Shown: positions 1 through 64,000 of the stretch, piece after piece | How positions within the stretch are numbered: position 1 is the stretch's first letter | Layout of the letters: the number at the start of each line of letters is the position of its first letter | Source of the DNA: the human T2T-CHM13v2.0 reference genome, Homo sapiens | Reading direction: 5' to 3' (one strand) | Assembly: GCF_009914755.1 (NCBI RefSeq) | Contig: NC_060925.1 | DNA: 64,000 nucleotides | Notes under the pieces: model-generated | What the model was told of the DNA's origin: nothing | The model's input: only the letters and a program-made list of their open reading frames with translations | The model's database searches: none | Position numbers and translations under genes: made by a program

Positions 1-5753
<5,753 letters not shown>

Positions 5754-6315
5754 CCAGCCACCCATTTCTAAAGTTGAGATACTTCAAAAGTATTATGGAT
5801 GTCTCTCACATAATCTCATCTAATAGAAAGATTATCTTTTTTAGACAGTAGCAGAAACAGCAGTTTTAGTTTGCAAAAGAAACACTTTAACTGGATATTA
5901 GTGGCCAAGTAAAAAAATTAAGTAAATAAAAGACGTAGTAAATCCCTAAACCAAATTGGGCATGAGGCGTGGGAAAAGCTGCTATGTTTCCAGAATCCAA
6001 TATACTTTGCCCCTGGCTTGCATGATACTGTTACAATGAACTGTTTCACTTGCAACAGTCATTTCAAAGCATATACGATGCTTTCACTGTATTAAGGATT
6101 TTAACATATTTTGTCTTCTTTATCCTGGTATATCTGGGGAAGTGGTAAACAGCAAATGTGAGCCTTTAAAATCTAGTGATATCTTCAAGACATTTTTGTT
6201 AGTTTATAAGATATCTGAACAAGAAAATCTGCAACAAGAGAGCCTAAAGAAATCTGATCTAATACAGATCTGATACAGATCACCTGGGCTTGGTTGTTAC
6301 ACAATTATACCCTGG

Positions 6316-7625
<1,310 letters not shown>

Positions 7626-7736
7626 CCTCTGCCCATCAGGCTTTGGGTTATTAGATGGATTTCTGGACTGGTAACGTTCTCAGCCCCACCTGTACCTTAG
7701 ACTGTTGCTTGGAGAGCTTTTACAAAATACCATTGT

Positions 7737-7930
7737 TGAGAACACTTGGACACAGGGTGGGGAACATCACATGCCAGGGCCTGTTGTGGGGTGGGGGGAG
7801 GGGGGAGGGATGGCATTAGGAGATATACCTAATGTAAATGATGAGTTAATGGATGCAGCACACCAATGTGGCACATGTATACATATGTAACAAACCTGCA
7901 CGTTGTGCACATGTACCCTAGAACTTAAAG

Positions 7931-7970
<40 letters not shown>
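7737..7970 (+). mobile_element. L1PA 3'UTR fragment with (TAA)n tail, inserted in a MER5-like DNA transposon remnant (~7670-8080)
   Basis: G-rich L1 3'UTR ...gtaccctagaacttaaagtataataata; flanks resemble MER5 (ttctcag...gagaaccactg). Confidence 0.8.
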
Positions 7971-8106
7971 TTGGCCTTATCCCAGTGATTCTCTGATTTC
8001 TTTGGTCTGGGGTGGGACTTAACTATCAATATTAATCTTCCCTAGTGAGGCTAATGTGCAGCCGTGATGGAGAACCACTGAACCATAAGCAATTTTTGCT
8101 TATTGA

Positions 8107-16950
<8,844 letters not shown>

Positions 16951-17142
16951 AGAAAATACATTTCTCATTAAAACCTCTAATTTCTCAATAAATACATTTT
17001 TATTTTCGTCTAACTCATTCTGAGTCATATTCTTTTTCAAATTTGGCACCTATTCTAAAGAATATGTGTTAGCCAGAAGGTAGAATCCAAGAGGTAATAT
17101 TTCCCTCACTAAACATTTAAATCTGTTTTTCCTCTTGCCTAG

Positions 17143-17217
17143 GAAAATGAATTACAATGAACTAACAGAAATCCCGTATTTTGGAGAACCTACATCTAAT
17201 ATTACTCTACTTTCATT
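17143..17217 (+). CDS. LRIG2: LRIG2 exon 3 (75 nt, KMNYNELTEIPYFGEPTSNITLLSL)
   Basis: cctag|G acceptor; TT|gtaagt donor. Confidence 0.94.
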
Positions 17218-17366
17218 GTAAGTTAGTAAGTTTTCAGGTTTTTTACTTAAATTATGAAAAGTATACATTTTTTTTTTAAAGCACATATATTGTTGATTCT
17301 AATTAACATTTTTGTGGCCTGGGGTGGATCAGTGGCAGCAGCTTCATTATAATCTTTGTTTTACAG

Positions 17367-17501
17367 AGTCCATAATATAATCCCAGAAATAAATGCACAG
17401 GCACTCCAGTTTTACCCTGCTCTGGAGAGTTTAGACCTCAGCTCAAATATAATATCAGAAATCAAGACATCTTCATTTCCTCGCATGCAGCTTAAATACC
17501 T
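17367..17501 (+). CDS. LRIG2: LRIG2 exon 4 (135 nt, VHNIIPEINAQ...RMQLKYL)
   Basis: ttacag|A acceptor; CT|gtaagt donor; LRR motif LESLDLSSNII. Confidence 0.95.
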
Positions 17502-17548
17502 GTAAGTAACACAGATTAAATTAGATTTACTTTAAAGCACATGTTTAT

Positions 17549-17740
17549 GGGGACTGTTGTGGGGTGGGGGGAGGGGGCAGGGATAGCACTGGGAGATATA
17601 CCTAATGCTAGATGACGAGTTAGTGGGTGCAGCGCACCAGCATGGCACATGTATACATATGTAACTAACCTGCACATTGTGCACATGTACCCTAAAACTT
17701 AAAGTATAATAATAATAAATAAATAAAAATAAAATAAAAT
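17549..17740 (+). mobile_element. Young (L1PA2-like) 5'-truncated L1 3' end in intron 4
   Basis: ctagatgacGAGttagtggg and ccctaaaacttaaagtataa; perfect 15-bp TSD aaagcacatgtttat at 17534-17548 and 17741-17755. Confidence 0.9.
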
Positions 17741-18275
17741 AAAGCACATGTTTATTATTCATCAGTACCTATCCAAAAATATTTGGTTATTTATTGTGCT
17801 TTTTATATGCATATGTGAGACAAACCTAGAGTTGGTGTGTTGGGTGGTTGGCTTTGCCACTCACCCCACAAGCCCCCTAAAGAAAGATCGCACTATTGTC
17901 AGAAAATATTGGTAGATATCAAGGGTAATTTTGAGATTCAATTTTGTTTGTTTTTTTTTGAACCAAGCTTTCTAAAAGGTAAATAGAGATTTGTTAAACA
18001 ATGGCTTACTGTATATAATGATAATTAGCATGTGTGCCAGTGTTTTCCAGTTTACAAAGCATATTCACACATGCTGTTTTGTAACAACCTAAATGAAGTA
18101 GGTAGCTTCTTAATTTTGTAGATGAAGAAACAGAACAGTTAAATGATTTATAAAGTTGTGGATGGGCATTAAGTGATAGAGCTGGGGGCTTAGACATAGA
18201 TTTTTGGCAGCTTTCTAGTGGTAGAATTTTTATTTTACCAAATTTTTTCTTTTGCTATTATCTTGTTTATTTTAG

Positions 18276-18419
18276 GAATTTAAGTAATAACAGAATAACC
18301 ACCTTGGAGGCTGGTTGCTTCGATAATTTATCAAGTTCCTTATTAGTGGTAAAGTTAAACCGTAACCGAATGAGCATGATTCCACCTAAGATCTTCAAGC
18401 TGCCTCACCTCCAATTCTT
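18276..18419 (+). CDS. LRIG2: LRIG2 exon 5 (144 nt, NLSNNRITTLE...LPHLQFL)
   Basis: tttag|G acceptor; TT|gtgagt donor; two LRRs. Confidence 0.95.
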
Positions 18420-18548
18420 GTGAGTAACGAAATAGACGGATTATAAGAAGATAGTTTTTTCTTACAGGGTCTTTTTCTTTTTAATTTAATTACTGTTAGA
18501 ACATTTTAGCAAACCAATTTCCTGACTGTAAAACTATTTTTGTTAAAG

Positions 18549-18692
18549 GGAACTTAAAAGAAACAGAATTAAAATTGTGGAAGGTCTTACATTCCAAGGG
18601 CTTGACTCCTTAAGATCTTTGAAAATGCAGCGGAATGGAATTAGCAAACTTAAGGATGGAGCATTTTTTGGCTTGAATAACATGGAAGAACT
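18549..18692 (+). CDS. LRIG2: LRIG2 exon 6 (144 nt, [12 protein letters not shown]...NNMEEL)
   Basis: ttaaag|G acceptor; CT|gtaagt donor. Confidence 0.95.
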
Positions 18693-19342
18693 GTAAGTAC
18701 TCGGGACTAGAGGTGATTATTAGGAAAGTAGTCTGTTTGGGACTTTTCAGTGTCGAATGGCTAGGGTAGTTGTTCTGATTATAGAGATACATTCATTCAT
18801 TCCCTGGTCACTGATGTGAAGTAAGCGTACATAAAACCTTTAAAGTTTTGTTAGCTAACTGATCAATTTTGAAATAATTCTTACAAACTTCTCATCTAAA
18901 AAGTTTATATATATATATATATATATTTTTTTTGAGATGGAGTCTCACTCTTGCCCAGGCTGGAGTGCAATGGTGTGATCTCAGCTCCTGCAACCTCTGC
19001 CTCCAGGTTCAAGTGACTCTCCTGTCTCAGCCTCCTGAGTAGCTGGGATTACAGGCGTGTGCCACCAGGCCCGGCTGATTTTTGTATTTTTAGTAGAGAT
19101 GGGGTTTCACCATGTTGGTCAGGCTGATCTCGAACTCCTGACCTCATGATCCACCCACCTTGGCCTCCCAAAGTGCTGTGATTACAGGCATGAGCCACCG
19201 TGCCCGGCCAAAAAGTTTATATTCTTAATGTTTTGGCTAATGAAAATTACCAGAATTTATCCAAACAGGTATACTATACCACTTGGCCTGTTGGTTTTGT
19301 AGAGCTCCTATTTTAGACAGTCTTACTACCTTCTAGCACTAA

Positions 19343-19582
<240 letters not shown>

Positions 19583-19812
19583 TGATCCGCCCACCTCGGC
19601 CTCCCAAAGTGCTGGGATTACAGGCATGAGCCACTGTGCCCGGCCAAGCACTAAATCTTAAATAAGATATTCATTTTTATTGAATAGAATTGGTCAGCTC
19701 AGTTGGGTTGAACAAAGGTATATGCTTCTCTGGGAAAAACTTAAGATTTAAAGCTAGTTATTGAACTGCCTTGTTTTGGAACGTATTTTCTTCTCTTTCT
19801 CTAATTCTGCAG

Positions 19813-19956
19813 AGAACTGGAACACAACAACCTTACACGAGTAAACAAGGGGTGGTTGTATGGCTTGCGAATGTTACAGCAGCTCTATGTGAGCCAGAAT
19901 GCTATTGAAAGAATCAGCCCTGATGCATGGGAGTTCTGCCAAAGACTATCCGAACT
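19813..19956 (+). CDS. LRIG2: LRIG2 exon 7 (144 nt, ELEHNNLTRV...CQRLSEL)
   Basis: ctgcag|A acceptor; CT|gtaagt donor. Confidence 0.95.
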
Positions 19957-20160
19957 GTAAGTGTTGGATAGCATTTCACTGGAGGCAGTTAAGACTAGAG
20001 CAGATTGGAATAAATCATTCCCATGGGCAGTAATGAGATGTAACATCCCTCTTTACTAGAAATTTGTAGAAAGCTCTAAATTTACCATGTAGATATAATA
20101 AGAATTGTAAGTTGAACCAAATACAATGAATTCCTTACCTTCCACATTTCTTGTTTTCAG

Positions 20161-20304
20161 TGATTTGTCCTATAACCAGCTGACCCGCCTGGATGAATCT
20201 GCCTTTGTGGGTCTGAGCTTATTGGAGAGATTGAATTTAGGAGACAACAGAGTCACTCATATTGCTGATGGTGTATTTAGATTTCTTTCCAATCTTCAGA
20301 CATT
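20161..20304 (+). CDS. LRIG2: LRIG2 exon 8 (144 nt, DLSYNQLTRL...LSNLQTL)
   Basis: ttttcag|T acceptor; TT|gtaagt donor; matches ORF 20126..20308. Confidence 0.96.
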
Positions 20305-22436
20305 GTAAGTATATCCATTCTCCTTTTTGGTTGTTGTTACTGATTTTTTTAGTACAATAAAGCAAATTAATTAAAACAACTAATCAGTCTGCAAATTCTG
20401 TATGCTAACATTTTGTGGTTCTTCTGTCCTATGCCTCAGAGCAAGGCAGTCTTATTTGTCTCCATCCCCATAAAAATCCCAAGCCTGTCGTAGGCAATTC
20501 AGTTTGTAGTTTAATTCTGAGTTAATCCCATAAGCATCAAAGCATGTCTTATTGTGTTAGTTGCTGTGGAATAAAACACAGTTGCTAGTGTCAGGAGAGC
20601 AGTCATTTTCTTGTTCCTTTGACTTTGACAATACACCAGAGCTACTAGTTCTCATTCGAAAGGATGCAGGTTGTGTAGTGGGAACTGCCGTGGTAGGAGA
20701 CCAGTTCACTGTTACTGGTTTGCTACATGACTTTGGACAGAAGAAACTAATACTTATTATCTGATATGTGCCAGGTACTTTCAAATACTAGGATGATACT
20801 GCTGTTTTCCATATTAGGAGGCTGAGGTTCAGAGAAATTTAAATAATTTTCTCTAAGTCACATAGCTTGTAAATGTTGGGCCAGAATCAGATCCCAGGTC
20901 TGTTTGATGCTAAAGCTCATGTCCATTTTATCATACCAACAGAAGAACAAAATCACTTAGCTTTTCCTGGCCATCATTTTTTTTTCTCCTTTATACGGTG
21001 AAGGAAGGATATAGGATTAGATGGTTGCTAAAGGCAGTTTCCACGCTAAAATTCTGTGGTTCTGTAAGTTATTCAATTTACAGAATATAAGAATGTGTTT
21101 TTATGAACTTTATATATTTATATATAAATATATCTAATTTTAGAATATAATTTTATTAAATGAAGTGGTATTTTAATGAAATATAGTAATCTCAAACACA
21201 GAGCAGAATAAAAGAAAACAAAGAGTAATTAGTAGAATTTGTAGATTCTTAAGCTTCCTGAATAGAGGACTTTGTGGTCATTAGGTTTCGAGTTGAAATG
21301 GTTCAGAGAAGAGGCAGGTTCCCAACTTGGAGACATAACCATCAATGAGAGGGAAAACAAGATAATTTTGTGAAGGTATATACATGCACAGGTGTGTATT
21401 TGATTTTTTAAAAAATTCCTTTAGATTTGGCCTTGAAAAATTAAAAGTGATTGTATTTTTCCTTTTCCTATATTATCAGAAGTGAAACTGGATCAATGCA
21501 ATCTCAGAAACTTAGATGTAGCTGCAGCCTTTTGGCAGTTGAAGGGATGGCAAATAGGTTATTTTAGTATACCACTGATTATTACTTTTAGAATTAAAGT
21601 TTTGGGAAGTAATAGCAGAAGTAAATGGTTGTGTAGTGCCACAGAGATAGTTAAGACAGAGTTAGGATCAAATCTGGGGAATTCTGGCTTTAGCCTCATG
21701 CTCTTGCCAGGGTAGATACAGTTCTTAATTTGTTGAATGGTTTCTATTTATGCTGTGCTGTGGAGGAGGGGGAAAATCCTGAAGAGTTGAGCCATTGGTT
21801 CTTTCATTATTTATTCCTTAGTAAAATAAAATGAGCTTTATTAGCTTTTCACTTAAAGAAAGCTAAGTGAAACAGGGATCTCCTCTTTACTGCTAATCAC
21901 ACAACTCTACATGTCCCTTATAAAGTAGAAAGCTTTGTGCTTTATTATGAGATGACTTAAGGAAGCAAAAGCGATTAAATATTTTTAATTATATGGAAAT
22001 AATTCTTTTATCATAACATGATGTGGTACAATTGCATTTCCTCTGAGAATGGAACAGTGAATTTTAGGAGATCCATACTTTCCCTTTGAAAGAAAATCTG
22101 ATGACACGCTAACACATGGGTTTATCATTTTTGCTTCCCATGGGGCATCTTTAATTGCTCTTGAGCAATGAAACTGTATTGATATTACTCTCTGTCAGCC
22201 ATTGTAAGTTCAAGGTCCCAGAGGAAGGCTTGGGTCACCCAGAAATCCCGTTAATCTGAAATCAGATTTATAAGCCATATACCCTGCATCTTGAAACCCT
22301 CCTGCTCTTTTCAGGACCCTGTTTATAATTTTTAATATGCTAACATAATGAAGGGCTCTTTGCTTGGAAGAGTAATACTTTTAGCAGGTTGCTTTATTTA
22401 CCAAGGCCAGCTTAATTCTTAGCTTATAAGAATCAG

Positions 22437-22490
22437 TTCTTACGTGTTTATTACAGATATTTCTTACGTGTTTATTACAGATATTTCTTA
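22437..22490. repeat. Perfect 24-bp tandem duplication ttcttacgtgtttattacagatat x2
   Basis: 22437-22460 is identical to 22461-22484, followed by a partial third copy ttctta. Confidence 0.95.
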
Positions 22491-22641
22491 AGAAGCAGAG
22501 TTGAGCCTTCATCATAAATAACTGTTAAAGTAAGGATCAGAATTAGCATGTGTACCTTGACATCACCATACCAGGATACTGCTCAATGTTGTGATGGTTG
22601 TATTGACTAATAGCACCTGTCTTTCTCTGACATTTTTGTAG

Positions 22642-22722
22642 AGACTTAAGAAACAATGAAATTTCATGGGCCATAGAAGATGCTAGTGAAGCCTTTGCTG
22701 GACTCACAAGTCTCACTAAACT
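22642..22722 (+). CDS. LRIG2: LRIG2 exon 9 (81 nt, DLRNNEISWAIEDASEAFAGLTSLTKL)
   Basis: tttgtag|A acceptor; CT|gtatgt donor. Confidence 0.95.
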
Positions 22723-22756
22723 GTATGTATTATAATATTTATGTATGTCTACATAG

Positions 22757-23092
<336 letters not shown>

Positions 23093-23346
23093 TGAACTCC
23101 TGACCTCGTGATCTGCCTGCTTCAGCCTCCCAAAGTGCCCGGATTATAGGTATGAGCCACTGAACTTGGCTGGTTTTTTTCTTTTTTTTTTTTTTTTTTT
23201 TTGAGACAGGGTCTTGCTCTGTCACCCAGGCTGGAGTGCTGTGGTGCAATCACAGCTCACAGCAGCTTCAACCTCCTAGGCTCAAGTGATCTCCCACCTT
23301 GGCCTCCTAAGGAGCTAGGACTAAAGGTGTGTATCACCATGCCTAG

Positions 23347-23601
<255 letters not shown>

Positions 23602-24157
23602 TAAAAGGAATGCATTGAGAAAGTAGAGTAATGTGTTGGTAATCTGTTTAATTTGTAGTTTGTTTAATTGTAGGAGATTTGTGAGTAATTTATCTAGCAG
23701 AAGTAGAGCATTCTCTCACATAAGATTTTAGATCTTTTCCCATGAGAAGAATTTCTCCAAAGGTTCACACTTGTCTGAATTTCTTTCATCTGACAATCTT
23801 TTGCTCTGAATGGAGACATGAGGAATATAATGAATTTAACATCTGAAAATTACCAGTTTATCAGTGGTCAAGATGGTTGTTCACCTCATTGAGCTTTAAC
23901 ATCTTGATAGACACTTTTATGCTATGTTTTGCATTGATTAATAATTAAATTTCATAACTTTCTTAAAAATGCACGTTCTCATCAAATTGTACACATTAAA
24001 TATGTGTAGTTTTTAGTATATCAATTGTACCTCAGTAAAGCTGTTAAGTATATAAAAAAGTACGCTACGCTTATTTTCACTTTTTATAGGTAAATGTTTA
24101 ATGAATTTAATTTTGTTTAGTGGAGAGCTTTCTTAGAAAGATCTGTTTATATTTCAG

Positions 24158-24229
24158 AATCTTACAAGGAAACCAGATTAAGTCAATTACAAAGAAAGCA
24201 TTCATTGGTCTTGAATCCCTTGAGCATCT
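24158..24229 (+). CDS. LRIG2: LRIG2 exon 10 (72 nt, ILQGNQIKSITKKAFIGLESLEHL)
   Basis: tttcag|A acceptor; CT|gtaagt donor; one 24-aa LRR. Confidence 0.95.
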
Positions 24230-24366
24230 GTAAGTATTTTGCATACATTTTGCTTACTCTATAAATAATCTTTGCTATTAGCAGAGGTTTTCATGACCAT
24301 GTAAAGTGTTTATGTAACTTGATATAGAAATGGTGACTGATAATGTTTCATTTCTCTTTATTTCAG

Positions 24367-24435
24367 AGATTTGAACAATAATGCTATAATGTCTATCCAA
24401 GAAAATGCTTTTTCTCAGACTCATTTAAAAGAACT
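24367..24435 (+). CDS. LRIG2: LRIG2 exon 11 (69 nt, DLNNNAIMSIQENAFSQTHLKEL)
   Basis: tttcag|A acceptor; CT|gtaagt donor. Confidence 0.95.
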
Positions 24436-25604
24436 GTAAGTAACTTGTCTTTTTAAAATCACCAGTTGGATCATTGTTCCTGCTTGTTGTGCTTAAAGTG
24501 TGATGGGAGTGACCCAAGTTATTTCCAAAAGCACACAGTTCAGGCAGGAAAAAAGAAAGTATTAATACTCAGTTATTTAAGCGGCTAGAGGTAATTTTAA
24601 AATAGCCAACATTGAAAAGCCCAGAGTGTGTGGCACCAAGACCTTCTGTTTTGCCTGTTCTACCAATGCTTATAATTAGGAGACCTCAGCACTGCTCCTT
24701 ATGCTTTATGTATACCCTACTGTTCCTTTTTGGATTATCAGAAACATGTGTTACCAGTTCTTAACACCTTGTGTGGGTTACAATAAAGGTATTATGTGAT
24801 TTTGTTTTATAGTTTCCGAGGTGATTTAACAGTTAGTATAATTGTCAGAGACGGTTCTCTAACCTGTTCAAACTACTAAAATGTCAAAATAGACAAGTGT
24901 GTGTATGTATCATTTTATACCCTTTTTCATTGATGAGTTTTAAAAATTGTTCTTACTGGTTTCGAGATTTCCCTAGGGGATTGGAGGTTAGTTGGGCATT
25001 GGTATTATTTATATTTATATATTTTTATATATTTTTGGAGACAGTCTTACTCTATCCCCTAGGCTGGAGTGCAGTGGTGCGATCTCGGCCCACTGCAACC
25101 TCTGCCTCCTGGGTTCAAGTGGTTCTCACCTCAGCCTCCTGAGTAGCTGGGATTACAGGCGCCTGCCACCACACCCGGCTAATGTTTGTATTTTTAGTAG
25201 AGACAGGGTTTCGCCATGTTGGCCAGCTGGTCTCGAACTCCTGACCTCAGGTGATCTGTCTGCTTCAGCCTCCCAAAGTGTTGGGATTACAGGCGTGAGC
25301 CACCGGTCCCGCCTGGTATTATTTTTAAACTCTATTGATTCAAATATGCAGTCAGGGGTAAGAACCACTAGATTATAGAAATTATTTTGCCTTGCCTGGG
25401 AAGCTACTCAAAGGATACTCTGTGGAGCAGAACTGGTTGATGAGAAGATAAGGATAGAAATGCAGAATAAGCCTTTAGAAACTTTTAGAACAATTTTACA
25501 TTACTGTGACACTTTTGTTGTAGTTTATAAAAGTATTAGTCTGCAGTGGATTGGAAATTTAAAAGACTGGTCCTTACCATGGATAATTTGAGATGCACTG
25601 GAAA

Positions 25605-26120
25605 TGTGTGAGTTTTCAAACTGCCTAGGTTCAAATCCTTACTCCATTCCTTACAACTGTGTGATAATGGGCAAACTGTTAGCCTATGACTCAGTTTCTG
25701 TTCCCAGAATGGGAATAGCACCTCCCTCAGGGTTATGTGAAGATAAAGTGAGATAACTTGTTTACTCAAATATTTATTCATCATCTGCTATGTAGGATAC
25801 TGTTCTGGATGATGAAAACATTAGTGCACAAGACAGAGTCTCTGTACTCATAGCATATTACAGTAAATCCTAGTGAGGAAGATAAATAATAGACCAGTAG
25901 ATATATAATATCTCATCAGGTAACAACTGAAGAAAAAAAAAACTAAGTCAAAGGTATGAAGAGTGGTGGGGATTGCTATTTTAGATAAAGCAGTGAGGGG
26001 AAACTCTTTTGAAGATACAGCATTTGAACCAGGACCTTAATGAAATGGCAAACCATGTGAACACTGGGTGAATGGCTTTCCAGGCACAAGGAGTAGGAAG
26101 TAAAATGAGTTTAGAGAGTT
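25605..26120. mobile_element. MIR followed by L2-like fragment
   Basis: ctgcctaggttcaaatcc..ctgtgtga..gggcaa..ctcagtttc..gggaatagcacc (MIR core); caaatatttatt..catctgctatgt..tactgttctgg (L2). Confidence 0.6.
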
Positions 26121-26236
26121 AAGCAGAGTAGAATAATTAAATATCTACAATTTTTTTGATATTAATCATCTTATTTCTCATTAGTCGTTCTCTTCATTTG
26201 TTCCAGTATTTTTTTTTTAATTTATTTTTTTTTTGA

Positions 26237-26338
<102 letters not shown>

Positions 26339-26438
26339 TGAGTAGCTGGGACTACAGGTGCCCCCCAACCACACCCGGTTAATTTTTTTGTATTTTTAGT
26401 TGAGATGAGGTTTCACTGTGTTAGCCAGGATGGTCTCA

Positions 26439-26555
<117 letters not shown>

Positions 26556-27098
26556 CTAACTTACCTTTTTTGTTGTTCTTGAAAAGCATATCGAATTTAC
26601 AGTTTTAATAGGTCCAACAATAAAATTATGTTCATATTTTTCTTTTTAAAGAGAGAGTTAGGAGGCAGATCATAATAGACCATGAGGAATTAGGATTTTT
26701 GCTTTCTTGTATGCATTAGGAAACTGGAGGGTTTTGAGAAAATGCTCAGCACAGAGCTTGGCACAGAGTAGAAGCTGAGTAATGTTAACAATAAAAACTA
26801 AAATTAAAATGTTATGAAAATCATCATAGTTATTTTCTGCCAGATTTTTAAAGTAGATATTTTGATCTGTTGAGATATTTTGAGTTATTTCTCATAGGCT
26901 TAGTTTAATTATAAGTTGTGACTTACTACAAATTAGTATACTCCGCCCCCCTCCTTTTTTTTTTGCCAGTGATAACCTGAGAGCTGGCAAGAAAGTTTTA
27001 ACTGTTACAAGAACTCAGTTTAACATAAAATTTAAACAGTAGGTCAAAGCAAATATTGCAGTCTCAATCTTCAGAGAGTCATTTAGTAATTTGAGAGT

Positions 27099-27554
27099 TG
27101 TCACAAAGATTCTTTGCTTGACCAACCCGTAGGCAAGCCCTTAAACCTTCTCCTAGGCCTAGCTGTGTAAAATCCAATTTTAGCACAAACCCCGTAAAAC
27201 CAGTTTAGCAAGAACTCTTCCTCATTGTAGACCATTCCCAGGTGATGTCTGATCACCCTGGCCTGTCTTCAGCAAGAATCCTGTTAGGGTTTAGCCAGAG
27301 TCTTCCTTACTCTGGATGTTATTTTTTAGTAATTTCACATCCACTGAGTGGGATGAAAGCAAACCCACCTTGCTCCTTGGCTATACTTGCCCTTGCTGTT
27401 TCCCTACTGTCTCTCCCTCACTGAGTCGAACCCAGTCTCTCTCCCCAGCTGCAACATCACATTGCCGTGGTCCCTATATCTATTGAGATGATCCTGAATA
27501 ACGTCTACCTTACCATGCTTTAACAAGTATCACTGAGTAATTTTTTATTTAACA
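27099..27554 (+). mobile_element. ERV1-class LTR (MER67/MER31-like)
   Basis: caaagattctttgcttgaccaa...aaaatccaattttagca...tcagcaagaatcctgttagg; ends ...tttaaca and is immediately followed by a PBS-like sequence. Confidence 0.7.
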
Positions 27555-28465
27555 GTTACGGTGCTGTGACTCCGATAGGATCAGATTCATCATTGGACCC
27601 CCAGACCTCTCACCCAGGACCCCAAGTGTGCACCTTTGAAGCCATTGTCTTCACTCCTGACTGATAGATCGGGGATCCAATGGTGAGTCAGACTAACGAA
27701 CCATTGCTCCGGACAAACATCTGTTGAAGCTGGTAAGGAAAGATTTCGATTCTCAAGATTGTGAATATATTCTCTGGAGTTGGGCTAGAGGCCAGACTTC
27801 TTTTGAAAGGTACCTCCTGGGCTTGAAGGTCTTCTTCCTGGCTCTCTTTCCTGAGTGGGGTTTATTCCCTGACTCCCTGGACTAAAAGTCCTTGGAACTC
27901 TGTGAGGCTACTCTGTTGTCTCTAATGGATCCTACTTCTCCCATGGCAATTTCTCTGGCATCTGAATCCCCTCTGTTTGAGCCCCTGCTAACTATATTGC
28001 TCCACCACTGGTTCTGTCCACCTCCTCCTTGTTGGACCTTTATTGGCCTGTTTGGAATACTTAAGATCTCCCCAGACTGCATCCTGTAAGCTGTCTTTCT
28101 TCCCATTGCTACTGCTCCTTATTCCTCCTCTTACCACCTTTAATGTTCCTTCCAGTTCCCTTGAGCCCTTTGATATGACTCCCTTCAAATTCTTACATCC
28201 TCCATCCATCTGTCCACCCACTGCTAGACTTTTTCCTTCTCATTCTGGACTCTTTGTCACTGGGACTGTAGGCCCCCCACCCTTCCTGGGGATCTCTCAG
28301 GGGACTTGGGGACTCCCAAAAGTAATGACTTGGGTTGAAAAGGAAAAAGAACAATTGGAAATAGCCTAAGTATTTTATCTACACTCAGATGGGCTTTGGA
28401 GATATCCAGACAGCCCCTAGATGTCTCTTCAGCCTCCATGAGATTACACATCATGGCAAAATAAA
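27555..28465 (+). mobile_element. ERV internal leader and degenerate gag-region remnant with tRNA-His-like primer binding site
   Basis: 27559-27576 cggtgctgtgactccgat matches the His PBS tggtgccgtgactcggat at 15/18; donor-like tg|gtgagt at ~27682; pyrimidine/Pro-rich segment downstream. Confidence 0.6.
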
Positions 28466-28509
28466 AGTCTTTTTTTTTTTTTGAGATGGAGTCTCCCTCT
28501 GTCACATAG

Positions 28510-28653
<144 letters not shown>

Positions 28654-28982
28654 TGACCTCATCCAATTTATGTTTTCTTAGGTATAATATAAGCTGGACT
28701 CAAAAGACCTGGGCCCATATCCTAACTCTACCATTTATTTTAGACGTGATACTGAATGCCTCCAAAATCTCAGTTTCCATTTCTAGAAAATGGAATTGAA
28801 AATGCCTACCTCAACCGGGCGCGATGGCTCATGTCTGTAATCCCAGTACTTTGGGAGGCCGAGGCGGGCAGATCACGAGGTCATGAGTTCGAGACCAGCC
28901 TGGCCAATATGGTGAAACCCTGTCTCTACTAAAAATACAAAAATTAACCAGGCGTGGTGGCATGTGCCTGTAATCCCAGCTA

Positions 28983-29151
<169 letters not shown>

Positions 29152-29957
29152 TTAATTCACAGTAGCTTCCTTCACTTCTATGTCTTTTGCTTCTTTCCAT
29201 TCTTCATATACTAACCAAATCCTGAGCACAAGTACTTAACAGAGTATACGGTATTCTCTCAACAAATGTGTGGATAGATTATACTAAAATATTGCTAGTG
29301 GTTGTCTTTGAGTAGTGAGGATTTGAGGAGCTTTCTCTCCCTCTTGGTTTAGTGGTACTTTCTAATTTTCTACTATAATTATATAACTTTAATGGAAAGT
29401 ATTTTAAAATTTATATGCAAGTTTTTCATACACCTCCTGTTATTGATGCAAAGCCTTGTGGGGAATACCAAAAAGTATAGAGGGATTTTAATAAATGTTG
29501 ACCTAAAAAGTATTATAAATATGACTTTTAAAGTAACCAAAAGCAACCAACAATTCTCAGTAAAAAAGTTGCATTAGAGCCAGGTGTGGTGGCTCATGCC
29601 TGTAATCCCAGATACTCAGAAAGCTCAGGTGGGAGGATCCTCTGAGTCCAGGAGTTAGAGACCAGTCTGGGCAACACAGCAAGTTCCTGTCTCAAAACAC
29701 AGTTGCGTTAAAGTTCCTGCAATAGCAGTTTGTTCAAACCAACTGTTAGAGAAAAAATTACTCAATGAAACTTGTTAAAGCATTATAAAAGCATAGTAAT
29801 CTTTGCCAGTGCCCCTCTTGTTTAATAACAATATGTCAACTTTGAACAGTTGAACAATGTAAGTCAATTTTTTTCATTCTTAAAATTGAAACTTTGCCAG
29901 GCATGGTGGCTCACGCCTGTAATCCGAGCACTCTGGGAGGCCAAGGCAGGTGGATCA

Positions 29958-30291
<334 letters not shown>

Positions 30292-30408
30292 TTACTTTCC
30301 CTGCTTCTAAGTGGATGGGACATTTAAGGGGTCATTGAGAGAAAATACTGATTTTTCAGATATGTTTTACAGGGTTATAAACCACAAATACTTTTTCAGT
30401 GCTCTTAG

Positions 30409-30738
<330 letters not shown>

Positions 30739-30849
30739 TGAGCCTGGCCTAGTGCTGAAGTGTTTTTAGTGTTGATGAAATAATTTGACAATAATTATAT
30801 GTTGTCTACAACAAAGATCTCTCAATGCTCCAATATATAGTAAGTGTTT

Positions 30850-31470
30850 CCCCATACTTTCATGGGAAAAATTTAAACCTCAAAAATTTAAAGGAAGGTA
30901 CAATTAACACCCCATACCCTTTATCTAGATTCACCAATTGTTAACTTTTTGCTGAATTTGTTCTATTTCCCTCCCTCCTCCTCTCTCATTTTATCTCTTG
31001 CTCTCTCTCCACATACACACAAATATATATATACATATATGCACAGTTTTTTTGCTGACCATTTAAAAGTTGCAGCCATGGTGACACTTCACCTCTAAAT
31101 ATCTCAGCATGTATTTTTTAAGAACAAGTACATTTTCTAACGAAGACATCACCATTACCACACCCAAAGAAATTAACATCGATAAGGTAATATTAACTAA
31201 TACAGAGTCCATACTCAAATTTCCCCAATGTTAAAAAAAGTCATTTGCAGATTTTTTTTTCAATCAAGGATCACAGATTTCATTTTATTGTAATGATTCT
31301 TTAGTCGTCTTCAAAACAGATCCCTGGCCACCCTTCTTCCCCTCTCTTTTTTTAGTGTCTTTCATGAGGTTGATATATTTAAAGAATTTTGGCTGACAGT
31401 CTCAATTTGTTTTCTCATGATTTATGTTAAATGTTTTTGGCAAGAATAATGGATAGGTGTGTGGTAAGGT
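30850..31470 (-). mobile_element. Old L1M-type fragment (similar remnants at ~14060-14330, 23970-24050, 35285-35540)
   Basis: aattaacacccccataccctttatctagattcaccaattgttaac..ttaagaacaag..cattaccacaccc. Confidence 0.5.
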
Positions 31471-31538
31471 TTTAATACTGAAGACGTTTAGAATGAAAAG
31501 TAAAACAAAGGATGCTTTTCCTCTTTTCTTTCCTGCAG

Positions 31539-31702
31539 GATTCTGAACACAAGCAGTTTGCTCTGTGACTGCCATTTGAAGTGGCTACTTCAATGGTTGG
31601 TTGATAATAACTTTCAACATTCTGTGAATGTAAGCTGTGCACACCCTGAATGGCTAGCAGGGCAAAGCATCCTGAATGTGGATCTGAAAGATTTTGTCTG
31701 TG
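31539..31702 (+). CDS. LRIG2: LRIG2 exon 12 (164 nt, LRRCT cap: LLCDCHLKWL...SCAHP...DFVC)
   Basis: cctgcag|G acceptor; TG|gtttgt donor; CxC...C...C LRRCT cysteine pattern. Confidence 0.95.
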
Positions 31703-32129
31703 GTTTGTATTTTTGTTTTAAAATTTTATATATTACACACTTATAATCTTAACAGAATTAAAAAAATTAAACCAGAATGGTTTTCCACTAGGAATTTTTG
31801 TAATCATACAGTTTTAATTGCCATTAAAAATGATCACAGGCATTTTAATGAATGAAGGCTTTTCTCTTTTAGAGGGACTGTTAACCTTAGGTTAGGTATT
31901 TGGTAGTCAGATTCCTGAATCAAGCAATATGAGTTTTTTTATATGAACATTTTTAGTAGATCTTGAAAAGTGCCACCAGGTACTTTCCAAAAAGATAGCA
32001 CTAGTTTAAAGTTGTCACCAGCAATGTATGAATATACTGATTCTGTATGTTTCATATTTTTTGTGTGGTTTCATAACATTAAAGTGGCAGAGTTTTGTTT
32101 TTTCCTTGAGGGGAGAGAGATAGTCATAG

Positions 32130-32387
<258 letters not shown>

Positions 32388-34186
32388 TGAACTCCTGACC
32401 TCAGGTGATCTGCCTGCCTCTGCCTCCCAAAGTGCTGGGATTACAGGTGTGAGCCACCGTGCCCAGACAATTTCAAGTATACTTCTATATTATTCTTTCT
32501 CAATTTGGAAAATTTTCCTTTACACTTAAATGTCCTTTAGGCCGGGCACTGTGGCTCACACCTGTAATCCCAGCACTTTGGGAGGCTGAGGCAGGTGGGT
32601 CATCTGGGGTCTGGAGTTCGAGACCGGCCTGGCCAGCATGGCGAAACCCTGACTCTACTAAAAATACAAAAATTAGCTGGGCGTGGTGGCACACGCCTGT
32701 AATCCCAGCTTCTCTGGAGGCTGAGGCAGGAGAATCGCTTGAACCGAGAGTTGGAGGTTGCAGTGAGGCCAGATTGTGCCACTGCATTCCAGTCTGGGCA
32801 ACAGAGTGAGACTCTGTCTCAAAAAAACAATTTTTTTTTTCTTTAAAGTGGAATGACTGATTCTTAGCTTTACATAGGAGAACTTTTAGATCAGTGTATT
32901 TATGTTGGATATCCCTAGTATCTCTGATCATTTGAGTACCTATATATTGCCAAATCTGTTTTCACAATGTACTTAAAGATGGTTGGAACAGAACACACAC
33001 TTGGAAGTTCGGGCTCACAAAATACATCCATTGTTTTTTACAAAGTTTAAAGAAGAAAACAGAATCTAGTAAAGGTTAAATTCTGCTGACATTGCCGCAC
33101 ATTCCCTTTTTACTTAGTTTTAAATATAGACATACCATATATTTCTTCCTCCCCTTCCACTTAACTGCTTTTATGGCACAATGAAATGTTATCCAGTGGA
33201 GATACTGGTTAAGAATTTATATACCTGCTTCTCTCAATCAGTCCAATAACATTATTAATTATGAATCCATATTTTATTAGCCAGTCCTAAGCCAATCTTC
33301 AGCTGGACATTTGACCTATTTGGATTTTTTCACTACTTCAGGTGAAACCTGTGCACATACAAAATGCTTTCAAATAATTTGTTTTATTAGGTATTCTCTG
33401 TGAAATATAAATCATTCATAATCCCCCCATTTTATATTGGCACAGAAAGGATAATGGTTATATATATACATATATTTTTTGAGACAGAGTCTCGCTCTTT
33501 TGCCCAGGCTGGAGTGAAGTGGCGTGATCTCGGCTCACTAGCCACCTCTACCCCCCGGGTTCAAGTGATTCTCCTTCCTCAGCTTCTCAAGTAGCTGGGA
33601 TTACAGGCGGCCGCCACCTCGCCTGGGTAATTTTTGTGTTTTTAGAAGTGACGGGGTTTCGCCGTGTTGGTCAGGCTGGTCTCGAACTCCTGACCTGAGT
33701 TGATCCACCCACTTCGACCTCTGAAAGTGCTAGGATTACAGGTGTGAGCCACCGCGCCTGGCCATATACATGTTTATCTATCACATACATATATACAAGG
33801 GGTAATAGAAGTAGAACTTGTCTTGAAATCCTAATATAAGGTTTCTGTTTTTCCCCAATAACTGATAATGCTTGAGAAATATATTCTGAGCACACAGGTG
33901 ACAGTAAGGGCTAGTAGAAAAGTGCTGGATCCTGAAGTCAGGAAACCTGAGTTCCAATCCAGGCTCTGCCACTGACTGACATGTCTTTGAGCAAGTCATT
34001 TGAATTTTCTGGGCCTCATTTCCCCCATCTTTAAACAAGGGAATTGGACTGTAGCTCTGTAGTCTCTTTCAACTTTAATATGCCACTTTGTAAACAGAAC
34101 ACACAATTTTATAGTATTTTTTAAAATTGAATCTAAAGCAAAAATAAATAACTGACTTGGCTACGGATGCATTTTTTTCCCCTTAG

Positions 34187-34507
34187 ATGATTTTCTCAAG
34201 CCACAGATAAGGACACATCCTGAAACCATAATTGCTCTAAGAGGCATGAATGTGACTCTGACGTGCACTGCAGTGAGCAGCAGTGATTCACCCATGTCCA
34301 CTGTGTGGCGCAAAGACAGTGAAATCCTGTATGACGTGGATACTGAGAATTTTGTTCGTTATTGGCAGCAAGCTGGAGAAGCTCTGGAATATACTAGTAT
34401 CTTACATCTTTTCAATGTGAATTTCACAGATGAAGGAAAATATCAGTGTATTGTTACTAATCACTTTGGTTCTAATTATTCTCAGAAAGCCAAACTGACT
34501 GTAAATG
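34187..34507 (+). CDS. LRIG2: LRIG2 exon 13 (321 nt, Ig domain 1)
   Basis: ccttag|AT acceptor; G|gtaagg donor; VTLTC...W...DEGKYQC Ig signature. Confidence 0.97.
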
Positions 34508-34935
34508 GTAAGGAATTATGCTCCTTGATTTTTTTTAGTTTAGAAGGATTTTTCATGTTCAGTTTTGAATCACTTGAGAGAATTAGACTAAATCTGACAT
34601 TTAAGTAGGACTCTTACTGTTATTGTCTTTTGAGTTGTGATAACTTATCAAGTGGGTGGGATTTTTGGATTAGTCAGTCTGCCCACTTATGGTCTCTAAT
34701 TGGTCTTTGGTTGAAGGGTAAGTGCTGTGGCCCTAGGAGATGTGCTACTTTCACTGCTGTTTATGCTTTTGAAGACATTCTTATGAAATTCTCAGTTTTC
34801 ATTCCAGAACCATAAATCTCTCTTGATAACTATGAAATTTATTCCTGATGGGCCTTCTAATAACTGGGAATATTTAGGACATTTTTGGGTCTAATGGTCA
34901 TTATCATTGTCTAAATGTAGTTACACAGGATCATT

Positions 34936-34958
34936 TGTGTGTGTGTGTGTGTGTGTGT
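34936..34958. repeat. (TG)n microsatellite
   Basis: direct observation. Confidence 0.9.
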
Positions 34959-36418
34959 ATTTTTATTTATTTATTTTAATTTCTCTTGTTTTTTGTTTTG
35001 AGATGGAGTCTCGCTCTGTCGCCCAGGATGGAATGCAGTGGCATGATCTCGGCTCACTGCAAATTCCGCCTCCCAGGTTCAAGTGATTCTCCTGTCTCCT
35101 GTAATTCGAGTAGCTGGAATTACAGATGTGCGCCACCAGGCCCATCTAATTTTTGTATTTTTAGTAGAGACAAAGTTTCACCATTTTGGCCAGGTTGGTC
35201 TCAGACTCCTGAGCGCAAGTGATCCGCCTGCCTTGGCCTCCCAAAGTATTCGGATTACAGGCATGAACCACTGCACCCAGCCTTATTTCAGTACCTTTTG
35301 GGGTACAAGTGAGTTTTTTTCCCATGGATGAATTATAGTGGTGCATTCTGAGAATTTAGTGCACCCATCACTGAGTAGCGTACATAGTATCTAATGTGTA
35401 GTTTTTTATCCCTAGCCCCCGCTCACCCTCTCCATTCTGAATCTCTAACGTCCATGATACCACTCTGTATGCCTTTGTGTACTCATACTTAGCTCCCACT
35501 TATAAGTGAGAACATATGGTGTTTGGTTTTTCACTCCACACAGGATCATTTTAAAAATGAATACTCTTCTTTCCTGCAAAAGCTTCTTAAAAACAGCTTG
35601 ATTTATCTATTGCCTATTAAATTGAATAACTACAACATTTTAGGGTTTGTACAACCAAAAGATGTACTTATGTTTTGCTTCTGTGTTTTTTAATGATACT
35701 TTTGAAGGCATAAGTTTTTTTAGCATGCAGTTTCCTTGATAGCTTTGTAGATGTTGGTTTGGGAACATTTTTGAGATGGACTCTCACTCTGTCATGCAGG
35801 CTGGAGTGCAGTGGTGTGATCTCAGCTCACTGCAGCCTTCGCCTCCTAGTTTCAAGTGATTCTCCTGCCTCAGCCTCCCAGGGAAGCATCATTTAGCTTC
35901 ATAAGTGAGAGAGTCATAGTAAATACCAGGTTCTAAAATACGAAGTTCAAAGAAGGTTTGTGGCCTTCTGCTTTCCCTAGTTCCAGCTGATGATTAAGTG
36001 TATCATGCATCCTAGAAGACACAGTCATCAGTGTGCTCCAAATACTCTTGGAAGAAAAGATGTTCTCAAAACCATATTCACTCTTGGCTGGGTGCTGTGG
36101 CTCAGGCTTGTAGTCCCAGCACTTTGGGAGGCCAAGGTGGGAGGATAGCTTGAGGCCTGGAATTTGAAGCTGCAGTGAGCTATGATTGCGCCAGTGTACT
36201 CCCGCCTGGACAGCAGAGCAAGACCCTATCTCTAAAGTTTGTTTTTGTTTTTTTAAATTTATAAAACTATATTCACTCTCAATCAGAGAGCCTGTCTTCA
36301 CAAAGAAATGGAACATTAGGGGGTGTCTTGCCTACTAGATTCTTTCATGCCTATTTGTATGCATATATGTGTCTTTGTTCCCTTGCCCACTTTTTCTTGG
36401 TGATTTTTCTGGAAACAG

Positions 36419-36700
36419 AGATGCCATCTTTTCTGAAAACGCCAATGGATCTGACTATTCGCACTGGTGCCATGGCCAGATTAGAATGTGCTGCAGAGGG
36501 ACACCCTGCACCTCAGATTTCCTGGCAGAAAGATGGTGGTACTGACTTTCCTGCGGCTCGAGAAAGACGCATGCACGTCATGCCCGAGGATGACGTCTTC
36601 TTTATTGCCAATGTGAAAATAGAAGATATGGGAATCTATAGCTGCATGGCACAAAATACAGCAGGAGGTCTCTCAGCAAATGCTTCCCTAACAGTGTTAG
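36419..36700 (+). CDS. LRIG2: LRIG2 exon 14 (282 nt, Ig domain 2)
   Basis: aaacag|AG acceptor; AG|gtacgt donor; ARLEC...WQKDG...DMGIYSC. Confidence 0.97.
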
Positions 36701-37470
36701 GTACGTTTACTGCTCCATGGGTCCCTGCTTTTGTTGGAGTCTTTGGGAGCTACTCTTGGTCTTAATGAGCAAGAAAAATAAGTTTGAGATTACCTCTGTG
36801 ATTCTTAGATCTTTATCTTATTTCACAATTTTATGCAAGGTTATGTCAGTCTAGGAATTAGTGGGTCAGATAACTGAAATGTGGGAAAATACATAGGGCA
36901 AAATTAGGTAGGCATCCTTGTCACAATAATTGAAAGTTCAAATTCCTTTATCAGCTTATCTTTTTAAGTCCCTCTCTGTAAGGTTTCTGTTTCATGTAGG
37001 TGTGTTTACTATTCACTGAGTTTGCATTGAGAGTTCCACTGTTCTTTTAGGAGTATCCCAGCCATTTGATGCTGCTTCACTTATTGCTTGATAGGAACCT
37101 AAGACTATTTAACTGTTTGCTCCTAGTTCATTTTCAAAAAAAATTTAATACAAAAAAAAAAAAAAAAAGATGTGTTTTCTGGTTAGAGTTTCTGCTTTCC
37201 TTTTCAGTGTGTTCTTCTTAACCCTATTTCTGGTAAAATGCCTTTTTTCCTAAAAATTTTCCCCTGCTGGCCTGGGTTTTTTTTGTTGTTGTTGTTTGTT
37301 TGTTTTGTTTTTTCTTCCTTATTACAATACTTTTCTTCGTGGAACTCAAATCCAGGGTAAATTCTACTTTCCAGTTCTCTATTTTCCTATATGTCAGTTA
37401 TTATTATTATTTTTTTTAAGTTTGTTGGTTTGTATTGTTTACTTGTATAACCAGAAAAATAAGAAGTCAT

Positions 37471-37509
<39 letters not shown>

Positions 37510-38359
37510 TTTTGAGACGGAGTCTCATTCTGTTGCCCAGGCTGGAATGCAGTGGCGCAATCTCGGCTCAGAGCAACCTCCACTTCCCGGGTTCAAGTGA
37601 TTCTCCTGCCTCAGCCTCCTGAGTAGCTGGTACTACAGGCATGTACCACTGCGCCCAGCTAATTTTTGTATTTTTTTTAGAGACGGGGTTTCACCATGTT
37701 GGTCAGGCTGGTCTCGAACTCCTGACCTCATGATCCGCCTGCCTCAGCCTTAGAAAAATAAGTCATTTATTGTTTTAACATGTTAAGATATACAGAAAAT
37801 TAGGAAAAGGGGAGGAAAGTCACTCAAATACTTAAGGATTTTAGCATATTCTAGACTTTCCCCTCTCACTTTTATGTAGTCAAATATACCTACATTTTTT
37901 TCATTTAATATTGTACCACAAGTTGCCTTGTTATTAAAGTCTTTGTAAAAGATCATGTGACTATAATTTACTTAATCATTTTTCTGCTAGATTTAAAAAT
38001 GTTTTTCTTTATTCTTTAAAGTTACACATTTTGTAGTAAACATCTTTGCGTATAAATCTTTGAATTTCTTTTTTTTTAAGTTATTTTTAATCTTTTTTAA
38101 TGGGTCACCGCTGCTCACCCCCTCCAGCTATTGCAGCTGCCCTGAACTTCTTTCTTAGGATAGCTTGCCTAAGCTGGAATTATCGAGAAAAGATTGAGGC
38201 TTTTTTCAGGATTTTGTTCTGAAACATTAACTTCTAATCCTCCCATGAGTATATAAAATTACTCATTTTATTATACCCCCATTGGTCTAATTCAGTAGAA
38301 ATTAGGGAATAAAATTGCCTAACTTTTCATTTTTTTTTTTTTTAATGTTTTCCTGTTAG

Positions 38360-38809
38360 AGACACCCTCATTTATTAGACCCCTGGAGGATAAGACAGTA
38401 ACCCGAGGTGAAACTGCGGTGTTACAGTGCATAGCTGGAGGGAGTCCTGCCCCTCGTCTCAACTGGACTAAAGATGATGGGCCTTTGCTGGTGACAGAAC
38501 GACATTTCTTTGCTGCAGCCAATCAGCTTCTCATCATTGTAGATGCCGGGCTAGAAGATGCTGGGAAATATACCTGCATTATGTCTAACACCCTTGGGAC
38601 AGAACGTGGCCACATTTACCTAAATGTCATTTCATCCCCCAATTGTGACTCTTCCCAGAGTAGCATTGGGCATGAAGATGATGGCTGGACCACAGTTGGC
38701 ATTGTCATCATTGTTGTGGTCTGCTGTGTTGTTGGCACTTCTTTGATCTGGGTCATTGTTATTTACCACATGAGAAGGAAAAATGAAGACTATAGTATCA
38801 CAAACACAG
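38360..38809 (+). CDS. LRIG2: LRIG2 exon 15 (450 nt, Ig domain 3 plus transmembrane helix)
   Basis: tgttag|AG acceptor; AG|gtaagt donor; DAGKYTC; TM VGIVIIVVVCCVVGTSLIWVIVIY followed by basic RRK. Confidence 0.97.
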
Positions 38810-39098
38810 GTAAGTAGTACCCACATGACACCTATGGCTTGTACTTCAGTCAAGAATGTAGTATAGGATTAATTGTACAATATAAAAAACTGAGAGCTGG
38901 TCATAGTAGCACATGCCTGTACTCCCAGCTACTCAGGAGGATGAGGTGGGAGGACTGCTTGAGCCCAGGAGTTCAAGGCCCACCTGGGCAACATAGCAAG
39001 ACCTCATCTTCCCCCTCAAAAAACTGAAGAGCTGTGATACATTACCTGATATGTGATAGAAGGGAGTTTTTGTTGTTAAAATGTTCAACTTCTTTGAT

Positions 39099-39149
39099 AT
39101 AACAGAACCTCTTTGAGGAATAGGTTCATAACAGAACCTCTTTGAGGAA
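39099..39149. repeat. 22-bp direct repeat ataacagaacctctttgaggaa with 7-nt spacer
   Basis: 39099-39120 is identical to 39128-39149; spacer taggttc. Confidence 0.95.
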
Positions 39150-39451
39150 AGAATTTTGTTTATTTGAGATAGGGTGTTACTGTAATGCCCAGGTCAGAGT
39201 GTATCGGTACATTCATGGCTCACTGCAGCGTTGACTTCCCAGGCTCAGGTGATTCTCCCATCTCGGCCTTCTGAGAAGCGGGGACTATAGGCATGTGCCA
39301 CCGCGCCTAAGTTTTTATATTTTTAGTAGAGTCGGGTTTTGCCATGTTGCCCAAGCTGGTCTCAAACTCCTGGGCTCTAGCAATTTGTCCACCTTGGCCT
39401 CTCAAAGTGCTGGGATTACAGGCATGAGCCACTGCGTCTGACCAATTTTAA

Positions 39452-39694
<243 letters not shown>

Positions 39695-40218
39695 TGATCC
39701 ACCCACCTTGGCCTCCCAGAGGGCTGGGATTACAAGCGTGAGCCACCACGCCCGGCCAAACTTTACTTCTAAAAACGCATTACAGATGCATTCTTTTTAA
39801 TGTCTAAGGCTCCTTTTCATCATAATTTTGCTGTAAGGAAGAGTGGAGCCCTTGTGATTGAGATCAGTCTCTTTTTTTCCCTTGAATATCAAACTGGATC
39901 ATTGAGGTCAGTCTTTTACACCTCTCACCCTGGAATCCTGCAAGAAAAGAAATCTAGGCAGATAGATTATGAAAGTGTGGCAGTAGATAAGATTTCAACC
40001 TTTAGGTTTTGTTTCTTTCAATGAAACTTTTAAAGTGAAGCTTTGAGAAGAATTCTAGTGAGAAATAGTTTTAGGGGAAGTACCAAGAGCTGTTGCGGTC
40101 CTAGGTACGTACAGTTTTTCTTGCTAATAGTATCAAAGTGGAACACATTTGCAAAATAGTCTTCTGAGTGTTGGCTTCAACTGCCTACCTTTGAGAATTA
40201 AAAATGTCTCTTTTACAG

Positions 40219-40368
40219 AGGAGCTCAATCTGCCTGCAGACATTCCCAGCTACTTGTCTTCCCAAGGAACGCTGTCTGAGCCACAGGAAGGCTACAGCAA
40301 CTCTGAGGCAGGCAGTCATCAGCAACTTATGCCTCCTGCCAATGGATATATACACAAAGGCACTGACG
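40219..40368 (+). CDS. LRIG2: LRIG2 exon 16 (150 nt, cytoplasmic ELNLPADIPSYLSSQGTL...)
   Basis: tttacag|AG acceptor; CG|gtaatg donor; conserved LRIG motif PSYLSSQGTL. Confidence 0.95.
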
Positions 40369-41374
40369 GTAATGACTGTTGTTTATGGTTACAATTTCAG
40401 CCTATTCTATTGAGTTTACTTTTCAGTGTGTAGTTTCTCCATTAATCTGAAGCAATATTTTAAAGTAAGATACCTAATGAAAGCATTTAGCCACATGCAA
40501 AATAGGATGAAAATTGACTAAAGTCTTAAAAGGATATGAAAATCATCTTACAGAGTGGAGAAACACATTAAACAAGAGATCAGAGTACACAGCAGAGGCT
40601 CCCAAACTTGTGTAATTATAGGAAAGGGATATTCTGCAAACTTTTTTCAGGTATCTCTTTCTTACCCTTTTCAGGCGTGGGCATCCTTCAGACCACATCC
40701 AAGGGAGGCTGGTTTCTCTTCCTGACAGGTAGACATTCAGTAAAGTTTAAAGGGTAGCTAGGAGCCAGGCATGGTGGCATGCCTGTAGTCCCATCTACCC
40801 ACGAGGCTGAAGCAGGATTACTTGAGGCCAGGAGTTCGAGGCTGTATTGTGCTGTGAGTGCACCTATGAATAGCCACTGTACTCTAGCCTGGACAACATA
40901 GCAAGACTCCCCACCTCTAAAAGAAATCAACAAATGGTAGCAATGGTTCTCAGCATATACTGGAGAACATCAGAGAGATGTAAAGAGTTCCCTAATTAAA
41001 TGAACCTGACATCCCAACACGTAGAGATGCGTACCCATACACAGAGTTCTTCTCCCTCCACCCTTTTCATAGCCTCGCTCCCATAGGGAGTGACAGAACT
41101 GAATGAATTAAGGGACAGAAGAATTGGGTTTAATTGATACTTCTTCCTTTTTCCAGCTCTGTGACCATGAAGCTAGTTACTTAAGATCTGAGCTTTACTT
41201 TTCTAATTTTTAAATAAAGAGACAATAATTTGTAAAGCACTTCCCCCAAGATTCTCACAGATCTTTTCAGCAAATCTGTGTGGTACTTCAAATACTATAC
41301 AAATGGAAGATTTATTCCATTTCTTCAGAGACTTTTTTAGGCTGGGTGTCAACAGAACTTTATCTAATTGATAA

Positions 41375-41647
<273 letters not shown>

Positions 41648-41868
41648 TGATCTGCCTGCCTCAGCCTCCCAAAGTGCTGGGATTACAGGCATGAGCCACC
41701 GCACCTGGCTGGCATTTCTGACTTTTAAAAGAATACTTAAAAGTCTGTTCTTTGAAGTATGTGGGAAATAACACTGCTTTCTGGGTTAAACTAAATTACT
41801 TTTCACTCTCTTCCAATTCTAACATTCTGTTGCATGATTTTTTTTTGTTTGTTTTTTGGTTTTTTTGA

Positions 41869-41973
<105 letters not shown>

Positions 41974-42481
41974 TGAGTAGCTGGGATTACAGGCACCTGT
42001 CACCATGCCCGGCTTATTTTGTATTTTTAGTAGAGATGGGGTTTCACCATATTGGCCAGGCTGGTCTCAAACTTCGGACCTCAGGTGATCCACCTGCCTC
42101 GGCCTCCCCAAGTGCTGGGCTTACAGGCATGAGCCACTGCTCCTGGCCTGTTGCATGATTTTGAATAAGTAACTCACTCTTTATTTCTCACTCTCTCTTC
42201 TCTCCTTCATCATTCAGTTTTCAAAGCACATAATAATCCAGGGAGTTCATTGTTAAACCTATACTTCTGTCAACCATGTACTTGTCAGGCAGGACTTCTC
42301 ATTGTCAGAAGCTTTCCCTAGGGATGCTTGTAGCAATTGGTGTTACTTAACCTCTTGACTCATTAAAGTAACATGGTTTTTCATGAAGTGAAGTCATCAT
42401 AACTCCTTATTCTCTGACTTAGTTTGCTTAAGCCAAGCATGTGTCTTGTAGCACAGTACCAGCCTTATCTTGCTCCCTTGA

Positions 42482-43075
<594 letters not shown>

Positions 43076-43162
43076 ATGATGACAACTTTTGAAGAAAACT
43101 GACGATTGGCAAAAAATAATTCCTTAACAGAAAGATATTTAGATTCTTTTTCTTGTTATTAG

Positions 43163-43453
43163 GTGGCACTGGTACCCGGGTGATTTGCTCAGATTGTTAT
43201 GACAATGCCAACATCTACTCCAGGACCCGAGAATACTGTCCATACACCTATATTGCTGAGGAGGACGTTCTTGATCAGACACTGTCCAGCCTCATGGTCC
43301 AAATGCCTAAAGAGACATATTTAGTACATCCTCCCCAGGATACTACTGCCCTAGAGAGCCTGATACCGTCAGCCAACAGAGAGCCATCTGCCTTTCCCAC
43401 CAACCATGAGAGGATAAGTGAGAAGAAACTTCCCTCCACACAGATGAGCGGTG
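43163..43453 (+). CDS. LRIG2: LRIG2 exon 17 (291 nt, cytoplasmic)
   Basis: tattag|GT acceptor; TG|gtaagg donor; ORF 43153..43503. Confidence 0.93.
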
Positions 43454-43692
43454 GTAAGGGATGTATTTTTGTTGTTATTTTGTTTTTACTTTCGTCTAAT
43501 TGACTCTTCCTTCTATCATATAGGTAGTGCTCTCATTTGACAGGAAGCAAGCAGATCGGTATATAGGAGTAACTGGCCATTGTTAAATGGTATAAACTAT
43601 AGCCAGAGATTTCTGCATACTAGAGTTACAAAGAAGTCTTCATCTATAGGATGGAAACAACTTTTGTGGGGGTAACAGGATCACACTACTGA

Positions 43693-44019
<327 letters not shown>

Positions 44020-44417
44020 TGAGCCACCGCACCCGGTATCATATAGGGTATTAATTTTTCTCCGATCTTTATTTAAATAAAAGAATAAAATATGGGGGGC
44101 CGGGCACAGTGGCTCACGCCTGTAATCTTAGCACTTTCGGAGGCCAAAGCAGGTGGATCATTTGAGGTCAGGAGTTTGAGACCAGCCTGGCCAACATAGG
44201 GAAACCCTGTCTCCACTAAAAATACAAAAATTAGCCTAACATGGTGGTGCATGCCTGTAGTCCCACCTACTCGGGAAGCTGAGGCACGAGAATCACTTAA
44301 GCTCGAGATGGAGGTTGCAGTGAGCTGAGATCGTGCCACTGCACTCCAGCCTGGGCAACAGAGTGAGACTCTGTCTCCAAAAAATAGTAATAATAAAATT
44401 TGGGCATAATTTGGTGA

Positions 44418-44564
<147 letters not shown>

Positions 44565-45410
44565 TGAGTAGCTGGGATTACAGGCATGTGCCACCATGCC
44601 CAGCTGATTTTCTATTTTTAGTAGAGATGGGGTTTCTCCATGTTGGTCAGGCTGGTCTCAAACTCCCGACCTCAGGTGAGCCACCCACCTTGGCCTCCCA
44701 AAGTGCTGGGATTACAGGCATGAGCCACTGTGCCCGGCCTACTGAGAAGTTTTTTTTTTTTTATTTGAGATGGAGTCTAGCCCTGTTGCCCAGGCTGGAG
44801 TCCAGTGGCGTGATCTCAACTCACTGCAACCTCTGCCTCCCAGGTTCAAGCGATTTTCCTGCCTCAGCCTCCTGAGTAGCTGGGATTACAGGCATGTGCA
44901 ACCACAACCGGCTAATTTTTTGTATCTTTATAAGATGGGGTTTCACCATGTTGTCCAGGCTGGTCTCGAACTGCTGACCTCGTGATCTGCCTGCCTTGGC
45001 CTCCCAAAGTGCTGGGATTACAGGCGTGAGCCACCATGCCTGGCTGAGAAGAGTTTTAAATGTTTTGTTTTGTTGCTGTTTTAGCAGGTAAACATTTAAT
45101 TTCAGCTTCACTTGGCGGGTGTTTTTTTCTATGAGGTATGATCAAGGTCATAAGTGAGAACGCAGTTTTGGGCTTGTGTCCCCTGTCTCACATGGCCCAG
45201 GAAAAGAAATATACATTATATTGTATAGATTAGGCATTTGATAACCTACTTGGCATTTGAAACAAAACTCTTTCTAAATCATGAAGAGTAATGCTGAGCA
45301 TGTGTGTCTTCCTGTCCATCCAAGCTTTTCATCAGCTTTCATCCTTCTGTCAGCCTGACATGGAAGAGCAGTGGAATAGGGTAGGAGGTCAGGCTGGGCA
45401 TGGTGGCTCA

Positions 45411-45713
<303 letters not shown>

Positions 45714-45739
45714 TTACAGAGGAAGGCAAAGTATACTGT

Positions 45740-45990
45740 GATACTCCTGGGGATGGTTCTGGCAGGAGTGAATAATCTAATGTCCCATGTTAGATTATGT
45801 CCCACAGGTTACAGGATCATGCTTTTGATTTTAATTTTAGTAGGACTTGGAACATTCAAGATGGTAGTGAGGGCACATGAAACTCTTCAGGATGAAATCT
45901 GGGCAGAGACTTATTAATTAATTTTGCATTTACTACTTCATGTCCCACATTAGATCATTTACTCCTGCCAGAACCATCCCTGCAAGTATC
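45740..45990. repeat. Inverted-repeat-flanked intronic duplicate of an LRIG2 exon 18 segment
   Basis: 45802-45940 matches 47960-48094; 45740-45783 is the reverse complement of 45947-45990 (38/44 identical). Confidence 0.93.
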
Positions 45991-45993
45991 TGA

Positions 45994-46405
<412 letters not shown>

Positions 46406-46614
46406 TAAGTGTTCATGAAAGAAATGCATCAACAGTAAATCCACTTTTACTGTTGGATGTCTTAGAAGAGTTAATACAAAAAGGGTTTAAGAAGGACCAG
46501 AAATGTAGTCCCATCTTTTTTGTAACTTTGGGGATGCCTTCATTTTTAATCTGGTCCGTAAGTAAGGAAATCAGCAAATGAGAGTGCTTCGGCCCATTGG
46601 CGATTTTTTATGTG

Positions 46615-46802
46615 GGGTATCCTAGCTTCTTCTTACTCGAAGTCTGGTCTGTTGACTATCAGCATCACCATTACCTAAGAGCTTGTTAGAAATGCAGAGT
46701 AATGACCCCAGAGCAGATCTAGCAAATCAGAGTCTACATTTTAACAAGATCCTCAAGTTATTTGTGTGCATATTAATTAAAACTTGAGAAACCCTGCTCT
46801 AG
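46615..46802. mobile_element. MER5A-like hAT DNA transposon remnant
   Basis: cagcatcacc..gagcttgttagaaatgcaga..ctacattttaacaagatcctcaagt..ttgagaaaccctgctctag. Confidence 0.7.
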
Positions 46803-47344
46803 CTTACTTTTCACATGGATTTTATTTTTATTTCTGGGTATTTGTTTTTATAATGTTTGGCTAGCTTTTTCTAAAATGTACCCTATGAAGTTAATATAAC
46901 TTTCAGTAAACAGTCTTTGGGAAAATAGTTCACCATTGTAATTAAAGAAGAATGAGAAATGCATATTTGAAACCAGTGTGCAGATAATCTGATTTAATAC
47001 AGCTCCTTTTGACTATCATTTGTTGTTAGAATTGTTGACATGCTAGGAGTTGGAAGGGAATGGCTGTTTATTTTTAAAACAATTTTGTGACATATTTAAA
47101 GATATAATGGCTGCACTGAATCAATGATTATTACCTATCATGAAACTTTCATTACAATATGGATACCATTTTGTCTTTTAGTTCTTTTCCATGTGTCTAA
47201 AGAGTTTTATTTAAAAATTTTGTGGCCGGGCACGGTGGCTCACGCCTGTAATCCCAGCACTTTGGGAGGCTGAAGCAGGCGGATCACCTGAGGTTGGGAG
47301 TTCAAACTAGCCTGGCCAACATGGTGAAACTCCTGTCTCTACTA

Positions 47345-47503
<159 letters not shown>

Positions 47504-47658
47504 TCAAAAAAATAAATAAATAAAATAAAAAATTTTGTAGCAACAGAATCGCTAAAATAACAGGTGACAGTAGACGATATATAGTATGATCTCAGTAAAT
47601 AATTGGTTAGGTTTGTGAAGTAGAGGGATTTGAAAGACCATGTTCTGGTGGTGGTTTT

Positions 47659-47662
<4 letters not shown>

Positions 47663-47691
<29 letters not shown>
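47663..47691. repeat. (TG)n microsatellite ~115 nt upstream of the exon 18 acceptor
   Basis: about 14 TG units preceded by a T run. Confidence 0.95.
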
Positions 47692-47693
<2 letters not shown>

Positions 47694-47805
47694 TTTCAGT
47701 GTCCCTATTCAGGAATATTGAACATCTTTATTTCTTTGAGGATTTGGCTAAAAGGATATTAAGTTTTACCAGTCACTACTGATAATTCTTGTCTTTCATT
47801 CTCAG

Positions 47806-48032
47806 AAACATTGCAGCGGCCCGTGTGGAACATAAACAGAGAACTAGGCCTGCCTCATCCTCCTTTTTCCCAGCAGCCAGTCCATGAGTCACCACAACTT
47901 CATCAAAATGAGGGCCTGGCAGGGAGAGAGCCAGACTGTTCTGCTTCTTCCATGTCCTGCCACAGGTTACAGGATCATGCTTTTGATTTTAGTAGGACTC
48001 GGAACATTCAAGATGGTAGTGAGGGCACATGA
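47806..48032 (+). CDS. LRIG2: LRIG2 exon 18 coding part (ETLQRPVWN...DGSEGT*)
   Basis: ttctcag|AA acceptor; in frame with exon 17; stop TGA 48030-48032. Confidence 0.93.
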
Positions 48033-48626
48033 AACTCACTTCAGGATGAAATCTGGGCAGAGACTTATTAATTAATTTTGCATTTACTACCTCAGAGCTC
48101 AGAAGAAACTCCGAAGTCAGCATTTGCTTTACTCTTTCTTTATGATTGCATCTGACCGCACCAAGGTGGGCCATGCGTTGTTTGGTCTTATACCTGATGA
48201 AGAAATGGCAACAGCTGACAGAAATGGGTACAGCTCATCAAAAATGTGCAGCACCGGCAGAGGGAAGATACGGGGCAAATGTGCTTCCTGATGCTTCCAT
48301 GGGGATGTGCCCTGGTGTGCATCTGCTTGTCAGGAAGAGTCACATTGCTGCTTAACATGCTGGATTGCCCTAGTCTTCAGAATGGTCCTGAGAAAACATC
48401 ACTACTTCGATGTTCTACTTTGCTTTCCAAGGAGCAAAAATAACTTTGGAGCCTTCTGGGAAGTGTGCCTGGGATTCTTCAGTGGTTTCAGGCAGATAGT
48501 TGAGACTGGGGCTTTGATATTCAAGGTCTTTGGCAAGAATCCCAGGCTTGACCAACTGGTACCAGGTCAAAGATTTTTGTATTCTTGTGAATTTTTTTTT
48601 TTGTCCCTATTGCCCAGGGATGTCAT

Positions 48627-48696
48627 TGTAAATATATGTGCATTTATAAATAATTTTTGTATTCATTGACCATATGTGTTGGCTGCAATGTAAATA
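48627..48696 (+). promoter_or_regulatory. Two Pumilio response elements (TGTAAATA) in the proximal 3'UTR
   Basis: TGTAAATA at 48627-48634 and 48689-48696 match UGUANAUA. Confidence 0.55.
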
Positions 48697-49399
48697 TTTT
48701 TGATATGCCAAAATTATATGTAATATCCAGTTATAATATTGACAAGTAGCTTCTCAGATCACAGATTTTAAATAACTCAATTTAGTGAGATCTAAAAATT
48801 TTATTTAAAGTATAAAAACTGTGGCTCACACCTGTAATCCCAGCATTTTGAGAGGCTAAGGTGGGAGGATTGCTTGAGGCCAGGAATTTGAGACCAGGCT
48901 GGGCAACATGGTGAGACCCTGTGTCTGCAAAAAAATAAATTAAAAAAATAGGTGGACATTGTGGCATGCTGCTGTAGTCCTAGCTACTTGGGAGGCTGAG
49001 GTGGGAGGGTCACTTGAGCCCGGGAAATCAAGGCTGCAGTGAGCTGTGTGAAGCCACTGCATCCCAGCCTGGGTGACAGAGTGAGGCCCTGGCTCAAAAG
49101 TAAAATAAATAAATAAAAAGTTTTAAAAACTTACTTGTTAAGAAGTGTATCTATAGAGGCAGCTACTTAGTGATTGTATACACATAAACACAGTCTTGGT
49201 GTAATTAACCGCCTTCTTCATGCCTAGAGGTTCATACTTCTGGTCATTTGCCATCTGTTTAAAAGTGCTAGGTGATACTCCCTTTCTAACATAAAAAGCT
49301 TGTTCTTTCAGAGCCTGGCAGTCCTGTCACAGCTGTATGCACCTAGAGGAAAACTTGTTTGGAAATTCCTTTCATTTCCTCCCCCTCTCCCTCCTTCCC

Positions 49400-50920
49400 T
49401 CTTTTTTTTTACTGAAACAGAAATTGATTGAGGAAGGTTCAGTCATTCCTTCAGGAACCAATGAGTTAGATCGGGTTGTTACTTTATGTATAATGAACGC
49501 TTCAAAAACTGGAGGCTGATTTAAAGATTGCAGAACTTGAGTCAGACTCATAAGCAGTACTGTGACATGAATTGGAGCCAGAACAGTTGCTGATATCAGA
49601 ACCATCTCTTTCATTCTGTGACTTTGCTCTTGCCATGTTCTGACTGGGGTGAGCCGCTAGGATACAAATCACTATCACTGTCCATATTTGAGTCTGCAAA
49701 TCTTGTCATTGTCTGCTTTAATGCTCTTTGAGTTGCAACAGGTGTATTATTTAAATGAGTATTTGAAATTCTGTGAACAGGAATTCTTTTGGTAGTGAAA
49801 TAGGTGCTCACACCTGCTTGCTCAGAATGTGAAAATATTATTTCTGAGTTCTCTTTGTTCACTTTCTAAAGTGACTGTTGTTTGGTGTTGGAGATGTTAA
49901 CTGGGTTCTATTAGGTGTGCTATATCTTGGCAAATATTCCCCATGATGAACTCTTCCTACTATCACAATCAGGACTATGACTGGATTTCTCAGTCTCAGT
50001 GCCCCAGATTCACCATTTCTGATTGTGTCTGGAGAACGTTTTCCTGGAAAGGCATTCCATGTTCCAAAAGCTACAAAAACATGCCACTTTGCAACTATGG
50101 GTCAGTTATTTGCTCTCTCAATGTCTCATGTTGCTGAGTTCTAGAAAATCTCTGTCTCATTTACCAGGGGTCATTCAAAAGTCTGAGATGTATATTATCA
50201 TGAAATATTTGTGAAATTTCTCACCATGAATTTGGAGGGAACCTACTTTTATTTCTCGCTCTGGTTCTCCATTGGTCTGGGCTCCTGCTTCTCAGTCTTC
50301 TCTGACGTCTGGTAAGTGGAACTTTCATTAATACTTCTGTCGCACTTTGTACCTGACCTAGGTGGCCTTGCAAATGTTGACTCAGATTGTGGATTTTCCA
50401 CTTTCCTCTGTTTTCCCTATTTTCTCCCCTGGGAAATCTTGCAGATGATGCATATTCATTTTCTGTATTCAGCCTTCCATTATTAAGGATAAAATTGATC
50501 CCTACATTGAATCTGAAATTACCACTATATGGATTACTCTGGCTCACTGCTGTCCAAGCTTGGTTTTCTCTTTGCTTACTTCCTGTCATATTTTCAGTTT
50601 GCCCAAAAGAGGTAAGCCACTTTATTACAGACCCATTACTAGTGCTAGACGTCATCCACCTCTGTTTTCACCTGATTCTTGTGGGGAATCCTCTTTAATT
50701 TGTTGTAACCTTCTCAGCAACTCTTCTGTACTTCACCTATAGTGCCTAGCAAATTGTTATCACTCATAAGCCTGTAATCTTCATCACTCAGGTTATTTGC
50801 AAGTAGAAAGCTTCTGGAACCATTTGTCCATCCGACTTCTGCACTGGGCCACATCCATCTTCTTCATTGTCAGAATCTGAGTTTTCTGTCTTGAAGAACA
50901 GCTGGAAAGTTGTCTGGCTG
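49400..50920 (-). pseudogene. RLIMP2: Processed pseudogene of RLIM/RNF12 (probably the locus named RLIMP2)
   Basis: Minus-strand ORF fragments resemble RLIM: [57 protein letters not shown] and FSHSEQAGVSTYFTTKRIPVHRISNT. It is intronless with frameshifts and stops. The start-codon position reads ACA-GAA-AAC-TCA-GAT (RLIM begins M-E-N-S-D). The symbol is from memory of the locus. Confidence 0.85.
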
Positions 50921-50967
50921 TTATGACACAGTATTGAAATACCAGACTGAGTTTCAGTTGTTTCTAG

Positions 50968-51379
<412 letters not shown>

Positions 51380-51400
51380 TGAACTCCTGACCTCAGGTGA

Positions 51401-51755
<355 letters not shown>

Positions 51756-52990
51756 TAGAGTGCTGGGATTACAGGCGTGAGCCACCGAGCCCGGCCGGTC
51801 CTTATTTTATACAAGTGATTAAGCCAAAAATTTTCTTGAATTTCTGATACCAAAGAGCTTTAGGTAAATAAAGAACTTCACACTCTAATGCAATGTAATT
51901 CTTTCTTTGTGCTTTCAGATTTCCTTACACTTCCTGTCCAGTTCTCTCTTCTAAATCCAATATTACTCACTAGATAATTTCAGCCACTTAAATAAAAATA
52001 TCTATTTTTAAGTCCTGGTTCAAGGGTTCCAAACTCACATAATTTCTCAACTTTTTGCCAGAAAGTTGAGCATTTATTCATACTTATTTTCAATCCTAAG
52101 TGTTCTCCCATGGGCAGCAGCACTTCTTGAGCTGTTTAGTACTGCCACACCTTTTTATGTCTTTACTATGTCAGCCTCTGATCATTTTCACTTTGAACTT
52201 CCTAAAGATCACAATTTCCTATCCCTTCAATCTGCGATCCCTCTTCTTCCTTTCTTACTAGATTATGGTGTAGTTTGTACTAGACTGACTCATTAAGACC
52301 TTGTACGCTTCCTGAGTCTGCTTGTTACTGGCTTTGTAATCAAGGGTGAGTCTTTTTACTTCTCTAGGCTAGATTTTCTCATTTATGAAATGAGGACATT
52401 TTTCTAGATGCTGTAAAGCCCTTTCCAGCTGTAACATTCTATGAATCTGTAATTCCCTCGAGGAGCTAAGGAGGATTATGCTACTTTAATAAAAAGCTGC
52501 TTTGGTGACATTTGTTCGAGTAGAACAAGAGTGATGCTGCTCATTCTGACTTGAGCCAGATGTATTTCCTTTATAGCAGGAGTAATGGTCTAAGAAATAC
52601 TCATTAGGAGAAAAAAATTCTGCTTCTAAACAGTATTAGTAAACAAAGAATCTTGACTCAGTTGAAAAACCACCCATTGCTCTCTAGAGCAGAATGTCTG
52701 AATGCTGGTTTTATAGCACACTAGAATATCAGAATGAGTTGACAGGTATACCACAACTAATTTGTAACTAGTTTGTGACTCACCTTTCTAATGTATTCGA
52801 AGTTATCCCTATAATTATATTACTCTCGCTCAAATTCTGATAGATTTCCTGAATGGAATAGGTGGAATTAGGGCTAGGCTGCCAGAGACTGTGCCAATGA
52901 GCATCACCCGTCATGTGTGAGAGAGCAGAAGATAGCCTGTGAGCCAGTGCTCTAGAAAACATCATGTAGGAGGCCGGTCACGGTGGCTCA

Positions 52991-53293
<303 letters not shown>

Positions 53294-53468
53294 CTAGCAG
53301 TGGTCCTTCTACTGACAGTGCTGTCAGAGTCTGGTCTCCTAAAGAGCCAGGTCATTTTCCATTGTGTCAACTCAGATGGTTGAGATGTCCTTAGATATTC
53401 CTAGCTTGCCTAAATAACTAGTCAGCAATCTATTTAAATGTGAAGAGCCTATCTCTGGTCTTTAAATA

Positions 53469-53488
53469 AACACACACACACACACACA
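53469..53488. repeat. (AC)n microsatellite
   Basis: direct observation. Confidence 0.9.
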
Positions 53489-54846
53489 CCCCTAGGAAAA
53501 GGAATTCCTGAAACTTTTCATTATTGCATATGTTTCTGATCAAGCAATATGTTAACCCTCTAAGTAGGATTAGTGTCCCATGAGTATTTCTTCCAGCAGA
53601 ATCATGTCTGCCTAATGCTAATCAGGAATGTTGCAAACTGAAATGCTCCTTTCCCCACTGCCCCCTAATGACCACTTTCAGGAGGAATACATACATTCTC
53701 TTGATTTGTTTGTCCCCTTTCAGGCTGATTCTCCACTTCCACCTGGAAGAAAAGACAGTATTCCTTGAACTCCATGACCTACTGGTACAGGATCTACACT
53801 TATGCCATTGGCTTTCTGTCACTCCGCAACTTGTACTTTTTTTTTTGAGACAGGGTTTCACCCTGTCAGCCAGGCTGGAGTGCAATGGTGTGAACGTGGC
53901 TCACTGTCGTCACTGCAGCCTTGATATCTCAAGCCCAAGTGATCCTCCCACCTCAACCACCTGAGTAGCTGTGCCACCACACCCGGCTAATTTTTGTATT
54001 TTTTGTAGAGATGGGGTTTCACCTTGTTGCCCAGGCTGATCACAAACTCCTGGGCTCAAGCAATCTCCCCACTTAGGCCTCCCAAAGTGCAGGGATTATA
54101 GGCATGAGCCACCGCACCCCGCAGTACTTTCCCTCGTATACAAGCTACTCTCCTGAAAAAAATAGCAGGAACCCATTCCAATGTCCAAGCTCCCCTAAAG
54201 TGCCAACTCAGAATAACTTTCATGTTTAAAAACAGCTGTCTTCACATTGCCCATTGTGAGGTTGTAAAAGGAAGTTAAGATGTCAAGCAATTTAGATTCT
54301 GTTACCCATTTCCCTATGAAAAGAGATGTGTTAAAAGTCTTTAACTACTTAAAGGGTCATCATGAAAAATAAGAATTCTATTCCAGAAGACAGAGTTATA
54401 CACAGGGAGGTGTATTATATACTTGCTAATAAATTTTTGTGTAGGCTCTTTAGTAAATTTATCTGATAATGGAATAATCAGCCTTTTTGGTGGAAAGGTA
54501 CATACAGAAGCTAAATCATCATCTGTTAATAGTGTTTAAGAGATTTCTTCATTGAGATGGAATATGGGCAAGATGACCTTTAAGGTCTTTTTCACTTTTA
54601 TCATTGGAAATCCCCAGAAGCAATCTGATAGTCTTAAAACTTTGTCCTTTCTAAGTCCTTTGTATTCATTTTAGAGCTCTTCAGGAAACTAGAGAATTTT
54701 GGACTTTGGTTGACAAAAGCGGTCTGACCTGTGTTCGTAGCTGGGAACATGAAACACAAAATTCTGGGTTTAATCTTCTGAAGAAATCTATAAGTAGTTA
54801 CTGGCATAAATGGTATTACTATACTAACAAATTTAAAAGCCTATAA

Positions 54847-55092
<246 letters not shown>

Positions 55093-55738
55093 TGAACTCC
55101 TGACCTCAAGTGATCAACCCACCTTGGCCTCCCAAAGTGCTGGGATTACAGGCATGAGCCACTGTGCCCAGCCCTCTTGATAATTTTTATTCTTGTTTCT
55201 TCTTATCTGTGGGACTCCAATTAGAATGGGGTTGAGATTGTGGCATTCAGTTTTATACCAATATTTTACCCAAGTGTGTCATGGCCTTTTTTAATCATTT
55301 TAATATCCCCAGAAATGCTAGAAGTGTAAAGGAATAACAGAGGTAAATTTGCTGTCATTTTATGCCACATCCTCTTTTCTTACTTTGCTTCTTGATACAG
55401 ATTATAGAGGTAATTGTGAAGACAGTTGAACCTTAGAAGATTGAGCTAAGATTCTTTTTTTGGCAACCTGCAAGTAATGTTTCATTTTTCTATTACGTGA
55501 TCTCTTTGCCCATACAGTTGGCAGATGTTTTTTCCCCCTTTTTCTACCTTAAACTTTTTTGTTTGGAGTACAGTCTAAACCAACATCAGTTAGCCTTGAT
55601 TTTCTTTCTTTTTTGGACAATTGTCTGGTTCATTGACAAAAGTAACAAGTTTGGAACTAAGAGATATGTTACAAGCTGCACTTAACACCACCTGAAAACC
55701 CAAGAATCATCTGAAGGTTTTGTCAGTAGTAAGGTAGG

Positions 55739-55741
<3 letters not shown>

Positions 55742-55776
<35 letters not shown>
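55742..55776. repeat. (TG)n microsatellite in the inferred 3'UTR
   Basis: about 17 TG units. Confidence 0.95.
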
Positions 55777-55779
<3 letters not shown>

Positions 55780-56171
55780 GATGGAATAGGGTGAAGGTGA
55801 AGAAACAGCTTGACTTGTGCCTGTTTTCAGATAAAGGAGTAAAGTGATCTACAAACTGTAACTATCTTGAAAGAGAAATTGATCATCAGATGGTCGAGTA
55901 CTCTTGGAATGTCTCTTTGCTGTTTACTGTGGCCTCTTTACAATGGTGAGACTTATTTCTACCCTCTACTTTCCACTATTATTTTTTTCCCCTATTGGAT
56001 AATACTAGTCTGAGCAGCCCTAATACTAGATGTACCTAAACAGAGATACAAGCCAAGTCATTGTTCAGTGTAGTCATTTCTTAGTATCTGTTTATATTTT
56101 GTCACACATCAGAATGTATATTTTATAGAGCATGTGTTTGTCTACTTGTTTGTCTACTATAATATGTCTTT

Positions 56172-56177
56172 AATAAA
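56172..56177 (+). terminator. Distal polyadenylation signal AATAAA
   Basis: AATAAA followed ~13 nt later by tgattttctggtcttcttttg; several TGTA motifs at ~56031-56118. Confidence 0.65.
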
Positions 56178-56488
56178 GCTAAAAACATTCTGATTTTCTG
56201 GTCTTCTTTTGCCTAGCGTACAGCAGTGAAACGGTACATTTATGAGTTTGTATCCTTTTGAGGGGGTCTTCAAGTAGCTGTACAAGTGAGAACAGGGCAG
56301 AATTGTTTTCCTTTAGTTCTTGCCAAGTCACATATTGCCTTGAGCCTGCCCCTGGCCGCCCCTGCAGCTGTGAGCTGTGAGGACAGGCACTGTGTGCTCT
56401 CCTGCTTCCTCCCTGGTGGTATCCACCGTGGTGCTAGATGCCTGGCAGGTATGGAAACAAATACACTTCATAATTCATTAGAAAATAA

Positions 56489-56959
<471 letters not shown>

Positions 56960-58279
56960 TGAGCCACCGTGTCCAGCCAAGCACTTTATTCTTTAGGAGG
57001 CACTTTCCACAGACATCTCACTTGAATTTCACAACACTCTTATGATATAGATTGGGTAGACAATTTTACTTTCCACATTTTATAGTTACGGAAACTGGCT
57101 TGGTGACAGTATCACTTACCCAATATCAAAAGTTTTTGTTTCAGCTCACCCACTTCCTCTTGTTCTTTGTTTAAAAACTTTTGATATTAAGTAAGCGATA
57201 ATTTCACCAAGTCCCAGGCAGCCCATCCCTGAGAGCATTGGCCAGAAAGACAGCAGAATTTGAATCCAGGTTTTCTGACTCAGATTCAGGGTTTTCCCCA
57301 CTATGATACCTTACAATTCAGAGTATCTTCTCTATAGTCTGCATAAACACTTCGGTAAAACCCTCCGGACACTGATCACTTCCAGTCTGAAAGTTTGGAC
57401 TGGAATTTACCCTAGTAAAAAATGCTTTTTACTAAATTTCTAATAGAAAAATTAGACTTTTTTTTTTCTCTTTTAAGGTGACATGCAAAAAAAAAAAAAA
57501 ATGCCGTAGTGTTAATTGTATTTTTTGTTTTGGAGTGGGACATGCTAGGGCCTATATGGTAGCCTCCTGCTGAGTTATGAAAGATATTTATTCACACTTG
57601 TAGATATTTACAGGTTTGTGACAGTGCTTAAGCTATCTGTGCTGAAGGACTAGTTGCCATGGATCAATACTTTTGTAAAATGCAGTAAGAATGAATTTCT
57701 AGAAAAATTAAGACAAAATACAAACAAAATTTTTATTACAGATTCAACACATAAAATTACTATCAAACTGCAATTAAAATTTCTAAATGCTTATTCTCAG
57801 TTTCTGTAGTTTATCGTGGACAAAGAGCAAATAGTTTGTGGATTGGCACAAGTCTGCAGATCACTTCTGTAGTGTTGCTGTAACTGTGTAACAGTTCATG
57901 TATGTGTCAGGATGGGAATCGGTTTTATTTATTTAGGGGATTCCTTTTAGTCTTGCTGGTATGATATGATTGAAACTGAGGACTGGACTTTTGTCTAGAG
58001 GCCCCTCTGACTAGAAGCAACAATTAAAACACCTTTTCAGCTCACTGACTTCCTCCTGTTCTTCAGCTCATCACTTGCTGGGTAGAGCATTTGTAGCATG
58101 CTATTTGTTTTCCAGGCCTGCTGCTTTTCTGGCCAATGCTCTCAGGGATGGGCTGCCTGTGATTTGTTATAAAGGAAATTCTATCACAAGAGAGGGAAAG
58201 GGAAAAGGAAGTACATGGGTCATTATACTGGGAGGAAGGTGGTCTGATGCTATGTAGTCCGATGTGGACTTGTGGGTGA

Positions 58280-58669
<390 letters not shown>

Positions 58670-58776
58670 TAACTAACAGCAAATACATTCTGCTTACTCC
58701 TTTCAGATACTGTGAAGCACTTTACATACTTAACATTTACTTACAAAAATCCCTTTGAGGGAGGTATTCTTATCTC

Positions 58777-59165
58777 CTATATTGTGCTGTTCTTGCATTG
58801 CTATGAAGAAATACTTGGGACTGGGTAATTTATAAAGAAAAGAGGTTTAATTGGCTCACAGTTCTGCAGGCTTTACAGGAAGCATGGTGCCAACATCTGC
58901 TCAGCTTCTGGGGAGGCCTCAGGGAGCTTAAAATCATGGAAGGCAAAGCGGGAGCAGGCATATCAAATGGAGAAAGCAGGAACAAGACAGAAATTGGTGG
59001 GGAGGTCCCACACACCTTTAAACAACCAGATCTTGGGAGAACTCACTTGATTCATAAGAACTGTACCCCCACGATGCAATCACCTCCCACCAGGCCCCAT
59101 CCACAACACTGGGATTACATTTCAACATGAGATTTGAGTGATGACAAATATCCAAATTCTATCAT
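58777..59165. mobile_element. MST-type MaLR LTR
   Basis: ttcttgcattgctatgaagaaatac..gactgggtaatttataaagaaaagaggtttaattggctcac...cccaccaggcccc..caacactggggattacatttcaacatgagatttg. Confidence 0.85.
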
Positions 59166-59339
59166 CCCCATTGTACAGAGGATGATCCTGGATAAGCAAG
59201 TTGCCCACATCACATAATTAGCAAGCAGTACAACTAGGAGTTGAAATTATATCTTCATTATTTCAAAGCACACATTCTTTCCCTGTGCCTAAGAAAGGGA
59301 AAAAGTGAGCTTTTATGAAACTCCTTTGTCATTTAGCCT

Positions 59340-59658
59340 TTGTTATTGGCTAAACTGTTGTCCTTTCAACCCTCCAAAATTCAATACATCAAAGTCCTAT
59401 TCCTCAGTACCTCAGAGTATAATCATATTTGCAGATAAGGTCTTTAAAGAGGTAATTAAGTTAAAATGAGCACAGAGCAAAAACCAAAGACCACGTATGG
59501 ATTCATCAAGAAGGAAACCACAGAGAGAGCTGTCAAAAGAAACCAAGCTTGCTGACATATTGATCTTAGACTTCTAGCTTCCAGAGCTGTGAGAAAATCA
59601 ATTGTTTAAAGCCATCTGGTCTGTGGAATTTTGTTATGGTAGCCCAGGCAAACTAATA
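59340..59658. mobile_element. MLT1-type MaLR LTR
   Basis: tgttattggctaaactgt..cccagtacctcag-like..gataaggtctttaaagaggtaattaag..cttccagagctgtgagaaaat..ttgttatggtagcccaggcaaactaata. Confidence 0.75.
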
Positions 59659-59836
59659 TGGTCCTTCAGCAACCCAGCCAGGCTGGTAGGATTTTCTTCA
59701 AATTTTGCAAATAAGAAAATTGTCTCAAGCTATGTGATTTGCCAGAGGTCATGTGCTCCAAAGCCCCTGCTCTTTCTACTGAGCCACCCTGTCCTCAGAC
59801 CCCAGCTGGTTCTTTGTATACTGAAATCTGCTGTAG

Positions 59837-60126
<290 letters not shown>

Positions 60127-61659
60127 TGAGCCACCACACTGGGCCTGAGACTTAATATTCTTCTGGACATTCTGAGGAGAAATTGGAAGTGAAATTGACG
60201 AATACACAGGCTAGCATGCTAGCAGTTCTGATGCACTGCACATCCCCAGCCTCACCAAAGTTCAAACAAAAGGCATCTGCGGCACTGAACTATACTTGCC
60301 ACAAAATAAGAAATTGGAATGTCTTTAGATAAATGAGTGCATCTGGGGACAAAGAAGCAAGTTATTTGGAGCTTTCAAGAGTAAATGCTCTTAAGCTCCT
60401 GTCTTATTCTTTCTTCCCAAGGACAAACTGGATTTTGAAATCAATATGTAGAATCTCATATGTGGAATGACTGGCTGCTCATGAGTTATACTCAAAATTA
60501 AGTAGTTTAATTTTGTCTCTTTTCTAAATGCTCCATCAAAGCCAATGTGAATTTCTCTGTCTTGAAAACAGTAGGTATGTGGTTTAAGGTCAGCAGTTAT
60601 AGAGGCTAGTTTGAATTATTTATTCTGGGCAAGCTCCAGAGGCAAGCACTCGGGTATATGTTCCATGCCAGAAACAGCTAGTGCAGAAAGAAACAATTGT
60701 CATCAAATAGTGAATTATTGCTACCTCCATGGTTTTGTTCTTTATACATGTAACCTGGGGGTGGATCAGGGACCACACAGATAGGCTCTTACTAAAAAGG
60801 AACTTAAGGTTAAGTTCTTTTTTAGGTGTGTGAGGTTGAGTGTTTTGACTTTTGGAGAAGCACAAAATCATCATCAGTTGCAGGTCTGGGGGAAAGCAGT
60901 GCATCATGTCGGCAGGAGCGTTACCTTTTGGGCCCCGCTCCTGCACGTGCACCAGCTTTCTCACACCTTTTCCAGACCTCAGTCACTTGTCTCACCCGCC
61001 AAATGTGTACCATTTCCCGAAGTGCCCCTGAGTGCAAAAGACTATAAAACCCAGGGAGGAGAGGAGAAGTTTGAAAACTACCTCATGTCTTCCCCTGTTG
61101 AAAGCTGCAGTATTTTTGCGTTTGGGCAGCCTTTATTTAGAGAAGGCCCTAAGACTTTTCTTAGTTCAGTGAAGGGATTTTGTAAAGATAAATCCCAATT
61201 TACAGAAATGACTGTTCATTTTGACCAGAAGTCCTTTCCTGTGTCTAATTTAAGTTCTATCTGATGTAAGACTTGTTAGTGAAATGGTTACTGAGGCTGG
61301 TGGAAGAATTGAAGAACAGCATTTCTTCTGCAGCTCTTGAATGCAGGGGTGTGGCTTTTAGAAGGTCTTTGGCTACAGAAACAAACCTGTTCTGTTTTCT
61401 TTCTCTCTCCATTAAGCCAGAACGTTTCCTTTCTCATTGCTCTTCCTACCTTTCTTCCAACCCCCAATAAAAGAGTTTGGGCAAAAGAACTAGAAACTAA
61501 ACTCCCAAGTCTCCAGTTTGCCATCCATGGTGGGAGTTCCATGGCTAGGCAGGGGCTGCCAATTTACTGCAGAGACAGCTGGCTACATATATGAGGATTC
61601 CTTGTGGTAAGCCAAAGTCCTTGGGCCCTGCATTTACTATATGGTTTTTAAAAGTGAGT

Positions 61660-61910
61660 GATTCAGAGCACTGCCTTTGACGGTGAACAGAGCTGGACTC
61701 CAGTCCTACCCCCACCTCTTAACCAGTTGTGGGAGTTTAAGCCAGTTTCTTAGAAGCGTTGTGCCTCGTTCCCCTTATCTGTAAAATGGAAATAGTCATG
61801 CTTACCTTATATGTTTGTTGAGATAATTAGATAAGCTGATGCATATAAAGTAATAAGCACAGTGCCCAGCACAGTGCTCAACACATTTTGGCTGCTATTA
61901 GCTATTGTTA
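61660..61910. mobile_element. MIR (further MIR fragments at ~13360-13500, 20810-20930, 33900-34070, 57020-57310, 62960-63100)
   Basis: ttgtgcctcgttccccttatctgtaaaatggaaata...gcatataaag..agcacagtgcccagcacagtgctcaa. Confidence 0.65.
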
Positions 61911-63639
61911 TGGGCACTCAGAATGGAGCACCCTCTTCCCACTCCCTTCTCTATCTGGGACAATTCAAGATGGGGCATGGGGAATGTTAGTAGCGAGAAG
62001 TAACCCCAGTGAGCTATTTTAGGGCTAGCCCTAGAGACTGGGATTCCTAGTTGGATTTTGCTTAGAAACAACATACAATGTTCTGAAACTATGATTAAAT
62101 GAAAAGTGCAGGCCAGGCATGGTGGCTTATGCCTGTAATCCCAGCACTTTGGGAGGCCAAGGCGGGTAGATCACCTCAGGTCAGGAGTTCAAGACCAGCC
62201 TGACCAACATGGTGAAACCCCGTCTCTACTAAAAATACAAAAATTAGCCAGGCATGGTGGTTTGTGCCTGTAGTCCCAGCTACTCGGGGGACTGAGACAA
62301 AAGAATCACTTGAACCCAGGAGGTGGAGGTTGCAGTGAGCCAAGATCACACCACTTCACTCCAGCCTGGGCAACAGAGCAAGACTCCGTCTCAACAAAAA
62401 AAAAAAAAAAGAAAGAAAACTTCATTCAGCTAGAGTCTATTGGACTTGGATTCTGAGCAGTTCTGCCCCTCACTGACTGTGTGATCCTGGGAAGTCTTGA
62501 TGTCACCTGATGTCTCCCCATCACTGTCCCCATTGTGTCTTTGTTTCTTCCAATTGGTTTATGGTGGTTCTTTTTAACTTTCCCAGGAGAGGACTCCCTT
62601 TACCTGGAGAACAATAATGACAAAGTCTTGTAGGAGGTTTTATAGGGGACAAAGAGCCTGTCTGGCTTAAATGAAGAGAATGAAGTAGGAAACAGTCAAG
62701 AGAAACCTTTTTGTTTGATTGAGAAGTTTTGACCCTCCCAGAAAGTATATAGTGTTAACTGACCAACAATGAGCATCATTCCTGAATGAGGGTTGTCCTT
62801 GGCCCACTGATTCCACCTATAGTGTAGTTCCAGTGGTTGTGTAGGAATTCATGCAACAATCTATGGCAAACTGAATTACTTCTCAGATAATTTTCTTTAG
62901 GACTTAGTATGTTGGCTTCATGCCAAGGGGAATGGCAGTATTGGGAAAACTGCAGATGTTCTGGAAGCAGAGCACTTGAGTTCAAATCTTGACTACTCCT
63001 CTTACAGGCAAATTACTAAATTTCTTTTAGCCTCTGTTTCCTTCTCTGCATGACAGCAATGATAGTACTTACTTCACAAGATTACTGTGAGCACCAAGTG
63101 GAATCATTTCTGCTGGAGAGAAGGAAACACTTCAGTTTTTAGAAGTCTAACTTATTTGGGTGGATGGGTAAAGGAAATGGCAATTTCATTTCCTCTGGGC
63201 CCTTTGGCCGATCAATGGACTGAACTTTATCCTTGGGGAACAGCTGTGGCTTTTTCATAAATTCAAACATCAGTCTAATTTTCCCAAGGTTCCTCCAGGT
63301 TTACTCTAAAGGGAGCCCCTTCTTTGAATTGTTGTTGGTCTGAAGAGGGACCAGCAGCTGCTTGCCTGCAAAAATGTATTGCAGCCTCTGTGGGCATTCC
63401 CTGGACACTGCACACACTGCTATCCCCAAGCAGTCACAAACTAGGATGCTTTGATAATGAGAGTTTGAATATTTTATGTATCTTGTTTTCCAATTATACT
63501 TAAGAATTCAATAAGCTGAGTAGTGGGAAGCTGAATTACTAGACTGGCAAAGGAATGAACAGAAAAACCTAAAAAATTTAAAAAGAGGATTAAGAAAACT
63601 GTCCTTGCTCAGTTTGGGAGCCTGGCTTACTTTTCTTAG

Positions 63640-63972
<333 letters not shown>

Positions 63973-64000
63973 TGACCTCAGGTGATCTGCCCGCTTTGGC

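What the first reader, a model, noticed from the sequence alone, without database searches (positions are those of the whole stretch)
45740..45990. Copy of LRIG2's own stop-codon region captured between 44-bp inverted repeats inside intron 17
Seen: 45802-45940 duplicates 47960-48094 (last codons, TGA and first ~60 nt of 3'UTR) in the same orientation, about 2.15 kb upstream of the source. It differs by a 6-nt attttа-type duplication, a CpG C>T, a 2-nt deletion and one more C>T. It is enclosed by inverted arms, 45740-45783 versus 45947-45990 (38/44 identical; inner 34 bp 32/34). TGTCCCA recurs at 45781, 45798 and 45941. A short aborted fold-back (tgtcccatgttagatta) precedes the insert, and ATGTCC is also present next to the source (47952-47957). 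There is no poly(A) tail and no recognisable TSD. Inference: this is a fixed scar of iterative microhomology-driven template switching (Pol theta TMEJ or FoSTeS/MMBIR style) rather than retrotransposition. In pre-mRNA the arms could form a ~34-bp stem that loops out a mimic of the terminal exon, and the ~135-bp direct repeat could prime deletion of most of the exon 18 coding sequence.
Basis: partly seen in the sequence, partly recalled or inferred. Interest (0 to 1): 0.8.

Follow-up and report, generated by a model that had tools for sequence, protein, structure and literature searches.

The report
Exon-end copy inside an intronic palindrome
A 144-base copy of the end of the LRIG2 coding sequence sits at the centre of a small, locus-specific inverted repeat 2.15 kb upstream in the last intron; it looks like an old DNA-repair scar of a known kind and shows no sign of function.

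Summary
Window 45797-45940 copies 47952-48094, the last 26 codons, TGA and 62 nt of 3'UTR of LRIG2 exon 18. The copy is in the same orientation and differs by 2 C>T substitutions and 3 small indels. It lies between inverted arms 45735-45783 and 45947-45995 (41/49 identical; inner 32/34).

New points:
- Removing 160 nt (45788-45947) makes the arms abut around a 3-nt loop, so the insert sits at the symmetry centre.
- In the whole T2T genome the arms occur only here and the insert only at these two places. A multi-copy MITE/TIR family is therefore rejected.
- The exon C-terminus is conserved in relatives only 40-50% identical, so copying went from exon to intron.
- There is no poly(A) tail.

Best reading: a templated copy-paste insertion during repair or replication restart at a quasi-palindrome centre, a small-scale analogue of the Xq27.1 palindrome insertions and class-2 templated insertions. 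Whether the arms pre-existed or arose in the same event needs primate outgroups.

The functional ideas are unsupported. The stem is nested in a ~300-bp inverted-Alu stem, and the longest perfect tract between copy and source is 52 nt.

The parts
45735..45783 (+). Left arm of the locus-specific quasi-palindrome (well-matched inner part 45750-45783)
   Evidence: I9: 49 nt, 84%; inner 34 nt 32/34; outer 15 nt 9/15, P = 0.004-0.015 in a fixed register.
45780..45798 (+). First copy of the 19-nt duplicated centre: ATGTCCCA plus 11 nt that resemble the start of the right arm. The same 9-10 nt can equally be read as a snap-back copy of the end of the left arm.
   Evidence: 16/19 identical to 45940-45958. 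ATGTCCCA at 45780. Read directly.
45797..45940 (+). Inserted copy of the end of LRIG2 exon 18: 26 codons, TGA at 45878-45880 and 60 nt of 3'UTR. The strict gap-free start is 45802.
   Evidence: alignment, blocks, translation (27 codons from an ATG to the same stop).
45940..45958 (+). Second copy of the 19-nt duplicated centre, continuous with the right arm
45947..45995 (+). Right arm of the quasi-palindrome
47952..48094 (+). Source of the copy in exon 18: last 26 codons, stop codon 48030-48032 and first 62 nt of the 3'UTR
   Evidence: The C-terminal motif is conserved in distant relatives.
45392..45688 (+). Flanking Alu in sense orientation, an independent insertion with a 12-bp target-site duplication at 45378-45389 and 45689-45700
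   Evidence: (12/12); matches to the SRP RNA family, from which Alu derives (recalled).
46006..46317 (-). Flanking Alu in antisense orientation with a 26-T tail. With the sense Alu it forms the outer ~300-bp stem that encloses the whole structure.
   Evidence: I1; no target-site duplication found; best match 4 nt.
45708..45719 (+). ACAGGTTTACAG in the left flank, matching the first bases of the copied segment apart from one extra T. Its role is unexplained.
   Evidence: 3 matches in the window (here, the copy and the source) against 0.09 expected.

Best explanation
A germline break or stalled fork at the symmetry centre of a small, locus-specific quasi-palindrome in LRIG2 intron 17 was repaired by copy-paste synthesis. 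A free 3' end primed on the end of exon 18, 2.15 kb downstream on the same chromosome, using a few bases of homology (ATGTCC..CA at the 5' junction, 1-3 nt at the 3' junction). It copied about 144 nt and rejoined the other end. This left the centre of the palindrome duplicated (19 nt) on both sides of the insert. The donor was not lost.

The palindrome had arms of about 49 bp and a 3-nt loop, and itself most likely arose from an earlier short template-switch inversion. The insertion raised the spacer from 3 nt to 163 nt, which removes the cruciform or hairpin hazard. The locus has since drifted neutrally: 2 C>T changes in the copy, and 3 small indels that may instead date from error-prone synthesis.

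Shown: the anatomy, the uniqueness in the genome, the direction of copying, and the absence of retrotransposition and transposon hallmarks. Inferred: the pre-existence of the palindrome, the break at its centre, and the enzymes involved. No function is proposed.
For: 1. Removing 45788-45947 (160 nt) in silico gives a 101-nt DNA hairpin with a 3-nt loop and MFE -36.6 kcal/mol. Composition shuffles give -8.8 +/- 2.3, best -15.1. The insert is therefore at the symmetry centre.
2. A 19-nt direct duplication (16/19) brackets the insert. This is as expected if both ends kept the centre, either through off-tip opening of hairpin-capped ends or through a backward return of a switched strand.
3. Copy and source are the only two places for this sequence in the genome, in the same orientation and 2152-2158 bp apart.
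4. The arms are unique in the genome. All 15 other matches to the 20-mer core are confined to 12-23 nt.
5. Direction of copying. The exon tail is conserved in relatives down to 40-47% identity, including a 903-aa LRR+Ig protein. The copy carries a CpG>TpG change, a 2-codon tandem insertion and R>W.
6. There is no poly(A) tail.
7. The arms are more diverged (8/49) than the insert (2/137): P = 0.0006-0.016 if mismatches are independent.
8. Precedent. Insertions near the centre of the 180-bp Xq27.1 palindrome have 1-2 bp junction homology and are attributed to hairpin cleavage plus MMBIR/FoSTeS (PMC6489244, passages). The pathway from cruciform to hairpin-capped ends, Artemis opening and end joining is described, as is lower fragility with a longer spacer (PMC7999016, passages). 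Break-site patches of 73-414 bp copied from elsewhere are reported (PMC5110952, passages).
Against: No outgroup or population data could be consulted, so a pre-insertion allele with an intact palindrome has not been seen.

The divergence argument weakens if the clustered mismatches in the outer arm count as single events (P = 0.045-0.20), and it disappears for the inner 34 nt alone (P = 0.18-0.40).

That reading favours iterative switching.

The arms are shorter than the palindromes with documented fragility that I saw in the papers read (180 bp at Xq27.1; Alu-sized repeats).

The third ACAGGTT(T)ACAG at 45708 is not explained by this model.
Confidence: 0.6

Rival explanations
1. One complex replicative event. 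Serial microhomology-driven template switches (FoSTeS/MMBIR or synthesis-dependent end joining) produced, in one go, a short fold-back, the 144-nt exon-18 copy and an inverted copy of the neighbouring sequence. The second arm would then be as young as the insert, and outgroups would carry one arm only.
For: The inner 34 nt of the arms (32/34) are not significantly more diverged than the insert (P = 0.18-0.40).

The piece at 45790-45798 is a perfect 9-nt reverse complement of 45772-45780.

ATGTCC recurs at every junction and beside the source.

ACAGGTT(T)ACAG also occurs in the left flank (3 matches vs 0.09 expected), hinting at repeated homology sampling.

Template switching can create perfect inverted repeats in a single event (PMC8794818, abstract and passages; PMC5453318, search listing only).
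Against: It needs at least 4-5 switches, including a separate direct re-copy of ATGTCCCA that cannot be templated from the opposite arm, because the centres are direct repeats and not inverted.

The outer 15 nt of the arms are homologous (9/15, P = 0.004-0.015) but far more diverged than the insert.

A simple 160-nt excision restores a clean palindrome, which the one-step model does not require.
Confidence: 0.25
2. An L1-mediated (class-1 type) retro-insertion of a fragment of LRIG2 RNA, with the 19-nt duplication as a genuine target-site duplication.
For: The insert is flanked by a 19-nt imperfect direct duplication, within the size range of L1 target-site duplications. Class 1 templated insertions are defined by a duplication of at least 5 bp (PMC5110952). 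The insert lies wholly within one exon and in transcript orientation.
Against: There is no poly(A) tract at either end of the insert on either strand. By my own reading, the last 40 nt hold no AATAAA or ATTAAA. The duplicated site starts with ATGTCCCA, which is not a TTTT/A-type cleavage site. So two of the three defining features in PMC5110952 are not met.
Confidence: 0.04
3. Transposon capture. The arms are terminal inverted repeats of a MITE-like DNA transposon that picked up a host gene fragment.
For: Only the geometry: inverted arms enclosing foreign sequence.
Against: The arms have no other copy in 3.1 Gb. The 27-mer at <=3 mismatches matches only the 2 arms. The 20-mer at <=2 mismatches gives 15 other matches, none of which extends. 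BLAST-type searches find only self. At the arm-to-arm divergence of 6-16%, most sister copies of a family of that age would have been caught (own calculation). No direct repeat flanks the arms. The arms could not be compared with Dfam, because no such library is available here.
Confidence: 0.03
4. Assembly artefact of T2T-CHM13.
For: Only one assembly was examined.
Against: The copy differs from the source by 5 events and the arms from each other by 8 mismatches. A mis-join or collapsed duplicate would be identical. The region is unique sequence between two ordinary Alus.
Confidence: 0.01

Closest known systems
Interstitial insertions into the 180-bp Xq27.1 palindrome (PMC6489244, passages read)
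   Same: Copied, donor-retaining DNA is inserted near the centre of a locus-specific palindrome, with only 1-2 bp of junction homology. The events are attributed to hairpin formation, cleavage and MMBIR/FoSTeS. That palindrome is evolutionarily young and is flanked by interspersed repeats.
   Different: Those inserts are 78-774 kb from other chromosomes or arms, recurrent and pathogenic. This one is 144 nt from 2.15 kb away in the same gene, the arms are about 49 bp and not 90 bp, and it appears to be an old neutral scar. Recurrence here is unknown.
Class 2 templated sequence insertions (TSI/TSIP; PMC5110952, passages read)
   Same: A patch of about 70-400 bp (median 191 bp in the experiments) is templated from elsewhere with the donor retained. 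There is no poly(A), and the junctions have end-joining features. These are interpreted as germline double-strand-break repair.
   Different: Class 2 events are described as lacking flanking duplications and as coming from distant loci through RNA. This one has a 19-nt duplication, an intragenic donor 2 kb away and a palindromic target. Its polymorphism status is unknown.
Center-break palindrome revision, and cruciform resolution followed by hairpin opening and end joining (PMC7999016, passages; the Cunningham 2003 reference was seen only in the reference list of PMC3300023, and is not held)
   Same: The rearrangement is confined to the symmetry centre and lengthens the spacer, which stabilises the repeat.
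   Different: As far as I recall, the usual outcome is a small central deletion. Here it is a templated insertion with a duplicated centre.
Pol theta-mediated end joining with templated insertions (PMC7454005, passages)
   Same: Microhomology-primed copying, snap-back and 'distant' template classes, and error-prone synthesis. The 10-nt fold-back-like piece fits well.
   Different: Reported insert sizes are 2-35 bp (5-15 bp in the reporter assay). The 144-nt tract is several-fold longer.
Short template-switch mutations that create inverted repeats (PMC8794818, passages; PMC5453318, search listing)
   Same: A plausible origin for the arms themselves: a reverse-complement copy of adjacent sequence made in one step.
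   Different: That model does not by itself bring in sequence from 2 kb away.

Membership tests
Class 2 templated sequence insertion | Inserted tract is templated from another genomic place and the donor is retained | tested here: met
   exactly two places in the genome, and the donor exon is intact.
Class 2 templated sequence insertion | No poly(A) tract and no target-site duplication; end-joining features at the junctions | tested here: inconclusive
   No poly(A) and 1-8 nt of junction homology. However, a 19-nt imperfect duplication flanks the insert.
Class 2 templated sequence insertion | Derived from RNA | not testable with these tools
   The tract lies within one exon and crosses no splice junction.
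Class 1 (L1 ORF2-mediated) templated insertion | Target-site duplication of at least 5 bp | tested here: met
   19 nt, 16/19.
Class 1 (L1 ORF2-mediated) templated insertion | Poly(A) tail downstream of a polyadenylation signal | tested here: not met
   no A or T run at either end of the insert.
Class 1 (L1 ORF2-mediated) templated insertion | Insertion at a TTTT/A-type site | tested here: not met
   The duplicated site begins with ATGTCCCA.
Palindrome-centre insertion (Xq27.1 type / center-break) | Breakpoint at or near the symmetry centre of an inverted repeat | tested here: met
   excising 160 nt leaves the arms abutting on a 3-nt loop.
Palindrome-centre insertion (Xq27.1 type / center-break) | The palindrome existed before the insertion | not testable with these tools
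   This needs primate orthologues or human haplotypes. Divergence statistics only lean that way.
Pol theta-mediated end joining, templated insertion | Microhomology at the start and end of the copied tract | tested here: met
   ATGTCC(..)CA at the 5' junction and A/TCA at the 3' junction.
Pol theta-mediated end joining, templated insertion | Insert length in the reported range (2-35 bp) | tested here: not met
   144 nt against the range given in PMC7454005. Only the 10-nt piece at 45788-45797 fits.
MITE / TIR DNA transposon with captured host fragment | The terminal inverted repeat recurs at many genomic sites | tested here: not met
   no second locus.
MITE / TIR DNA transposon with captured host fragment | Direct target-site duplication immediately outside the arms | tested here: not met
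   none at either candidate arm boundary.
MITE / TIR DNA transposon with captured host fragment | Match to a curated repeat consensus (Dfam/Repbase) | not testable with these tools
   No repeat library is on hand. Rfam gave only Alu/SRP-type hits and sub-threshold noise.

The most novel reading that the evidence does not exclude
The patch was copied not from DNA but from LRIG2's own transcript. On this reading the locus is a germline fossil of RNA-templated repair in cis at a palindrome-centre break. The evidence does not exclude it. The insert is in transcript orientation, lies wholly within an exon of the same gene 2 kb downstream, has the size of the RNA-derived patches reported for class 2 templated insertions (PMC5110952), and carries several small indels that would suit low-fidelity reverse transcription. 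Papers on transcript-templated break repair in human cells were seen in a search listing only (PMC12065846).
Probability: 0.1. Interest if true: 0.5.

Novelty: new member of a known kind. Interest (0 to 1): 0.25.

Why it matters
It is a clean, fully resolved natural example, at base-pair scale, of a templated insertion landing at the centre of a small locus-specific palindrome. This is a miniature of the disease-causing Xq27.1 events, and it shows how such an insertion defuses a hairpin-prone repeat. It could serve as a test case for dating and ordering palindrome birth and palindrome repair across primate T2T assemblies.

It has no evident consequence for LRIG2 itself. For practice: the 140-nt paralogous stretch carries a stop codon and a 27-codon open frame, so it is worth knowing about when designing exon-18 primers or probes.

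Tried and rejected
I replaced it with a 27-mer at <=3 mismatches. The first try got no answer from the machine and the repeat worked.
- Extension of the palindrome beyond the two Alus: none. Local scores were 11 and 15 against shuffles of 12.6 +/- 2.0 and 15.4 +/- 2.2.
- A second template elsewhere in the window for the flanks or the 10-nt piece: nothing above chance.
- Rfam: only Alu-derived hits (SRP, mir-1268, mir-1285, mir-3135), all below their gathering scores, plus weak noise over the arms (MIR166, 21.8 bits against a gathering score of 60).
- Paralogue test for the antiquity of the tail within the human genome: 10 matches at E<=10. Only exon 18 and the copy (E = 2.7e-4) were significant, and LRIG1/LRIG3 were not detected. 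This was replaced by the representative search.
- Intended positive control for detecting a multi-copy MITE, using the other small palindrome at 57099-57211. It turned out to be unique too, so the BLAST-type genome search has no positive control on a multi-copy family here. The pattern scans did return scattered chance matches on 12 chromosomes, which shows genome-wide coverage.
- An ancestral CpG (ACGT) at the palindrome centre would explain the TG/CA difference between the duplicated centres. It would require 4 of 4 inferred CpGs to be lost while only 1 non-CpG change occurred in 137 nt. I consider this possible but strained, and do not rely on it.
- Cunningham et al. 2003 (center-break mechanism) is not held.
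- The search for 'LRIG2' plus 'intron 17' found 0 papers. I found no description of this structure in print with that one search.

Full report
**What is there**

Three collinear blocks link 45802-45940 to 47960-48094: 32 nt at 100%, 60 nt at 95% and 56 nt at 98%. A gapped local alignment extends the match to 45797-45940 versus 47952-48094.

The copy differs from the source by five events (block coordinates):
- a 3-nt deletion (source 47957-47959);
- a 6-nt tandem duplication (45834-45839);
- C>T at the only CpG (45848 vs 48000);
- a 2-nt deletion (source 48037-48038);
- C>T (45937 vs 48091).

The source is the last 26 codons of LRIG2, the TGA at 48030-48032 and 62 nt of 3'UTR (hub annotation). 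The copy still reads as 27 codons from an ATG to the same TGA.

The inverted arms are 45735-45783 and 45947-45995: 41/49 overall, the inner 34 nt at 32/34, the outer 15 nt at 9/15. ATGTCCCA occurs at 45780, 45797 and 45940.

1. If 45788-45947 (160 nt) is removed in silico, the two arms abut around a 3-nt CCC loop. The 101 nt then fold as a single DNA hairpin of -36.6 kcal/mol, against -8.8 +/- 2.3 for shuffles. The insert is therefore at the symmetry centre of a quasi-palindrome.
2. The insert is bracketed by an imperfect 19-nt direct duplication, 45780-45798 versus 45940-45958 (16/19). It consists of the centre plus the first 11 nt of the right arm. The two readings cannot be separated from this sequence alone.
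3. The structure sits in a 320-nt gap between two oppositely oriented Alus.
   - The sense Alu has a perfect 12-bp target-site duplication (45378-45389 and 45689-45700), so it is an independent insertion.
   - The palindrome does not continue beyond the Alus.

**Is the arm a transposon end?**

- A BLAST-type search with 45686-46004 found 4 matches: itself, the exon-18 source and the two arms against each other.
- Searches with each arm side alone found only self.
- An exhaustive scan with the 20-mer shared by both arms, at <=2 mismatches, gave 17 matches. Two were the arms (0 mismatches). The other 15 each had 2 mismatches, against 1 for the reversed-pattern control.
- I fetched all 15 with 200-nt flanks. 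In 15 of 15 the similarity stopped at 12-23 nt.
- A 27-mer at <=3 mismatches matched only the two arms (2 of 2; control 1).

With arm-to-arm divergence of 6-16%, most sister copies of a family of that age would have passed these thresholds (my calculation). No direct repeat flanks the arms. A multi-copy MITE/TIR family is therefore rejected. A comparison with Dfam could not be made.

**Direction of copying**

The exon-18 peptide found 16 representatives at E<=0.001 among 1.84 billion proteins.

I aligned 10 of them with the exon peptide and the copy. I left out P0003 (99% identical), P0006, P0008, P0010, P0011 and P0018.

The terminal motif is kept in relatives only 40-50% identical over the tail; D60, F61, R63, T64, E72 and T74 are invariant. 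One of these relatives is a 903-aa protein with LRR and Ig domains.

The representatives carry no names, so calling them LRIG-family proteins is inferred from that one architecture. The copy has a 2-residue insertion inside this motif and an R>W change at the lost CpG.

The exon is ancient and the intronic copy is derived.

**Mechanism**

Retrotransposition by L1 is disfavoured. There is no A-tail on either strand and no TTTT/A-type site, so two of the three class-1 features listed in PMC5110952 are not met, although a flanking duplication exists.

The best-supported reading is a copy-paste insertion at a break or stalled fork at the palindrome centre.
- At the 5' junction, ATGTCC..CA is shared between target and donor. 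The 3-nt 'deletion' may simply be a bulged primer-template alignment.
- At the 3' junction, 1-3 nt are shared.

Known precedents:
- the Xq27.1 palindrome insertions, with breakpoints near the centre, 1-2 bp homology and MMBIR/FoSTeS proposed (PMC6489244);
- the pathway from cruciform to hairpin-capped ends, Artemis opening and end joining, together with the stabilising effect of a longer spacer (PMC7999016);
- break-site patches of 73-414 bp (PMC5110952).

Pol theta fits the 10-nt piece but not the 144-nt tract, since its reported insertions are 2-35 bp (PMC7454005).

**Two-step or one-step?**

The arms overall are more diverged than the insert: 8/49 against 2/137, P = 0.0006-0.016. If the clustered outer mismatches count as single events, P is 0.045-0.20. 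For the inner 34 nt alone it is 0.18-0.40.

The one-step model also needs a separate direct re-copy of ATGTCCCA.

Primate outgroups would settle the question, and none was available.

**Age**

Two substitutions in 137 nt give 1.46% (95% CI 0.18-5.3%). At a recalled neutral rate near 1e-9 per site per year, this means millions to tens of millions of years. The event would be younger if the differences arose during error-prone synthesis.

**Function**

The arms do pair in an RNA fold of 45730-46000 (-99.5 kcal/mol, z = -6.8). In the 941-nt context, however, the whole thing is the tip of a ~300-bp inverted-Alu stem (-613.7 kcal/mol, z = -51.8), which would dominate any double-stranded RNA behaviour.

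The copy begins 146 nt inside exon 18 and so lacks that exon's acceptor. No annotated transcript touches it (hub table).

The longest perfect tract between copy and source is 52 nt. That is short for homologous deletion, by the minimal-homology figures I recall.

I see no evidence of function.

**Unexplained**

ACAGGTT(T)ACAG, the first bases of the copied tract, also occurs at 45708-45719 in the left flank. That makes 3 matches in the window against 0.09 expected. It may have helped pair the broken end with its donor, or it may be chance.

**Literature**

I read passages only of PMC5110952, PMC6489244, PMC3300023, PMC7999016, PMC7454005 and PMC8794818. The other papers are cited from search listings. 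One search for LRIG2 with 'intron 17' returned nothing.

**Verdict**

The finding is real and neatly resolved. It is a new member of a known kind and probably neutral.

Noticed in passing
window 57099-57137 / 57173-57211: A second non-Alu quasi-palindrome (39-nt arms, 87% complementary, 35-nt spacer) lies about 0.9 kb beyond the LRIG2 3' end. Like the arms studied here, it has no other copy in the genome. Small locus-specific inverted repeats therefore seem common in this window.
   Followed up: partly
window 14488-15020: Two Alus lie tail to tail, with the A-tail running straight into the T-tail. This gives 176-nt arms at 82% with only 6 nt between them, about 230 nt upstream of the exon at 15251. 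As I recall, inverted Alus this closely spaced are considered rare and unstable.
   Followed up: no
window 46006-46317: An antisense Alu has an uninterrupted 26-T tail but no detectable target-site duplication (best direct match between its two flanks is 4 nt). It has only 6 CpGs left. It starts 10 nt from the end of the right arm.
   Followed up: partly
window 45708-45719: ACAGGTTTACAG in the left flank matches the first 11 nt of the copied exon tract apart from one extra T. There are 3 occurrences in the window against 0.09 expected.
   Followed up: partly
window 45797-45880: The intronic copy keeps an ATG-to-TGA frame of 27 codons. Both indels in its coding part are multiples of three (-3, +6), while the 2-nt deletion falls just after the stop. 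With only two events this is compatible with chance.
   Followed up: no
window 45392-45688 with 46006-46317: The inverted Alu pair is separated by 320 nt and is predicted to form a ~300-bp RNA stem. As I recall, such pairs are typical substrates for A-to-I editing. The Rfam hits in this stretch (SRP, mir-1268, mir-1285, mir-3135) are all Alu-derived and below their gathering scores.
   Followed up: partly
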